From Dehalococcoidia bacterium (lineage in GTDB: Bacteria > Chloroflexota > Dehalococcoidia > Plut-88900): DNA of 64,000 nucleotides. The notes below the pieces were generated by a model. The model was given only the letters and a program-made list of their open reading frames with translations, made no database searches and was not told the origin of the DNA. The stretch's first letter is position 1; each line of letters begins with the position of its first letter. The position numbers and the translations under genes are program-made. Positions 1 to 64,000 of the stretch are shown one piece after another. Location: assembly GCA_965197585.1 (NCBI GenBank), contig OZ240215.1:1120001-1184000 (forward strand), read 5' to 3'.

Positions 1-108
1 GAACCCTCACCCCCTTGCTCCCCCTCTCCCTTAGGGCCTTTAAGGGAGAGGGGGAGATATGAACAGGGGCAGACGCATGTGCGTGGCACATGCGTCTGCC
101 CCTAGTTC
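1..108. repeat. Two-hairpin intergenic repeat (CCCTCTCCC..GGGAGAGGG palindrome plus a second long hairpin)
   Basis: ccccctctcccttagggcctttaagggagaggggg, then aggggcagacgcatgtgc-gtg-gcacatgcgtctgcccct; an inverted second copy lies at 54985-55087. Confidence 0.75.
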
Positions 109-155
109 AGTACTGAGGGGAGGGGTGGATTGACTGGTGTCGGGGGTGGGGGAGT

Positions 156-184
156 TTGACACCGAGAGCGTGAATAACTATAAT
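156..184 (+). promoter_or_regulatory. Consensus sigma70-type promoter of the rpmH operon
   Basis: TTGACA (156-161), 17-nt spacer, TATAAT (179-184), 26 nt before the rpmH ATG. Confidence 0.85.
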
Positions 185-210
185 CGGCATTCCTAAACGA
201 GTCTGAAAAC

Positions 211-348
211 ATGCCTAAAAGAACCTATCAACCAAAGAGGTTGCCCCGAAAGAGGAAGCACGGGTTCCGTGCCCGAATGAGTACCCGAGGCGGACGTGAC
301 GTTATACACCGCCGAAGGGCCAAGGGCAGGACCAGTCTGAACGTTTAG
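211..348 (+). CDS. rpmH: 50S ribosomal protein L34
   Basis: Manual translation [45 protein letters not shown]; below the ORF-track size cutoff. Confidence 0.97.
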
Positions 349-385
349 GGCTTACAATTTCGAACACTAAAGAAAGGGGAGCCCG

Positions 386-748
386 CTGCTGAAGGGTACG
401 GCCAGGGATCGAAGGCTCAAAAAGAGCCGCGACTTTGATCGGGTCCTCAGGAGGGGCAAGCGCAGGGCAAACGGGTTTCTGGTACTCGGCGCCATTCCCA
501 ACGGTCTTGAAGTCAGCAGGTTCGGCTTCTCGGTTGGAAAGAGAGTCGGCAACGCTGTCCGGCGGAACCTCGTAAAGCGTAGACTGCGGAACATCATGAC
601 TGAGCTGTGCGGCCAGGACGGATGGGACCTCGTAGTCATCGCCAGGAAGACCGCCTCAGAGGCCGGATACCGTGACCTTAAGATGGCTTTAACCGGTCTG
701 TTGCGATCGAGCGGCCTGCTCGGTAAACGTAACGCCAGCGCAGTTTAA
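386..748 (+). CDS. rnpA: Ribonuclease P protein component (probable CTG start)
   Basis: Manual translation contains RLKKSRDF, RFGFSVGKRVGNAVRRNLVKRRLR and DLVVIARK; lies between rpmH and yidD; in-frame TAA at 368-370 and SD-like aaggggag before CTG. Confidence 0.93.
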   Translation: MLKGTARDRRLKKSRDFDRVLRRGKRRANGFLVLGAIPNGLEVSRFGFSVGKRVGNAVRRNLVKRRLRNIMTELCGQDGWDLVVIARKTASEAGYRDLKMALTGLLRSSGLLGKRNASAV

Positions 749-750
749 GC

Positions 751-972
751 ATGGTCCCTAAACGGCTTGTCCTGGCCCTGATCGGCTTTTATCGCCAGTT
801 TGTATCTCCTTACTATGGCCCCGGCCCCACCTGCCGCTATCTCCCAACTTGCTCTGAATACGGCCAGGACGCGGTCGAAAGATACGGAGCCCTCAAAGGC
901 GGCTGGTTGACTATCCGGCGGATCGGCCGGTGCCATCCACTATCAGCAGGCGGGTACGACCCAGTACCTTGA
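751..972 (+). CDS. yidD: Membrane protein insertion efficiency factor YidD
   Basis: CRYLPTCSEY..A..RYGALKGGWL..RRIGRCHP..GGYDPVP motif; synteny. Confidence 0.95.
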   Translation: MVPKRLVLALIGFYRQFVSPYYGPGPTCRYLPTCSEYGQDAVERYGALKGGWLTIRRIGRCHPLSAGGYDPVP

Positions 973-1031
973 AAGGCCATCACGTAATTCCCGGCAATAA
1001 CCGCCTCCCTCAAGAGGCGTCTGTCCGCGAT

Positions 1032-2339
1032 ATGATTTCTCGGGTATCACCGACGCCCGCCTTGGCGTCGGATGAGGTTCCCGTCTCTCGCATCCGGTCG
1101 CGAAAAGTGACCGGCAAACTTCTGCTGATCCTTCTATTGGTTGGGCTGCTTGCTACTCTTGCCTGCAGCCGAGCCGGTCTGGGCATCAACTTCGAGGGCT
1201 GGGGTGGCCCGACCTCCATCGGCAACTCTGTTTACATACCCACAAAGAAGGACGCCGACCAGGCCAGCATTCGGGTTATCGATGCGGTCTCCGGAGCTGT
1301 TAACGGCATGTTCACGGCGACCGGTGAGTCCACGTCCATTTACGGCGCACCCGTCCAGGGACCCGGAGCTGATGGTCAAACTACCTTCGTCACGGTAATC
1401 TACACCGCCGACGGTCAGAGCTACGGCAGGGTCTTCGCCATTGGGCCGGACGGCTTCGACAGCCCCGTGTGGCAGTTTCCCGAGGTCGGGATGGACTCCG
1501 TTGGCTCCATATTTGGCGGTGTGGCCTACTCACAAGCCACCAACACCGTCTACTTTGGCGCCGACGATGGCATGTTGTATGCCCTGGACGCGGGCACCGG
1601 AGAGCCGAAGCTTGGCACCGGAGGCGTTTTCTTCCCCGCCGAGGCTCCTATCTGGTCGACACCTATGGTCGAGAACGGCGTGGTCTATTTCGGGACCATG
1701 GACGGCATCCTGTACGGCGTCGGCGAGACCGGTGGCAAGATTCTTGAGTTCAAGGCCGGGGGGGCCATTACCGCAACCCCGATAGTCGAGGAAGGAATTG
1801 CTTACGTCGGCTCCTTTGACAAGAACTTCTACGCCGTGCCCGTCAACGGAGGCCTGAACGCCACGCCCCGCTGGATATACTCTACCAACGGCTGGATCTG
1901 GGCCGACGCCCTCTTCGCCGCCGATGCAAGAGGACAAGACTTTATCTTCGTATCTTCACTTGACGGCAGCGTGCAGGCCGTCAACGCTGCCTCCGGTTCC
2001 CCCCTCTGGCCCAATCCTTTCATCGCCTCCGAGGGCATCCGCGGCACACCGGCACTGGTTAGCAAGACGGGTGGCGGCAGCCAGTTCTCCAGTCTCGCCG
2101 ACAAGGTATTGGTAGTCGGGTCCAGGGATGGCATGCTATATGGCCTGGACCCGCAGACCGGGGCTCCTGCATGGGAGCAGCCCTTCAACACCCGGGCCCT
2201 GGGCGACGGTGACGGCCAAATCCTTGCGCCTGTCGCCTCCCGAGGCAACGCAGCCTTTGTGGTCACGTCGAAATACGATATATTCGCAGTTGACGCGAAT
2301 ACCGGACAGGCATTGCCGGGCTTCACGTCTCTACAGTAG
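1032..2339 (+). CDS. PQQ-like (BamB-like) beta-propeller repeat lipoprotein; start uncertain
   Basis: Repeated VYFG..DG.LYALD..TG...W blades; hydrophobic N-region with lipobox-like LATLAC. Confidence 0.8.
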   Translation: MISRVSPTPALASDEVPVSRIRSRKVTGKLLLILLLVGLLATLACSRAGLGINFEGWGGPTSIGNSVYIPTKKDADQASIRVIDAVSGAVNGMFTATGESTSIYGAPVQGPGADGQTTFVTVIYTADGQSYGRVFAIGPDGFDSPVWQFPEVGMDSVGSIFGGVAYSQATNTVYFGADDGMLYALDAGTGEPKLGTGGVFFPAEAPIWSTPMVENGVVYFGTMDGILYGVGETGGKILEFKAGGAITATPIVEEGIAYVGSFDKNFYAVPVNGGLNATPRWIYSTNGWIWADALFAADARGQDFIFVSSLDGSVQAVNAASGSPLWPNPFIASEGIRGTPALVSKTGGGSQFSSLADKVLVVGSRDGMLYGLDPQTGAPAWEQPFNTRALGDGDGQILAPVASRGNAAFVVTSKYDIFAVDANTGQALPGFTSLQ

Positions 2340-2375
2340 ACACCGACGCAGGAAAAACAGGTCTAAAGAGCAAGC

Positions 2376-3293
2376 ATGGGCATAATAATAGACATCTGGG
2401 ACGCGCTCCTACTCCAGCCTATGCTGAACGCGCTGATCTTCCTGTATGGCGTCCTTGCTAGCAATTTCGGGCTGAGCATCATTGCCTTCACCATCGCGGT
2501 TCGCATAGCCATGTACCCGCTGACCCGCAAGCAGCTGAACGCCTCCCGAGCCATGTCTGGCCTCCAGCCGAAGATCCAGGAGATCCGGCAGAAATACGGC
2601 AAGGACTCCCAGAAGGTCACCCAGGAGACCATGAAGCTGTACAAGGAGGAGGGGGTGAACCCCATTGGGTGTTTGGGCCCGATGTTCGTGCAGCTTCCCA
2701 TATGGATTGGCCTCTATCAATCGATCATACAGGCCATGCCCCGGAACCCCGAGCGCCTTGTCGATCTCTCTCAGAAGCTGTACTCCTGGCTCCCCGGCGT
2801 CCACACCGCCATACCCCTCAACAAGGGCTTCCTCTGGTTCGACCTCTCGGAGCCCGACCCCACCAAGGTCATGCTTCCCTTACTCGTTGGCGGCTCGATG
2901 TGGGTGCAGCAGAAGATGATGGCCACCGTGTCCACGGACCCGAAACAGATGCAGATGAACCGGATGATGCAGTGGATGATGCCCGTGATGTTCGGCATGA
3001 TCACCATCGGATTCCCCAGCGGCCTGGCCTTATACTGGGTCGTGTCCAACACCATAGGTATCGCCTTGCAATACCGGGCCGCGGGGTGGGGTAACCTTTT
3101 CCCCTCAGCCGACATCGCTTCTCAGCCGGCTGACGCCCGTTCTGCTAAGGCCGCCGATAGCTCAAAGGAGATGGTAGTCCATGGAGAGCCTGGAAGTGTC
3201 GGCAAAGACAGTGGAGGAAGCGATCGACCTGGCCCTGAAACAACTCGAGGCAGATCGAGAAGAGGTCGACGTCGTCGTCGTAACAGAGGGTAG
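2376..3293 (+). CDS. yidC: Membrane protein insertase YidC/Oxa1
   Basis: LQPKIQEIRQKY, LYKEEGVNPIGCLGP..VQLPIW, FLWFDLSEPDP, FPSGLALYWVVSN motifs. Confidence 0.96.
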   Translation: MGIIIDIWDALLLQPMLNALIFLYGVLASNFGLSIIAFTIAVRIAMYPLTRKQLNASRAMSGLQPKIQEIRQKYGKDSQKVTQETMKLYKEEGVNPIGCLGPMFVQLPIWIGLYQSIIQAMPRNPERLVDLSQKLYSWLPGVHTAIPLNKGFLWFDLSEPDPTKVMLPLLVGGSMWVQQKMMATVSTDPKQMQMNRMMQWMMPVMFGMITIGFPSGLALYWVVSNTIGIALQYRAAGWGNLFPSADIASQPADARSAKAADSSKEMVVHGEPGSVGKDSGGSDRPGPETTRGRSRRGRRRRRNRG

Positions 3294-3840
3294 AGCGGGC
3301 ATTCTCGGAATCGGCAGCGAGCCCGCAAGGGTAAAGGTTACTCCCAGGGATAAGACCCCCGAGGCAGTCACCCTCGCCAAAGAGGTCCTTGAGGATATAT
3401 TCGACAGGCTGGATGTCGACGCCGAGGTCCGTCTGAGGACCAACAGCCTTTCCGGCAAGGACCTCTCCCTGGACATTCTCGGAGACGACTCGGGACTGCT
3501 CATAGGCCGGGGCGGCGTCACCCTGGACTCCCTCCAGTTCATGGTGAACTTCGTCGTCAGCCGCAGGCTCAACGAATGGTCCCCCGTCAACATAGACGTG
3601 GAGGGCTACCGCCAGCGAAGGTACACGTACCTGGAGACCCTTGCCGAAAGGCTCGCCAAGAGGGTTCGCAACACCGGCAAACCCTTTACCCTTGACCCGA
3701 TGCCTGCCAACGAACGCCGCATAATCCACCTGGCCCTCGCCAATAACTCCCAGGTCACCACCGAAAGCACTGGTAGCGGCAACGAACGTCGGTTGTCCAT
3801 CCGGCCCGCGCCCGGCTCCCGGCGTCCCTCCCGTAACTGA
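3181..3840 (+). CDS. jag: Jag/EloR/KhpB RNA-binding protein (Jag_N, KH, R3H)
   Basis: AKTVEEAI, GLLIGRGG.TLDSLQ, PMPANERRIIH, TESTG.G.ERR; follows yidC. Confidence 0.95.
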   Translation: MESLEVSAKTVEEAIDLALKQLEADREEVDVVVVTEGRAGILGIGSEPARVKVTPRDKTPEAVTLAKEVLEDIFDRLDVDAEVRLRTNSLSGKDLSLDILGDDSGLLIGRGGVTLDSLQFMVNFVVSRRLNEWSPVNIDVEGYRQRRYTYLETLAERLAKRVRNTGKPFTLDPMPANERRIIHLALANNSQVTTESTGSGNERRLSIRPAPGSRRPSRN

Positions 3841-3894
3841 TCCCGCTGTGCGGGACTGAATAGTGAGGGAAAGTTTAGAGGGAGGAGGCTGAAT

Positions 3895-4206
3895 ATGACT
3901 CTAACCCCGAGCGAAAAAGAAAGACTGATAGACGAATCTTTAGAGATAATTGAGGAATTGGGTGGGGTGAAGAGTATCCGCGAGGGCCTCGCCGAAATGG
4001 ACACTGCTTGGCGGCGTATGGACCGCGAGAGTGAAACCTTGCTCAAGCTATACCCCGATAAATGGGTGGCGATGAGTAAGGATGGCGTTGTGGAAGTGGG
4101 CGACTCACTGGAGGGCGTTTTCAGCAAAGTAGACGCCTTGGGCTTACCCCGGAATTCCATCAATGTTAAATTCATCGCTACGCACCCTCGTACGTTGATC
4201 CTGTGA
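3895..4206 (+). CDS. DUF5678-like small protein
   Basis: LLKLYPDKWVAMSKDGVVEVGDSL pattern; GTGA overlap with the next gene. Confidence 0.65.
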   Translation: MTLTPSEKERLIDESLEIIEELGGVKSIREGLAEMDTAWRRMDRESETLLKLYPDKWVAMSKDGVVEVGDSLEGVFSKVDALGLPRNSINVKFIATHPRTLIL

Positions 4207-4628
4207 CACTGGGTGGGTTTGACGGTGACGGATGGCCTTATATAAAGGGCTTTCTGGTCCTTCCTCGCCTGGGGATTTATGGCAATGTCCAATTTCTACT
4301 GGATACTGGGGCCGAATCAACGTGCATTCATCCGGTCGACTCCCTGAAGCTAGAAATACCCTTTGGTAGACTTCTTTCCCCAAGTATGTCCTACGGCGTT
4401 GGGGGGAGTTCCCTTTATCATAAAGAACCAGCCGTTCTTTCCTTTCTAGACGATGTGGTAATGCAGTCCTATAGAATTCGCCTATACATTGCCGATCCCA
4501 CCACCACAAATGCTGTGTTTCCTTCTCTGTTAGGCCGGGACGTATTGAATCGTTGGCGTGTAGAGTACGATCCAACAAAATTGAGTCTCGAATGCATAGT
4601 GCGTAGCGCCGACCGAACTGTAGACTGA
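4203..4628 (+). CDS. Retropepsin-like (clan AA) aspartic protease
   Basis: FLLDTGAEST catalytic motif, GVGG flap, SLLGRDVL motif. Confidence 0.85.
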   Translation: MTLGGFDGDGWPYIKGFLVLPRLGIYGNVQFLLDTGAESTCIHPVDSLKLEIPFGRLLSPSMSYGVGGSSLYHKEPAVLSFLDDVVMQSYRIRLYIADPTTTNAVFPSLLGRDVLNRWRVEYDPTKLSLECIVRSADRTVD

Positions 4629-4660
4629 ACAACCCCGGCTATTAACGCGGAGATTGCGCA

Positions 4661-5161
4661 ATGGATTGTCCTACTTGCGGGGCACGGAATGATGACAGGT
4701 ACAGGTTCTGCGGGACCTGTGGTAAGAAATTACAAGAGCGAACATCCATACGCGGCAACCGTGACCCGATAGACCGGGAACCTCCTCCCGAAACTGGTCC
4801 CGCATATAACCCATATAGAGGCCCTGGACCTATAGAACAGGAACCCCCTCCCGACCCCGCCCCCGGATATGGTTCCTACCGCGCCCCGGGCACACCTCCC
4901 CCTCAGATACCGAACTACCTGGTTCCAGCCATCCTGGTCACTCTCTTCTGCTGCGTTCCTTTCGGCATAATTGCCATCGTCTATGCTGCTCAAGTGAATG
5001 GCAAAGTCGCCTTGGGCGACATAGAAGGAGCATTGCGAACATCCCGAAACGCAAAGAAATGGGCATGGCTTTCGTTTGGCACGGGACTATTGATAACTGT
5101 AGGGTGGATAATCTACATAGGGGTTGGCCTTGCCGGCTCAGACTTGGGTGGGCTTGAGTAA
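4661..5161 (+). CDS. Zinc-ribbon plus CD225/dispanin family membrane protein
   Basis: CPTCG..RFCGTCG ribbon; PNYLVPAILVTLFCCVPFGIIAIVYAAQV CD225 motif. Confidence 0.88.
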   Translation: MDCPTCGARNDDRYRFCGTCGKKLQERTSIRGNRDPIDREPPPETGPAYNPYRGPGPIEQEPPPDPAPGYGSYRAPGTPPPQIPNYLVPAILVTLFCCVPFGIIAIVYAAQVNGKVALGDIEGALRTSRNAKKWAWLSFGTGLLITVGWIIYIGVGLAGSDLGGLE

Positions 5162-5251
5162 ATCATGCGACTAACGGAGCACACTCACACATCAGATGCG
5201 CAAACCAAGACCTTCGCCCTAGTCCCTTGGACCTGATTTGGAGGAAATCGG

Positions 5252-5674
5252 ATGCACTGCCCAACCTGTGGTGCTAGGAACGATGACGACGCCCGGTTCT
5301 GTGTCAACTGCGGCCAAAAACTGGAAGCTGAGGAATCGCTCCCCGGTGGCAGTCCTCCCTATCAACGATTCGGAGGTTCCACCTATGAACCTTTCGGGGA
5401 TTCCGACAGCCACCCACAGCACATTCCCAACTACCTAATACCGTCAATCCTGGTAACCATCTTCTGCTGCCTGCCTTTGGGCATAGTGGCCATCATCTTT
5501 GCAGCCCAAGTAAACGGAAAAGTCGCCGCCGGCGACATCGCAGGGGCGCAGTCGTCATCCCGTACGGCTAGAGCCTTGGTAATAGTTTCCGTCATCGTGG
5601 GGGCGGTAGTAATCGGCATAGCACTGCTGGCAGGACTCTTGGGAGAGCCTCCTGCCGAGTTGATCAATGAATGA
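5252..5674 (+). CDS. Zinc-ribbon plus CD225/dispanin family membrane protein (tandem paralog)
   Basis: CPTCG..RFCVNCG; PNYLIPSILVTIFCCLPLGIVAIIFAAQV. Confidence 0.88.
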   Translation: MHCPTCGARNDDDARFCVNCGQKLEAEESLPGGSPPYQRFGGSTYEPFGDSDSHPQHIPNYLIPSILVTIFCCLPLGIVAIIFAAQVNGKVAAGDIAGAQSSSRTARALVIVSVIVGAVVIGIALLAGLLGEPPAELINE

Positions 5675-5677
5675 ACC

Positions 5678-6130
5678 TTGGTGTTGAGCACGCAAACTAA
5701 AGAATTCCTACAGCTGATTGGCGGGCACGGACTCTCCGAGAGAGCCATCTATTTAGCCGCAGGCCTCTTGGCCCTTGGCGCGGCCGCGATGCTTTACGTC
5801 CTTGACCCCCGTGAGCCGGGCAACTACCCCGTCTGTCCCTTCCTGGGCCTGACCGGCTACCACTGCCCCGGTTGCGGCAGCCTGCGGGCCATACACCAGC
5901 TTCTCCACGGCAGCCCTCTGAACGCACTCGGGTACAACCCGCTCACGATTCTTTCGCTGCCCTTCCTTGCGTATGCCTTCGTTGCAGGTGGGTTGAGAGC
6001 CTTCCGGGCCCCGGCGCCCGCGCCCATCTTTATCCACCCCAGGTTTATATGGGCCATGCTCTTCGGCATAGTGGCCTTCTGGGTCCTGCGAAACATCCCT
6101 ATCCAGCCCCTCTCCATCCTCGCTCCCTAG
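5678..6130 (+). CDS. DUF2752 family membrane protein
   Basis: CPFLGLTGYHCPGCGSLRAIHQLLHG...YNPL and FWVLRNIP motifs. Confidence 0.88.
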   Translation: MVLSTQTKEFLQLIGGHGLSERAIYLAAGLLALGAAAMLYVLDPREPGNYPVCPFLGLTGYHCPGCGSLRAIHQLLHGSPLNALGYNPLTILSLPFLAYAFVAGGLRAFRAPAPAPIFIHPRFIWAMLFGIVAFWVLRNIPIQPLSILAP

Positions 6131-6162
6131 TCCCGCTCACATAGAGGGGTGACATCACCCCC

Positions 6163-6191
6163 TTGACTTAATAAGACACATGTTCTATTAT
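6163..6191 (+). promoter_or_regulatory. Putative sigma70 promoter with no obvious downstream CDS
   Basis: TTGACT-17-TATTAT; aaggagg at about 6221 is not followed by a start codon. Confidence 0.45.
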
Positions 6192-6429
6192 TGGGCTGGT
6201 CTAGACCCGACACCCACCTTAAGGAGGAACCAAAAGCCCAGGGGAAGCCCACCCGACCCACCCGAGGACTCAACGCCCAAGCCCATCCCAACGGCCCATA
6301 CACGGGGCCCGCGGCACAAGCGAAAGTCGCCATCTCCTCTTCCCACGGGTCCCGTGCCCCCTTCCCTGATCCCCAGGCGATGGAAGAAGCCCTGGCTTTC
6401 TACTCCCACCCCTCTCCCGCCATCCCCCC

Positions 6430-6457
6430 GTCATTCCGGCCCCCGAGCCGGAATCCA
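6430..6457. repeat. REP-like palindrome (gtcattccg..ggaatc family)
   Basis: gtcattccggcccccgagccggaatcca; related copies at 21741-21768 and 54848-54875. Confidence 0.6.
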
Positions 6458-7055
6458 GGGGCAGGGTACGCAGAGAGATTACAACAAGGGTGACAGGAGC
6501 TGTACTCGCGGACCGTAAGACCCCCATAGAGAACCGTCTCGAAGTTCGGACCGCATTGCAAGAGTTAGCGCGCTACGGCGAGGGGGTGCCGGAGGATTTG
6601 CTCCATATCGCTCCGGCAAACTAGGACATCATTAGTTAGGCTTGTGGGGCCACAGCTGGATCCCTGGCCCACGAGATGCCCATAGTGGCATACAGCCCAA
6701 AAATGGAACCTCTCACGGACGTCCTGCCCTGGAAGTGTCCGTGCATATAATCGAGCAAAGGGCACGGCCGGCTGTAAGTCCCTCCCTCTCAGGCGGGGCC
6801 TGCTCTCCAGGTCCCCCGACAGCCGGAACACCCGCAAAGAGAGATGCAAAGCCAATTAGAGGGCAAGAGGGCCTCTTCCATCGTCAACCCAAAACCCAAC
6901 AGACAGAACGAAAACCCAAACCCCACAACTGAATAGAAACCCGGCGTGTCACTAACCTGCCGAACGAGTGCACTCCCTAGTCCTTCCATCTGCCTAACAG
7001 GTAAACTTAAGCTCTCCGACCCGCTCCCCGACTTTCCAACAACAGGAGTCCACCG

Positions 7056-8438
7056 ATGCCCAATGCAACCGTCAAGATCGAAAACGTCCGCTTCATCCTC
7101 ACCCTGGACCCGGAAAGAAGGATCATCCGGGACGGGTCGATTGTCGTTGAAGGATCGAGGATTGCCCAGGTAGGCAAGGCCGCCGACCTCAAGGACATCT
7201 CCGCAGACAGGGTGATCGACGGCTCTGAGATGGTGGCGACACCCGGCTTTATCAACGGTCACCTCCATATCTCCTACGCCCACGCCACCCGAGGCATATT
7301 CCCCGACTCCCTGGAACCGGTCGACTATTTGGGCAACGTCTTCCGCCTCGCCCTCCAGATGCGTCCCGAGGAGGAGTACAACACCTCCCTCCTCGCCCTC
7401 ACCGAGGCCCTCAAGTATGGCACGACCACCGTCGTAGACCCTGGCACCACCCGCTATCCCGACTCCTGCATCAAGGCCTACGAAGAGTCCGGGGCAAGGG
7501 TCATCATCGGGGCGTCGGTGACCGATCTTCCCAACGCGATCAACGTACCTCTAGTTAGCCTGCAGGATGCAGAGCAGCTGATGGAGAGCACGGTCAAGCA
7601 GTTCGATGGCGCTCTGGACGGCCGAGTTCGCGCCTGGACAATGCCCGCCGACGTTAGCTCCTCGTCCAAGGAACTGCTTCAGGCCGCCAAGCGCATAGCC
7701 GACGAAAACGGCACCCGGATGACCATCCACTGCGTTAATTCACCCCAGGCGGTGGATGCCTTTCTTAGCAACTACGGTAGACGACCCATCGAGTGGCTGG
7801 AGGACATTGGCGTCCTTGGCCCCAACCTCCTGCTTGCCCACGTAGTCGGCCTCAACGACTCGGAGGTCGACTGTGTGGCCAGGACAGACACCAAGATGGT
7901 AATGTGCCCGACGGCCGCGGTGAAAATGGGCGCAGGCACCTCCTCCAAGGGCCGCTTGCCTGAGATGATCGAAAGCGGCGTCACCGTCGGTCTCGGCACC
8001 GACTCTGCGAACAACTCCTGTGTCGCCGAGGTTTTGCGGTCGATGTACCTCGCCGCGGTCCTTTACAAGGATGGCCGGGGCTCGACCAGCATGGTCCCTG
8101 CGGAAAAAGCCCTGGAAATGGCCACAATCGACGGGGCCCGGGCCCTGGGGCTCGAGTCGGACATCGGCTCCATCGAGGCCGGTAAGAAGGCCGACATCGT
8201 CCTCTTCGACACCCGCCGCCCCGAGTGGCGCACCCTGTTCAACCCCGTCAACAGCCTGGTATACAATGCCGATGGCAGGAGCGTTCACACGGTCCTCGTC
8301 GACGGCAGGATAGTGGTAGAGGACCAGAAGCCAACCTACGTGGACGAGTGGGAGTTGATCCAGAAGGTCCAGGCCATAGGCTCGGACATGCTCTCCCGCA
8401 CCGACACGCACTTCCCGCAGTCCTGGCCCATTGTCTAA
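7056..8438 (+). CDS. Amidohydrolase family protein (MtaD/AtzA-like deaminase or chlorohydrolase fold)
   Basis: PGFINGHLH, GTTTVVD, LLAH, GLGTD, GSIEAGKKADIV motifs. Confidence 0.9.
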   Translation: MPNATVKIENVRFILTLDPERRIIRDGSIVVEGSRIAQVGKAADLKDISADRVIDGSEMVATPGFINGHLHISYAHATRGIFPDSLEPVDYLGNVFRLALQMRPEEEYNTSLLALTEALKYGTTTVVDPGTTRYPDSCIKAYEESGARVIIGASVTDLPNAINVPLVSLQDAEQLMESTVKQFDGALDGRVRAWTMPADVSSSSKELLQAAKRIADENGTRMTIHCVNSPQAVDAFLSNYGRRPIEWLEDIGVLGPNLLLAHVVGLNDSEVDCVARTDTKMVMCPTAAVKMGAGTSSKGRLPEMIESGVTVGLGTDSANNSCVAEVLRSMYLAAVLYKDGRGSTSMVPAEKALEMATIDGARALGLESDIGSIEAGKKADIVLFDTRRPEWRTLFNPVNSLVYNADGRSVHTVLVDGRIVVEDQKPTYVDEWELIQKVQAIGSDMLSRTDTHFPQSWPIV

Positions 8439-9197
8439 ATGTCGAAACTAGCTCTGATAATTCGTCACGCCGCCCCCGAGACCCTGGCCGGGAACTATAC
8501 CTCGGTCCTTCAGGAGCGCGGCTTCGGGCTCCATCCCCTCAACATATTCGAGAGTGCCCCTGCTTTCGACAAATTCGACCCACCTTCGCTTAAAGACACC
8601 GATCTGATCATTGCCATCGGCGGCCCACAATCGGCCAACGACAGCTATCCCGCCCTGCACGCGGAACGTCAGTTTCTTGGCGATGCTATGGCGTCGGGAA
8701 AGCCGGTATTCGGTGTTTGCCTGGGAGCCCAAATCATGGTCAAGGCACTGGGTGGAGCAGTAGCTCCGACAGGCGGCTACGAGTTCGGCCTGCGCAAAAT
8801 ATGGGTTACGGAGGAAGGAAACCGGGACCTGGTCTTCAGCAAGCTGCGCGTCCCTCTTGTCCCGACCCTCCACGGCGAAATGTTCACCGTTCCTCCCGGC
8901 GCAACTGAACTGGCATACGGCTACATGCTCTGCAAAGACGGAACCTTCAAAAGGCAAAGCATGGCTTTTCGACATGTCAACTCCTATGCCTTCCAGTTCG
9001 AGCCTCAGCTAACCCTTGATGAGTTGAAGGTCTGGAATCGAGACCTCGCCGCCGACTACAAATTGATGGGCCCTCCATTCGACCCCGCCTCTGAAGCCGA
9101 GACTAATCTTCGTGAATTCACAGCCTATTCGCCTATATATGAAGCCCAGTCCAGGGAGATGCTGGTGGCCTTTCTTGAGAAAGCGGGCCTGGCCTAG
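8439..9197 (+). CDS. Class I glutamine amidotransferase-like protein (degenerate triad)
   Basis: IGGPQS, GVCLGAQ nucleophile elbow; QFEPQ in place of QFHPE. Confidence 0.8.
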   Translation: MSKLALIIRHAAPETLAGNYTSVLQERGFGLHPLNIFESAPAFDKFDPPSLKDTDLIIAIGGPQSANDSYPALHAERQFLGDAMASGKPVFGVCLGAQIMVKALGGAVAPTGGYEFGLRKIWVTEEGNRDLVFSKLRVPLVPTLHGEMFTVPPGATELAYGYMLCKDGTFKRQSMAFRHVNSYAFQFEPQLTLDELKVWNRDLAADYKLMGPPFDPASEAETNLREFTAYSPIYEAQSREMLVAFLEKAGLA

Positions 9198-9217
9198 GGC
9201 CGAGGAAGAGTGAAGAT

Positions 9218-10444
9218 ATGAAAGCACTGACGAACGCCAACCTGATAGATGGCACCGGAGCTCCTGCGAAGGCGGGCCACACGGTACTGATAGATGAAGA
9301 TAGGATCGTTGAAGTCGGGCCCTGGGAGAAGACCACCATTCCACCAACTGCCGATGTCACGGACCTGCAGGGAATGACCCTTATGCCGGGCCTCATCGAC
9401 TGCCATGACCACATCGCCGGTTCCGTATACGGTCTAATCGGCAGATGGGAGCTCGATGCCCCTCCCAGCCTGAGACACCTGCGTACTGCTGAAACCCTGA
9501 GAAAGACCCTCGATATGGGCTATACAGCATTTAGAGATGCCGGCGGCCTGGACCAGGGATTCAAGATGGCTATAGAGGATGGGCTTATCCCTGGACCTCG
9601 CCTTGTATTGAGCTTGAGCATCATCTCTCCCACCGGCGGCATTGGTGATTGGTCAAGTCCCTCGGGTCACCATCGCCCGGATCCCGGCAATGTCAGCTTG
9701 CCTCGTGGCGTTGCCAACGGCGTCGATGCCGTCCGTGCGAAGGTCAGGGAGATTGCCCGCATGGGCGCAGACGTCATTAAGTTTGCTACCACCGGTGGGG
9801 CCAGCTCACGCCTGGGCCACGGGCCCAAGGACATCGCATTCGGAAAGGATGAGATTTTTGCCATAGTGGAAGAGGCTCACGCCTTGGGCAAACGTGCAAT
9901 GTGTCATGCCATCGGTGGCCCGGGCCTCAAGCTCGCCGTTGAGGCAGGCGCCGATAGCATCGAACACGGCAGCTACGTCGACGAAGACCCTGACATAATC
10001 CCCATGATGTCAGAAAAAGGCATCTTCCTGGTTCCCACATTGACCGTGTACGCCTTCCATCGCGATGCACCTGAGCCTCACTTCAGTTCACGGGCCCAGG
10101 CGATGTACGCGCACCAGGTCGAGAGCATCCGGAAAGCGCTGGACGCGGGAGTGAAGGTCGTGGCCGGAACCGACGCCGGTGGCTACCAACACTTCATAAA
10201 TGCCCAGGAGTTGCAATGGCTGGTGGAACAAGGTGGCATGACCAACAGCCAGGCCATCGTGTCGGCGACGGGTTGGGCGGCGGAGTGTCTCGGGTTGGAA
10301 AAGGACATCGGCACCGTGGAGCCGGGAAAGCTCGCCGACCTGATAGTCGTGGACGGCGATCCACTTCTTAACATAAAACTTCTACAGGACGAATCTCGTA
10401 TCAGGGCCGTGATCAAAGGCGGCGTGACTCACCTATCCAAGTAA
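9218..10444 (+). CDS. Amidohydrolase family protein (Xaa-Pro dipeptidase-like subgroup)
   Basis: MPGLIDCHDH, RDAGG, GADVIK, DSIEHG, AGTDAG, GKLADL motifs. Confidence 0.9.
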   Translation: MKALTNANLIDGTGAPAKAGHTVLIDEDRIVEVGPWEKTTIPPTADVTDLQGMTLMPGLIDCHDHIAGSVYGLIGRWELDAPPSLRHLRTAETLRKTLDMGYTAFRDAGGLDQGFKMAIEDGLIPGPRLVLSLSIISPTGGIGDWSSPSGHHRPDPGNVSLPRGVANGVDAVRAKVREIARMGADVIKFATTGGASSRLGHGPKDIAFGKDEIFAIVEEAHALGKRAMCHAIGGPGLKLAVEAGADSIEHGSYVDEDPDIIPMMSEKGIFLVPTLTVYAFHRDAPEPHFSSRAQAMYAHQVESIRKALDAGVKVVAGTDAGGYQHFINAQELQWLVEQGGMTNSQAIVSATGWAAECLGLEKDIGTVEPGKLADLIVVDGDPLLNIKLLQDESRIRAVIKGGVTHLSK

Positions 10445-10534
10445 CGCCGCACTCCAAGAAGCTTCGTCCTACCTTTCTATCGTCGTAACAGGTTTGGCGC
10501 GACCATCAGCGACAGGTTAGAATTACCTGCACTC

Positions 10535-10612
<78 letters not shown>

Positions 10613-10874
10613 ATTCCCAGCACGGCACGTGCATTTTGAAAGGTTCAACCGAATATCTAAAGAGATATCTCCACTCTCACCTTGGCTATTGTATAGTCTT
10701 TTAGGCATCACACCAGCATGTCATAGACCTAATACGCTCTTGATACTACTATTGAACTCACTGGTATAAACAGCAAAGAGTTGCAAATACAATCAGGTTA
10801 CCCTAACTCTGTTAAAGATACCCTTGCCTCCCAAGTTCACTCTCCATCACCCATCGAGCGATTAATCCCACAAG

Positions 10875-11576
10875 GTGTGCCCTTTGAATCTGGATATTCT
10901 TTCCAAGCTGCTGGAATCCGCAACATGCGGCGCATATGCCGTGTCAATAGACCAGACCATAGTCCTGTGGAACCGTAATGCCGAGCGCATCCTCGGTCAC
11001 TCGTCCCAAAACGTGCTGGGCCGCAAGTGTTACGAAGTCATGGAAGGTGTCACTTCAGTCGGCTTGACGCCCCAGTGCCTGGGCGGTTGTCCGTCAATGC
11101 ACTACCTGCGTGCAGGACTAATCCCTGCGACGACCCGGCTTCAAATGCTATGTTCAACTGGGGAACGCAAGTGGGTATCCATCACTCCCATGGTGGTCTC
11201 AGGCATCCTTAGAGACGCACCTATTCTGGTGCACTTGTTCGACGAAGCCGAGCAAGTGGAAGATTTTAATCAGGCTAGAGACTCAGTTCATGATGCGCTG
11301 GCAGAGAGCGGCGCTCAGGTCATCTCTGACCAGCCCCCCACCCCTGCCCCCCTCGGAGAGGACCCGGCACTTTCACGGCGAGAATTAGAAGTGTTGCGTT
11401 TGGTCGCACTGGGTTGGGATACCCCGCGTATAGCCGCCGAGCTGGCCATCAGCCGCCACACGGTGCGCAACCATATCCGAAATCTAAGGCACAAGCTCAA
11501 CGCAACAACCAAGCTGGACGCTGTGATGAAAGGCATTCGGCTAGGCATTCTGGCAATGGGCCGGTCATCGCGCTAG
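10875..11576 (+). CDS. PAS domain plus LuxR-type HTH transcriptional regulator
   Basis: IVLWNRNAERILG..VLGRKCYEV PAS; LSRRELEVLRLVALG..IAAELAISRHTVRNHIRNL LuxR HTH. Confidence 0.9.
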   Translation: MCPLNLDILSKLLESATCGAYAVSIDQTIVLWNRNAERILGHSSQNVLGRKCYEVMEGVTSVGLTPQCLGGCPSMHYLRAGLIPATTRLQMLCSTGERKWVSITPMVVSGILRDAPILVHLFDEAEQVEDFNQARDSVHDALAESGAQVISDQPPTPAPLGEDPALSRRELEVLRLVALGWDTPRIAAELAISRHTVRNHIRNLRHKLNATTKLDAVMKGIRLGILAMGRSSR

Positions 11577-11728
11577 CTAACTCTCCTGTCAGCGGTGCAT
11601 AACGATACGTATCGACGAAGTCCGCGTCTCGTACTTCGCTTGACGTATCTTCCCCTTCCCTTAGAATGAATCCCGATTCAATTGTGCTATCCGCGTAACA
11701 TTCTCAATCTTCCCGCAAGAGGTCTGAC

Positions 11729-13207
11729 GTGTTCCTAGTTCCAAGGGTGATGAGCACCCAGCACCCCGACAACGCTGTTCCTGCTCCCTTCGCGGATTCC
11801 GAAGGGGTCCTTCGCGGCAATGGTGAGGTCAACGAGGCCTTCCACATCTTTTCCCTCGGCTGCGACGAGCAGATGTGGGATTCGGAAGGCAAGGAGGCCG
11901 ATAACCACGTCGTTCAGAAATTGCTGACCGGCTTCCCCGAGTTCTTCCACAATGAGCGCCGACTCGGGCGCGACGTGATCCTCACCCTGCGCGTCCCCAA
12001 CCCCGGCATCGAACGGGACATGCGGAAGTCCATGGTCGAAGCCCTTCAGAGCGTGCCTTCCGCACGGGACGTGGCCGACAGCTTCTACGGCGGCATTGAA
12101 GACGCCTCAGCGCCCATCCAGGAGGTTATCCTTCCCTTCACCACCTCCGCCGAGGAATTATCCCTCGTCGAGGCCTACTACAGTAATGTCATCATAGGTC
12201 AGGAGACTCTATCCCTCCTGGACGGCCAAGTCGTGAAAGACTGGGTCGGCGAGTTCTTTCCCAAGCGCATCCGTGTTATCCCCCTGATAGAGGATATAGA
12301 GCACCTCTTCCAGTGCGATAACATAGTGGAGGAATACCTGAAAGGAAGAGACTTGCCGGGCCAACGGGTCTTCCTGGCCCGGAGTGACCCTGCGCTAAAT
12401 TATGGCAATGTGGCCGCGGAACTGGCGCTGAAAGTAGCCCTTGTCCGCCTCCACGAACTTGCAGGCCGACTGGGCATGCCCATTTTCCCCATAATTGGGG
12501 TTGGCTCCGTTCCCTTCCGAGGCCACCTTACTCCCGTCAATGTCGACAGAGCCCTTCGCGAATACCCCAGCGTCCATACATTTACCGTCCAGTCCGCCTT
12601 CAAGTACGACTACGATAGCGACGCCGTACGTAATGGCATCGCCCAGCTCCGAGCCCACGAGCCTCGTGACCCGGTCCCCATAGATCAAGCCCGAGCCCGT
12701 GAAGTCATAGACAAGACCACTGCGGAATACCAGGCCCGAGTCCGTGACCTGCTCCAAGTGATCACCAGCGTCGCTGGACACGTTCCCAAGCGCCGCGAGC
12801 GCAAACTGCATGTCGGATTATTCGGATACGGCCGATCGCTTGGCGGGGTCGGCGGAGCAACTCTCCCACGCGCTATCGGATTCGCAGCTTCCCTCTATTC
12901 CATAGGCGTTCCACCGGAGCTGCTGGGCCTCGCCGCCCTCGATGAGGCAGACCTTGCCTTTATCCGGGAGTCCTGTCCCAGCCTCAATGAGGACCTGCGC
13001 GCCGCACTGCGCTTCACCAACGAGCGTCACGTCCTGGACCTTCTCGGCGAAAACCATCTCCGCATCGTCGCCCAATTCACCGACGAACTGGACCGTGTCC
13101 ACGAAGGTCTAAGCAGCGCAATTTGGGCTGGCATCAACCAGGACGCTCCCGTTAGCATCCCCCACTACGTGCAAGAGGCGGCTCTCCTGCGTCGCTTCCT
13201 TGGTTGA
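11729..13207 (+). CDS. ppcA: Archaeal-type phosphoenolpyruvate carboxylase
   Basis: MSTQHPDN, FLARSDPALNYG, GVGSVPFRG, TFTVQSAFKYD, RKLHVGLFGY, LPRAIGF..SLYSIGVPPELLG; about 490 aa. Confidence 0.93.
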   Translation: MFLVPRVMSTQHPDNAVPAPFADSEGVLRGNGEVNEAFHIFSLGCDEQMWDSEGKEADNHVVQKLLTGFPEFFHNERRLGRDVILTLRVPNPGIERDMRKSMVEALQSVPSARDVADSFYGGIEDASAPIQEVILPFTTSAEELSLVEAYYSNVIIGQETLSLLDGQVVKDWVGEFFPKRIRVIPLIEDIEHLFQCDNIVEEYLKGRDLPGQRVFLARSDPALNYGNVAAELALKVALVRLHELAGRLGMPIFPIIGVGSVPFRGHLTPVNVDRALREYPSVHTFTVQSAFKYDYDSDAVRNGIAQLRAHEPRDPVPIDQARAREVIDKTTAEYQARVRDLLQVITSVAGHVPKRRERKLHVGLFGYGRSLGGVGGATLPRAIGFAASLYSIGVPPELLGLAALDEADLAFIRESCPSLNEDLRAALRFTNERHVLDLLGENHLRIVAQFTDELDRVHEGLSSAIWAGINQDAPVSIPHYVQEAALLRRFLG

Positions 13208-13239
13208 GTTCCCTCCGACACACAAACATCCTTACCGCG

Positions 13240-13274
13240 CTAAGGCCGGAGCACTCTTCGCGCTCCGGCCTTAG
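13240..13274 (+). terminator. Hairpin after ppcA, probable terminator
   Basis: ctaaggccggagc / gctccggccttag 13-bp stem; weak U-tract. Confidence 0.55.
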
Positions 13275-13524
13275 TCTGTAATTGCACCCCCGGTTTACGG
13301 GCCCGATCTACTCCCTTATGCCAACGGGCAACTCGGGGTCGCAGTAAGACAAGTCCAGACTGTCAACGTCGCTCTCGGGCACATCCTTTAGCTGATTTTG
13401 ACTGGCCATTAGCATTATCCTGATATCCGGCCTTGGAAGGCAATAAGGTTGATTTTCCACGCAACTCGCCTTCAATACATCAATTTTGCTCCATACTCCG
13501 CTTCCCGTTAACATTGAACTGCTG

Positions 13525-14034
13525 ATGAAATGCGGAATTACAATACGCCGATTCGCTCTTGCGATTGCATTCCTGATCGTTTCCATGGCCTTGGTGGTCG
13601 CCTGCTCTTCACCCCCGAGCATTGATGGGCCAACCCCCACCCCAGCCCCACCCACCGGGCAGGAAATCTTCGCAGCTACTTGCGCCACATGCCACGGCGC
13701 CGAGGGCCAGGGCCAGTCCGACTGGCATATCCGCAAGCCCGATGGCATCTTCCCCGCTCCTCCCCTGAACGGCGATGGCCACACCTGGCACCACGGAGAC
13801 GGACTGCTCTACAGCATAGTGAGCCAGGGCGGACAGCGCTGGGAAGACCTTAACTTGCCACAGTTTAAAAGTGGCATGCCTGCATTTGGAGAACAGTTCA
13901 CCCAGGATGAGATTGTTGCAGTGCTCGAATACATCAAGAGTCTCTGGGATGACAAGGAAATCCGCGGCGTCTCCATCATCGAGCACCAGGCCCTCATGAG
14001 CGAGACCGATCCTTTCCCACCTGACGGAAGCTAG
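13525..14034 (+). CDS. Monoheme c-type cytochrome lipoprotein
   Basis: Lipobox LVVAC, CATCH heme motif, APPLNGDGHTWHH, MPAF distal Met. Confidence 0.88.
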   Translation: MKCGITIRRFALAIAFLIVSMALVVACSSPPSIDGPTPTPAPPTGQEIFAATCATCHGAEGQGQSDWHIRKPDGIFPAPPLNGDGHTWHHGDGLLYSIVSQGGQRWEDLNLPQFKSGMPAFGEQFTQDEIVAVLEYIKSLWDDKEIRGVSIIEHQALMSETDPFPPDGS

Positions 14035-14252
14035 TCTTCCACCACCCGGTCTCTACGTCTTCACTCTCTCTTTTGCCCGCACTTTTGGCGAAAATGGGGG
14101 CAACTCTCACAACAGGTTCTTGACCGGCCTATGGGCTTCCAATAAACTGCCAGTCACTCAGCCCCCTGACCGTTCGTCTCGATACAATTCATGGCGAGAA
14201 CCCGAAAATAGCGCATTTCGGGTAACTCACCAGCCAGGAAAGAGCGTGCCGG

Positions 14253-15077
14253 TTGAAGAGTCCAAACATCGATAAGAAGGCGGAGAAAGGCAAGGCGGCG
14301 CGTATGATGGGCGCCGCCGAAAGTCATGTTCAGGGCAAGGTGCTTGCCGGTCTTCTGCAGCTTGTCCCCCTGCTGGTGACCGCAATAGTCATTCTATTCA
14401 TTGTCGGTAAGACGGATAGTTACGTCCGTGACCTGCCGTTCGTAAAAGGAGAGCCTTGGGATGTACCGGGCATCGGCTTAGCGGCCTTCGTCGTTGCGTT
14501 ATATGTAATAGGGTTACTGATCTCCTTCCGGCTCGGCAAGTGGGTTATCTCCCTCATCGGCGTCGTCCTTCTACGCGTTCCCGTGATCAAGGTCATCTAC
14601 AGGCTCATGCTGCAGGTCACCAATGTAGTGGCTTCAGATTACGGTTTTAGTAGGGTCGTATTCATAGAATGGCCCAGGGACGGTATGGTAGCCTTGGGAT
14701 TCGTTACAGGCCGAGTCCAGTCCAAGGACTGCGAGCATTCCCTGGTTACTGTCTATATTCCCACCATACCAAATCCCACATCCGGCAACATGGCCTTTGT
14801 TAACGAGGATGACGTTATGGAGACCGACATCTCCGTCGACGCTGCCATGAAGCTCGTTTTCTCCGGGGGTTTCGTACTGCCGGACACTCTTGCTATTGCA
14901 CGCGGACCCAGAACTGACACCGACGCCAACGCCGATTTTCTGGGTGCTTTTGAAGCAGATAACAGCGTAAGGGACGGCGAGAACCAACAGCAAGATTCCT
15001 CATCTAAAGGCGAGTCTGGCGCTCCTGCTATAGGAGGCCTGATGCCCAAAGAACCCGAAGAGGGGAGGTCTTCCTGA
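14253..15077 (+). CDS. DUF502 family membrane protein
   Basis: AGLL..VPL.VT, RVVFIEWPR, VYIPTIPNPTSG, AMKLVFSGG motifs. Confidence 0.88.
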   Translation: MKSPNIDKKAEKGKAARMMGAAESHVQGKVLAGLLQLVPLLVTAIVILFIVGKTDSYVRDLPFVKGEPWDVPGIGLAAFVVALYVIGLLISFRLGKWVISLIGVVLLRVPVIKVIYRLMLQVTNVVASDYGFSRVVFIEWPRDGMVALGFVTGRVQSKDCEHSLVTVYIPTIPNPTSGNMAFVNEDDVMETDISVDAAMKLVFSGGFVLPDTLAIARGPRTDTDANADFLGAFEADNSVRDGENQQQDSSSKGESGAPAIGGLMPKEPEEGRSS

Positions 15078-15184
15078 CAAGCGCCACGCTTTGGGCTCCT
15101 TGAAAGGATGCAAAGTCTCGGCGCCACTTTGGGCAAGAAGGGCCTGCCCCCCGGATTAAGAAATGCCCTGCACGTGCTATAGGG

Positions 15185-17362
15185 TTAAGATGTAACCCCC
15201 GAAGCCGTTGCCTCTTCCACTATCTCTGTTGGGCGTTCCAGGGGCAGGGCCACAATCATCGTAGTGCCTTCCCCTGGCTCGGTTTCCACCCGTATCACCC
15301 CGCCGTGCCGCCGCACGATGTCGTTTGATATAGCCAGTCCAAGCCCCGTGCCCTGGTCCGTGGGCTTGGTAGTGAAGAATGGGTTGAATATCTTCTCTAC
15401 CACGTCGGGGGGCATGCCCGTGCCGTTGTCCCGGATCCGAATTTCCACCCCATCCTCTTTTCGTATAGTAGACATCCACAAAGTCGGTTCGAAAGGTACT
15501 CCTTCCGCCATGGAAGCGCGGCGCCTCTGATCGGTAGCATAGCAGGCGTTGCTGACTATGTTGAGGAAGACACGACCTAGTTGCTGGGGGACAACCTCTA
15601 GTTTCCCAACATCGGGGTTCAAGTCCCATTGGAGGTCTACCTGGAACTCCTGGTTCGTGGCCCTGGTGCTGTGATAGGCCAGCCGAGCATGCTGGTCCAC
15701 CAGTCCGTTGATGTCTGATTCCTGCCAGTCTCCCGAGTCTCTTCCCATCCTCAGCATATCGTGGACTATGCGGTTGGCCCGCTCCCCATGTGAGCGTATA
15801 CGTACGACATTGTTTGTCAGGTCATCAGTGATCTCATTCACCAGGCCCCGCTGTTCGTCGGGTAATACCACTCCCTCTTCCTCTAGTATCTCCCGCAACT
15901 CTTCGATCAGCTCTCCCGACGCCTCGGAGAAGTTGTTGACGAAGTTCAACGGATTGCGTATCTCATGAGCGACCCCCGCCGTTAGCTCACCGAGAGCGGC
16001 CAGCTTCTCCCGCATCACTATCTGGTCCTGTGCCTTCCGAAGCTCCGCCAGAACGCTCTCCAACTGCCCATTCTTGTCCTGAAGCTCACCCGCTAGCTTC
16101 TCCACCTCGTTAAGCCGTAACGCTTCCAGAGCGTGACGGCGGAACACTTCAAGCGCAGCGGCCATGTCCGCAACCTCATCCTTGCCGCTCATCTCGACTC
16201 GGGCCTCCAGGTCCCCCCCGGCCATTCGGCGCATCCATTCGGAAAGCATCCCCAGCCGCCGCAGCAGCACCCTGCCGATGAACAGCCAGATAATTAGCGT
16301 CGCACCAATAATGCTTAAACCACTAATTACCAGCAGCAGCGTACGTCCTGTGAATATCGCCTGGGTTGACGCCTGTGTCGCAACTGCCGCACTTGTCTCT
16401 GCCGCGCTTACCAGTCCATCAACCTCCTCCACCAGGTCTACTGAAATGTCCCGGTTTAACGCAAGCAATTCCCCTTGCTGCTCCACTATCTGCAGCTCTC
16501 TGGCAAACACGTTGAAAATACTGTCTTCACCTGTCCCCAACTCAAACAACCTGGTGTAAATCGGCGCCGCCTCTTCGTAGAAACCAAGGGTCCTCTGCGC
16601 ATCTAGGTTCCGGTCGATCCTTTCCACCGCCGCCTCGAACCGTTCCCTCAACGGCTCTATAAAAGATTCATCCGAAAGTGTGAATGCGTTGGCCAGAAGT
16701 TCGGTGGCGATGTTGGTGTCGGCCTGCATCTCCGTAAGCCTTCGATAGCGGACGACCTGTTGCTCCGACAAGTGGGCCGGACGGGATACAGCACTGCCCT
16801 CGACGGTAACGTGCCCGGTGAGGACATAGAAGAGTTGATCGTCTATGGCAGGGGCCAATAGGGCGTCCAACTGGCTCCGCAGATCTGCGAGCTCAGCCTG
16901 CAAGCTCAATCTGTTTTCAGTTAGCTGGAACACCTCCGCCATGCTGAACTTTAGGTCATTGATATTGGTGATCAGTGTCTCTGCGTGAGTCAGGATCTCC
17001 TCTACCCGCTCCCTTCCTGCACTTTCGCTCTCTTCAAGAACGGCGATCTGCTCTTCGAATGATAGAAAAGCGTGATCAATGTTCCCCGCCACAAGGGCCA
17101 GTTCCAGTGGATTAGCGGCTGTAGTAAGGCTGGGCGCTGCGGCCACTAGAGTACTGCCGTACTGTGCCACTTCAAACGCAGCGGCCAATTCCGGCACACT
17201 TCCTTCGTTCACCCTGCTTTGCACTTCCCCTACCCGGTTGAACGAAAACCATCCGACCAAACTGGCTGCGATAGTCATGACCACAGCGCCGCCAACCGCG
17301 AGGTACAGCTGCGTGGATATCCTTGATCGCCTGGCCAGTATCCGCTTTAGTTGCTCGACCAT
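15185..17362 (-). CDS. Membrane sensor histidine kinase (TorS-like helical sensor, HAMP, HisKA, HATPase)
   Basis: Two TM segments around a long helical region; HAMP; AGVAHEIRNPLN H-box; N, G1, F and G2 boxes. Confidence 0.9.
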   Translation of the reverse strand: MVEQLKRILARRSRISTQLYLAVGGAVVMTIAASLVGWFSFNRVGEVQSRVNEGSVPELAAAFEVAQYGSTLVAAAPSLTTAANPLELALVAGNIDHAFLSFEEQIAVLEESESAGRERVEEILTHAETLITNINDLKFSMAEVFQLTENRLSLQAELADLRSQLDALLAPAIDDQLFYVLTGHVTVEGSAVSRPAHLSEQQVVRYRRLTEMQADTNIATELLANAFTLSDESFIEPLRERFEAAVERIDRNLDAQRTLGFYEEAAPIYTRLFELGTGEDSIFNVFARELQIVEQQGELLALNRDISVDLVEEVDGLVSAAETSAAVATQASTQAIFTGRTLLLVISGLSIIGATLIIWLFIGRVLLRRLGMLSEWMRRMAGGDLEARVEMSGKDEVADMAAALEVFRRHALEALRLNEVEKLAGELQDKNGQLESVLAELRKAQDQIVMREKLAALGELTAGVAHEIRNPLNFVNNFSEASGELIEELREILEEEGVVLPDEQRGLVNEITDDLTNNVVRIRSHGERANRIVHDMLRMGRDSGDWQESDINGLVDQHARLAYHSTRATNQEFQVDLQWDLNPDVGKLEVVPQQLGRVFLNIVSNACYATDQRRRASMAEGVPFEPTLWMSTIRKEDGVEIRIRDNGTGMPPDVVEKIFNPFFTTKPTDQGTGLGLAISNDIVRRHGGVIRVETEPGEGTTMIVALPLERPTEIVEEATASGVTS

Positions 17363-18606
17363 GCCTCCGCCTCTTGCAAGTTGTCGACGGCATGGTACGC
17401 ACCGTCGTTACCTATAACCGTAAGAAACACTTTGTCCGATCCCTGGTTGTCACCTTCCCCAAACTGCAACTCAAACCCTCCGATGTCGATCTGGCTGGAG
17501 CCCAAGATGCTATGCATAAAACATTCTCGGTTTACGTCTCGCCCACACTTTTCCAGCCCGGCTATTGCCATTCGGCCTGCCAGGTATCCTTCAAGGGAGA
17601 CGAATCCCGGCGTCGTCTCCGGGGCATGTGCCCCAAGAGCCTCCTGGTAGGCCTCTACCACCGGGAGAGAATCGTCCCAGGGGAACGGCACCACTTGCGT
17701 CACAATCACCCCCGCGCCATTGATTCCCAGCTCTTCCCTCAGCGCATTGCTCCCGACGAACGATACGTTCAGGAATATCGAGTCGAAGCCTAGGCGTCGG
17801 GCCCAGATTATCAGCTCCGCACATGGCTCGTAGGCCCCAATCATGATCACGGCCTCGGGCTCCCCTTCCATCAGGTCGAGCAGTGCAGTTTTTACCGCTG
17901 TCGTGTTGCGCTGGTACAGTCCCACCGCAACGGGTTCCATGCCGTGAGGTTCAAGCGCGGCAACCACCCCCCGGTATCCGCTTCGACCATAGGAATCGTC
18001 CTGGTACATTACGCCGATCCTGGTGATGTCCAAGTCCTCCATTAGCCGAGCCACCATCTCCGCCGTCTCCTGCTGGTAAGACGAGCGCAAGTTGATGATA
18101 TTGTCCCAGCTCGGGTCTCGCAGGAATCCTGCGCCCGTAAACGGGCCTATGAAGGGCACGTTGGACGCGGCCGCTACCGGTGTAGCTGAGCGGGACGTGG
18201 GTGTGCCCACTTCCCCTATCAAGGCAAAGACCTCGTCTTCATCTATTAGACGGTGGGTGTTGGCTATGGAAGCCTCGGGTTCGTAGGAGTCGTTATAGGA
18301 TACGAGTTCGAGGCGCCGCCCGTGGACTCCCCCGTTCGCATTCGCCTCGGCAAATGCAACTTCAATGCCCAGCCGCATATTCTTGCCCAGTTCTTGCGCG
18401 GGCCCCTCAAACGCTGCCGACTGCCCAAAAAGCACCCTATCGTCCGATACTCCATGATTATCGGGCGTTGCCGGCACGGCGGTTGCCCTGGGTGTGGGGA
18501 GGGGCGTGCCCTCCGGTCCGTTGCAGCCCGAGACTACCAGTAAGGCCAGGACGCTCACCAGAAAAAACGCCAGGAGCATTGGGATTACGGGACGGGTGCC
18601 TCTCAT
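17347..18606 (-). CDS. Type I periplasmic-binding lipoprotein (LivJ-like), no adjacent permease
   Basis: Lipobox VVSGC; FGQSAAFEGP, NANGGVHGRRLEL, NDSYEP, GEVGTPT, YQDDSYG motifs. Confidence 0.88.
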   Translation of the reverse strand: MRGTRPVIPMLLAFFLVSVLALLVVSGCNGPEGTPLPTPRATAVPATPDNHGVSDDRVLFGQSAAFEGPAQELGKNMRLGIEVAFAEANANGGVHGRRLELVSYNDSYEPEASIANTHRLIDEDEVFALIGEVGTPTSRSATPVAAASNVPFIGPFTGAGFLRDPSWDNIINLRSSYQQETAEMVARLMEDLDITRIGVMYQDDSYGRSGYRGVVAALEPHGMEPVAVGLYQRNTTAVKTALLDLMEGEPEAVIMIGAYEPCAELIIWARRLGFDSIFLNVSFVGSNALREELGINGAGVIVTQVVPFPWDDSLPVVEAYQEALGAHAPETTPGFVSLEGYLAGRMAIAGLEKCGRDVNRECFMHSILGSSQIDIGGFELQFGEGDNQGSDKVFLTVIGNDGAYHAVDNLQEAEAWSSN

Positions 18607-18654
18607 CAGAGTCTAAAGCCCTCCGATCCCTGCGTTACACAGGATCAGTTGCCT

Positions 18655-19830
18655 CTAAACGGCGTAACAGCCCAGGGTGAGACATGTGATGTCATCGTGC
18701 TGGGGTGCATTCTCAGCAAAGTGGTTCACGGCTTTGACTACCTCTATCCCAACCTCTGCCGCGTCTCTAGGCGTAGTGTTTGCGAATATCCGCTGTACCC
18801 GTTTGATTCCCAGTTGCACGCCTTCGCTGTTCATTGCCTCGGTTACTCCGTCAGTGTAAAGCACTAACGTATCACCCGAAGATAGATATACGGTCTCCTG
18901 CCGGTACTCAAAATCCGCAAGGACGCCCAGAGCTAGGCCCCCTGTAAGGGGAAGAAGGGAGGAGGTACCGTCGCTGTGGAGCAGTAGAGGCGGATCGTGG
19001 CCGCCGCTTGCATAGGTCAAGGCGCGGGTGTCGGGGTTGTACACCGCATAAAGCATCGTAACAAACATTTCGGCGCTGTTGTCCTCGTGGAGCAGGTTGT
19101 TTACTTCGGAAAGCACCGCCCCTGGCCCGTCCATTCCAATAGCCGCGCCCTTCAGCAGTGTACGGCTCGACATCATGAACAATGCAGCCGGCACCCCCTT
19201 GCCCGACACATCGGCTATGGCCAGACCTATCTGTCCATTCTGCAGCCGTATAACGTCATAGAAGTCTCCTCCCACGTTCCGGGCCGGTTGCATGGTCCCG
19301 AATACTTTGTACGTGTCACTGATAGGAAATGCAGTGGGCAGAATGGACTGTTGCATGGTGCTTGCGACGTTTAGCTCGTTCTGAAGGACCACCAGCTTGT
19401 CGCGCGCATTGAGGGCGTCTCGCAGCTCCTCTATGTGCTGCAAAGTCCTGTCTATTGTGAAGCGGAGATCGTCGAAGTCAACCGGCTTGGTCACGAAGTC
19501 GAACGCACCCCTGTTCATGGCCGTCCGGATATTCTTCATGTCGCCGTATGCCGAAATGATCACCGACCGCAGATTTGGGCTTACCTTAGGTATCTGCTCC
19601 AGTAGTGAAAGCCCGTCCATTCTCGGCATGTTGATGTCCGACAGGACCATGTCGATCTCTTCGTCTGCCTCTAGCATCTCCAGGGCCTCGACTCCGTCCC
19701 CAGCGAAGCAAAACTGATAGCGCCCCGACCGGATATCGCGCCGCATCCGCTGAAGCATGAGGGGTTCCAGGTCAGGCTCGTCGTCGACCACCAGGATTTT
19801 GTAAGGCTTAAGCCTGTCTGCCGTTGTCAT
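18655..19830 (-). CDS. Response regulator receiver plus PP2C/SpoIIE phosphatase
   Basis: ILVVDDE, LSDINMP, FVTKP receiver; VGGDFYD, IADVSGKG, LYTDGVTEA, HDDIT PP2C motifs. Confidence 0.92.
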   Translation of the reverse strand: MTTADRLKPYKILVVDDEPDLEPLMLQRMRRDIRSGRYQFCFAGDGVEALEMLEADEEIDMVLSDINMPRMDGLSLLEQIPKVSPNLRSVIISAYGDMKNIRTAMNRGAFDFVTKPVDFDDLRFTIDRTLQHIEELRDALNARDKLVVLQNELNVASTMQQSILPTAFPISDTYKVFGTMQPARNVGGDFYDVIRLQNGQIGLAIADVSGKGVPAALFMMSSRTLLKGAAIGMDGPGAVLSEVNNLLHEDNSAEMFVTMLYAVYNPDTRALTYASGGHDPPLLLHSDGTSSLLPLTGGLALGVLADFEYRQETVYLSSGDTLVLYTDGVTEAMNSEGVQLGIKRVQRIFANTTPRDAAEVGIEVVKAVNHFAENAPQHDDITCLTLGCYAV

Positions 19831-20162
19831 CTGTGCCTTTTATATCCGTCTTGGCATAGGGGCTATCGGGCGCAAACCACCAGCATTGAAGAAAATGGTA
19901 GGTTAAGCTGGCAGAGACATTGTGCCCAGTTAACATTGTCCACGCGGTCATTGCACCTCGTAAGTAGTGGGTTTCGCTCTTCCTTTCGGCGCTGACTATC
20001 GCGTGCCGAGACAGTCTACAACATGGTAGCTACGTGCGACAATCTATTGCACTTGTTTAATACTTTTGTTTTGTTCCAGTTGCACCCAATGTCCCGACCG
20101 ACTAAAGTTGGCCTAACTCTATCTGTCTGGCCCTCCCCACCATTCCTGAAAGGGGCAAACCA

Positions 20163-21710
20163 ATGAGATACGACCATATAATTGTTGGCGCAGGATCGGC
20201 AGGCGCTGCCCTCGCCGCCCGACTCACCGAAGACCCCGACCGCTCCGTTCTCCTCCTCGAAGCTGGCGGCGACTACCCCGAGTTCGAGCGCATTCCCGAG
20301 GAGGTCAGACTGGCCTACGGCAGCAAGGTGCCCATCTGGGACAGCGACCACATCTGGAATTTCAGCGCCCGTGCCACCGACCTTGCACGCATAGACATTC
20401 CCCGCGGCAAGATCACTGGCGGCTCCAGCGGAGTCAACGGCGCCCAGTTCCTCAGGGGTGTCCGGGAGGACTACGACCGATGGGCTGAGTGGGGCAACGA
20501 AGAATGGTCCTTCGAAAACGTGTTCCCCTACTTCAAGCGCATGGAGGCCGATCAGGATTTCCGTGACGAGTTCCACGGCAACGACGGCCCAATAATGGCC
20601 CGCCGCTACCCCGAGGACGAGTGGCCGCCCCACGCCCATGCCTTCTACCAGGCCTGCCGTGACGCCGGCTTTCCAGACTGCCCCGACCACAACCGCACAG
20701 ACTCCACGGGCGTCGGTCCCCTGACCTTTAACATCATCGATGGCGTGAGGATGAGTACTGCCATCGGCTATCTGAATCCTACCCGGCACCGCCTCAATCT
20801 GACTGTCAGACCCCAGTGTCATGTCCACGGCATCATCTTCGATGGCAACCGGGCAGCCGGTTTGCTTGTCATAAGCGGTCGAGAGATGTTCTCAGTATAT
20901 GGAGACGAAATCATCCTCTGCGCCGGAGCCGTGGGCACCCCACACATCCTGCTGCTCTCGGGCATTGGACCTGGAGACCAGTTAAGGAATCTAGGCATTC
21001 CGGTGGTCCAGGACTTGCCGGGCGTTGGCCGAAACCTTAGAGACCACCCGGATGTGCCCCTGTGCTGGTACACGAAGGAGGATTACCCTCTGAACATCGA
21101 TCAGGTCACCTCCGGCACGGTGACCCTGAGGCACACGGCCCCGGGATCGCCCTTCGTGAACGACATGATCCTGTACGTCGGCAACTATTTGGCAGCGAGA
21201 CCCTTCAGGGGCCTGGACGAGAAGGCCCCCGTCGGCGTCGGAGTCAGCCAATGCCTCTACCTGGCCTTGAGCGAGGGCGAGCTCAGGCTCCAGTCCACCG
21301 ACCCGCGCCAGCAGCCCATCCTCGACTACAACCTCCTCGACGACCCATTCGACCTGAAGCGCATGCGAGACGGCCTTAGGCTCTGCAATGAGCTATTCAG
21401 CCACGACGCATTCAGTGACATCGTCGAGAGCCGTACCACCCCTTCGGACGAAGTCTTGGATTCCGACACTCTCCTGGATGAGTGGATGAAGACCGAGGTT
21501 GTAACGGCCCACCACATCTCCAGCACCTGCAAAATGGGCCCTTCCAGCGATCCCCTCGCCGTCTGCGACCAGTACGGCAAGGTCTACGGCGTCGATGGCC
21601 TCCGCATTGTGGACGCCTCCATCATGCCCGACACCGTACGCGCCAACCTCAACGTCACCGTCATTACAATGGGCGAAAAGGTCGCCGACTTCATAAAACA
21701 GGGCCGCTAA
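20163..21710 (+). CDS. GMC family oxidoreductase
   Basis: YDHIIVGAGSAG, PRGKITGGSS, VGRNLRDHP, HHISSTCKMG, LRIVDASIMP. Confidence 0.93.
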   Translation: MRYDHIIVGAGSAGAALAARLTEDPDRSVLLLEAGGDYPEFERIPEEVRLAYGSKVPIWDSDHIWNFSARATDLARIDIPRGKITGGSSGVNGAQFLRGVREDYDRWAEWGNEEWSFENVFPYFKRMEADQDFRDEFHGNDGPIMARRYPEDEWPPHAHAFYQACRDAGFPDCPDHNRTDSTGVGPLTFNIIDGVRMSTAIGYLNPTRHRLNLTVRPQCHVHGIIFDGNRAAGLLVISGREMFSVYGDEIILCAGAVGTPHILLLSGIGPGDQLRNLGIPVVQDLPGVGRNLRDHPDVPLCWYTKEDYPLNIDQVTSGTVTLRHTAPGSPFVNDMILYVGNYLAARPFRGLDEKAPVGVGVSQCLYLALSEGELRLQSTDPRQQPILDYNLLDDPFDLKRMRDGLRLCNELFSHDAFSDIVESRTTPSDEVLDSDTLLDEWMKTEVVTAHHISSTCKMGPSSDPLAVCDQYGKVYGVDGLRIVDASIMPDTVRANLNVTVITMGEKVADFIKQGR

Positions 21711-21856
21711 GCCCATCTATTCGACGGATCTCGTTTACCCTGTCATTCCGAGGCTCCGCGGGGAATCTAAGGCGTATATCGCACCTCTCTACTCCTGTCC
21801 TTCGCCAACGAGGACTGAAGAACTGGGGACGCCACCCCTCAAGAAAGGACCACACC

Positions 21857-23401
21857 ATGAAATACGACCACATCATAGTAGGCGCAGGCTCCGCCGGAGC
21901 AACCCTCGCCGCCCGACTCACCGAAGACCCCGACCGCTCCGTCCTCCTCCTCGAAGCCGGCAGCGACTTCCCGGAATTCGAGCGTATTCCCGAAGAGGTT
22001 AGGCTGGCCTACGGCGGCAGGACTATTTACGACTCCGAGCACATCTGGAACTTCAGCGCTCGCGCAACCTCCAAGGCCCACATGGACATCCCGCGCGGCA
22101 AGATCACCGGCGGGTCCAGTTCCGTCAACGACGCCCAGTTCCTCCGCGGCGTCCGCGAGGACTACGACCGATGGGCGGAATGGGGCAACGACCAATGGTC
22201 TTTCGACAACGTCTTCCCCTATTTCAAACGCATGGAAGCCGACCAGGACTTCCGGGACGAATTCCACGGCAATGACGGCCCCATCATGTGCCGCCGTCAT
22301 CCCGAGGATGAGTGGCCGCCCCACCAGCGCGCCTTTTACCAGGCTGCCCGAGACAAGGGCTTCCCCCACTGCACCGACCATAACCGTACCGACAGCACGG
22401 GTGTCGGGCCCCTTACATTCAACATCATAGACCGCGTCCGGATGAGCACCGCCATCGGCTATCTGAACCCTGCCCGTCACCGACTCAACCTCACCATCCG
22501 ACCTAATTGCCTCGTTCATGGCATCCTATTCGATGGCAACCGGGCTGCCGGTTTGCTTGTCATAAGCGGCAAAGAGATGTTCTCCGTCTACGCCGATGAG
22601 ATCATTCTCTGCGGTGGGGCCGTCGGCACTCCCCACATCCTCCTCCTCTCCGGCGTCGGCCCCGCCGACCAACTCAACGCTTTCAACATTCCCGTTGTCC
22701 AGGACTTGCCGGGGGTCGGGCACAACCTCCGCGACCACCCTTACGTTCCATTGTGTTACCTGACCAAGCCCGACTTCCCCCTGGACCTCCCCACCCCCGC
22801 CTCAGGCGCGGTCACCCTCCGCTACACCGCATCCGGCTCACCCTTCGTAAACGACATGATCATTTACATGGGGAACTACGCCGCCAGACGGCCTTCCAGG
22901 GGCCTTGATGACAAGGACCCTGTCGGTATTGGAGTTGGCCCCGCCCTCTACCTTGCCGTAAGCCAGGGCGAGCTCCGACTCCAGTCCACCAACCCCCGAC
23001 AGCAGCCTATCCTCGACTACAATCTCCTCGACGACCCCTTCGACCTTCAGCGTATGCGCGATTGCATCAGGCTCACCGACTCCCTTTTCCAACACTCCGC
23101 ATTCTCCGACATCGTCGACAGGCGCAACGCCCCCTCCGACGAGGTCCTCAATGACGACGAACTACTTGACGATTTCATGCTCCATGAGGTCATGACCGCT
23201 CACCACATCTCCAGCACCTGCAAGATGGGCCCGTCCAGCAATCCCCTCGCCGTCTGCGATCAGTACGGCAAAGTCTACGGCCTCGATGGCCTCCGCATCG
23301 TCGATGCCTCCATCATGCCCGACACCGTACGCGCCAACCTCAACGTCACCGTCATGACCATGGGCGAAAAAGTCGCAGACTTCATCAAACAAGGCAACTG
23401 A
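21857..23401 (+). CDS. GMC family oxidoreductase (tandem paralog)
   Basis: Same motifs as the upstream gene; ATG at 21857 after gaaagga. Confidence 0.93.
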   Translation: MKYDHIIVGAGSAGATLAARLTEDPDRSVLLLEAGSDFPEFERIPEEVRLAYGGRTIYDSEHIWNFSARATSKAHMDIPRGKITGGSSSVNDAQFLRGVREDYDRWAEWGNDQWSFDNVFPYFKRMEADQDFRDEFHGNDGPIMCRRHPEDEWPPHQRAFYQAARDKGFPHCTDHNRTDSTGVGPLTFNIIDRVRMSTAIGYLNPARHRLNLTIRPNCLVHGILFDGNRAAGLLVISGKEMFSVYADEIILCGGAVGTPHILLLSGVGPADQLNAFNIPVVQDLPGVGHNLRDHPYVPLCYLTKPDFPLDLPTPASGAVTLRYTASGSPFVNDMIIYMGNYAARRPSRGLDDKDPVGIGVGPALYLAVSQGELRLQSTNPRQQPILDYNLLDDPFDLQRMRDCIRLTDSLFQHSAFSDIVDRRNAPSDEVLNDDELLDDFMLHEVMTAHHISSTCKMGPSSNPLAVCDQYGKVYGLDGLRIVDASIMPDTVRANLNVTVMTMGEKVADFIKQGN

Positions 23402-23574
23402 TCCCTCAACCCCACAAAATATAAGAAAGGGGGAGAGGGTTCCCTATCCCCTCCCCACAAATGGCATCATTTCGGGAATTAGTGAAATAGCATGTCACAG
23501 ACTGCCATTTCGTGCCTAGAGTGCCACGCGGACGCGGCGCAATTTTGGGAGAAGTTGTCCTGAAGTTGTCCCGC

Positions 23575-23763
23575 TCAGTTGGCGAGATAGTGGTCAAGAC
23601 ACCACTTTGGAATAAGCACCCGGCCCCTCGACTTCTTCACCTTCAACTCCCCGGCCTGTATCAGCCGCCAAACATGCCGGTCACTCACTGTGAGGATAGT
23701 GGCGGCTTCCTGCACAGTGAACACGAAACGGGGCAATGGTTCAGTGACTTCACGCGGTTCCAT
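23575..23763 (-). CDS. Excisionase-like (HTH_17/MerR-like) small DNA-binding protein
   Basis: FTVQEAATILTVSDRHVWRLIQAGELKVKK..GRVLIP pattern. Confidence 0.75.
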   Translation of the reverse strand: MEPREVTEPLPRFVFTVQEAATILTVSDRHVWRLIQAGELKVKKSRGRVLIPKWCLDHYLAN

Positions 23764-23939
23764 CCCCGCTATTCTCAGTGCCCGTTACGGGGTGGGCAAT
23801 GGCGTCCACCCACTCGGTTGTCTGAAGACAGCAAAAGGCATGCGCTGAAGCCAGTTGACAGGCAGCGCCCGGAAGGGCATCAGCATAGGATTTAGAGTTA
23901 TCCCGGTTAAGTGGGTCGAGACGGGCGCTTGCCTGGCTG

Positions 23940-24638
23940 CTAGGGTTGCTTACATCCTACCCGTGACATGCCTGGCGACGACGCAAGGTTCCATGTGAAT
24001 ATTTCCACCGGGAGTTCTTTTGCGTTTTCACTCAATATCTGGGCGATGGTCATTGTTGGACTGACACGTCCTTCAGATATGTTTGGAGGAAATGGTATTA
24101 GCCATAGCAGGGAGGCATAACCAGTTGTGTATTCTTGAGGGATACTTCCTGAATCCGTAGACAATGTTTCGCCTGTATGCGTGTTTATTGCTAGGTTCAT
24201 CACAACGCGGGGAATGCAGGGCCTTTGAATTTCATTGATGTCTATTCCCTCTTCGTACACAGCCGCAACTACATAATATTGATGGTCAGCAAGAGGCCGG
24301 TACTTATCGACCTTGCGTTTCACGCGGGCAACAGAACTGTCATCGCTATCAAGATATGTGACTTCTACAATGAATCGATAGGAACTTGGTAACTGAGGAG
24401 CCACTGTCCACTCGTAATCTGGGTGTCTGCCGGAGAAGTCGGGTTCTCGGTCCAAATTGCCAGAGCAATCGTCGAGTATTAGTCCCACATAGCCCTCTGC
24501 TATCGCTCCCTTCGGTTTTTCTGGCCTATAGAAATCTATGTGGTCTAGGCAGGCTTGGAATAAGGGTCCATGAATTGTCAGACGTTCTTCCATAAACACT
24601 CTGGGGGGTTCATTTCGTCCGGGGTGATGGATTCTCAC
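23940..24638 (-). CDS. Hypothetical protein, possible PD-(D/E)XK nuclease fold
   Basis: AE..., REP..G.HPDY..., FIVEVT..., K..KY pattern; visibly AT-richer than flanks. Confidence 0.5.
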   Translation of the reverse strand: MRIHHPGRNEPPRVFMEERLTIHGPLFQACLDHIDFYRPEKPKGAIAEGYVGLILDDCSGNLDREPDFSGRHPDYEWTVAPQLPSSYRFIVEVTYLDSDDSSVARVKRKVDKYRPLADHQYYVVAAVYEEGIDINEIQRPCIPRVVMNLAINTHTGETLSTDSGSIPQEYTTGYASLLWLIPFPPNISEGRVSPTMTIAQILSENAKELPVEIFTWNLASSPGMSRVGCKQP

Positions 24639-24796
24639 ACGGGTCGCTAGGATTGTTGATATGGTGGTTTAGCCCTGACACGTCTCGGACACCAGACCCT
24701 CAGATTATAAGCGATTTCTCAATCTGAGCGGCTATCTGACGTTCCCGTGGTGTTGGCCGGAGTGGAATTATCATCGAAGGTGGTCGGGCACGAATA

Positions 24797-25555
24797 TTAG
24801 CCCCTCCCCACAAACGGCATCTTCGTAGCCATGATGTTCATGAAAAGCACGTTGGTGTCCAATGGCAGGTTCGCAATGAACAACACCGCCTCCGCCACCC
24901 TCTCCACATCAAAGGTCGACTCCACCTTCCGGGTCCCGTCCGGCTGAGGCACCCCTTTCGACATCTTCGCAGTCATCTCCGTCACCGCGTTCCCAATGTC
25001 TATCTGGCTGCAGGCGATGTCGTATTTCCTCCCGTCCAGAGCCGTCGATTTCGTCAATCCCACCATCCCATGCTTTGTCGCTGTGTAGGGTGCGGAGTTT
25101 GGCCTAGGGGTCTGCGCGGATATCGACCCGTTGTTGATTATCCGACCCCCCATCGGAGTCTGATCTTTCATCATCCTGAACGCCTCCTGCGTGCACAGGA
25201 ACGGCCCCGTGAGGTTTGCATCAACTACAGTCTTCCACTGCTCATAGGTCAGGTCTTCCAGCGGGCGCCCCGCGGCCCCGACCCCCGCGTTGTTGAACAG
25301 CACGTCCAGCCGTCCGAACACCTCCTTGGTCTTGGCAAACAGCCCCCTCACCGCTTCCGGGTCTCCCACGTCCGTCCTCACCACTATGGCATTCTTACCC
25401 TCTTCCCCCGCCTCCTCCCGCGTCTTTTCCAACAGTTCCGCCCGACGTCCCGCCAGAGCTACTGACCACCCGTCCTTCAGCAGCGCCAGCGCACAGCTCT
25501 TCCCGATTCCTGTCCCCGCACCCGTGATTATCACAACCTTGCCCGTGGAACTCAT
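24797..25555 (-). CDS. SDR family oxidoreductase
   Basis: [17 protein letters not shown] motifs. Confidence 0.93.
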
Positions 25556-25673
25556 TTACATAACCTCCGAACTTAGCCTTGTGAAACGACATAATAGTAG
25601 AGCTGGTTGTTTGCCATCTCCGACTGCCGACGATAGTATATCCGCAAGCCGAATCCCTTTCGAGGAGCGCACC

Positions 25674-26825
25674 ATGAACGATTCCATGACCTACGTCGAT
25701 GTCGACGGACACATCCTCGAACCACCCAACATGTGGAAAGAGTACATAGAGCCCGAGTACCGTGACGGTGCCGTCCAGATTCTGCTCGACGACAAGGGCC
25801 TGGAATATCTGAGCGTCGCCGGGGCGACCTCATGGTTCATGCAGGGCGGTGTCCTCGGTAACATTGCCGGCATTGGGCAAGACGTCCGGGAGCACCTAAC
25901 GCCCGGCTCCATCACCTACGAAGAGTCACTGCTCCCCGGCGGCTATGACCCCCACGAGCGCATCAAGGTCATGGACGAAGAGGGCATTGACGTCTCGATC
26001 CTCTACCCGTCCCTGGGTCTCTGCTGGGAAGACGTCTGCTCCGACCCCAAGCTCGCCGCCGCCAACTGCCGCGCCTATAACAACTGGATGATCGACTTCT
26101 GTCGCCCCTACCCGGACCGTCTCCACGCCGCCGCCCACATCCCCGCCCTCGACGTCGAGGAAGCGGTGAGGGAGCTTAGGAGGGTGGCAGGCCTGGGCGT
26201 CAAATCGGCCATGCTGATCTCCGCCGCCCCCGACGGCCTCGCCTTCGGCAACCCTCGCTTCGATCCCCTCTGGGCCGAGGCCCAGGAGATCGGCATCCCC
26301 ATCTCCTTCCATCCCACCGGCAGCTTCACGTCCATCGGAAACCACTTCTACCCCACCCCTGAAGACTCCTCCGTCTGGTGGGTCTACGTAGTCGCCTCCG
26401 ACGAAGTCAAGTACCAGTACACATCCCTGCTCGGCGACGGCGTCCTGGAGAAATTCCCGGAACTCAAAATCGTCTTACTGGAGTCGGGGGTCGGGTGGCT
26501 CGCCTTCTGGATCGACCGCATGGACCAGAAATACGAGGTCAACGGCTTCACAACTCCTATGAATATGCTGCCCAGCGAGTATTTCCAGAGGCAGACCTGG
26601 ATTGCCATAGAACCCGACGAACGCCTGGCCCAATTCAGCATCGAAGCCCTCGGCGCGGATAAGTTCTTCTGGGCCTACGACTATCCTCACTCGGACTCAG
26701 TGACCGAGCCGCTCACTAAGCTCAAAGACACCCTTGCCCCCCTCCCCGAAGCCTCCCAGCGAATGGTCGCCGGAGAAAACGCCATCGCGCTCTACGATTT
26801 AAAGGTAGGTGCCGCACGGGTTTAA
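25674..26825 (+). CDS. Amidohydrolase_2 family protein
   Basis: DVDGHILEP, AYNNW, ISFHP, LESGVGW, DYPHSD; ATG after gaggag. Confidence 0.9.
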   Translation: MNDSMTYVDVDGHILEPPNMWKEYIEPEYRDGAVQILLDDKGLEYLSVAGATSWFMQGGVLGNIAGIGQDVREHLTPGSITYEESLLPGGYDPHERIKVMDEEGIDVSILYPSLGLCWEDVCSDPKLAAANCRAYNNWMIDFCRPYPDRLHAAAHIPALDVEEAVRELRRVAGLGVKSAMLISAAPDGLAFGNPRFDPLWAEAQEIGIPISFHPTGSFTSIGNHFYPTPEDSSVWWVYVVASDEVKYQYTSLLGDGVLEKFPELKIVLLESGVGWLAFWIDRMDQKYEVNGFTTPMNMLPSEYFQRQTWIAIEPDERLAQFSIEALGADKFFWAYDYPHSDSVTEPLTKLKDTLAPLPEASQRMVAGENAIALYDLKVGAARV

Positions 26826-26841
26826 CGTAAGGGCAGGGCAA

Positions 26842-26951
26842 TCCGTTCGCCCTAATGCTCTCGAAGGGTCAAGCTGTGGGTGCCCGTCGATGCGTCTACC
26901 GAACAGACTCAGGGGGGTAATCCGTTCGCCCTGAGCCGAGTCGAAGGGTCT
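26842..26951. repeat. Two REP-like units (cgttcgccctgag..tcgaaggg family)
   Basis: tccgttcgccctaatgctctcgaagggtc and tccgttcgccctgagccgagtcgaagggtc; related copies near 36191, 36279, 41295 and 53945. Confidence 0.65.
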
Positions 26952-26985
26952 CCCGAACGGATTCGAGGTGGGGACAAACCCCCCA

Positions 26986-28134
26986 CTACTCGATAAACCC
27001 GTAGAGCTTACCCGCATTCGTACGAGTGATCTTTTCCCGTGCCCCGGCAGGAACACCCGCCAGATTCTCCTCAATGGTAGCCAGGGAGTCGGGCCAGACG
27101 CCATCCGGGTGCGGGTAGTCGGAGCCCCAGATAATGTTGTCCTCTCCCATAAGAGGCACCATGCCCGGATCGATGGTCTCCTTCTGGTAGGTGGAGAAGC
27201 CCTGCCTGAGCCAGAACTCGCGGGGCGTCATCGATAAGTTTAGGTGATAGAAGCGGTCCTCGTACTCATGGTCCATCCTGTCCAGAACATAGGGCAGCCA
27301 GCTCACACCACTCTCTCCCAGCACGAACCTCAGCCCCGGGTGCCGATCGCACGCCCCCGAGAATATGACACTGGCCAGGTACTCCACCCCCGATAGCTGG
27401 AACATTGTGATCCGCACCGCCTTGTATCGCCTCTCGTACTCTTCCGCCTCCTCAGGGTCCGGCTGACGAGGAGTGAACCCGACAGTGTGGAAAGATATCG
27501 GGGCCTGTGTCTCCTCCGCTGCTTCCCACAACACGTCCCAGTTCTCGTGGTACATAGGTTTGCTCGCAGAGGCCACTGCAAAGTCCGCCCCCCGCAGCCC
27601 CAGCCCCGAGGCCCTTCTAAGCTCCGATGCCGCTTCCGCCGGATCATGGTTGGGAATGCAGGCCAGCGCCCTGAATCGCTCCGGGTTCGACTTGCAGAAG
27701 TCCGCCGCCCAGTCATTGTAGATGCGATAGACCAGGGACATCGCCTCGGGGTCCTTTAGGTTCAGTCCGACCCCAAGGATGCCGTATATGACCTCGGCCT
27801 CCACACCGTCCAGGTCTTGGTCCTTCGCCCTCAGCTCCGGGGTGGTTGGGTGAAACAGGCCCTTCGCGCCGTCCTCGTAGAAGCCCAGCGAGATCATCCT
27901 GTCCAACCGTTTGGACCAGCCTTTCTCCACTTTTTCACCCGTGAACCCCAGCCCCCCGACCCCTCCCAGCTCAATCCCGTTCGCCCTCCACGATGTTCCC
28001 CGCTCGTCCACCACCACCCGAGGCATCTTCGCTGCCATGTCAGCGGGGGCATTTGAAGCGAACAGGTCGCCCGGCAGCCAGGTTAGATCAACGTGAGAGT
28101 CCCCGGAGATAATCGTGTATTCCATCGCACTCAT
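26986..28134 (-). CDS. Amidohydrolase_2 family protein
   Basis: ISGDSHV, IYNDW, ISFHT, GESGVSW, WGSDYPHPDG. Confidence 0.9.
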   Translation of the reverse strand: MSAMEYTIISGDSHVDLTWLPGDLFASNAPADMAAKMPRVVVDERGTSWRANGIELGGVGGLGFTGEKVEKGWSKRLDRMISLGFYEDGAKGLFHPTTPELRAKDQDLDGVEAEVIYGILGVGLNLKDPEAMSLVYRIYNDWAADFCKSNPERFRALACIPNHDPAEAASELRRASGLGLRGADFAVASASKPMYHENWDVLWEAAEETQAPISFHTVGFTPRQPDPEEAEEYERRYKAVRITMFQLSGVEYLASVIFSGACDRHPGLRFVLGESGVSWLPYVLDRMDHEYEDRFYHLNLSMTPREFWLRQGFSTYQKETIDPGMVPLMGEDNIIWGSDYPHPDGVWPDSLATIEENLAGVPAGAREKITRTNAGKLYGFIE

Positions 28135-28267
28135 CCCTCCCAATCGTCACGAGTTGCCCCGCATATGTCCTAGGCCGCCACAGTCCGATCAACTGGATTA
28201 TATACAATCCCGCCCGACAATAGTTGGGGGCTTGTTGTAACTCACGGAAGTGACAATACCTGTCCCC

Positions 28268-28472
28268 GTAGGGGCGATTCGCGAATCGCCCTCCCCCCAA
28301 CCTCCGCGTAAATCCACTCCGGCAGGTCAAAGAGCGGGTGGAATATCGTGGTTGGGGGTCCCACTCCCCTCTCTCGATGAGTCGCAGATGCGCTGAGGCG
28401 TGACCCTTGCATAACCTGTGTTGGAAGGGCGTGGGGCCGCTCGTGCTGAGGCTCTCGAAGTATGAGCGGGGG
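28268..28472. repeat. Composite REP/MITE-like repeat cluster
   Basis: gtaggggcgattcgcgaatcgccc GTAG-palindrome; gacccttgcataac end motif; gctcgtgctgaggctctcgaagtatgagcgg unit. Confidence 0.65.
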
Positions 28473-28649
28473 GTGTTAGGCGAGCTGGACGGAACAACAT
28501 ATGCGATCTGCAGCTACACGAAGATCCCCCGAGGGCCGTGGATACGCCTCTATCGTGAAGGGATTGAGAGGGAGGGTGTTTCGAGGATTCCAATCAGAAC
28601 CAATCGCAGCCGCGCATCGGCCTCATGGGGAAAAGGGGTGATAAAAAAG

Positions 28650-28693
28650 AAGAGAAAAAGAAGGGGCCTCTCCCGACACGAGAAGCCCTCTTC
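28650..28693 (-). terminator. Rho-independent terminator of the RRM gene
   Basis: Minus strand gaagagggcttctc..gagaggccccttc followed by tttttctc. Confidence 0.7.
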
Positions 28694-28718
28694 AATTAGC
28701 GGTCAGTTAGGGGTTTGG

Positions 28719-28997
28719 TTACCAGGAACGTCGGTTGTTCGAGGGCGCACGGTTGGCCCGGGGCCTCGCTTCGTTTACTGTCACGTTGCGACCGTCGATT
28801 GCGGTGCCGTTCAGCCCTTCGATAGCTGACCTTGCGGCAGAGTCGTCACCAATTTCAACGAAACCGAAGCCGCGGGAACGGCCCGTCTCCCTGTCCGTGA
28901 TGACTACGGCGTCGTCGATGGTGCCGTAAGGCGCAAAGGCCTCCCTCAGATTTTCTTCCCGAGTGTCGTAGTTTAGGTTTCCTACGTAAATCTTCAT
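28719..28997 (-). CDS. RRM-domain RNA-binding protein (RbpA-like)
   Basis: IYVGNL RNP2; DRETGRSRGFGFVE RNP1; VNEARPR. Confidence 0.95.
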   Translation of the reverse strand: MKIYVGNLNYDTREENLREAFAPYGTIDDAVVITDRETGRSRGFGFVEIGDDSAARSAIEGLNGTAIDGRNVTVNEARPRANRAPSNNRRSW

Positions 28998-29279
28998 AGC
29001 GGTTCTCCTTATTTTTGTATCCGTCGATTGCTGGAGGAACCGCCGGCGCTCAGTGTGTCGGTCCGAGGGGGCAGGGGTAACTCTCGATATCTCTGGACGC
29101 CAGTATTATACACCACATAGCAATAACGCGATCAATATCCCGGACACGGCCTCGCATTGCGCTAGTTTGCCACTCGAAAAGTGACACCATTTACTCTTTC
29201 AACATACCGGGTACAATTGACCTCCAAACAAAAGACTCACGGAACTAATTGCCCCACACGAGATTATCAGGAGGCCCCA

Positions 29280-30119
29280 ATGCCCAGCAGAATGTCTATT
29301 GGCAACGCCGAGCTCGTCGGAGTCCTCGACATGATTCCCCCCACCCGAGACCCCACCGCCTTCTTCAACACAACCACCCGTGACTCCTGGGCCCCTTACG
29401 CCGACGATGTTCTCGAAGAAGGCAGGCTCCAGCTCTATTTCGGCTGCTTCTTTGTCCGCACACCTGACAAATGTGTCCTCGTCGACACCGGCATGGGCCC
29501 CGGCCCCCACCCCGACCGCGAGAACCGCACCGGCGACCTTATCAACCAGCTCAAGGGCCAGGGCCTCCAGCCCGAGGACGTGGACATCGTCGTCCACACT
29601 CACCTCCACCCCGACCACGTAGGCTGGAACCTCCATTTCGAAAACGGCGAGGCAATCCCCTTCTTCCCGAACGCCGAGTACCTCGTCCCCCAAAAGGACT
29701 GGGACCACTTCACCGACCCTGAAAACCTGAAGTCGGCATCCTATGTTCGGGACTACGTCGTTCCCCTGGAAAAGCTAGGCTGCATGAGACTCATCGACGG
29801 AGAGGCCATCGTCACCGACCAGATTTCTACCCTACCCACCCCCGGCCACACCCCCGGCCATCAGGTCATCCTCATCAGCTCCCAGGGCGAGAAGGCCATG
29901 GTCGTCGGGGACGTGCTGCACAATGTGGTCCAGGTCCAGGAACCCAAGTGGTGCGCCCGCGTCGACATCAACAAGGACGACAGCCGCAGCAGCCGGGAAA
30001 AAGTCCTCTCTAAAGCCGAAAACGAGGGCTACACCATAGCCGCCGGCCACTTCCACCCTGACCGACACACCGGCCGCATAGTCCGCATGTCCGGCCGCCG
30101 CTACTGGCAAGCCCTCTAG
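29280..30119 (+). CDS. MBL-fold metallo-hydrolase
   Basis: LVDTG, HTHLHPDHVGWN, TPGHTPGH, GDVLH, AGHF; ATG after ggagg. Confidence 0.92.
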   Translation: MPSRMSIGNAELVGVLDMIPPTRDPTAFFNTTTRDSWAPYADDVLEEGRLQLYFGCFFVRTPDKCVLVDTGMGPGPHPDRENRTGDLINQLKGQGLQPEDVDIVVHTHLHPDHVGWNLHFENGEAIPFFPNAEYLVPQKDWDHFTDPENLKSASYVRDYVVPLEKLGCMRLIDGEAIVTDQISTLPTPGHTPGHQVILISSQGEKAMVVGDVLHNVVQVQEPKWCARVDINKDDSRSSREKVLSKAENEGYTIAAGHFHPDRHTGRIVRMSGRRYWQAL

Positions 30120-30160
30120 TCACCCCTTACGCACCCCTATCGGAGGAATCTTATCCCCGC

Positions 30161-30506
30161 TCCCTTGATGAGACCTTTGTATGACCTGTACTGGAGGGGC
30201 CGGGGCCGCTTGTGCTGTCGCAGATCCGCCGAGGCGGGAGGCTCTCGAAGTATGAGCGGGGGGAGGGAGGTAAAGTGATCTGAATGGCACGACAGACGTG
30301 ATCTACAGTCATGCTAATGCCCCTCGATGGGTCGCAAATGCTGCAAGTGTGCCTTTGGCGTGCGCCGAGGCGTAGCCTTTGCACAACCGGGGCTGGTGGG
30401 GCCGCTCGTGCTGTCGTAGATCCGCCGAGGCGGGAGGCTCTCGAAGTATGAGTGGGGGGCTCCTATCCCCTCTCCCTCGATGGGAGAGGGGATAGGGTGA
30501 GGGTGA
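30161..30506. repeat. Composite REP/MITE-like repeat cluster with nested 21-nt inserts
   Basis: gagacctttg end motif, two gctcgtgctg..gaggctctcgaagtatgag units, and cccctctccctcgatgggagaggggatagggtgagggtga. Confidence 0.7.
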
Positions 30507-30567
30507 TCCGAGACTTGTAACGCACGTACCGAACAGTAACGCACAGTTCCACACAGGAGACACCACC

Positions 30568-31530
30568 GTGGAAAAAATCCTCGTCACCGGCGCCGCAGGC
30601 CAAATAGGCTCCGACCTCGTCCCCGAACTCCGACACCTTTACGGCAACGACAGCGTCATCGCCGCGGGCCACGTCACCCCACTACCCGAGGACATCCGAG
30701 CATCGGGCCCTTGCATCACCCTCGACGTCCGGAGCTACGAAGACGTGGACCGCGTCCTCAAGGAGCACGGCATCACCGTCGTATACCACCTCAGCTCCCT
30801 CCTCTCCGTCCTCGCCGAGGCCAACCGACCCCTTGCTTACGCCGTCAATTTCACCGGCAACTTCAACATCCTGGAAGCCTCCCTGTCCAACGGTGTGAAG
30901 AGGGTCAACCTCCCAAGCTCCATCGCCGTCTTCGGCGCTGACGCCTCCAGCCTCCACACCCCCAACGACGTATCTCTGAATCCGACCTCCCTCTACGGCG
31001 TCTCCAAAGTTTACGGCGAGAATATGGGCACCTATTACCGGCACCTCGGACTGGACGTGCGCGGCACCCGGCTCCCGGGCATCATCAGCTGGAAGACCGA
31101 GCCCACCGCCGGCACCACCGACTACGCCGTCGCCATCTTCTACGGCGCAATCTCCGAGGGCAGATACACCTGCTACCTCCGCCCTGACACCGCCCTCCCA
31201 ATGATGTACATGCCCGACGCCATCCGCTCTCTCATCCTCCTCGACCAGGCCGACCCCTCCCGCCTCATCCACTCCGCCAACTTTAACCTTACCGCTATGT
31301 CATTCACTCCCGCTCAGATTGCCCACGAGATCGAGGCGCGCATCCCCGGCTTCCAGATCGACTACGAAGTAGACCCCTTACGCCAGGCCATCGCCGACTC
31401 CTGGCCCGACTCCATAGACGACTCCCCCGCCCGCGAAGAATGGGACTGGAAATCCAAATACAACCTACCCACCATGGTCGACGACATGCTAACCAACCTC
31501 CGCCCAAAACTCGCCTCCCCGTCCCCGTAG
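30568..31530 (+). CDS. SDR-type L-threonine 3-dehydrogenase-like NAD-dependent enzyme
   Basis: TGAAGQIG, PSSIAVFG, YGVSK, GTTDYAV, LPMMYMPD, RQAIADSWP motifs. Confidence 0.85.
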   Translation: MEKILVTGAAGQIGSDLVPELRHLYGNDSVIAAGHVTPLPEDIRASGPCITLDVRSYEDVDRVLKEHGITVVYHLSSLLSVLAEANRPLAYAVNFTGNFNILEASLSNGVKRVNLPSSIAVFGADASSLHTPNDVSLNPTSLYGVSKVYGENMGTYYRHLGLDVRGTRLPGIISWKTEPTAGTTDYAVAIFYGAISEGRYTCYLRPDTALPMMYMPDAIRSLILLDQADPSRLIHSANFNLTAMSFTPAQIAHEIEARIPGFQIDYEVDPLRQAIADSWPDSIDDSPAREEWDWKSKYNLPTMVDDMLTNLRPKLASPSP

Positions 31531-31566
31531 GGGCGACCGGCCGGTCGCCTTCCTTGCCGCCGCCCC

Positions 31567-32607
31567 CTACCCCAACCCCTCCACCGCCCCAATCCCGACA
31601 GGCAACTCACCCCGCTCCACCGCCTTGACCTTCTTCACCAGCCCCTCATTGATCGAGACATCCACCCCCGCCTCCCGACCCTTCGCCACCACCAACCCGT
31701 TTAGGTACTCGATCTCCAGCCGACGCCCCTTCTCCATGTCCTGCGCTGTCGAAGACCGACCCGATTCCTGATATTTCTCCGCCGCCTGCATTAGAGAAAG
31801 TTCAAGCTCTTCCAGCCCCTGACCCCGCCCCGCAGCCAGCCACACCTCGGGGGCCTTTCCACCTATGGGCACCAGCGTAAGGCCGATGGCCTGCCCGACT
31901 CCCACAGCCTCAGCCGCCAGACGTATCGTCAGCCTCCTGACCTCGGCGGTCATGACCATCTCCCGGCTGCTTAGGCCCGTGATCGCCTGCAGGCCGTTCC
32001 CCATCGAGTTTGCGACCAGCTTGCTCCACCTCTCTCCACCCAGGTTGGTCGTGACCTTTGTGCTGTCCACGATCTCCAACAGTGTCGCCACCTCCTCGAC
32101 CCTCGACGTCACCTTCCCGTCCATCTCCCCGACCCGGAACACCGTGTGCGCCGCACCGCCCGCCGCCGCCGTCCGGGTCACGTGGCCCGGCCCCAGGAGT
32201 CCTACGCCTATGTTGCTCGCTATGCACCCCAAGACCCTTTCCCGACCCAATGCTCCCGCTATAGTGTCTTCGTTAATCCCATTCTGAATCGACACCGCAA
32301 ACCCGTCCTCAGCGATATAGTCGCGGATCAGATGCGAAGCCCAGGCCGTGTCATAGGACTTGGTGCAGATGAATACAATGTCCGCCAGCGATTTAATAAG
32401 ACTCTGCACCTCATTGATGTGCAGCGCTTGAGGACGAGAGTGGTGTTCACCCTGAGTTCCGGACACCTGCAGCCCGCCCTCTTTGATCGCATTCACGTGG
32501 TCGGGCCACGGGTCTATCAAGATAACCTCTTCTCCCGCCGCCGAGATCAACCCTCCTACAAAGCTTCCCACCGCCCCCGCCCCGACAAACACTAGCCGTT
32601 TACTCAC
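31567..32607 (-). CDS. 2-dehydropantoate 2-reductase (PanE/ApbA) family protein
   Basis: GAGAVG, TKSYDT, IQNG, RWSKL..N, SSTAQD...GR..EIEYLNG. Confidence 0.88.
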   Translation of the reverse strand: MSKRLVFVGAGAVGSFVGGLISAAGEEVILIDPWPDHVNAIKEGGLQVSGTQGEHHSRPQALHINEVQSLIKSLADIVFICTKSYDTAWASHLIRDYIAEDGFAVSIQNGINEDTIAGALGRERVLGCIASNIGVGLLGPGHVTRTAAAGGAAHTVFRVGEMDGKVTSRVEEVATLLEIVDSTKVTTNLGGERWSKLVANSMGNGLQAITGLSSREMVMTAEVRRLTIRLAAEAVGVGQAIGLTLVPIGGKAPEVWLAAGRGQGLEELELSLMQAAEKYQESGRSSTAQDMEKGRRLEIEYLNGLVVAKGREAGVDVSINEGLVKKVKAVERGELPVGIGAVEGLG

Positions 32608-32665
32608 CTGTATTCCCCTTCCTGGTTGTCTATCTGACCATGATCATACGATTCGAAAACCGTGG

Positions 32666-33016
32666 CTAACGGTGCGCCAGCATGTTTACGAGCTTCCCGT
32701 AAGGGTCACGAGTATAAAACCGGCGCACACCCCAGGGCTCGTCCGTGAGAGGATAAACGATCTCGAATCCGGCGGACCGTGTCCGATCGTAGGCTGCATC
32801 GACGTCATCAACTTCAATCGATAGGTTTGGCACCTGAGTACCCGATCCTCCCTCACTCGCCACGCTTAACTGCACCGGGGCTTTCGAGCCGGAAGCGAAG
32901 GTCGCGATCAACCCGAGGTCCATCACTACCTCAAGTCCCAAAACATCACAGTAAAACCGACGCACGTCCTCAACCCGATCCACAGCGATGTTCGCGACAA
33001 TGCGTTTGACCTCCAT
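32666..33016 (-). CDS. VOC/glyoxalase family protein
   Basis: RRFYCDVLGL, LSIEVDDVD, DEPWGVRRFY.RDP.G. Confidence 0.9.
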   Translation of the reverse strand: MEVKRIVANIAVDRVEDVRRFYCDVLGLEVVMDLGLIATFASGSKAPVQLSVASEGGSGTQVPNLSIEVDDVDAAYDRTRSAGFEIVYPLTDEPWGVRRFYTRDPYGKLVNMLAHR

Positions 33017-33070
33017 CTTTATCTCGTTATCGAAAGATACGGCGACAATCCTCGGAGATCACCCACCGAC

Positions 33071-34219
33071 CTACTTCTCACCCGCCCCGAACTCCGGCAT
33101 CACCTCTTCATGGAACCGCGTCAGTTGCTCCGAGTACTCCGCCAACGGCATCCCCTCCGGCCAGTGTAGGATCACGTGCTCCAGCCCCGGGTACCGTGCC
33201 TCGTACTCCTTCAGAACGCTCACCACGTAATCGGAGTCTCCGCACAGCCACACTTTCTGGTCTACCCCGTCCTCAAGAGTTGGGACGCGGCTCGGTGCGC
33301 CGGGAGTGCCCCATGGCCGACCCTCAGCATCCGTATACCGCACCAGCCCGAAGGGCGCAAACCACTTATACCGCTCATCGTGGAACAGCCTGGCCCGCTC
33401 CATAGCCTTTTCCTGGCTCCCGTCGATATAGAAGAACAAACCTAGGGCAAGGTCCTCTCCCAGCGCCAACTCCCTCCCGACCTCCGCCGCCGCATCTTGG
33501 TACTCGTGGATGACCTGGTCCGCCAGCTTCTCTCCGGTCCCATGCACCACTCCCTTGATCCCAATTTGAGCTATGTACCGCAGTGTCCGGCGGCTCGCAA
33601 TCGGTTGCCACACGTCCACCGGCCTGTGCAGGGGTCTCGGAACCAGCGTGATGTCTTTCAGGTCATACCCACGGTATGGGACCTCGGCCGGGAGGTTGTA
33701 GTGCTTGCCCTTGTGGGTGAAAGACTCCTCGTTGAACGCCTTGAAGATGATCTCCATCTGCTCCATGAACAGCTCTTTATTGGCATCGTTGTCCCGCATC
33801 GGCGATCCGAACGTCTCGACTTCCCGGGTGTGATACCCCCTCCCCACCCCAAAGATTACCCGCCCCCCGGACAGGATGTCCGCCATTGCGAAGTCCTCGG
33901 CCAACCTGAGCGGGTGCCACATCGGCACGATGTTGAACGCGCACCCGAACTTGAGCCGCTTGGTCTGCGTCGAAAGGTAGGTGCTGAGCATCAGCAGGTT
34001 CGGGATGCACTCGTATCCCTCCCTCTGGAAGTGATGCTCTGCCATCCACAACGCGTAGTATCCCTGCGAGTCCATCTGCTTGGCGATGGCTTCCGCCATC
34101 CCGAAGCATTCCGTCAGCCTTTCGTTCGGGTATCGCCGGTCCTCTGGCGCCGTCCCATCCGCTCCCACGTTGTCCAACTCGATATGGCCCACATACAGGG
34201 ACGAGAAATGCTTGATCAT
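33071..34219 (-). CDS. LLM class flavin-dependent oxidoreductase
   Basis: WMAEHHF, WHPLRLAED, LSGGRVIFGVGRG, F..EVMP. Confidence 0.92.
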   Translation of the reverse strand: MIKHFSSLYVGHIELDNVGADGTAPEDRRYPNERLTECFGMAEAIAKQMDSQGYYALWMAEHHFQREGYECIPNLLMLSTYLSTQTKRLKFGCAFNIVPMWHPLRLAEDFAMADILSGGRVIFGVGRGYHTREVETFGSPMRDNDANKELFMEQMEIIFKAFNEESFTHKGKHYNLPAEVPYRGYDLKDITLVPRPLHRPVDVWQPIASRRTLRYIAQIGIKGVVHGTGEKLADQVIHEYQDAAAEVGRELALGEDLALGLFFYIDGSQEKAMERARLFHDERYKWFAPFGLVRYTDAEGRPWGTPGAPSRVPTLEDGVDQKVWLCGDSDYVVSVLKEYEARYPGLEHVILHWPEGMPLAEYSEQLTRFHEEVMPEFGAGEK

Positions 34220-34257
34220 CTACCTGGCCTCTTCAAAACGGTATCTTGGAATTTTTG

Positions 34258-35022
34258 CTAGGTTGCCATGTAGCCGCCGTCTATCGGGAACACGTGCCCC
34301 GTGACGTAAGACGCCGCATCAGTGCACAGCCACACCACCACCTCCGCTATCTCCTCCGGTTTTCCCATCCTCCCGATGGGCTGGTCGTTGTGCAGCTCTT
34401 CCTGCGGTGTGTTATTCGACTCCATTATCAAGTCCATCATCGGCGTCATGATCACACCTGGCGCCACCGCGTTCACCCGGATCCCTTGCCGAGCGTAGTC
34501 CATCGCCGCGCTCTTGGTCAGCCCCGCCACCCCGTGCTTGCTTGCCGTATATGCCGATGTCCCACTCGACGCCACCAGCCCCGCCACCGACGAAGTGTTC
34601 ACTATCGCCCCACCCCCCTGCGTCAGCATCTGTGGGAGTTCATACTTGATGCAGAGCCACACCCCCTTCAAGTTCACTCCGATCACCCGGTCCCATTCAT
34701 CCTCGGGGTATTCGTGGAACGGGATGCGGGTCCCGGTGTGGATTCCGGCGTTGTTGAAGGCTGCGTCTATCCGACCGAACCGCGACACCGTCTCCGACAC
34801 CATCCGTTGCACTTCATCGACCTTGGACACGTCCGCCGTCATCCCCCACGCCTCCCCTCCCCCACCGAAGATCAAGTCCACTGTCTCCTGCATCGGCCCT
34901 TCCATCAGGTCCACGGCCATCACCTTCGCCCCTTCCCTGGCAAACACCAGTGAAGTCGCCCTCCCAATCCCCGACCCCGCCCCAGTCACTAGGGCCACCC
35001 TGTCCTTCATACTATCGCCCAT
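34258..35022 (-). CDS. SDR family oxidoreductase
   Basis: TGAGSGIG, NNAG, YTASK, IRVNAVAPG, IDGG. Confidence 0.93.
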   Translation of the reverse strand: MGDSMKDRVALVTGAGSGIGRATSLVFAREGAKVMAVDLMEGPMQETVDLIFGGGGEAWGMTADVSKVDEVQRMVSETVSRFGRIDAAFNNAGIHTGTRIPFHEYPEDEWDRVIGVNLKGVWLCIKYELPQMLTQGGGAIVNTSSVAGLVASSGTSAYTASKHGVAGLTKSAAMDYARQGIRVNAVAPGVIMTPMMDLIMESNNTPQEELHNDQPIGRMGKPEEIAEVVVWLCTDAASYVTGHVFPIDGGYMAT

Positions 35023-35044
35023 GTTTCTCCTCCTGTGTCATTCC

Positions 35045-36100
35045 TGTGGATGTCAGGTAATTCGTTGACAGAATTAGGTGGATTTAAGGGTCTCCAAAGG
35101 GGTCTTTCCGTCCATTGCCTGGTGGGGTCTCTGAGTATTGTAGTAGATCAGGTATTGCTGAAGCTCGTCCTTCAGTTCCGAGACCGATTCGAAGGTTGTC
35201 CCCTCCAGCAGGTCCTCGTTCAAGGTTCTCCAGAACCGCTCTATCTTCCCGTTGGTCTGGGGCCTATAAGGGCGGGTGTAGCGGTGCTTTATGCCCAGCT
35301 CATTGAGCATCCGTTCCATGGGGTGGCCCTCGGTGTTCCTTGGGGAGGCCATCTCGGGGCCGTTGTCGGTGAGGATGGCCTCGAATTGGATGCCGTACTC
35401 CACGTTAAGGAAATTGATGGACTTCAGAGTAGCAAACATAACGGAGAGACTCTTGATGTCTCCGACCACTTCGGCCCAGGCCAGACGGGTGTAGGCGTCG
35501 ATGAGGCCCACCAGGTAGTAGCGGTGCTTGGTGCCCACGATGGTATCCCGGCTGAGGTGGTGGCTGTCCAGGTGGCCCAGCTCTCCTGCCCGGGTCTTGA
35601 TGATCTTGCGCTTCGACTGCTGCATCGGCTTTGTGAGCCTATTGAAACCGTGGCGTCTGGTGATGGCGTAGATGGTGGAGGGCTTAGGGGTGTTGTGTTT
35701 AAGGATGGGTTTGAGTATGGCATAGATCTCGTAACGGTTGGTACCGTTAAGGCGCTCGTTGATGACCTTCTGCTCAATGTAGGGCAGGGTGCGGCGGGAC
35801 TTCCACCCGGGACCCCGCTTACGGGGGAGGAAGGCGTTGTCGGAGGGGGAGAGGAGGAACCGGTTGTAGTACTTGGCGAAGGTCTGACGGCTAGTGCCGT
35901 GGAAGGAGTAGAAGTCCTGGGCGAAGCGGAAACGGGGATGCTTCCCTGCCTTGACCAGTTGATACTCATGGATGAGGAACCGCCACTTCTGAATGTAGTT
36001 CCGCTCAAGGGTGAGGTCCTTGCTATTGTCTCGCATTCTCGCCTCCAGATTGGTGTTGGCCTCTTATACCAATCTGTCAACGAATTACCTAACACTTACA
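35045..36100 (-). mobile_element. IS481-family insertion sequence
   Basis: Ends TGTggatgtcaggtaattcgttgacaga / tctgtcaacgaattacctaacacttACA (imperfect IR of about 30 bp); 5-bp direct repeat attcc at 35040-35044 and 36101-36105. Confidence 0.88.
35074..36036 (-). CDS. IS481-family DDE transposase (integrase core)
   Basis: GELGHLD, IDAYTR, ILTDNG.E, TRPYRPQTNGKIERF, YYNTQRPH...GKTP. Confidence 0.92.
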   Translation of the reverse strand: MRDNSKDLTLERNYIQKWRFLIHEYQLVKAGKHPRFRFAQDFYSFHGTSRQTFAKYYNRFLLSPSDNAFLPRKRGPGWKSRRTLPYIEQKVINERLNGTNRYEIYAILKPILKHNTPKPSTIYAITRRHGFNRLTKPMQQSKRKIIKTRAGELGHLDSHHLSRDTIVGTKHRYYLVGLIDAYTRLAWAEVVGDIKSLSVMFATLKSINFLNVEYGIQFEAILTDNGPEMASPRNTEGHPMERMLNELGIKHRYTRPYRPQTNGKIERFWRTLNEDLLEGTTFESVSELKDELQQYLIYYNTQRPHQAMDGKTPLETLKST

Positions 36101-36331
36101 ATTCCCATTCGGTCCCTTCTCCTCTGACGAAGACTTTGTCTAACCGTCATTCTCTCCGTGTCTGGCACACTATCCGCAGGGGTGGGGCATTCCGCTCGCC
36201 CTGAGCTGGCTGAAAGTCCGCCGAGGCGGATCGAAAGGTCTCAAAAGCGGATTGGGCGGGGCGGATCGCACATCACACCGCTCATCCTGAGCTTAGTCGA
36301 AGGGTAGAGCGAGCCGCACATCACGCTCCCT

Positions 36332-37240
36332 TCACCCCTCAATCCCCGCGTAGTGCAAACTCTGCCCCACAATATCCACCCCCACAAGCTCACTGTGCGC
36401 CGCCAGCAGTTGCCTAGTCACCGGCCCCGGTATCTCACTCCCAATCGGCCTCTTGTCGACCCGGGACACGGGCACGATTCTTGGGCTGGTACGGCTAAAG
36501 AACACCTCGTCGGCGGTGTACAGATCGTAGGGCTGAAGGTCTTCTTCAAGTGCCGGGATCCCGAGACTCTCGGCCAACTCGAACACCACCTGCCTCGATA
36601 CTCCCTGGAGAATGTTGTCGTCCTTGGGCGTCTTGAGAACACCGTCGTTGACGATGAACACGTTGTACCCCAGTCCCTCGGTGACATTGCCTTCCACGTC
36701 CAGCAGCAGGGGCAGTCCCTCCGGGTCGACGTCCCGTGCTTCCAGCTCAGCCAGCACGAAATTCATCCTGCTGTGGTGCTTCACCTTGGCGTCGAGCATC
36801 GAGCTGGAGTAGCTGCGCACCTTGGTGATGATGGCGTGCGCCCCGTCCATGTAAAACCTTGCAAATTCCTCGAAGTGTATCGGCTTGATAATCACGCACA
36901 CGCTCGGGGGGCCATCGACTGAATCTCCACGGGTGATTATTGGGTTTATCGCAAAGTCCCCGACTTCGTTCCGCCGATGGTCGTTCCTCGCCACTCCCTC
37001 GCGGCACACCTCTAACATCTCCTCTTCTCCGAATCCCGGGTCAACCCGCACGTACTTCAACGACCGGTACAGCCTGTTCACATGGTCTTCCAGCCGGAAC
37101 GGCACCCCTCCGAATGTCCGCCCTTGGTCGAAGACCACATCCGCCACCGCAAACCCCCGGTCGTGCGGCGGAAATAGCACCTCGCTATAAGGCACCCACT
37201 CCCCATTGAAATATGCCGTGTAATCGTTGTAGTTTCCCAT
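36332..37240 (-). CDS. Aminotransferase class IV (BCAT/DAAT/ADC lyase family)
   Basis: YFNGEWV, DRGF..ADVVFD, H..RL.RS, catalytic K, EG.GYNVF, ILQGVSR. Confidence 0.9.
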   Translation of the reverse strand: MGNYNDYTAYFNGEWVPYSEVLFPPHDRGFAVADVVFDQGRTFGGVPFRLEDHVNRLYRSLKYVRVDPGFGEEEMLEVCREGVARNDHRRNEVGDFAINPIITRGDSVDGPPSVCVIIKPIHFEEFARFYMDGAHAIITKVRSYSSSMLDAKVKHHSRMNFVLAELEARDVDPEGLPLLLDVEGNVTEGLGYNVFIVNDGVLKTPKDDNILQGVSRQVVFELAESLGIPALEEDLQPYDLYTADEVFFSRTSPRIVPVSRVDKRPIGSEIPGPVTRQLLAAHSELVGVDIVGQSLHYAGIEG

Positions 37241-37310
37241 CTCTCTCCTCCTGATTTCCCCCTCTCCCTTGACGGGAGAGAGTTAGGGTGAGGGTGATCC
37301 TACCCCCACA

Positions 37311-38477
37311 TTAACCAACAAATAACTTCACCGGAGCAACGGATTCGGTAGACCCACCCCCCACCAACTCAAACAACTCCACCCCCGGCTCCCGAGCCAT
37401 CCGCATCAGAAACGGCTCCGCATTCATCCACCCCTCCGGACTCCCGACTCCCCTCCGCCCAATCTCCCCCGACGCCACCATCAACGTGGCCAGCGCCGCC
37501 ACAGAGGTAGTTCCCCTCCTCGAATAGTCCTGGGCCTCGAACACCCGCCGGCAGGCCTTCCCGTCCTTCTCTCCCTCCACCCTGACCCGCACAGCCATCG
37601 GCTCATCCAGCGGCTCGATGTCGAAATACGGCTTCCCCTCCTCAGACGACAGGAACGTCATCAGAAATTCCATCGGGCTGGTCTCCAGGCCCGGAACATT
37701 CTCATATGACGTGAATCCCCACCGCACCATCGTCTCCATGAAGTCGTTCCCTTCAGCCTGGTGCAACCCGCCGCTTGCCGTGACCTCGGTCAGGCTGGGT
37801 ATCGACTGTGAGATGGTCACCGGGTCCGGAACGCCCGTGTAATACACCTCCTTCGCCCCGACTGGCGGCAGAAACTCGATCTCTTCCCTATTGGCGAACA
37901 CCCCAGGTTTTACATAATCACCATCGATAAACTGTGGCGCGAGGCCGCTGTTGATCCGAAGAAAGTGTTGTATTGCCGCCGGGTAGTTCAGCGAATAGTT
38001 CCACGAAAACCAGATATTCACTCGACGAGGGACGTCCATACTGTCACAGGCGTATCGAGCCAGCACTCCACTCAAACCCGGCATGATCCCGCATCCGGTC
38101 AGCACGGCGACTCCCTCGTCCTTTGCCTTCCGGTCCCAGTCCGGGTTGAAGAACAGCTCTTCCGCCGGTTCATGGTCGTCGCCCATGTCCACATAGTGCG
38201 TCCCTGTCTCTATCGCCGCCTCTACTACCTTCAACCCATGCAGATGATAAGGCCCGACCGCATTGAACACCGTGTCGACTTTGCTTAGCGCCTCTTTCAA
38301 CCGGACTTTGTCGTCCACGTCCAGTGCCATCCATTCCGCCCCCGTCCTCTCCGACACCCGCCGCGCCCGCTCCCCGTCCTTGTCCGCCGCTACCAGCTCT
38401 ACTCCCTTTCCCTCCTCCGCGATCTGATATGCAATCCCCCGGCCGTGGAACCCGCACCCCAGCACCATTACCTTCAT
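37311..38477 (-). CDS. Saccharopine dehydrogenase-like NAD(P)-dependent oxidoreductase
   Basis: VLGCGFHG, NAVGPY, A.E.GTHYVD, GCGIMPGLS. Confidence 0.88.
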   Translation of the reverse strand: MKVMVLGCGFHGRGIAYQIAEEGKGVELVAADKDGERARRVSERTGAEWMALDVDDKVRLKEALSKVDTVFNAVGPYHLHGLKVVEAAIETGTHYVDMGDDHEPAEELFFNPDWDRKAKDEGVAVLTGCGIMPGLSGVLARYACDSMDVPRRVNIWFSWNYSLNYPAAIQHFLRINSGLAPQFIDGDYVKPGVFANREEIEFLPPVGAKEVYYTGVPDPVTISQSIPSLTEVTASGGLHQAEGNDFMETMVRWGFTSYENVPGLETSPMEFLMTFLSSEEGKPYFDIEPLDEPMAVRVRVEGEKDGKACRRVFEAQDYSRRGTTSVAALATLMVASGEIGRRGVGSPEGWMNAEPFLMRMAREPGVELFELVGGGSTESVAPVKLFVG

Positions 38478-39466
38478 AGTCTCCCCAACAAAGGGGCCAC
38501 CTCTTCGACGTACCGACCCAGCTGCTCAGTCATGTCCGGCCCCACGAACCGCAACACGGGCGTTGTGCATCCGGCATCCACGTAGGACTGGATCTTTTCC
38601 GCCACTTCTTCAGGCGGGCCGTAAGCAACCCAAAGATCGATAAGTCCCGGGGTGACGAATGCGGGCCCGTAGTAGGAGACCAGGAATTGGTGGGCCTGCT
38701 CATAGGCGACGTCCCTGTCATTGTGTATGTTCACCATCAGGTGCAGGCACGAGTCCAAAGCCCCCGCGTCCCGACCCATCCCCGCCGCATACTCCCGTAT
38801 CCTGTCGAATCTCTCCCGGAAATCCTGCGGTTCTATCGCGTCCGTCTGCCACCCGTCCGAATGCTTCGCCACCCGGCGCAGCACCCTTTCCATCAACTCC
38901 GGGCTATAGTCACCCTTGGGGTTTACGGCCAGCCACAGCGGGACCCGGGCCTGGACGGGCTTGGGCAGCGCATCGACTTCCTCGAACTGGAAGAAACGCC
39001 CCTTGTGGGTGACCTTCTCCTCCGACCAGAGCCTCCGCAATATCTCCATCCCCTCCAGCACCCGACCCACCCTCTCCCCCGACGCCACGCCCATCACCTC
39101 TAGCTCTTGAGCGTATTGCGGCCCGTACCGGGCCGACCCGCCGTTTCAGACAGCCAGTATCGTTCGACCCCCCGACAGTACGTCCAGGCTCGCCCACTGG
39201 ATCGCCAGTTGTACGGGGTTGCGAAGCGGGAAGCTGGCCAGGCATATGGTGCCCAGTTTTACATAACTGGTACGTGCAGCAATGGCTGATAGGAGAACAA
39301 GGTAGTCGAGCCTCGGTTTGGACAGCAAATTATCCCCGACCCACACGCCATCAAAGCACCCCGACTCCTCCGCCGCCACCGCCGCATCCACCAGCTCCGA
39401 CACACTAGTCCCCCCAGACACCACAGACCTGTTGGACAAGCTTATTCCGTACTTCGCTCCAGCCAC
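38474..39466 (-). CDS. LLM class oxidoreductase with in-frame TGA (putative selenocysteine; alternatively a nonsense pseudogene)
   Basis: ORF-track pieces 39146-39466 and 38474-39097 are one frame (993 nt) separated only by TGA at 39146-39148: LSGGRTILAV*NGGSARYG; both halves carry LLM motifs. Confidence 0.8.
39119..39135 (-). promoter_or_regulatory. SECIS-like hairpin 3' of the in-frame UGA
   Basis: Minus strand UGA-aacggcgggu-CGGCCCG-gua-CGGGCCG: perfect 7-bp stem starting 11 nt after UGA with GU in the loop. Confidence 0.6.
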
Positions 39467-39643
39467 TATATGGTGTTCCTTCCACTAGTCCCTCCCCTCT
39501 CCCTTGATGGGAGAGGGCTAGGGCCGTAGGCTCGCTGAGGAGAGTGAGGGTGTTCCTTTAATCTAAGGACTAGCTACACAGAATGGTATCATATACCCTG
39601 GCCAGCTTCTCTAGCTCTTCATCCACAACCGGAGTCCCTCCCC

Positions 39644-40984
39644 ATGCCTGCCAACACCAAGACCCTCGACACCATAATCGTAGGCGGCGGCATCGCCGGC
39701 CTCACCATCGCCTACCGACTCCAGGACCAGGACATCCTCCTCCTGGAAAAAGAAGACTACTGCGGCGGTCGCACGCTCTCCAAACAGATGGGCGAGTACG
39801 TCTACAACATGGGCGCCCAGGTCGTTAACGGCGACGACAGCCTCGTTGCTCCCCTCGCCGACGAGCTCGGTGTCACCCGCAGCCTAATCAACAAGACCAA
39901 GCTCCCGATAATCATGAAAGGCAAACTGGTCGCCGCCTCCAACGAGCCCTCCTTCCTCTGGCAGCTTCCCATCTCTCTATCCGACAAGATCAAGCTCGGG
40001 TGGCGGGTGCTCAACCTCAGGCGCAAGTACGGCGAAGTGCGCAAGGACTTCCCCGACATCAACGACCCCGACATCGTCCACCTCAACTCCATGACCCTCG
40101 CCCAGTACATGAACCTCGAAACCGGAGACCTCCGAGACATTTGGGACACCGTCGCCCTCGCCACCACTACTACCCATGCTGGCGAGTCTTCTGCCTACCA
40201 CCCCATCAGCACCTTCCTACACTTCATGGCGAAGGAGTATTTCGTCAACGGTGGGACCTGGCAAATCACCCGTGCCCTCTGGGACCGACTTTCCGACCAA
40301 ATAGAAACTTCTGCGGAGGTCTCCAGGGTCGAACAGGGCTCGGATGGCGTCACAGTCACCTATTCCCAGGGTGGTCGAACCCACACCGTGCGCGCCCGAA
40401 AATGCGTCATGGCTGTCCCCGCGCCTGTCGCACTCCCCATAATCGATCCTCTTCCCGACTGGAAGCGCGAGGCCCTGGCCGCCGCACGATACGGCTCCAT
40501 AACCAGCGCCGGCTTCCTCCTGGACCGCAACTCCGAGGACTTTCTCGGAAAGGGTGTCTGGCGGGTCCCGACCGTGCGCAGCCACCTCGTATCCGTTACA
40601 AACCCCACCATCACCTTCCCCCAGGAGGTAAAGGACAGGACGGGCCAGGGTCTCCTGCGCGTCTATACCGCCGACGCAGAGTCCAAGCGGCTCTCCATGC
40701 TCTCCGACGGCGAGGCCCTAGAGTCCCTCATGGAAGAGCTCTACGCCGTCCTCCCCGACACCCGTGGCCACGTCATAATCGGCGCACTGAAGCACTGGGA
40801 ACACGGCGGAAGCCCCTGGCTCGTTGGTCGGCTGACCCACGTCCCCAACATCCAGGCCCCCACCGACAACATCCACTACGCCGGAGACTACACCGCCGGC
40901 TCCGGCATGGACGCCGCCGTCCACTCCGCCTCCCGAGTCCTCACCGAACTAGGCCACGGCCCCCTCTTCCCCACCCCCGCCTAA
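39644..40984 (+). CDS. FAD-dependent amine oxidase/protoporphyrinogen oxidase family oxidoreductase
   Basis: IVGGGIAGL, LLEK...GGR, MGAQ, C-terminal YAGDY..GMDAAV.S. Confidence 0.85.
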   Translation: MPANTKTLDTIIVGGGIAGLTIAYRLQDQDILLLEKEDYCGGRTLSKQMGEYVYNMGAQVVNGDDSLVAPLADELGVTRSLINKTKLPIIMKGKLVAASNEPSFLWQLPISLSDKIKLGWRVLNLRRKYGEVRKDFPDINDPDIVHLNSMTLAQYMNLETGDLRDIWDTVALATTTTHAGESSAYHPISTFLHFMAKEYFVNGGTWQITRALWDRLSDQIETSAEVSRVEQGSDGVTVTYSQGGRTHTVRARKCVMAVPAPVALPIIDPLPDWKREALAAARYGSITSAGFLLDRNSEDFLGKGVWRVPTVRSHLVSVTNPTITFPQEVKDRTGQGLLRVYTADAESKRLSMLSDGEALESLMEELYAVLPDTRGHVIIGALKHWEHGGSPWLVGRLTHVPNIQAPTDNIHYAGDYTAGSGMDAAVHSASRVLTELGHGPLFPTPA

Positions 40985-41462
40985 CCCCCTATCCTATTGA
41001 GAGACCCTTTCTTGTACCAAGGGAGAGGCCGATAGGCAGTGTCCAATACCCTCTTCCTCAACGAGACCTTTGCATAACCTCTCTCGGTGGGGCAGGGCCG
41101 CTCGTACTGAGGCTCTCGAAGTATGAGCGGGGGCAGGCCCCGCACTGCCAATCCGTCAAGAACGCCTACCCCACCCAACTCCCTCCACCCCATCATCCCG
41201 CCCCCCCGATCCGGCTGCAAGTGCGCCGGGGCGTAAATCCATCCCTCCTTAACTACACCTTCGCATAACCGCCGTCCCAAAGGGTGGGACATTCTGCTCG
41301 CCCTGTCGCAGATCCGCTGAGGCGGGAGTAGAGTTGAAGGGTCTCAAGAGCGGAATGGGCGGGGTGTCCCGCCCCCACCCCCATTCAAACAAAGAGGCCC
41401 CGAGAAAACACAAACCGTCCTCCCGGGGCCCCAATCCCCACTCAGGCCGTGAAACCCGAACC

Positions 41463-41846
41463 CTAGCTAGGAATACAAGCCGTCACCATAATCTCCACAA
41501 GCAAATCCGGCCTGTTCAACATTACCTCCACCGTCGCCCTGGGCGGCTTGCTCACAGTAAAGTGCTTGCCATACTCCTCATTGAAATCCGCAAGGTCCTC
41601 CCTCTTCGTAAGCCAGCAGTTCACCGACAATACGTTTTCCAAGTTCGTGCCCGCCGCGTCCAACACCCTTTTGATGCGCTCGATCGTGAAGCGAGTCTGT
41701 TCCGCCACACCCTCTCCCAGCTTCCCGGTATCCGGGTGCGTTCCGGTCTGTCCCGCCACGAAAACCAGGTCTCCAAATTTCGCACCTGGCGAAAGGTTCG
41801 GGTTCCCGCCCTTCATATCGACGTTGATAATTTCCTTCTTCGGCAT
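41463..41846 (-). CDS. RidA/YjgF family protein
   Basis: VFVAGQ, EQTR, FNEEY..F..PPRATVEV, LVEI; ATG after ggagg. Confidence 0.9.
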   Translation of the reverse strand: MPKKEIINVDMKGGNPNLSPGAKFGDLVFVAGQTGTHPDTGKLGEGVAEQTRFTIERIKRVLDAAGTNLENVLSVNCWLTKREDLADFNEEYGKHFTVSKPPRATVEVMLNRPDLLVEIMVTACIPS

Positions 41847-41962
41847 TGCGATTCCTCCTGTATGAAATGTATTAGCCTGGGATCGGCACGAGGCCCTATA
41901 CCCCCCGCCCCGACCCAATGGGATAGTATATGAAATCCGCGTTACCGGTCTACACAAATACC

Positions 41963-43036
41963 ATGAACACCCACACCCTCCGATGCACCGCCTGCTCCCG
42001 AGACCACACCCCCGACATGCGTACCCTGCACTGCCAAGAGTGCGCCTCCCCCCTCGTGGTGGCCTATCCCTCTGATGCCGAACCTGTCCTCAATACATCC
42101 CCCGTCTCCCTCGGCGAAGGACACACCCCCGTTGTCCCCCTGCCCGCCATCGCCGACTCCCTCGGCCTGAACTCCATCTACGCCAAACTCGAATTCGCCA
42201 CCCCGACCGGCTCCTTCAAGGACCGAGGCACTGCCGTAATGCTCGCCGCCGCCCGAGAATTTGGCGTCGAGGAGATAGTCGAGGACTCATCCGGCAACGC
42301 CGGAGCCTCTGTCGCTGCCTACGCCGCCCGATGCGGCATCAAGGCCCACGTCTTCGCCCCCGACTCCGCCCCCGAGACTAAGCTCCGCCAGATCAAGGTC
42401 TACGGCGCAGAGCTACACCTAGTCCCCGGCCCCCGAGAAGCCGCCGCCGAGGCCGCCCTCGCCTTCTGCGAAGAACACAACCTCGTCTACGCCTCCCACA
42501 ACCTCAGCGCCTACTTCCTGGAGGGCACAAAGATCTTCGCCCACGAGCTTCCCGCAAACTTCCCGGACGGTCTCCCCGATCACATCGTCATGCCCGTCGG
42601 CAACGGCTCCCTCTTCCTGGGCGCGTGGCTCGGGCTTCGAGAATTGCAGCGCCACCGCGCTTTCAACACCCTCCCTAAACTCCACGTCGTACAGGCCGAG
42701 CTCGTCATGCCCTTAGTCGCCGCCTTCCGAGGCCAAACCTGGGCACCTGCTCCCGGCTCCCGAACCATTGCTGGCGGCATCTCCGTCGCCGACCCGCCCA
42801 GACTCGCCCACGTCCTCAGCATCCTCCGAGAGTCCGGCGGCGACGCCGTCGCCGTCCCCGACTCCGAAATCAAGTCCTGGCAAACATGCCTTGCCGAGAC
42901 CGAGGGCCTCTTCTGCGAACCCACTTCCGCAGCCGCTTTCGCCGGTCTCCCCAAGTCAATTGAGGCTGGCACAATCAGCCCTTCCGACACCGTCCTTGTC
43001 CCCATCACCGGCTCCGGCCTAAAAGACCCGACCTAA
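41963..43036 (+). CDS. Threonine synthase-like PLP enzyme (fold type II)
   Basis: SLGEGHTP, PTGSFKDRG, EDSSGNAG, PVGNGS, EPTSA, TGSGLK; N-terminal CxxC..CxxC. Confidence 0.87.
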   Translation: MNTHTLRCTACSRDHTPDMRTLHCQECASPLVVAYPSDAEPVLNTSPVSLGEGHTPVVPLPAIADSLGLNSIYAKLEFATPTGSFKDRGTAVMLAAAREFGVEEIVEDSSGNAGASVAAYAARCGIKAHVFAPDSAPETKLRQIKVYGAELHLVPGPREAAAEAALAFCEEHNLVYASHNLSAYFLEGTKIFAHELPANFPDGLPDHIVMPVGNGSLFLGAWLGLRELQRHRAFNTLPKLHVVQAELVMPLVAAFRGQTWAPAPGSRTIAGGISVADPPRLAHVLSILRESGGDAVAVPDSEIKSWQTCLAETEGLFCEPTSAAAFAGLPKSIEAGTISPSDTVLVPITGSGLKDPT

Positions 43037-43087
43037 TCCCGATGTTGTATCATGGCCTCCCCGACTAACCCCCACCAGGAGCCAACC

Positions 43088-44665
43088 ATGCCCACCCCCC
43101 TCCGCCCCTCCCTCGCCCCTTACGAAGCCTACCCTCTCTTCGAAGTCCTTCAGTGCACCGCCTCCCGCCTCCCCGACAAAACTGCCGTCATCGACGGTGA
43201 CCGCACCTTCACCTTCGCACAGCTTAATGCCCAGAGCGACAGCTTCGCCACCGCGCTCACCAGTCTCGGCATGGTAAAGGGCGATCGCGTCGGCCTCTTT
43301 GCCCCCAACTGCGCCGAGTTCGTTACCGCCTACTTCGGCATCCTTAAGACCGGCGCAATCGTAGCCCCGGCAAACGCCGCCTACCGCGCCCGAGAACTCA
43401 CCAACCAGATGGACAACTCCGGTGTGAAAGTGCTCGTATCTCATCAGGCCAACCTTCCCGTCGTCGAAGCCGCCCGACCCGACCTCCCCGGCTTGAAAAC
43501 CGTCATCAACGTCGGCTCAAATGCCCCCGACACCCTGAACTTTGACCAGCTTGTCTCCGAATCCGAACCCTCGCCCCCTTCCGTCACCATCGATCCGAAA
43601 GAAGACCTCGCCGCCCTGCCCTCTTCCAGCGGCACCACCGGCCTCCCCAAGGGCGTCATGCTCACCCACTTCAACCTCACCAGCAACCTCGAACAGACCC
43701 TCAATCGCCCCGGCGAGGCCTCTGCCCCCACCGATGAGGACGTCCTTTTGGTCCACCTCCCCCTCTTTCACAGCTACGGTATGACCGTTCTGATGAACAC
43801 CGCCATCGCCGCCGGGGCCACCCAGGTCCACATGGGCCGCTTCGACATGGACCTCTTCCTCGACCTCGTCCCCCGGCACCGCATCACCATGATCTTCACC
43901 GTCCCCCCCGTCGTCCTCGGGGTGGCCCAGGTCCCGGGCATCGAGTCCCATGACCTCTCTTCCCTCCGGGTCTGCCTCTCCGGCGCCGCACCCCTCTCCG
44001 AGGAGCTTCAGACCCGATTTGAACGACTGACCGGCGTCCCGACCGTCCAGGGCTACGGCCTCACCGAGACCTCACCCGTCACAAACATGGATTTCGTAGA
44101 GCTAGCCCGCCGGCGCCCCGGCTCCATAGGCCCGCCAACCGCAGACACCGATGAGAAGATCGTCGACCCCGAAGACGGTTCCCGTGAGCTTGCCCCCGGC
44201 GAGATCGGCGAGCTGATCATCCGCGGCCCTCAGGTCATGAAAGGCTACTGGCACAACCCCGAGGCCACCGCCGAAACCATTAAGGACGGTTGGCTTTACA
44301 CCGGCGACATGGCCCACATGGACCCCGACGGCTACGTCTACATCGTCGACCGGAAGAAGGAGCTGATCAAGTACAAGGGTTTCCAGGTCGCGCCCGCCGA
44401 GATGGAGGCCCTCCTCCTCGAACACCCTAACGTCGCCGACGTTGCTGTGGTCGGCAAACCCAACGAAGAGGCCGGCGAGCTTCCCAAGGCCTACGTGGTC
44501 GCCAAGGATTCCTCCCTCACCGCCGCCGACGTCATGTCCTTCGTCGCCGAACGCGTCGCCGGATTCAAGAAAATCCGCGAGGTTGAGTTCATCGAGGAAA
44601 TTCCCAAGAGTCCATCCGGCAAGATCCTCCGCCGCGTCCTCAGCGACATGGAACGGGCCCGTTAA
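43088..44665 (+). CDS. AMP-dependent acyl-CoA synthetase (4-coumarate/long-chain fatty acid CoA ligase-like)
   Basis: SSGTTGLPKG, QGYGLTE, GWLYTGD, DRKKELIKYKGFQVAP, KSPSGKILR. Confidence 0.92.
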   Translation: MPTPLRPSLAPYEAYPLFEVLQCTASRLPDKTAVIDGDRTFTFAQLNAQSDSFATALTSLGMVKGDRVGLFAPNCAEFVTAYFGILKTGAIVAPANAAYRARELTNQMDNSGVKVLVSHQANLPVVEAARPDLPGLKTVINVGSNAPDTLNFDQLVSESEPSPPSVTIDPKEDLAALPSSSGTTGLPKGVMLTHFNLTSNLEQTLNRPGEASAPTDEDVLLVHLPLFHSYGMTVLMNTAIAAGATQVHMGRFDMDLFLDLVPRHRITMIFTVPPVVLGVAQVPGIESHDLSSLRVCLSGAAPLSEELQTRFERLTGVPTVQGYGLTETSPVTNMDFVELARRRPGSIGPPTADTDEKIVDPEDGSRELAPGEIGELIIRGPQVMKGYWHNPEATAETIKDGWLYTGDMAHMDPDGYVYIVDRKKELIKYKGFQVAPAEMEALLLEHPNVADVAVVGKPNEEAGELPKAYVVAKDSSLTAADVMSFVAERVAGFKKIREVEFIEEIPKSPSGKILRRVLSDMERAR

Positions 44666-44743
44666 CCTCGGTTCGGTTTATGGTAGCGCATGCCTGTGCA
44701 TTTTACATAATGGCCTTATCGACGAAGGGATACCCCTAGGCCC

Positions 44744-45922
44744 ATGCCCCGGCTCTTGGAAGTCCTACTCGTTGCCACCCGACTGGGACTCACGTCCTTC
44801 GGCGGCCCCATTGCCCACATCGGCTACTTCCGCGACGAGTACGTAGTCCGACGCAACTGGCTCACCGAGCAGCGTTTCGCCGAGCTAGTAGCCCTCTGCC
44901 AGTTCTTGCCCGGCCCCGCCAGCAGCCAGCTTGGCATGGCCATGGGTATGCGTCGTGCCGGATTCTTCGGTGCCCTTGCCGCGTGGCTCGGGTTCACCCT
45001 CCCTTCAGCAATCGCCCTGGTCCTCTTCGCATATGGTGTGGAGGAACTCGGCGGAGAGGCCACAGAATGGTTGCACGGCCTGAAGGTCGTGGCCGTTGCG
45101 GTTGTCGTCCTCGCCTTGTGGGGCATGGGCAAAACCCTCGCCCCCGACAGATCCCGAGTCACCATCGCCGTCTTGGCCGCCGCAGCGCTCCTTTTCACGG
45201 ACGGCGTGGTGATACAGCTTGCCGTCATTACAGGAGGAGCCATCCTGGGCCTCGCCTTCCTCCGCCCGACCACCCCCGCCCAATCCCCACCCCCCGACAA
45301 ACAGACCGGCGCGGGCGTCGGGGCCCTCGCCATTGTTATCTTCCTTGGGCTCCTAATAGCCCTTCCTGTCGCAAACCACTTCCTCGACAACTTCTCCCTC
45401 GCCCTGTCCGATAGCTTCTACCGCTCCGGGGCCCTCGTGTTTGGCGGCGGGCACGTCGTCCTCCCCCTGCTGGAGGCGGAAGTCGTCCCGACAGACTGGG
45501 TAACCAAGGACGACTTCCTCGCTGGCTACGGTGCGGCCCAGGCCGTCCCGGGCCCCTTGTTCACCTTCTCGGCGTATCTGGGAACAGTGTCGGGAGTACT
45601 ATCTCCTCGTTGGCTCGGAGGCCTGCTGACTCTCGGCGCGATATTCCTGCCCTCCCTGCTGCTCGTCGTGGGTGTGCTTCCCTTCTGGGAGCGGCTGCGA
45701 GGCTTCACGCATGTGCGGGGAGCGCTGTTGGGCGTCAACGCTGCAGTCGTCGGCATCCTCTTGGCAGCCCTCTACGACCCCGTCTGGACCAGTGCAATCA
45801 CCTCCCCCAAGGATTTCGCCCTAGCCGCCGCTGCGTTCGCACTTCTAGCCTTCTGGAAAGCCCCACCTTGGCTGGTAGTCCTGTTGACTGGTGGAGCCGG
45901 GGCCCTCCTTAACCTGATGTAG
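44744..45922 (+). CDS. chrA: Chromate efflux transporter family protein
   Basis: LGLTSFGGP, CQFLPGPASSQ, GALVFGGGHVVLP, AQAVPGPLFT. Confidence 0.9.
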   Translation: MPRLLEVLLVATRLGLTSFGGPIAHIGYFRDEYVVRRNWLTEQRFAELVALCQFLPGPASSQLGMAMGMRRAGFFGALAAWLGFTLPSAIALVLFAYGVEELGGEATEWLHGLKVVAVAVVVLALWGMGKTLAPDRSRVTIAVLAAAALLFTDGVVIQLAVITGGAILGLAFLRPTTPAQSPPPDKQTGAGVGALAIVIFLGLLIALPVANHFLDNFSLALSDSFYRSGALVFGGGHVVLPLLEAEVVPTDWVTKDDFLAGYGAAQAVPGPLFTFSAYLGTVSGVLSPRWLGGLLTLGAIFLPSLLLVVGVLPFWERLRGFTHVRGALLGVNAAVVGILLAALYDPVWTSAITSPKDFALAAAAFALLAFWKAPPWLVVLLTGGAGALLNLM

Positions 45923-46038
45923 GACCCTACAGGCGTGTTCTCTGCTTGCAGTTGCTCTGTAAATTGACCCCTAAAATCAAGGGTGCTATCCTCAATCCCA
46001 ACTTCGTGCCGGACGCCCGAGTCCGAAGGAGGACGCCC

Positions 46039-46257
46039 GTGTACACACTGATCAGGTCCCTGCCCCTGCGCTCGCTTCTCGCCGCCCAGGCCCCGGCTCT
46101 GGCTGCCTCCTGGCTTATCGCGGAGCTCCTTTACAAGTTCGGCAGCTTCACGTTGGAGCTTGCCGCCTTCTTCGCCACCTGGTTTGTCATAGACACCGTT
46201 CTATCCTTCGCGCTCCGCTTCTTTTCTAAGCGAAAGACCGGCGACTCCCAAGCCTGA
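46039..46257 (+). CDS. Small hypothetical membrane protein
   Basis: aaggagg SD then GTG; hydrophobic, with IAELLYKFGSFTLE..FFATW. Confidence 0.65.
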   Translation: MYTLIRSLPLRSLLAAQAPALAASWLIAELLYKFGSFTLELAAFFATWFVIDTVLSFALRFFSKRKTGDSQA

Positions 46258-46305
46258 TTCCCTACGCTCCCTTCAAATTAATCTCATCGGCTCTGGAGGA
46301 CTTGA

Positions 46306-49300
46306 ATGGCCTTTGACCAGTCCCTCCTTCGCACAATGGAGTGGCGGTGCATAGGCCCGCCACGCGGCGGCCGAGTCGTCGCCGTTACCGGTGACCCCGC
46401 CGACCCCATGACCTTCTACTTCGGCGCTTGCGCTGGGGGCGTATGGAAGTCCGACGATGGCGGCGCATACTGGCAAAACGTCTCCGACGGCTATTTCAAG
46501 ACCGCTGCCGTCGGCGCTATTGCCGTCGCAGAGTCCGACCCCAACGTGGTCTACGCCGGCATGGGCGAGTCCTGCATCCGCACCGACGTCTCCCACGGCG
46601 ACGGCGTCTATCGCTCCTCAGACGCTGGCCGCTCCTGGTCGAATATCGGCCTGCAAAACACCCGCCACATCTCCAGGGTCCGTGTCCACCCAACCAACCC
46701 TGACCTGGTCTACGTGGCCGCCCTGGGCCACGCCTGGGGCCCCAACCCCGAGCGCGGCATTTTCCGCTCCCCCGACGGTGGGCAATCCTGGGAGCACGTC
46801 CTGTACAAGAACGACACCACCGGCGCTGCAGACCTTTCCCTGGACCCCAACAACCCCCGGATAATGTTCGCCGCCCTATGGCAAGTCCAACGTTATCCCT
46901 GGGCATTGTCCAGCGGCGGCCCCGGAAGCGGCATCTACCGTTCGACCGACGGCGGACTTACCTGGCAGGATGTCACCCGTAACCCGGGCCTCCCCGAAGG
47001 CATCATGGGCCGCATAGGCATCGCCGTATCCCCTGCCAAACCGGGCCGGCTCTGGGCCACCATCGAGTCCGAGGACGCAGGCCTCTTCCGCTCCGACGAC
47101 TACGGCGACACCTGGTCCCTGGTCAGCGACAACCGAGACCTCCAGGGCAGGCCCTGGTACTACCAGCACGTCTTCGCCGACACCAAGGACCCCGACTCCC
47201 TCTGGATTCTCAACTACAAGACCTGGAAGTCCATCGACGGTGGCGCAAACTTCTTCGAGGTCACCACACCCCACGACGACAACCACGACCTCTGGATCGA
47301 CTCCAAGAACCCTCTCCGCATGATCGAAGGGAACGACGGCGGCGCTTGCGTATCTTTCAACGGCGGCGAGACCTGGTCTTCCATCTATAACCAGATGACC
47401 GCTCAGTTCTATCACGTCACCGCCGACAAACGGACCCCATACCGTGTCTACGGCACCCAACAGGACAACACTTCCGTCAGCGTCCCTTCCCGCAACAGGA
47501 AGGGCGCGATCACGTGGGAAGAGTGCCGCGTCGTCGGCTCCGGCGAAAGCGGCCACATCGCCGTCCACCCCGACAATCCAAACGTCGTCTTCGCTGGGGC
47601 CATCGGCAGCTCTCCCGGCGGTGGTGGCAACCTCCTCCGCTACGACTACGCCGCCGACCAGACCCGCATCATCACCGTCTGGCCCGAGCTATACACCGGC
47701 CTCGGCGCGAAGGAGATGAAGTACCGCTTCCAGTGGACCTATCCCATCTCCTTCTCCCCCCACAACCCCGACACCCTCTACGTTGCGGGCAACCGTCTCT
47801 TTGCCTCCCGAGACCAGGGCCAAAGCTGGCAGCTCCTCAGCCCCGACCTCACCCGCGACGACCCTTCCACCCAGGAACCCTCCGGCGGCCCCATAACCAG
47901 GGACACATCCGGGGCCGAGGTCTACGGCACAATATTCGCCTTCGCCGAGTCCCCCGTCGAGCCCGGTCTCTTCTGGGCAGGCTCCGACGACGGCCTCATC
48001 CACGTCTCCCGGGGTGGTGGGCATTTCTGGACCAACGTCACCCCTAAAGGACTGCCCGATTGGGCCCTCGTCTGCAACATAGAGCCTTCATGTCATGACC
48101 CCGCCGTAGCCTATATCTGTGCCACCCGCTACCGTCTCGACGACACCCGTCCCTATCTCTTCAGGACCGCCGACTACGGCCAGACCTGGACGCCCATCGT
48201 CGACGGCATTCCGGTTGACGACTTCACCCGCGTACTGAAGGAAGACCCGGAACAACCCGGCCTCCTCTACGCCGGCACCGAGACCTCCATCTACTTCTCT
48301 GCTGACAACGGCGATTCCTGGCACCCCCTTTCCGCCAACCTTCCCAGCGTCCCCGTCTACGACCTCACCGTCCAGGGCAACGAAATGGCCGTCGCCAGCC
48401 ACGGGCGTGGCTTCTGGATTCTCGACGACCTTCACCTCCTACGCCAGCTGGCCGAGTTCGAAGGCTCCGGCAGAGCGCATCTCTTCGCAACTAAGGATAC
48501 CCTCAGGATGCCCGGCCCCAAGGAGACCAGCGGCAAGGCAACGGCGGGCGTTTCCACCTCCGTGGGCAAGAAGTACCGCATCGCCCTCGAGACCCCCGCC
48601 ACCTACTTTGAGACTCCTCGACCCGGGCTAAAGCCCCGACGCGTTTTCCTAAATGCCGGCCAGAACCCCGAGGAAGGCGTCGCCTTCGACTACTTCCTCG
48701 AAAGCGCTGCCCAGTCCGCATCCTTAAGTATTCTCGACAGCCAGGATCGCGTCGCCGTCTCCTGCACCCCGGATTCCGAAGACACATCCCTCCCCACAGC
48801 CCAGGGCATCAACCGCTTCGTCTGGGACATGCACTATCCTCCCGGCATCAAGCTCCCCGGTGACAAGACCACCGAGGACGATGTCGCTTCCGGCCCCCTC
48901 GCCCCTCCCGGCCTCTACAAGGTGCGCCTAAATATCGATGGCGCTTTGCATGAGGAACAGTTCCGCATTGTCAAAGACCCCAACTCCGCGGTAACCGACA
49001 ACGATCTCGTCTCCCAGTTCGACCTCCTCATGCAGGTCCACGCCAAAGTCTCCGAGACTCATCTCGGACTGATCAGGCTCCGCAGCATCTCCGATCAGGT
49101 TGCCCAGTGGCGTGAGCGAGCGTTGGGGATGGGTGCAGAGGAGGCCGTGTCCACCGCCGACGAAATATTGGAAACCCTCGGCGACGTCGAAGAGCAGCTC
49201 GTCCAGACCCGGTTCAAGGGTGCCCGAGACCGGCTCCACTACCCCGTCCGACTCAATAAGAAACTCTCCGAGCTCACCAAGGTCGTCGGCGCAGGGGACT

Positions 49301-49467
49301 ACCCTCCCACCGACCAGGCCCGAGCCGTCTTCCTAGATATCTCCGCCCGCATCGATCAACAGCTGGTCCGGTTGGAAGAAACCATCCTGACCGGCCTCGC
49401 CAAGTTCAATGATCAAGTGGGTTCGCTGGGCTTAATCCCCGTGGACGTGAACACCAGCCAGCCTTGA
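46306..49467 (+). CDS. VPS10/BNR (Asp-box) repeat glycosyl hydrolase-like protein
   Basis: WRCIGPPRGGR start; many S.D.G..W Asp boxes; ASHGRGFWILDD; no signal peptide evident. Confidence 0.88.
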   Translation: MAFDQSLLRTMEWRCIGPPRGGRVVAVTGDPADPMTFYFGACAGGVWKSDDGGAYWQNVSDGYFKTAAVGAIAVAESDPNVVYAGMGESCIRTDVSHGDGVYRSSDAGRSWSNIGLQNTRHISRVRVHPTNPDLVYVAALGHAWGPNPERGIFRSPDGGQSWEHVLYKNDTTGAADLSLDPNNPRIMFAALWQVQRYPWALSSGGPGSGIYRSTDGGLTWQDVTRNPGLPEGIMGRIGIAVSPAKPGRLWATIESEDAGLFRSDDYGDTWSLVSDNRDLQGRPWYYQHVFADTKDPDSLWILNYKTWKSIDGGANFFEVTTPHDDNHDLWIDSKNPLRMIEGNDGGACVSFNGGETWSSIYNQMTAQFYHVTADKRTPYRVYGTQQDNTSVSVPSRNRKGAITWEECRVVGSGESGHIAVHPDNPNVVFAGAIGSSPGGGGNLLRYDYAADQTRIITVWPELYTGLGAKEMKYRFQWTYPISFSPHNPDTLYVAGNRLFASRDQGQSWQLLSPDLTRDDPSTQEPSGGPITRDTSGAEVYGTIFAFAESPVEPGLFWAGSDDGLIHVSRGGGHFWTNVTPKGLPDWALVCNIEPSCHDPAVAYICATRYRLDDTRPYLFRTADYGQTWTPIVDGIPVDDFTRVLKEDPEQPGLLYAGTETSIYFSADNGDSWHPLSANLPSVPVYDLTVQGNEMAVASHGRGFWILDDLHLLRQLAEFEGSGRAHLFATKDTLRMPGPKETSGKATAGVSTSVGKKYRIALETPATYFETPRPGLKPRRVFLNAGQNPEEGVAFDYFLESAAQSASLSILDSQDRVAVSCTPDSEDTSLPTAQGINRFVWDMHYPPGIKLPGDKTTEDDVASGPLAPPGLYKVRLNIDGALHEEQFRIVKDPNSAVTDNDLVSQFDLLMQVHAKVSETHLGLIRLRSISDQVAQWRERALGMGAEEAVSTADEILETLGDVEEQLVQTRFKGARDRLHYPVRLNKKLSELTKVVGAGDYPPTDQARAVFLDISARIDQQLVRLEETILTGLAKFNDQVGSLGLIPVDVNTSQP

Positions 49468-49489
49468 GACTCGACATAAGGAGCGTAAA

Positions 49490-50626
49490 GTGCCGGACCA
49501 AACCCGACAACCCCTCGCCAATATCGAACGTCTGAAAGAGCACATGGCCGCCGAGGGCCTCGCCGCCGTGGTAGCACGGTCCGGCAAGAACTTCGCATAC
49601 CTCTCGGGTGTCGCCTTCCCCGGTACCCTCGCCCGGCACCTTGACCTCGCAGACTCCCCCCGAGACGTCTTTTGCATCTGGCCTCTGGACGGCGAGCCCG
49701 TCATCATTATCAGCGCCTTGGGCGTTCCCGTCGTCGAACGAGACTCCTGGGTGGCGAGGCTGGAGGTCGTTCAGGACTACGTCGAATCACCCCGCCAAAA
49801 GCTCGCCGCCGTGCTCACCGATATGGGCGTAGCCGACGCAAAAATCGGCATGGAGGCCTCCTACGTCAACGCCGCCCGGTGGGCCGAGATGCAATCTCTC
49901 CTTCCCAACGCCCAATTTGTCGACTGCACGTCCCTCATGAACTCAGTCCGCTGGATCAAGACCGACGCCGAGGTCGCTCTCCTCAAAGAAGCCGCGGACA
50001 TCCAGGACGACGCCCACCTCGAAGTCTTCCCAACCATCCATCCCGGCGACCGGGAGAGGGACGTTCACAGCCGATTCATGAAGAGCCATCTGGAGAGGGG
50101 CTGCCATTTCGTCCACGGCGTCCTCACCTCTCACCGCAACCCCTCCATGTACCTTGGAGAGAGCGACCTTGTCATTGAGGCAGGCGACATAATCCGCACC
50201 GACTACGTTTCCTACCTCCACGGCTACCCCGGCCACCAGTCCCGCATGGCCGTCGTCGGCCAACCCACCCCCGACCAGGCCCGCACGTACGCCGAATACC
50301 GGGACATCTACCTGAAACTCATCGAAAAATGCACCATTGGCACCAAGGTCAGTGAGCTTTACTTCTTCGGCAGGGAGATGCTGCTGGCCAAGGGTTTCCC
50401 CCACAACCCCGCATCCTTTGTCGGCCACAGTGTTGGTAGCTGGTGGCACCAGCAGGAGCCCTTCCTGGTAAAGGGTTGGGACGTTGAGATCGCCGAGAAC
50501 ATGGTCCTCGCCATCGAACCCTACGTCGACTACTGGCATCTCCAGGACATGGTCCACGTCACCAAAGACGGCCCCCAAGTCCTCTCCAACCGCTTCGACA
50601 CCTCTAGCCTTTTTGTCACACAATAG
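49490..50626 (+). CDS. M24 family (Xaa-Pro peptidase/creatinase-like) protein
   Basis: R.IKT..E, GDIIRTD, GHSVG, ENMVLAIEP, DMVHVT.DG. Confidence 0.85.
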   Translation: MPDQTRQPLANIERLKEHMAAEGLAAVVARSGKNFAYLSGVAFPGTLARHLDLADSPRDVFCIWPLDGEPVIIISALGVPVVERDSWVARLEVVQDYVESPRQKLAAVLTDMGVADAKIGMEASYVNAARWAEMQSLLPNAQFVDCTSLMNSVRWIKTDAEVALLKEAADIQDDAHLEVFPTIHPGDRERDVHSRFMKSHLERGCHFVHGVLTSHRNPSMYLGESDLVIEAGDIIRTDYVSYLHGYPGHQSRMAVVGQPTPDQARTYAEYRDIYLKLIEKCTIGTKVSELYFFGREMLLAKGFPHNPASFVGHSVGSWWHQQEPFLVKGWDVEIAENMVLAIEPYVDYWHLQDMVHVTKDGPQVLSNRFDTSSLFVTQ

Positions 50627-50689
50627 TTCTCCATTGGGGCGCCTGGTTATAGTATAATTGTGGCAGTTGCACCTATTTAGGAGCGCACA

Positions 50690-51244
50690 ATGGTTGAAAT
50701 CAAACTCAATAACCTGACTTACGAGGACTATCTCAAGACTCCCGACGATGAGCGGTGGGAACTCCTCAACGGAGAATTGTTGATGGCAGCTAGCCCCAAC
50801 ACCGCCCACCAGACCGTGACGGGCAACATATTTTTGCACCTGTCCATATTCGTGAGGGACAGTGGATTAGGCAGGGTCTTCGTCGCCCCGTACGACGTTA
50901 TTCTCTCTTCCCATAACGTACTCCAACCGGATGTCCTGTTTGTGCCTGAAGAGCAGCGTTCAATCATTACCGCCGACAATGTTAACGGCTCCCCAGCATT
51001 GGTTGTTGAGGTGATGTCACCTTCTTCCGGGACCCGAGACCGGGAAATCAAGCGGCGCATTTACGCTCAGCAAGGAGTTGGAGAGTACTGGCTGGTGGAT
51101 CCTGTCGCATACACCATCTCCGTCATGGTTCTGCAAGGTGAACAGTTTCGGGAAGTGGGCGTGTACGGCCCGGAGGATGTCCTTACCTCTCCGGCGCTGC
51201 CGGGGCTCGCCCTTGAGGGTCGGGATATTTTCGCGGATGTTTGA
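50690..51244 (+). CDS. Uma2 family endonuclease
   Basis: ELLNGEL, P..AHQ, QPDVLFV, PALVVEVMSPS..RD...K..Y...GV.EYWLVDP. Confidence 0.92.
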   Translation: MVEIKLNNLTYEDYLKTPDDERWELLNGELLMAASPNTAHQTVTGNIFLHLSIFVRDSGLGRVFVAPYDVILSSHNVLQPDVLFVPEEQRSIITADNVNGSPALVVEVMSPSSGTRDREIKRRIYAQQGVGEYWLVDPVAYTISVMVLQGEQFREVGVYGPEDVLTSPALPGLALEGRDIFADV

Positions 51245-51271
51245 CCGTCCTGCGGCGACCGGATAGTGAGG

Positions 51272-52552
51272 CTAAGAAAACTCCAACGCCTCCGCCGCCA
51301 CCAACTCCGCTATCTCATCCTCGTCCAACCCCGCGAGCTCCTTCAGCACCAACTCGCTGTGCTCCCCGACCAACGCCTGCGCCCACCGCAGCTTACCCGG
51401 TGTCTTCGATAGCGTAAACTGCAGCCCGTCGTAAGGCATGGGCCCGCATTCCGTGTGTTCCAGCATGTGGAAGAACCCGAGATGCGCCAGCTGCGGGTCG
51501 TTCCACAGCTCCGACTGGCTCTGCACAACCCCCGCCGGGACCCCCGCCGCTTGCAGCCTCTCCATCAACGCCCATGCCTCGAACCCCGAAGTCCACCCCT
51601 GGATTATCTCGTCCAGAGCCGAAGAGTTCTCCAACCGCTTCCCCATCGACTTATATCTGGGGTCGACCCTTAACCCCGGCATCCCCATCGACTCACACAG
51701 CACCCCCCACTCCTCCTCCGATGTGACCGCAATCGCGCACCAGTGCCCGCCTTTTCGTATAGGCGTCTCAGGCTCGTTTTCGGGCGCGGCACAGGGATAA
51801 ATCCCGTGGGGAGCATACGCTTCGTCACTGTTGCCATTTCTGCGCATCACACGGCCTGTTGTCTGGTAGTCGAGTGCCAGCGGAGACAGGTATTGGATTG
51901 CGCATTCGAACTGGGCGAGATCTATGTGTTGTCCCTTCCCCGTCCGATCCCTGTATAAGAGCGCCGCCAAAATCGCCGCCGCCCCATTAGGCGGATTGAT
52001 GAAATCACTGTAGGCGCCGTATGGAGGCAGCGGGCTATGGTCCGGCCATCCCGTCAGGTGATAGAAACCCGCATGTGCCGCCGCCTGCATCCCAAACCCC
52101 GCAAACGCCGACTTGGGCCCCGTCTGTCCCTGCTGGCAGGCGCTGAACAGGATGATGTCTTCCTTGATCTTCTTCAAGCTTTCATAGTCCAGGCCCCACC
52201 TTTTCTTGACGACCGGGGTGAAGCTCTCCGCCACCACGTCGGGCTGCCACTCCTTCACCAGCCTTCGAATCAGGTCCTGAGACTCGGGTTTCGACATGTT
52301 CAGCCCCAGCCCGTACTTACTCGTGTTGTATATTGCCGGAAACTGGCTGCTGTTTATGCTTGATATCCCGTCCTTGCACGGCGGCGCTCCCCGGAGGTCG
52401 TCCCGCCGGGTCACCGACTCCACCCTGACAACGGTGGCCCCATTGTCGGCCAGGTACTTGATCGTGATCGGCCCGACCGCCACCCACGTGAAGTCGAGCA
52501 CCTTCAAACCTTCAAGGGCCATCCCCTTGCCCGTGTCCAGTCCAGCGCTCAC
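51272..52552 (-). CDS. Class III CoA-transferase (CaiB/BaiF), catalytic Asp present
   Basis: LEGLKVLDF..VAVGP, GATVVRVES, N.SK, AYSDF, R.RTGKGQHID. Confidence 0.9.
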   Translation of the reverse strand: MSAGLDTGKGMALEGLKVLDFTWVAVGPITIKYLADNGATVVRVESVTRRDDLRGAPPCKDGISSINSSQFPAIYNTSKYGLGLNMSKPESQDLIRRLVKEWQPDVVAESFTPVVKKRWGLDYESLKKIKEDIILFSACQQGQTGPKSAFAGFGMQAAAHAGFYHLTGWPDHSPLPPYGAYSDFINPPNGAAAILAALLYRDRTGKGQHIDLAQFECAIQYLSPLALDYQTTGRVMRRNGNSDEAYAPHGIYPCAAPENEPETPIRKGGHWCAIAVTSEEEWGVLCESMGMPGLRVDPRYKSMGKRLENSSALDEIIQGWTSGFEAWALMERLQAAGVPAGVVQSQSELWNDPQLAHLGFFHMLEHTECGPMPYDGLQFTLSKTPGKLRWAQALVGEHSELVLKELAGLDEDEIAELVAAEALEFS

Positions 52553-52553
52553 C

Positions 52554-53825
52554 CTATATCACCCCCGACTCTTTCATCGACTCGAATTCCTCTTTACCCA
52601 ACCCCAACTCATCCACGAACACCTCACGGTTGTGCTCCCCCACCCCCGGCGCCCGGTGCCTGAACGAGATCGGGCACTCCGGCATCGAGATGTACCGCCC
52701 CGCATATTTGAGAGGTTGGTCGTGGCACGGCGTATCTGCCTTCAGCCAGTACCCCCGGGCCCGTAGCTGTACGTCCCCCAGTACGTCATCGACGGCATTG
52801 CATGGTGCCAATAACACCTTTTCCTGGATCGATCTGTCGAAGAGTTCTTCTCGGGTCTTTGTCATGAAGAACCGGCGGATATACTCCGTAACTGTGTTGA
52901 TTTCCTGCTGCTCCTTCTCCCCCGGCGCCGCCTCCTCATCCCATCCTCCCCACTTCTCCCAGTCCATTTCCTTCATTAGATCAGGGGCGAAGCCCTCTTC
53001 ATCCATCCACCGCACCAACCCTTCCATACGGAACCCGTGCATCCCGCCCGCCAACGTGTAGCTCACGTATCCGTCCTTGCACGGAAAGATGGCCAAAACG
53101 TCCAGGTCGCCATTCTTGTTGTGGGCCCCGTTCCGCTCGACGTTGTACCCCTCCAGTTGCGGAAACTGGCTCGCATTCATCATCGTCCAAAACACCGACA
53201 CCTGCGTAGAAACCTCAACTACCTGACCCTCCCCGCCACTATGAGCCTTCCATAAAGCACACATCGACCCAACCGCCGCCTGCGCCCCTGCGTGCAGTTC
53301 TGCCTGCGGAAACGAGATCCTAACAGGCGGCTTGTCGGGTTCGCCACTGATGTAGGCCATCCCACCCATCGCCCAGGACACTAAATCCGTCGCCTTGTAC
53401 TTCGCACGTGGCCCCGACTCTCCAAATGGCGTCATCGAAGCAACGACCAGTCTCGGGTTGACCTTGCTCAGTTCCTCGTAACCCAGCCCCACCGACTCCA
53501 TATAGTCCAGCCCCCACGACTGCATCAGAAAGTCCGTGCCCGCTGCCAGCCTCTTCAATAGGTCTGCCCCTTCGGGTTTGGTGATGTCGAGGGTAATGCC
53601 CCGTTTATTGAAGCAATACGTTTCCCAGTACCAGCTCCGGTCTGGCTGCTCTTGGCCCGGGTATAGGGGCCAGTGATAGCGCGTTGGGCTACCGCCCGGG
53701 GGCTCGACCTTTATCACGTCGGCCCCCAGATCGGCCAGCACCTTCCCGCACCAGTTGTAGCCGCCCTCGGTCAGGTCCAGCGCCCTGTATGGCCCGAGAG
53801 CCATTGAATCCCTGTCAAATCCCAT
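52554..53825 (-). CDS. Class III CoA-transferase (CaiB/BaiF) partner subunit
   Basis: LADLGADVIKVEPPGG, NKRGITLD, PFG.SGP, APGVGEHN. Confidence 0.88.
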   Translation of the reverse strand: MGFDRDSMALGPYRALDLTEGGYNWCGKVLADLGADVIKVEPPGGSPTRYHWPLYPGQEQPDRSWYWETYCFNKRGITLDITKPEGADLLKRLAAGTDFLMQSWGLDYMESVGLGYEELSKVNPRLVVASMTPFGESGPRAKYKATDLVSWAMGGMAYISGEPDKPPVRISFPQAELHAGAQAAVGSMCALWKAHSGGEGQVVEVSTQVSVFWTMMNASQFPQLEGYNVERNGAHNKNGDLDVLAIFPCKDGYVSYTLAGGMHGFRMEGLVRWMDEEGFAPDLMKEMDWEKWGGWDEEAAPGEKEQQEINTVTEYIRRFFMTKTREELFDRSIQEKVLLAPCNAVDDVLGDVQLRARGYWLKADTPCHDQPLKYAGRYISMPECPISFRHRAPGVGEHNREVFVDELGLGKEEFESMKESGVI

Positions 53826-54102
53826 TGGCTTTCCGCCACTCCAAAGTCCGATTTCGGCGGTTAGTATATACCCTATCCCACCCCTCCCCGTCCCGCGACA
53901 CGGGCCAAAGGTACGCCGTGGCCCGAATCCATCCCCTGGAGGGGCCGCTTACCCTGAGCAGAGTCGAAGGGTCGAGCGGGGGGTGGTCCCGCAATGCCTA
54001 CCCCTCATGGTTACTCGACGCCACTCCTCCCGACACCCGTCTAGCCAACCCCTCCCCATGTTATATACTCTCCCCAACACCCCCAACAGGAGACCCCCAA
54101 TA

Positions 54103-54834
54103 ATGCCTGAACAACCCGCCAAACTCCTTCCCCTCCCCGAAAACTGGAACCGCGCCCTAGCCATCGCCGCCCACCCGGACGACCTCGAATACGGCGCAGC
54201 CAGCGCCATTGCCCGTTGGACTTCTCAGGGCAAGGAGGTCGGTTACCTGATGGTCACCAAGGGCGAGGCGGGTATCGACTCCATGCACCCCGAAGAGACC
54301 GCTCGTCTCCGAATGCAAGAGGAGATCAACAGCGCCCGAGTCGTCGGAGTCGACTACGTCGAATTCCTGGGATTCACCGATGGCGTTGTCGAGTACGGCC
54401 TACCCCTCCGCCTCGCCATCACCCGAGAAATAAGAAAGTTCAAGCCCGACGTCATCATCAGCGGCAACTACGACCTGTTTTTTCCCGGCGGCCATTTCAA
54501 CTTTGCCGACCACCGAGCTGTTGGCGTCGCCGTCCTGGACGCCGCTCGGGACGCCGACAACCGTTGGATCTTCCCCGAACTCCTTGAAGAACGCCACGAG
54601 CCCTGGCATGGCATAAAGCACATCTTCATCGCCTCCCCGCCCGTCACCACCCACTACGTCGACGTGACGGATTCCATATACAAGGGCATTGCGTCCCTGC
54701 AGGAGCACAAGGTCTACATCGACAACCTCTCCCAGGACTTCAACCCAGACGACTTCCTAAGCTTCGGCGCCGCCGCCACCGGCATGCAAGCCGGCTGCGA
54801 CTACGCCGTCGGCTTCGGCTTCATGGACTTTTAA
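54103..54834 (+). CDS. PIG-L/LmbE family deacetylase
   Basis: AAHPDDLE, TKGEAG, R..E, DHR, H..Y; ATG after aggag. Confidence 0.9.
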   Translation: MPEQPAKLLPLPENWNRALAIAAHPDDLEYGAASAIARWTSQGKEVGYLMVTKGEAGIDSMHPEETARLRMQEEINSARVVGVDYVEFLGFTDGVVEYGLPLRLAITREIRKFKPDVIISGNYDLFFPGGHFNFADHRAVGVAVLDAARDADNRWIFPELLEERHEPWHGIKHIFIASPPVTTHYVDVTDSIYKGIASLQEHKVYIDNLSQDFNPDDFLSFGAAATGMQAGCDYAVGFGFMDF

Positions 54835-54984
54835 CCCACGCTTAACCTGTCATTCCAAGGCTCCGCGAGGGATCTAAGGCGCAAGCCCACGTATCCTGCC
54901 ACTACCTGAATGCTACCGATCCACAGTAGTTCCGCCCCTCTCGTATTCCATCCCCGCAAGCCAGACTCCACATCCCCAGGTACA

Positions 54985-55087
54985 GAATAGGGGAGTGCGC
55001 CGTCGCCAAGCGACGGCGCACTCCCCTATTCATATCCCCCTCTCCCTTAAGGGCCCTAAGGAAGAGGGGACCAGGGTGAGAGGGTTC
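54985..55087. repeat. Two-hairpin repeat, inverted counterpart of 1-108
   Basis: 22-bp perfect stem gaataggggagtgcgccgtcgc/gcgacggcgcactcccctattc plus ccccctctcccttaagggccctaaggaagagggg. Confidence 0.75.
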
Positions 55088-55099
55088 CCTCCCACTCTC

Positions 55100-56014
55100 C
55101 TACAACTTCGACAAATACTGATCGAAGATATCAACACCCACGAACCCGCTGTACGCCCGTTCCAGCCTCTGTGTCACGGGGCCCGGTATCCGACCGTCCG
55201 CGATCGGCGCACCATTCACACTCGATACCGGGCAAATACACAAACTGGTTGACGTAATGAACACCTCGTCCGCATTGTAGGCGTCGAACATATCCAGGTC
55301 TGTCTCCACGGTCTCGATATCCAGCTCCCGGGCCAGGTCCAGCACAGTCTGCCGGCTGATCCCTTCCAGCGTGAACCGGTCAATTGGCGTATGAATCGCA
55401 CCGTCCTTAACCAGGAAGATGTTGCTGCCCGCTCCCTCGGCCAGGTTTCCGCTGACATCCAGCAGCACTGCCCATGCCTCCGAGTCCTGCGCCTTGACCT
55501 CCAGATCAGCCAGCACCATGTTCACGTAGTTGTGCGTCTTCGCCCGAGGACTTATCGACGAAGGTGGCGTCCGACGCACCGACGGCGTGATCACCCGGAT
55601 CCCGTCCCGGTAAAGATTGGCTCTCTGTTTGAAGGGGATCGGGTCCGTATGGATTATCACCGTGGCCCCTCCGGCCTCCCTTGGGTTGTGCGACGCCGGA
55701 TCGACTCCCCGAGTCACCCGTTGGATCACCCAGTAGTCCGCCCCTTCTTCCAGGAGCGGCAGGTTCGCATTGACCACCTCGTGGGTCAGTTCCGCCATCC
55801 TGTCCTTGCTCATGCCCGGGTCGAGCCTCAGGTACTTGCAAGACCTGTACAGCCTGTCCAGGTGCTCGCGCACCTTGAATACCTGCCCGTTGAACGTCCG
55901 CGTGTTGTCGAACACCGCGTCGCCCATCTTGAATCCTCGGTCCTGAATCGAGACCTTAGCCTCGCTCTCGGGAACAATCTCCCCATTAATATAAACAACT
56001 CGTTCCTTCGTCAA
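55100..56014 (-). CDS. Aminotransferase class IV (BCAT/DAAT family)
   Basis: VYINGEIV, DRGF..GD.VFD, RAKTHNY, EGAGSNIF, LEGISR; TTG start after aggaaagg. Confidence 0.9.
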   Translation of the reverse strand: MTKERVVYINGEIVPESEAKVSIQDRGFKMGDAVFDNTRTFNGQVFKVREHLDRLYRSCKYLRLDPGMSKDRMAELTHEVVNANLPLLEEGADYWVIQRVTRGVDPASHNPREAGGATVIIHTDPIPFKQRANLYRDGIRVITPSVRRTPPSSISPRAKTHNYVNMVLADLEVKAQDSEAWAVLLDVSGNLAEGAGSNIFLVKDGAIHTPIDRFTLEGISRQTVLDLARELDIETVETDLDMFDAYNADEVFITSTSLCICPVSSVNGAPIADGRIPGPVTQRLERAYSGFVGVDIFDQYLSKL

Positions 56015-56224
56015 CTTCGATTCCTTTCCTGCCTTGTCATTTTCTCTCTCCGAGACTCCTGTACAAACTGGTGCCGGACGGGCCGGGGCTGCTCGTGCTG
56101 TCGTAGATCCGCCGAGGCGGGAGCCCGTCGAAGTATGAGCGGGGCGGGGTCCCATCCCCTCTCCCTTGACAGGAGTCGTAGATACGCCGAGGCGTGAGGG
56201 ATAGGGTGAGGGTGAACTTCTCCC

Positions 56225-57256
56225 CTAAACCATCACCTCCGCCGCCCGAAGCGCGGGCATTACCTCTTTCGCAAACATCTCCATCGACGCCATCGCCTTA
56301 TCAGTCTCCAGCGCCCCGATGTCAAACTGGCAAAGCAGCGTGGTCACGTTTGCCTCATCCCGGAATGCCTGTATCTTCCGCAGGCACTCTTCCGGCGTCC
56401 CCAGCATCAACGTCGTCTCTAGGAGTTCCTCAGCGGGTGGTTCGTCGGGTAGCCGGTCTGAATACGCCCGGCCGTCGATAATCCTTTCCCTCCCCGCCCG
56501 CAGCGACCCCGCGGTCCTGCGAACGTACATCCCATTCTCGAACTGCGCCGCAATCTCCTCAGGATCGTGGGAGACATATGTGTGCCTCAGGATTGTGAAC
56601 TCCCTCGGCCCCCAGCCGTGAGCGTCGAGACTCTCCCGGAATATCCGGTTATTGTTCTTCAGATTGTCCATCGCCCCCGAACAAATCGTGTGATAGCCCC
56701 GCTCCCCGCTCAATACCATGCTCGTCGGACTGCTCCCAGCGTGCCAGAAGGGTGGATGGGGCTGCTGCAGGGGCCGGGGAAACGTCCAGGTCTTCGGAAA
56801 CTGGTAGTGCTTCCCTTCGTGGGCCACGCCGTTCTCCGACAGACACCGAGTCACGATTTCCATGTACTCGTTGAACCGCTCGAAATTCTCCTCGATCGGC
56901 ACCCCGAACCTGTTGAACTCGTAGGGCTGATAACCTCTGCCGACACCCAGGTCGAGCCTTCCGTCCGTCAGCTGGTCCGCCATCCCGATCTCCTCGGCAA
57001 GCCTGAGCGGGTGGTAGAAGGGCACCACCATCACCCCAATGCCGATACGGGCTTTCTTGGTGCGTTCCGCCAGCTTCACGGCCATCAGAAGTGGGTTGGG
57101 GCAATAGCCATAGCTAGAAAAGTGGTGCTCTGCCAGCCACACCGAGTCGAATCCCAACTGGTCAGCAAAAGCGGCCATCTCTACAGTGCGGCCGTACACG
57201 TCTTCTGCCGGCTTCATCTCCGGAGACTGGTTCAAAAAGAAGGCCCCGAATTTCAT
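56225..57256 (-). CDS. LLM class flavin-dependent oxidoreductase
   Basis: WLAEHHF, YHPLRLAEE, DGRLDLGVGRG, PRPLQQPHPP, FAKEVMP. Confidence 0.93.
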   Translation of the reverse strand: MKFGAFFLNQSPEMKPAEDVYGRTVEMAAFADQLGFDSVWLAEHHFSSYGYCPNPLLMAVKLAERTKKARIGIGVMVVPFYHPLRLAEEIGMADQLTDGRLDLGVGRGYQPYEFNRFGVPIEENFERFNEYMEIVTRCLSENGVAHEGKHYQFPKTWTFPRPLQQPHPPFWHAGSSPTSMVLSGERGYHTICSGAMDNLKNNNRIFRESLDAHGWGPREFTILRHTYVSHDPEEIAAQFENGMYVRRTAGSLRAGRERIIDGRAYSDRLPDEPPAEELLETTLMLGTPEECLRKIQAFRDEANVTTLLCQFDIGALETDKAMASMEMFAKEVMPALRAAEVMV

Positions 57257-57350
57257 ACATAATCTCCTTGCGGCTTATCTGCGCTGGAACGCCAAACATT
57301 ATAGTCACCCCCCTCTCCCCCTGTCGATTAGACATCCCCATCCCCTTGAT

Positions 57351-57665
57351 GAGACCTTTGCATGAATCTTGTCTCTTGGGGTTGGGGTCGCTCGTGCTGA
57401 GGCTCTCGAAGTATGAGCGGGGGGATGTGCCGTCCGCTCTCCCTCGACGGAAGATGGCTAGGGCGGTAGGCTTGCTGAGGAGAGTGAGGGTGATCCCTCC
57501 CCCGCAGGGCCGACTCTCGTGGTCACCCACAACCTGCCCCAATCCCGCCCAGGCAGCACCCTCTAGTCGGAGACTATGTGGAACACCCGTCTCTGGAGGG
57601 TACGCCTCCTGAAGATCGAAGTGTCGAGCGGATTTGCCCCCATGCCTGAGTTATTCAAAGGCCTC
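57351..57665. mobile_element. Putative non-autonomous MITE (315 bp) containing REP-like units
   Basis: Imperfect terminal IR GAGACCTTTGCATGAATC / GAGTTATTCAAAGGCCTC, flanked by AT on both sides; removing it restores the palindrome cccttgatcaaggg. Confidence 0.55.
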
Positions 57666-57714
57666 ATCAAGGGAGGGGGACGGGAGCAGGGGGAGGGTTA
57701 TTCTCGAATAACCC

Positions 57715-58314
57715 CTAGGTTTCGATGACGCCTTTGGTGCTGGGGACTTGGGAGGCGGTGCGGGAGTCTATGCGGGAGGCGGCGTCCATCGATTTGGCGA
57801 GGGCCTTGAAGAGCGCCTCGATTTTATGGTGGTCGTTTGTGCCGGCTTCGATTTTAGCGTGGATGTTGAAGCGGCCCTCAATGGCGAATGACTCCAGGAA
57901 GTGCCGGGCCATGTCGGAGGTGAGGCCGCCTACTACGGGCTGGGTGAAGGACAGGTCGACCTGGGCGTAGCCTCGGCCGCCGAGGTCCAGGGCCACAAGG
58001 GCCAGGGCCTCGTCGAGGGGGACGAGGGCGTGGGACATCCGGACGATGCCCGTGCGGTCTCCGAGGGCCTGGCCAAAGGCCCTTCCGAGGAGGATGGCAA
58101 CGTCCTCGACTGTGTGGTGGCCGTCGGGGTCTGTGGATGACCGGGCACTGATGGTCAGGTCGAAAGCGCCGTGTCGGGCGAGCTGGGAAAGCATGTGGTC
58201 GAGCATCGGGACGCCGGTGTCGACGGTGTACTGACCCGTGCCGTCGATTTCGACCTCGATGGATATGTCGGTCTCACCGGTCTTTCGTTCGAGCAGGGCG
58301 TGTCTGTCAGCCAT
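57715..58314 (-). CDS. hisB: Imidazoleglycerol-phosphate dehydratase (monofunctional)
   Basis: RKTGETDI, DHML, HHTVED, VPLDEAL, NDHHKIEALFKA, PSTKG. Confidence 0.96.
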   Translation of the reverse strand: MADRHALLERKTGETDISIEVEIDGTGQYTVDTGVPMLDHMLSQLARHGAFDLTISARSSTDPDGHHTVEDVAILLGRAFGQALGDRTGIVRMSHALVPLDEALALVALDLGGRGYAQVDLSFTQPVVGGLTSDMARHFLESFAIEGRFNIHAKIEAGTNDHHKIEALFKALAKSMDAASRIDSRTASQVPSTKGVIET

Positions 58315-59434
58315 TCAACTCCAAGCCAATCTCTGCGAGGGCGTCGACGAGGCGGTCGGTTTCTTCCGGCTTGCCGACGCTGATTCGGAAGCAGTTTTTC
58401 AAGTTAGGCCTATCATAATACCGGACAAATATATTGCGCTGCTTCAGCAGGTTGAAGACATGCTCACCGTTGCCTCGGGTGACGTTGCAGAGGATGTAGT
58501 TGCCCTCGGAGGGGATGGGTGAGAGGAAGTCGAGACCCTGCAGGAAATCGAAGAGCCGGGCTCTTTCCTTCACAAGGGCCTGGACGTTGCGCATCAGGTA
58601 ATCCCGGTCTAGTAGAGACTCCAGAGCGGCTATCTGGGCAAATACGCTGATGTTGTAGGGCTGCTTGATCTGGTTGAGGTAGGCACAGACTTCCGGGGAG
58701 ACGATGGCGTAGCCGATTCGAACGCCGGCCAGGCCCGCCCACTTGCTGAATGTCCTAACTACCATCAGGTTTTCGTAGTCGTTGACCAAGTCGGCGAGGG
58801 TGTGGCCTGCAAACTCGAAGTAAGCCTCGTCGATGACAACAAAAAGGCCCATTTCCAGCAGGGCTATCACCTGCTCCCGTGGGACGCTGTTGCCGGTGGG
58901 GTTGTTTGGGGAGGCGAGAAAAATGAGCTTGGTCCGTTCGTCGGTGGCGGCTTTTATGGCGTCGAGGTCAATCCCGTAATCAGATGTGCGTTCGAGCTCA
59001 ATAAGTTGGCCGCCGGCTACGTCGGTGAGGAACTTGTACATGCCGAATGTGGGGATACAGCTGAGCACTTTGTCACCCGGTTCCAAGAGGAGACGGATGA
59101 TCATGTCGAGGACTTCGTCAGAGCCGTTGCCGACGATAATGTTCTCGGTGGCGAGCCCGGCGTACTCGGCGAGGGCGGCGCGTAGGGTGCGCTGCTCGGC
59201 GTCGGGGTAGGTGTGGAGGGCCTCGCTTTCAGATATGGCCTGGAGGACGTGGGGGGAGGGACCGTAGGGGTTTTCGTTGGCGTCCAGCTTTACGGGGGTC
59301 AGCGCGACCCCAGATGAGGCTGAAGCCTCAGCGACCAGGCGCTCTACAGGGACGACGGGGGTGTAGCCCGCGAGGTGACGGAGGTCGGGGCGCATGAGGT
59401 CACGGATTGAGGGTCGAGACTTTCTCGTATCCAT
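58307..59434 (-). CDS. hisC: Histidinol-phosphate aminotransferase
   Basis: KLDANENPY, GNGSDE, SPNNPTG, IDEAY, RTFSK..GLAG.RIGY. Confidence 0.95.
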   Translation of the reverse strand: MDTRKSRPSIRDLMRPDLRHLAGYTPVVPVERLVAEASASSGVALTPVKLDANENPYGPSPHVLQAISESEALHTYPDAEQRTLRAALAEYAGLATENIIVGNGSDEVLDMIIRLLLEPGDKVLSCIPTFGMYKFLTDVAGGQLIELERTSDYGIDLDAIKAATDERTKLIFLASPNNPTGNSVPREQVIALLEMGLFVVIDEAYFEFAGHTLADLVNDYENLMVVRTFSKWAGLAGVRIGYAIVSPEVCAYLNQIKQPYNISVFAQIAALESLLDRDYLMRNVQALVKERARLFDFLQGLDFLSPIPSEGNYILCNVTRGNGEHVFNLLKQRNIFVRYYDRPNLKNCFRISVGKPEETDRLVDALAEIGLELNG

Positions 59435-59436
59435 GT

Positions 59437-60783
59437 TCAGTCTCCGGCGCTGCTAACGGAATGCTGGGCCGTGCGAACCTCCAGGGAGCGGGCGTGGGAC
59501 TCGAAGCCCTCCTGTCGGGCAATCTCGATGCCGTGGGCCAGAAGGGGGCCCGCCTCTTCTTCCGACAGGGAGATTATAGACATGGATTTTAGAAAGTCAT
59601 TAACGCCGAGGGCAGAACTATAACGAGCGGCGCCTGCCGTGGGGAGGGCGTGGCTCGGGCCTGCGACGTAGTCCCCGAGAACGTGGGGAGAGTGGTCTCC
59701 CAGGAACAGCGCCCCGGCGTTCTTGACGAGGCCGACATAGCGGTCGGCGTTGCGGACCATGAGGCAGAGATGCTCCGGGGCGTAGAGGTTGGAGAGATCG
59801 ATGGCCTGTTCGATGGATTCGGTGACGATGATAGCGCCGTTTGCGTCCATGGACTGGGTGAGTATATCCAGGCGCTGGGAGCGCTGACGGAGGCCGGTGA
59901 GCTCCGCTTCGACCCGCTCGGCGAAGGCAGGGGAGTTGGTGATAAGGATAGAAACGGAGTCGGGGTCATGTTCGGCCTGGGCGAGGATGTCGGCGGCGCA
60001 CCAGGAGGGTGAAATGTGGTCATCGGCGACGGTGACGGCCTCGGTGGGGCCCTGGATGGTGTCGACGCCGACGGTCCCGAAGACCATGCGCTTGGCCGTC
60101 TGGACGAAGACGTTGCCGGGGCCGAAAATCTTGTCCACTGCGGGGATAGACTCGGTGCCGTAAGCAAGAGCGGCAATGGCCTGAGCGCCCCCGATGGCGA
60201 ATACCCTATCGACGTTTGCGATGGCGGCGGCGGCAAGGACGACGGGCGCGATTGAGCCATCGGGACGGGGGGGAGTTACCAGAACGATCTCCCGGACGCC
60301 CGCGACTCGGGCGGGAATGGCAGTCATAAGGACGGTAGAAGGATAAACGGCGGTGCCGCCGGGAACGTATAGGCCGACCCTGTCCAGTGCGGTGACTCTC
60401 TGGCCGAGGCCGTTGCTTGTGAAATCACGGATGGTGTGCCTGGCAAGTTCGGTCTGGTAGTCCTCAATGCGGCGGGCGGCGAATCTCAGGGAGTCGGCGA
60501 CATTGGGGGGGATTTGGTCCAGGGCGGTATTAAGGTCGCTTTGGGGGATTTCGAGGGAGTCGGGGGACAGGTTGTCGATGCGGCGGAGGTAATCGAAGAG
60601 AGCGGCGTCGCCTTGGGTACGGACGTCGTCGAGGATGCGGGCGACGGCGTTGGGCAAAGAGAGGGGCTCGCCGAATACGCGTTCAATGCCAGCGGCGACT
60701 TTGGGGCTTAGAGGAGCGTCGGGGCCGCCGTGGAGCCGACCGAGGAAGCCCCGGGCCTCGGTCAAGTCGGTGATGACTCTCAA
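59437..60783 (-). CDS. hisD: Histidinol dehydrogenase
   Basis: VGLYVPGG.A.YPS, GGAQAIAALAYG, GPGN, AQAEHD, APEHL, GDY.AGPSH.LPT. Confidence 0.96.
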   Translation of the reverse strand: MRVITDLTEARGFLGRLHGGPDAPLSPKVAAGIERVFGEPLSLPNAVARILDDVRTQGDAALFDYLRRIDNLSPDSLEIPQSDLNTALDQIPPNVADSLRFAARRIEDYQTELARHTIRDFTSNGLGQRVTALDRVGLYVPGGTAVYPSTVLMTAIPARVAGVREIVLVTPPRPDGSIAPVVLAAAAIANVDRVFAIGGAQAIAALAYGTESIPAVDKIFGPGNVFVQTAKRMVFGTVGVDTIQGPTEAVTVADDHISPSWCAADILAQAEHDPDSVSILITNSPAFAERVEAELTGLRQRSQRLDILTQSMDANGAIIVTESIEQAIDLSNLYAPEHLCLMVRNADRYVGLVKNAGALFLGDHSPHVLGDYVAGPSHALPTAGAARYSSALGVNDFLKSMSIISLSEEEAGPLLAHGIEIARQEGFESHARSLEVRTAQHSVSSAGD

Positions 60784-61526
60784 GAGAGGTATTCCCCGGC
60801 GATATCAACGAACTTGTCGATGGCTTTGGCTCTAAAGGAGGCGATGACGTGGTCGGGGGCCTGTTCTTTGGCTCGGGAGAGGAGCTCCGGGCCCTGGGCA
60901 ATGACGGATGTCATCGTGCCTTCATCATCCTTAAGGTTCTGGGGCAGGGCCTTCCTTACAAAGCGCCTCAGGTGGTCCCATCCGAGGTCCATGGAAGTGC
61001 GCTCTGTCATCACGTCTTTCCAGCGGCGCAGGAGGTCGGCGTCTATGAAGGAGACGTTGACACCGGTGTCGGCGTCCTTAAGAGCCTCCAGGACGCCATC
61101 CAGATCTCGGATGCCGTTGCGTTCTCGCTTGTCCAATTCGAACTGGAGGACTCGGTCGAGGACGTTGGTGAGCGGGTCGGCGGAGGTCTTTTTGCCAAAA
61201 TAGGGGCGGTAGACACCGGCGATCCAATGTTCGTCGGTGACCAGGTGGCACATATAGCCGAGGACGAAGGCGCGGGTCTCGTGTCCGAGTTTTGCGGCGT
61301 CAGAGAGCTCAGGATAGGTATCGAAGAGGCCCTGAATGCCTTTGCCGGGCTGGTCGTTGGCAAGGTCGAAGAAGTGGGTGCGGTATCGGTCCCAGCCGGC
61401 GAGGTTCCGGACGTCGGGGGCGGTGGAGCCGAGAAGGTAGCTGCCCGAGTAGTCGGTCAGGAGGGGGTGGCCGAGGGCTCTGGCAGCGTCGTCGGCAAAG
61501 GAGATATGGAGCGAGGAGTTGGGCAT
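60780..61526 (-). CDS. Zinc-dependent phospholipase C/S1-P1-like family protein
   Basis: MP...H, YLLGSTAPD, THF, GY.CHL.TD..W motifs; 4 nt after the hisG stop and overlaps the hisD start (TTGA). Confidence 0.75.
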   Translation of the reverse strand: MPNSSLHISFADDAARALGHPLLTDYSGSYLLGSTAPDVRNLAGWDRYRTHFFDLANDQPGKGIQGLFDTYPELSDAAKLGHETRAFVLGYMCHLVTDEHWIAGVYRPYFGKKTSADPLTNVLDRVLQFELDKRERNGIRDLDGVLEALKDADTGVNVSFIDADLLRRWKDVMTERTSMDLGWDHLRRFVRKALPQNLKDDEGTMTSVIAQGPELLSRAKEQAPDHVIASFRAKAIDKFVDIAGEYLS

Positions 61527-61530
61527 CCCA

Positions 61531-62550
61531 CTAAACCGACGTTTCCACCGGGGCGCGCCCCAGCTGTTCGAGCAGGTTGTCGTAGGTTGTGCACTTGGAT
61601 TCGAACACGTAGGTAGTGGGGAAAACGATGATGCCGTTCCCACCTGTGCCTCGGATATGGTCAACAGCGGTAATTACTTTGTCGCGCTCGACGACCATGG
61701 TGACGGCGTACCAGCCTGTCTCCCCGTCTTTGCTGAAGACCTGGGAGACGGTTGGCCCCTCAATACCTGCGATATCGGGGTGGGACTGGATGTGACCTGC
61801 GATCTGGGCGGGGGATTCCCCCTGAATATTGGCGATGATGCTGTAGTACTCGGAGGCGCGGAGTCGGGCTTCTATAAGCTCAAGGAGGATGCGGACACCA
61901 GCGAGGGCGTCGGCATCCCGGCTCAGGAGGTCCTTGTTGGCAAATAGGCAGGCCTGGGACTTCACAACCGTCCCGCCGGATATCGTCTTGAGCTGGTTCT
62001 CCCGGAGGGTGTTGCCGGTGGAAGTGATGTCGACGATGAAGTCGGCGTAGCCCATAGCGGGGGCGGCTTCGAGGGTACCACCGGCCTCGATTATGGAGAA
62101 GTTGGAGACACCGTGCTCCTGTAGGTATTTCTCAGTGAGGTGTGGGTATTTGGTTGCGACTCGGAACGGGACCCCATCCTCTTGAAATTGATGTGAGATG
62201 GTAACGAGGTCACCGGCATTAGAGACCTCTTCCCAAGTCTCGGGGACGGCGAGTACGAGGTCTGCGCCGCGGAAGCCCAGGCTTTCTACAAGTAGCATGG
62301 AGGACCCGCCATCGGGATGTGCTTCAAGGTACTGGTCCAAGCCAGCAAGGCCAATTTCTGCGGCGCCAGATTCGACCTGCTTTGGGATGTCGGCGGCGCG
62401 CTGGAAGAGGACTACGGCCCCGGGGACGGCGGGCATGGTGCCAGTGTAGCGCCGGGCGGTGACCCTCTTAACGGGGAGGCCGCATGAGTCCAGGAAATCA
62501 AGGGTAGGGTCCAGCCAGTCGGCGTTGCTGGGCAGGGCTATGCGGAGCAT
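61531..62550 (-). CDS. hisG: ATP phosphoribosyltransferase (long form)
   Basis: LRIALP, RAADIP..V..G, RVATKYP, GTLEAAP..G.ADFIVDITSTG.TLRENQL; C-terminal regulatory extension. Confidence 0.95.
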   Translation of the reverse strand: MLRIALPSNADWLDPTLDFLDSCGLPVKRVTARRYTGTMPAVPGAVVLFQRAADIPKQVESGAAEIGLAGLDQYLEAHPDGGSSMLLVESLGFRGADLVLAVPETWEEVSNAGDLVTISHQFQEDGVPFRVATKYPHLTEKYLQEHGVSNFSIIEAGGTLEAAPAMGYADFIVDITSTGNTLRENQLKTISGGTVVKSQACLFANKDLLSRDADALAGVRILLELIEARLRASEYYSIIANIQGESPAQIAGHIQSHPDIAGIEGPTVSQVFSKDGETGWYAVTMVVERDKVITAVDHIRGTGGNGIIVFPTTYVFESKCTTYDNLLEQLGRAPVETSV

Positions 62551-62667
62551 GGTCTCGGCGGGGCGTTGTAGAACGGTCTATTCATGAGTTTATGCATGAT
62601 GAATTCTACATTAAGGCCAAAGGCCAGTAAATGAGGGCGGGGGTTGGATTGCTCCAATGACAGGTAT

Positions 62668-63000
62668 CTATTGGCGAGGCTGTGCCTCGGCGCGCTTGAA
62701 GACGCTCTCTCCATCGATCCAGACTCGGCCTTCGACGGACTTGGATCGGAGGGCGCCGGAGTCGCAGAGCTGCTGAACCCGCTGCCGTGAGACCCCGAGA
62801 AATACGGAGGCGCGCTTGATGCTGACATAGCCGGCGGGGCGTTTCCGTGCCTCGCGGCGGCGCAGGAGCTTCTTGACGGACTCCTCGGTGACACCGTCAC
62901 CAACCACCTTCAGGTCGCCCCTGTCGATGAGCCTGTGGACCCATAGGGGTTTGACATTCAGGCGTCGGGCGGTCTCCCAGCAGGTCAGGGATTGGGGCAT
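62668..63000 (-). CDS. Tandem excisionase-like (HTH_17) DNA-binding protein
   Basis: Two units: ETARRLNV..WVHRLIDRGDL and SIKRASVFLGVSRQRVQQL..SG.L...GRVWI; aaaggag SD. Confidence 0.7.
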   Translation of the reverse strand: MPQSLTCWETARRLNVKPLWVHRLIDRGDLKVVGDGVTEESVKKLLRRREARKRPAGYVSIKRASVFLGVSRQRVQQLCDSGALRSKSVEGRVWIDGESVFKRAEAQPRQ

Positions 63001-63381
63001 GTGGGCTCCTTTCGGAGGGAGGGTAGCACCTAGGATGTCGGGTGGCAAGGGTTGGGAATTGCATATCAGGGTACGGGTGGCAAGGGATAGGCCATAGCAA
63101 CCTGGGGTATTGGATGCAATAGGGATGAATCATGCCTGGAGAGGGGAATCCAGCCCTGCATCCACACGATCCTCTGTTCCGTCTCACAACGAACTTTCAG
63201 CAGGGCCAAGGTGAATGCGGGTCAAGGCCTGGTATCTGAGTGACACAAGGAGGAAGGGTATGAGGTGGACGACCACGGGAGTCACTCTTACTAGGTAGGG
63301 ATTACCCTCACACCCCAGCCCTCTCTCGTCAAAGGGAGAGGGGAGTTGTGGGAGAAGGGAAAATTGCATGGGAATGAATAA

Positions 63382-63422
63382 AAGGCATCGGCGGGAGCAG
63401 ACACTGCTCCCGCCGATGCCTT
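63382..63422 (-). terminator. Terminator-like hairpin after the RidA gene
   Basis: 19-bp perfect stem aaggcatcggcgggagcag/ctgctcccgccgatgcctt. Confidence 0.65.
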
Positions 63423-63461
63423 ATGTCCAGGGCGATTTATGTCCAGACGAAGGGGTGCCCC

Positions 63462-63878
63462 CTAACGGGCGCAGAGGAATTCGAATTCTACGAAGAATCC
63501 GGGTCGGGCGAGGGCGCTGATGAGTCTCAGAGTGCCTGCGGCTGGCTTCACCGCCACGTCCTTGAAGCAGTTCGCCCAAACGGCGTATATGCCTTCTCGA
63601 TTCTCAGGCGAATCCGAGTCCACGGTAATCGTCGGTTCGACGCGGATGACGTCGTCGACGGACCAGCCCTCGGCTTCGAGCATTCCGACCAGGGAGTCGA
63701 AGACGGCCTGCGTCTGTGCTACGGCATCGCCTGGGTGTCGAACATTGCCGTCGCTGTCGGCGTCGATCTGGCCGGTGAGGAGGAGGAGCTCGCTGAATCC
63801 GGAGACTTTGAGGCCCCAGTTAAATACGTGGCTGCGGTCTGGGGCGTCTGACAGTGGGAGGGGTTTTTTGGTGGCCAT
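63462..63878 (-). CDS. RidA/YjgF family protein (atypical subfamily)
   Basis: LTGQI..D..G, D..AQT, ISALARP..VEFE; aaaggag SD. Confidence 0.8.
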   Translation of the reverse strand: MATKKPLPLSDAPDRSHVFNWGLKVSGFSELLLLTGQIDADSDGNVRHPGDAVAQTQAVFDSLVGMLEAEGWSVDDVIRVEPTITVDSDSPENREGIYAVWANCFKDVAVKPAAGTLRLISALARPGFFVEFEFLCAR

Positions 63879-64000
63879 GGTGGGTTCTCCTTTTCGGTTT
63901 GTGGTGGTCTTTGTGAGGGGATGGCCGTGGGTGGGGAGTCAGGGCGACCGGCCGAGCCTGTCTCACAAGTGGGGTGGGGTGTGGCAAGAGTGAAGGGCTA

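Follow-up and report, generated by a model that had tools for sequence, protein, structure and literature searches.

A putative selenocysteine-containing member of the luciferase-like oxidoreductases in Dehalococcoidia

Introduction

A gene interrupted by a single TGA may be decayed, may be two genes, or may encode selenocysteine (Sec) at that codon. The question arises for a luciferase-like (LLM-class) oxidoreductase gene in the window analyzed here, a stretch of 64,000 nucleotides from a Dehalococcoidia bacterium (GenBank assembly GCA_965197585.1, contig OZ240215.1, positions 1,120,001 to 1,184,000), for which a first-pass annotation made from the letters alone had proposed a selenoprotein.

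The gene and its neighborhood

The frame comprises 331 codons of the minus strand (39466..38474) and has one internal stop only, the TGA at codon 107 between SGGRTILAV and NGGSARYGP, with no frameshift; the first-pass description of a single uninterrupted frame but for this codon was accurate, as was its observation that the terminal TGA shares letters with the start codon of the gene that follows (ATGA, 38477-38474). Judged from this overlap, the saccharopine-dehydrogenase-like gene is translationally coupled to the Sec gene. It lies 3' of the Sec gene in every genus locus tested and likewise in L065, a metagenome contig described below, where it shows 57% identity. Synteny of the class IV aminotransferase, which probably belongs to the same operon, is kept in 7/7 genus loci, and the flavin amine oxidase neighbor is conserved in all seven as well (Table 1).

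Table 1. Features at the locus, in window coordinates
Feature	Position	Strand	Details
Sec-containing (putative) LLM-class (Bac_luciferase fold) oxidoreductase gene	38474..39466	-	GTG start 39466; terminal TGA 38474-38476; 330 residues + stop
UGA codon 107, read as selenocysteine (inferred)	39146..39148	-	aligns with invariant Cys; same codon in 9/9 genus genomes, L065 and L066
SECIS-like hairpin	39119..39135	-	7-bp stem, loop GUA; first base 10 nt past UGA; 17 nt from UGA to loop
Cys75 codon (TGC), proposed redox partner of Sec107	39242..39244	-	end of barrel strand 3; invariant in close homologs
Saccharopine-dehydrogenase-like NAD(P)-binding protein gene, 388 aa	37311..38477	-	Pfam Sacchrp_dh_NADP 8.6e-15; ATGA overlap
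Class IV aminotransferase gene, next in same direction	36332..37240	-	Pfam Aminotran_4 2.3e-40
Flavin amine oxidase gene, divergently transcribed, conserved neighbor	39644..40984	+	Pfam Amino_oxidase 1.1e-39

Gene callers split the gene, and public annotation misses it: the locus is held as fragments of 106-122 residues, one of them named "LLM class flavin-dependent oxidoreductase." Because databases hold the gene in this form, the genomes of these Dehalococcoidia are under-annotated.

Cysteine at the TGA column

Alignment to close full-length homologs (60-65% identity) places the TGA opposite an invariant Cys in 26/26, with Gly in none. Among the 120 N-terminal-fragment matches listed, 20, from several lineages, stop exactly one residue short of this column, 54 of the 55 that continue through it have Cys, and the remaining 45 are uninformative; genomic homologs lacking the TGA have TGC or TGT there (11/11). 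The first-pass annotation had cautioned that two other LLM paralogs in the window carry Gly at this position. They do, but the caution loses its force, since these paralogs are at most 33% identical and all true orthologues and close homologs have Cys; a reading with Gly at this column is rejected, as it holds for distant paralogs only.

The TGA occupies the identical codon in 9/9 genus genomes (80-98% amino acid identity, dS up to about 1). These genomes are close kin rather than independent samples, and depth is added only by the database fragments and by L065, a 65%-identical contig of low GC content (45%); L065 and a further contig with the TGA, L066, are the two contigs yielded by a metagenome pattern scan that left the sequence downstream of the TGA free. 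The truncated database ORFs (for example, the clusters of P0132-P0143) are 69-78% identical to the Sec gene. Three runs, from three studies, yielded contigs across the site, and one of these contigs spans 39098-39273 with zero differences. A single 186-nt metatranscriptome contig is weak evidence at the RNA level, and RNA run X18, which covers 9/30 bins, does not prove transcription. No TGA form outside the genus turned up in samples of 61 relatives, 401 phylum genomes and 401 class genomes; two Cys-form genes were found among 301 genomes of the class of L056. In a quick tree the Sec forms make up one clade (SH-aLRT 99) within Cys-bearing relatives.

Purifying selection is as strong past the TGA as before it: dN/dS is 0.06-0.16 downstream, at dS of 0.3-1.1, and 0.02-0.13 upstream. 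The family-invariant residues just beyond the codon (G109, G115, P116 and E121) are retained in every Sec form.

A candidate SECIS hairpin

The perfect 7-bp stem that the first-pass annotation had seen ten nucleotides past the UGA, closed by a GUA loop, recurs within the minimum-free-energy (MFE) fold of the region, with CGGCCCG (39135-39129) pairing with CGGGCCG (39125-39119) around the loop (39128-39126). The bacterial SECIS model, as given in the legend to Figure 2 of PMC13188914, has an apical loop of 3-9 nt, an upper stem of 4-16 bp, a G within the first two loop positions, a UGA-to-loop distance of 16-37 nt and an MFE of at most -7.5 kcal/mol. Compared against these quoted constraints, both the window hairpin (loop GUA, 7 bp, 17 nt; -12.7 kcal/mol for the hairpin alone) and its counterpart in L065 (loop UGGAU, 5 bp, 16 nt, -9.7 kcal/mol) lie inside the model.

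The 17-nt hairpin is nucleotide-identical in 9/9 genus genomes, and its stem is invariant in L066 too. Nowhere else does the gene have five consecutive codon-invariant codons; the background is 59/226 (0.26 per codon, or about 0.001 for five). L065 has lost two of the seven pairs and keeps a 5-bp core unchanged, for which three synonymous sites are needed (joint probability about 0.008 under the contig's own codon use). Compensatory changes, including double changes in L065, are absent from the stem across the nine genus genomes, L066 and L065; the signal is one of conservation, which in relatives goes beyond coding need. The bulged U over an additional G-C pair suggested by the first-pass annotation applies to the four to five closest genomes only and does not extend to the 80%-identity clade. 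At 10 nt downstream of the column, the hairpin is absent from 11 Cys-form genes.

How often such a structure arises by chance can be gauged within the genome. Perfect hairpins of at least 7 bp whose 3-nt loop opens with G and which begin 4-20 nt downstream follow only 25/4089 Cys codons and 3/321 TGA stops of long ORFs, so that this one exceeds chance. Hairpins of the same kind, with a G-first triloop (a motif defined after seeing the data), follow the Sec codon in 9/14 known-family selenoprotein genes of the genome, where they are the commonest hairpin type; among controls they follow 180/4089 Cys codons and 12/321 TGA stops. Taken whole, the 71-nt fold does not stand out (z = -1.8; 6% of Cys-codon controls fold equally well), and the Cys-form genes L090, L091 and L121 reach -24.2, -20.7 and -17.8 kcal/mol over 48 nt with other hairpins; because fold energy of the whole region does not discriminate Sec from Cys forms, the specific hairpin is what we use as evidence. 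With E values up to 1 admitted, no Rfam covariance model matched 39119-39148; two Rfam matches at chance level fall in the upstream repeat.

Selenocysteine machinery and other selenoproteins of the genome

All four genes of the Sec pathway named for checking by the first-pass annotation are present. selA (543 bits), selB (370 bits) and selD (385 bits) score over curated cut-offs, as does the tRNA-Sec gene, selC (65.8 bits), which ARAGORN calls tRNA-SeC with anticodon tca. The genome's selD itself has an in-frame TGA and is Sec-containing, and the genome further carries 14 or more known-family selenoprotein genes. An altered genetic code is rejected: TGA terminates 321/1094 long ORFs as an ordinary stop.

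A codon-score scan for further UGA candidates gave 463, mostly false, from which 20 were chosen by eye for Pfam; four of these are two adjacent genes each (M24 peptidase/EF-P, RadC and two CoA-transferase III pairs). An SDR gene of the genome has a TGA without a hairpin and without a TGA orthologue in five genus genomes.

Alternative explanations

Could the TGA be a true stop, with a 106-residue N-terminal piece and a C-terminal piece restarted at an ATG 18 codons on, the two perhaps co-assembling into a single barrel? We regard this as very unlikely. The in-frame ATG (codon 125), with a purine-rich stretch before it, is kept in all Sec forms, public gene calls do give fragments, and purifying selection downstream would also be expected of a separately translated piece. 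Yet there is no reason for a split to fall exactly on the codon that is Cys in homologs. A hairpin of the SECIS type lies at the proper distance, and over the 17 codons from TGA to ATG the frame is intact, the family-invariant residues are present and substitutions follow a coding pattern. The ATG, moreover, is not special to TGA forms, because most Cys forms also have Met there, and the purine-rich stretch stands only about 3 nt from the ATG here and is absent in L065. A pseudogene, through a TGC-to-TGA or GGA-to-TGA nonsense change, or a sequencing or assembly error is the least probable of the alternatives, to the point of being nearly negligible. TGC to TGA needs a single base change, the SDR gene represents at least one such case in the same genome, and the orthologue in one genus genome (G005) has a frameshift near codon 237; against this, 9/9 species-level genomes retain the TGA, as does a 65%-identical contig, at dS to about 1 with downstream dN/dS about 0.1, 20 database fragments of several lineages end at this column, and independent assemblies agree with contigs from three studies.

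Read-through might instead insert a residue other than Sec (near-cognate Cys or Trp), or inefficient Sec insertion might serve mainly to throttle the downstream operon according to selenium supply. The inserted residue is not readable from sequence alone, and because ATGA couples the next gene, the efficiency of read-through would set downstream expression. This alternative is nonetheless improbable, slightly more so than a split gene: the Sec system of the genome is complete, 14 or more other selenoprotein genes are present with hairpins that resemble this one, general suppression does not occur, because TGA is a normal stop elsewhere in the genome, and the hairpin is conserved at synonymous sites, as expected of SelB recruitment.

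Proposed reading of the gene

The best explanation, and one we hold with high confidence, is that the locus encodes a full-length LLM TIM-barrel selenoprotein in which UGA-107 is decoded as Sec; a redox pair that would include this residue is proposed below. The explanation draws on the pairing of UGA with Cys, the conservation of UGA and hairpin, selection downstream and the presence of the Sec machinery, all of them seen at the level of sequence. The selenoprotein reading of the first-pass annotation is thereby strongly supported; the observations by which it proposed to judge that reading (the residue in homologs, the recurrence of the TGA in related genomes and in reads, and the Sec genes) each came out in favor of Sec. 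In the mechanism that we envision, the hairpin would recruit SelB and Sec-tRNA(Sec), Sec would be inserted at UGA-107, and the ribosome would proceed to the terminal TGA that overlaps the saccharopine-dehydrogenase-like gene. Sec107 would then take the place of the Cys that is invariant in the closest homologs, where barrel strand 4 reaches its C-terminal end.

Protein family, cofactor and active site

Pfam PF00296 matches at 163.8 bits (cut-off 27.9) over residues 12-301, equivalent to profile positions 9-313 of 314, and thus across the TGA. An AF2 model (pLDDT 84.5, pTM 0.86) is a (beta/alpha)8 barrel for which Foldseek gives E 1e-19 and TM 0.70-0.77 to FGD, Mer, Adf, homodimeric luciferase and MsuD. 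Because all NCBIfam LLM subfamilies score below cut-off (TIGR03619, F420_Rv2161c, at 131.4 bits vs 166.9), we do not file the protein under any named one. The genome has the F420 biosynthesis genes cofD (333 bits) and cofH (528 bits), both over cut-off. The enzyme is probably a flavin- or F420-dependent luciferase-like enzyme.

The first-pass annotation had placed Sec in the loop past the strand that follows the Gly-Arg motif. The strand is as it said; in the model, however, the strand (residues 102-107, barrel strand 4) ends with Sec107 itself, which places the residue before the loop. The C-terminal face of the LLM barrel is where LLM enzymes hold FMN or F420, and barrel topology would bring Cys75 and Sec107 next to each other in space. 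Columns 75 and 107 in 95 representatives are Cys/Cys in 44, Cys/other in 3 and other/Cys in 3 (six mixed), and two cases have lost both. This co-variation of Sec107 with Cys75, the residue closing strand 3, suggests a selenol/thiol (selenenylsulfide) pair beside the cofactor. The Cys75/Cys107 pair marks a whole LLM subfamily, Sec or not, that probably uses thiol or selenol chemistry in that position. The neighboring genes may indicate the substrate: the enzyme could act with the saccharopine-dehydrogenase-like protein, the class IV aminotransferase and the amine oxidase on a compound derived from amines or amino acids.

A more far-reaching and decidedly tentative proposal, which we think rather less than even in its chances, is that this is the founding Sec member of an uncharacterized LLM branch in which Cys75 and Cys/Sec107 form a disulfide or selenenylsulfide against the flavin or deazaflavin ring. 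Such an enzyme would be the barrel counterpart of flavoprotein disulfide reductases, not a monooxygenase or simple hydride-transfer enzyme, and its Sec clade would have been recruited, with the saccharopine-dehydrogenase-like partner, into a pathway of amine or amino acid metabolism in Dehalococcoidia rich in selenoproteins.

Novelty and implications

The first-pass annotation knew of no characterized LLM selenoprotein family, and the inventories agree as far as they were covered. Table 1 of the 2026 inventory PMC13188914, with 119 prokaryotic selenoprotein families, has no LLM, luciferase, Bac_luciferase or PF00296 entry; the luciferase-like family occurs nowhere in the deep-Sep text and four supplements, nor in the BSepDB text and one supplement, the latter possibly partial. 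Within these portions of the three sources, the family is missing.

Its inclusion would add a large and much-studied enzyme superfamily, the luciferase-like FMN/F420 barrels, to the selenoproteome, and the Cys75/Cys107 subfamily gives enzymologists of flavin and F420 a concrete idea that can be tested. From the set of similar short hairpins in the genome, with their G-first 3-nt loops, one could derive the rule by which SelB of this lineage recognizes its targets, and the set could also expose further unlisted selenoproteins, for example, the M20 peptidase and CoA-transferase candidates.

Comparison with known systems

The closest parallels in coding arrangement lie in the same genome. GrdB, rhodanese and SelD resemble the LLM gene in having UGA opposite the Cys of homologs and a short GC-rich hairpin with a G-first 3-nt loop, 10-19 nt past the UGA (CGUAGC-GGC-GCUACG at +12 in GrdB, ACGUGC-GGC-GCACGU at +11 in rhodanese); the protein folds are different. 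In protein sequence, the nearest relatives are the Cys orthologues, known as "LLM class flavin-dependent oxidoreductase" or "SsuD/methylene-H4MPT reductase-like" (for example, P0002-P0121 and the genomic L087, L088 and L121), none of them characterized, judging from source names. They are 60-67% identical over their full length, of the same length and with the same invariant residues including Cys75, but they have TGC or TGT for TGA and lack both the hairpin and a nearby saccharopine-dehydrogenase-like gene.

Among enzymes of known structure, the F420-dependent Mer (8qpm, 1z69), FGD1 (3b4y) and Adf (1rhc) are the best matches in sequence and fold (phmmer 2e-17 to Mer), whereas Mer has Gly at the Sec column (LGIGPG). 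Most LLMs, among them all 54 LLM paralogs in the genome, differ in lacking the Cys75/Cys107 pair.

Bacterial luciferase LuxA belongs to the same fold family. Sec107 may correspond to the reactive Cys106 of the Vibrio harveyi enzyme, which follows the Gly-Arg motif at an equal distance. A review names alpha-Cys106, alpha-Ala74 and alpha-Ala75 among the residues around the FMN pocket that affect the C4a-(hydro)peroxyflavin (PMC10696468). Nothing here points to light emission or an aldehyde substrate. No luciferase-alpha gene scores over cut-off in this genome or in 401 sampled genomes of its class. A PDB query with 105 residues ranked a luciferase-named chain, 8k74, first, with Gly at the Sec column, and one with 44 residues gave no match.

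For the chemistry proposed, the apt analogy, one of mechanism and not of membership, is with high-Mr thioredoxin reductase, a flavoprotein disulfide reductase with a Cys-Sec center, an FAD/NADPH Rossmann-type fold and a C-terminal Gly-Cys-Sec-Gly. There, as would be the case here, a thiol/selenol pair trades electrons with a flavin; the folds are unrelated, and in the LLM enzyme it would be strands 3 and 4 of a TIM barrel that carry the pair.

An in-frame UGA in a luciferase-like oxidoreductase gene

The luciferase-like (LLM) oxidoreductase gene on the minus strand, here the Sec gene, is one frame of 331 codons broken by a single internal stop, the TGA of codon 107 (Sec107), in the context ...SGGRTILAV*NGGSARYGP.... 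The first-pass annotation had joined the two fragments in just this way, and the frame bears it out. One Pfam Bac_luciferase domain spans both sides of the TGA (residues 12-301; 163.8 bits, cut-off 27.9), and the gene's final TGA shares bases with the start codon ATG of the gene that follows, an overlap noted earlier that holds at sequence level. The genome is a single 3.43-Mb contig. Codon 107 is very probably a conserved, real Sec-type UGA in a luciferase-like oxidoreductase.

Coordinates of the Sec gene and of the other features discussed (G000 is the genome of the window)
Feature	Location	Remarks
Sec gene	window, 39466..38474, minus strand	GTG start at 39466
Terminal TGA	window, 38474-38476	
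In-frame TGA (Sec107)	window, 39146-39148	
SECIS-like hairpin	window, 39135-39119	CGGCCCG-GUA-CGGGCCG
Integrase-core (rve) ORF	window, 35074-36036	between aminotransferase and SDR genes
REP-like repeat	window, 39493-39556	intergenic, upstream of Sec gene; palindromic, …CCCTCTCCC-TTGAT-GGGAGAGGG…
G005 ortholog (L033/L047)	G005:C1:2140233-2141215	
L076, M20-family peptidase/amidohydrolase	G000:C1:1539389-1540612	outside window; TGA in metal-binding motif MHA-U-GHDGH
L072, CoA-transferase (Pfam CoA_trans)	G000:C1:922616-923590	outside window; TGA in …KDNT-U-GVLYS…
L069, short-chain dehydrogenase (SDR)	G000:C1:219523-220248	outside window; TGA in …KAGG-U-SIVNMSS…
L034, LLM homolog	G058:C17:226-1194	TGA in …DSV*VGD…

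A search over 5.8 billion protein clusters returned full-length relatives in the thousands; in the 26 aligned of the 120 listed (60-65% identity), the residue at the column of Sec107 is Cys in every one, within the motif LAVCNGGSA. The alignment to closest homologs proposed in the first-pass annotation thus places Cys at the site, and the accompanying caveat that paralogs carry Gly stands for distant paralogs, which mostly do, but not for close homologs. The 54 other LLM genes of the genome are all at most 33% identical to the Sec gene, the majority with Gly at the column. When the 106 N-terminal residues alone served as query, 120 short proteins were among the matches listed: 20 stop exactly one residue before the column (identity from 99% down to 69%), the point at which gene prediction would truncate a frame with TGA there; 55 run past it, with Cys in 54 and Phe in one; and 45 ended elsewhere or did not have the motif used. 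Some of the short ORFs ending at the column sit on megabase contigs, and one, of 108 aa, bears the name 'LLM class flavin-dependent oxidoreductase [Dehalococcoidia bacterium]'. Separately, a 45%-identical LLM homolog from another family of the class (L034) has Cys at column 107 and a TGA at the invariant Trp42 column; TGG-to-TGA needs only one change, so decay of the gene or a sequence error may account for this TGA.

Conservation and alternative readings

Orthologs occur in all eight other species-level genomes of the genus (80-98% amino acid identity), each with TGA at the same codon. The ortholog of one of these genomes, G005, keeps TGA and hairpin, and its frame shifts near codon 237, a change that is either genuine or an indel error of the long reads. 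A metagenome contig scan with a degenerate pattern, in which nothing was fixed beyond residues upstream, the TGA itself and a single Gly, found two further TGA contigs: L066, similar to the genus, and L065 (45% GC, 65% identical), where the TGA falls at the matching codon and the same gene lies downstream. Outside the genus, 61 relatives, 401 phylum genomes and 401 class genomes yielded no TGA form, only Cys forms. A quick maximum-likelihood tree was built from 51 rows, with G005 excluded and 30 of 120 Cys forms randomly drawn. In it the nine Sec forms group together in a single clade (SH-aLRT 99) whose sister group consists of 32 Cys forms; every outgroup has Cys. This topology suggests one single Cys-to-Sec change, with that polarity inferred.

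That the TGA marks a pseudogene or a sequence error is highly improbable, being contradicted both by its conservation and by selection downstream. The genus falls into two clades, between which pairwise dS reaches 0.8-1.4, and dN/dS is 0.06-0.16 downstream of the TGA versus 0.02-0.13 upstream, taken as the same range; by this likeness, the 3' two-thirds of the gene are evidently translated in this frame. The first-pass annotation had also called for the TGA to be sought in read data: in three sequencing runs, which belong to three studies, contigs extend over the site; one runs over 39098-39273 with no difference at all, and none of the run-contig differences listed falls within 39119-39148. 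A contrast case is found in the same genome, where the TGA of L069 is without a downstream hairpin and has no TGA ortholog in five genus genomes, just paralogs of 64-67% identity. A nonsense mutation or an error is the likeliest account of it, and it gives a useful negative contrast to the Sec gene.

A split gene, in which translation restarts at an ATG 18 codons after the TGA, has the conservation of that ATG in its favor. It is nonetheless unlikely, if somewhat less so than decay or error, for it leaves unexplained why the break is at the exact Cys codon, why the 17 intervening codons are still coding with invariant residues kept, and why a SECIS-like hairpin lies at the site. It is likewise unlikely that the UGA is read through with a residue other than Sec.

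The hairpin as a candidate SECIS element

As first annotated, a perfect 7-bp hairpin starts 10 nt after the UGA; it amounts to -12.7 kcal/mol alone and is part of the minimum-free-energy fold. The bulged U and additional G-C pair, suggested along with it, are confined to the closest genomes and missing from the 80%-identity clade. All 17 nt are identical in nine genus genomes and L066; synonymous differences occur in the sequence on either side. Codon invariance extends across all five hairpin codons, A-R-Y-G-P, and no other such run in the gene is as long; against a background of 59 of 226 amino-acid-invariant degenerate columns (0.26), five at a pre-specified place have a probability of ~0.001. 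L065 keeps five central pairs (GGCCC/GGGCC) in an AT-richer gene (GC3 0.43), the three synonymous sites behind them having a joint probability of ~0.008 by its own codon use. Of the covarying hairpin sought in relatives, conservation was found and compensatory change was not, L065 losing two pairs outright.

Bacterial SECIS constraints, as given in the 2026 review PMC13188914, are a loop of 3-9 nt with G in its first two positions, a stem of 4-16 bp, 16-37 nt from UGA to loop, and MFE of -7.5 or lower; the window and L065 hairpins both lie within these limits. In 11 Cys-form genes this hairpin is missing from the position. Counting against the SECIS reading, some GC-rich Cys forms are equally stable in overall fold through other hairpins, and Rfam has no family matching the hairpin.

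Selenocysteine machinery and other selenoproteins

The first-pass annotation had made its reading depend on Sec machinery, and all four components exceed curated cut-offs in this genome: selA (543 bits), selB (370 bits), selD (385 bits, itself with an in-frame TGA) and tRNA-Sec (65.8 bits; ARAGORN anticodon tca). TGA also serves as a normal stop codon and terminates 321 of the 1094 long ORFs. A codon-score scan for UGA genes gave 463 candidates, mostly false, of which 20 were picked by eye for Pfam; these hand-picked candidates include known-family selenoprotein genes, namely UGSC (three), GrdB (two, plus one GrdB-like), GrdA (one), AhpC/TSA (four), a thioredoxin-like/NHL protein and a rhodanese, and SelD brings their number to 14. 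Such richness agrees with the database paper PMC13326102, which names Dehalococcoidia MAGs among the selenoprotein-richest bacteria.

A hairpin motif defined after the data were seen (perfect stem of at least 5 bp, G-first 3-nt loop, start 4-20 nt after UGA), and hence descriptive, is present in 9 of these 14 genes, against 180 of 4089 Cys codons and 12 of 321 TGA stops; examples are GrdB (CGUAGC-GGC-GCUACG) and rhodanese (ACGUGC-GGC-GCACGU). This shared hairpin could serve as a lineage-specific SECIS rule.

Two further loci are candidates. In L076 one Pfam Peptidase_M20 domain runs across a TGA kept in 5/5 genus genomes searched (78-94% identity), making it a candidate for a further selenoprotein family, one not in the 2026 table of PMC13188914 so far as that table is accessible. 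L072, with a TGA kept in 5/5 genus genomes and a 7-bp hairpin with GGC loop 16 nt downstream, is another unlisted candidate.

Gene neighborhood

Downstream of the Sec gene comes a saccharopine-dehydrogenase-like gene that overlaps it at ATGA, then genes for a class IV aminotransferase and an SDR; a flavin amine oxidase gene is transcribed in the divergent direction. All seven genus loci tested show this arrangement, L065 keeps the saccharopine-dehydrogenase-like neighbor, and Cys forms are without it. A role of the Sec enzyme in an amine or amino-acid pathway is at most a fair guess. The aminotransferase-SDR gap is tens of bases in four genus loci; in the three closest it measures 98-244 bases. 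The rve ORF thus looks like an IS insertion specific to the window genome. The REP-like repeat has ~66-85 copies in the genome and a summed depth in metagenome contigs of up to ~41,000 versus ~30 in its flanks; two chance-level Rfam matches fall on it.

Structure and comparison with known systems

An AF2 model from the homolog alignment (pLDDT 84.5, pTM 0.86) takes the form of a (beta/alpha)8 barrel; in structure it is matched best (TM 0.70-0.77) by the F420-dependent FGD, Mer and Adf, a homodimeric luciferase, and MsuD. LLM enzymes bind FMN or F420 at the C-terminal face of the barrel, and in the model Sec107 ends strand 102-107 on that face. The best profile matches are F420 subfamilies, yet every one is below its own cut-off; the genome has the F420 biosynthesis genes cofD (333 bits) and cofH (528 bits).

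Columns 75 and 107 were read in 95 full-length representatives from the best 150 of a search over 1.84 billion cluster representatives. The pairs are Cys/Cys in 44, Cys/Gly in three, Ala or Val/Cys in three, Ala/Ala in two and otherwise non-Cys at both in 43; with 44 Cys/Cys versus six mixed, both cysteines come and go together, in counts that include kin sequences sharing labels and so are no test of independent events. Cys75 ends strand 3, beside strand 4, and since its strand adjoins that of Sec107 we infer from the predicted model that the two may form a selenenylsulfide couple next to the cofactor. That the Cys/Sec pair works like a disulfide reductase is a bolder possibility.

In the first-pass annotation, luciferase-like monooxygenases were not known as a characterized selenoprotein family, and the sources covered agree. 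LLM, luciferase and PF00296 are absent from the accessible Table 1 (119 families) of the 2026 review PMC13188914; these terms and monooxygenase have no occurrence in deep-Sep (text and four supplements) or in BSepDB (text and one supplement, perhaps partial). Full-text searches of openly accessible literature gave nothing relevant on selenoproteins among luciferase-like or LLM-class enzymes.

Mer differs from the Sec gene at the column, where it has the middle Gly of LGIGPG. Luciferase Cys106 presumably follows the Gly-Arg motif at the distance seen for Sec107. Luciferase alpha-Ala74, alpha-Ala75 and alpha-Cys106 lie around the FMN pocket and affect the C4a-(hydro)peroxyflavin, according to the review PMC10696468. 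The decoding mechanism is the ordinary bacterial one, and the family is the new part.
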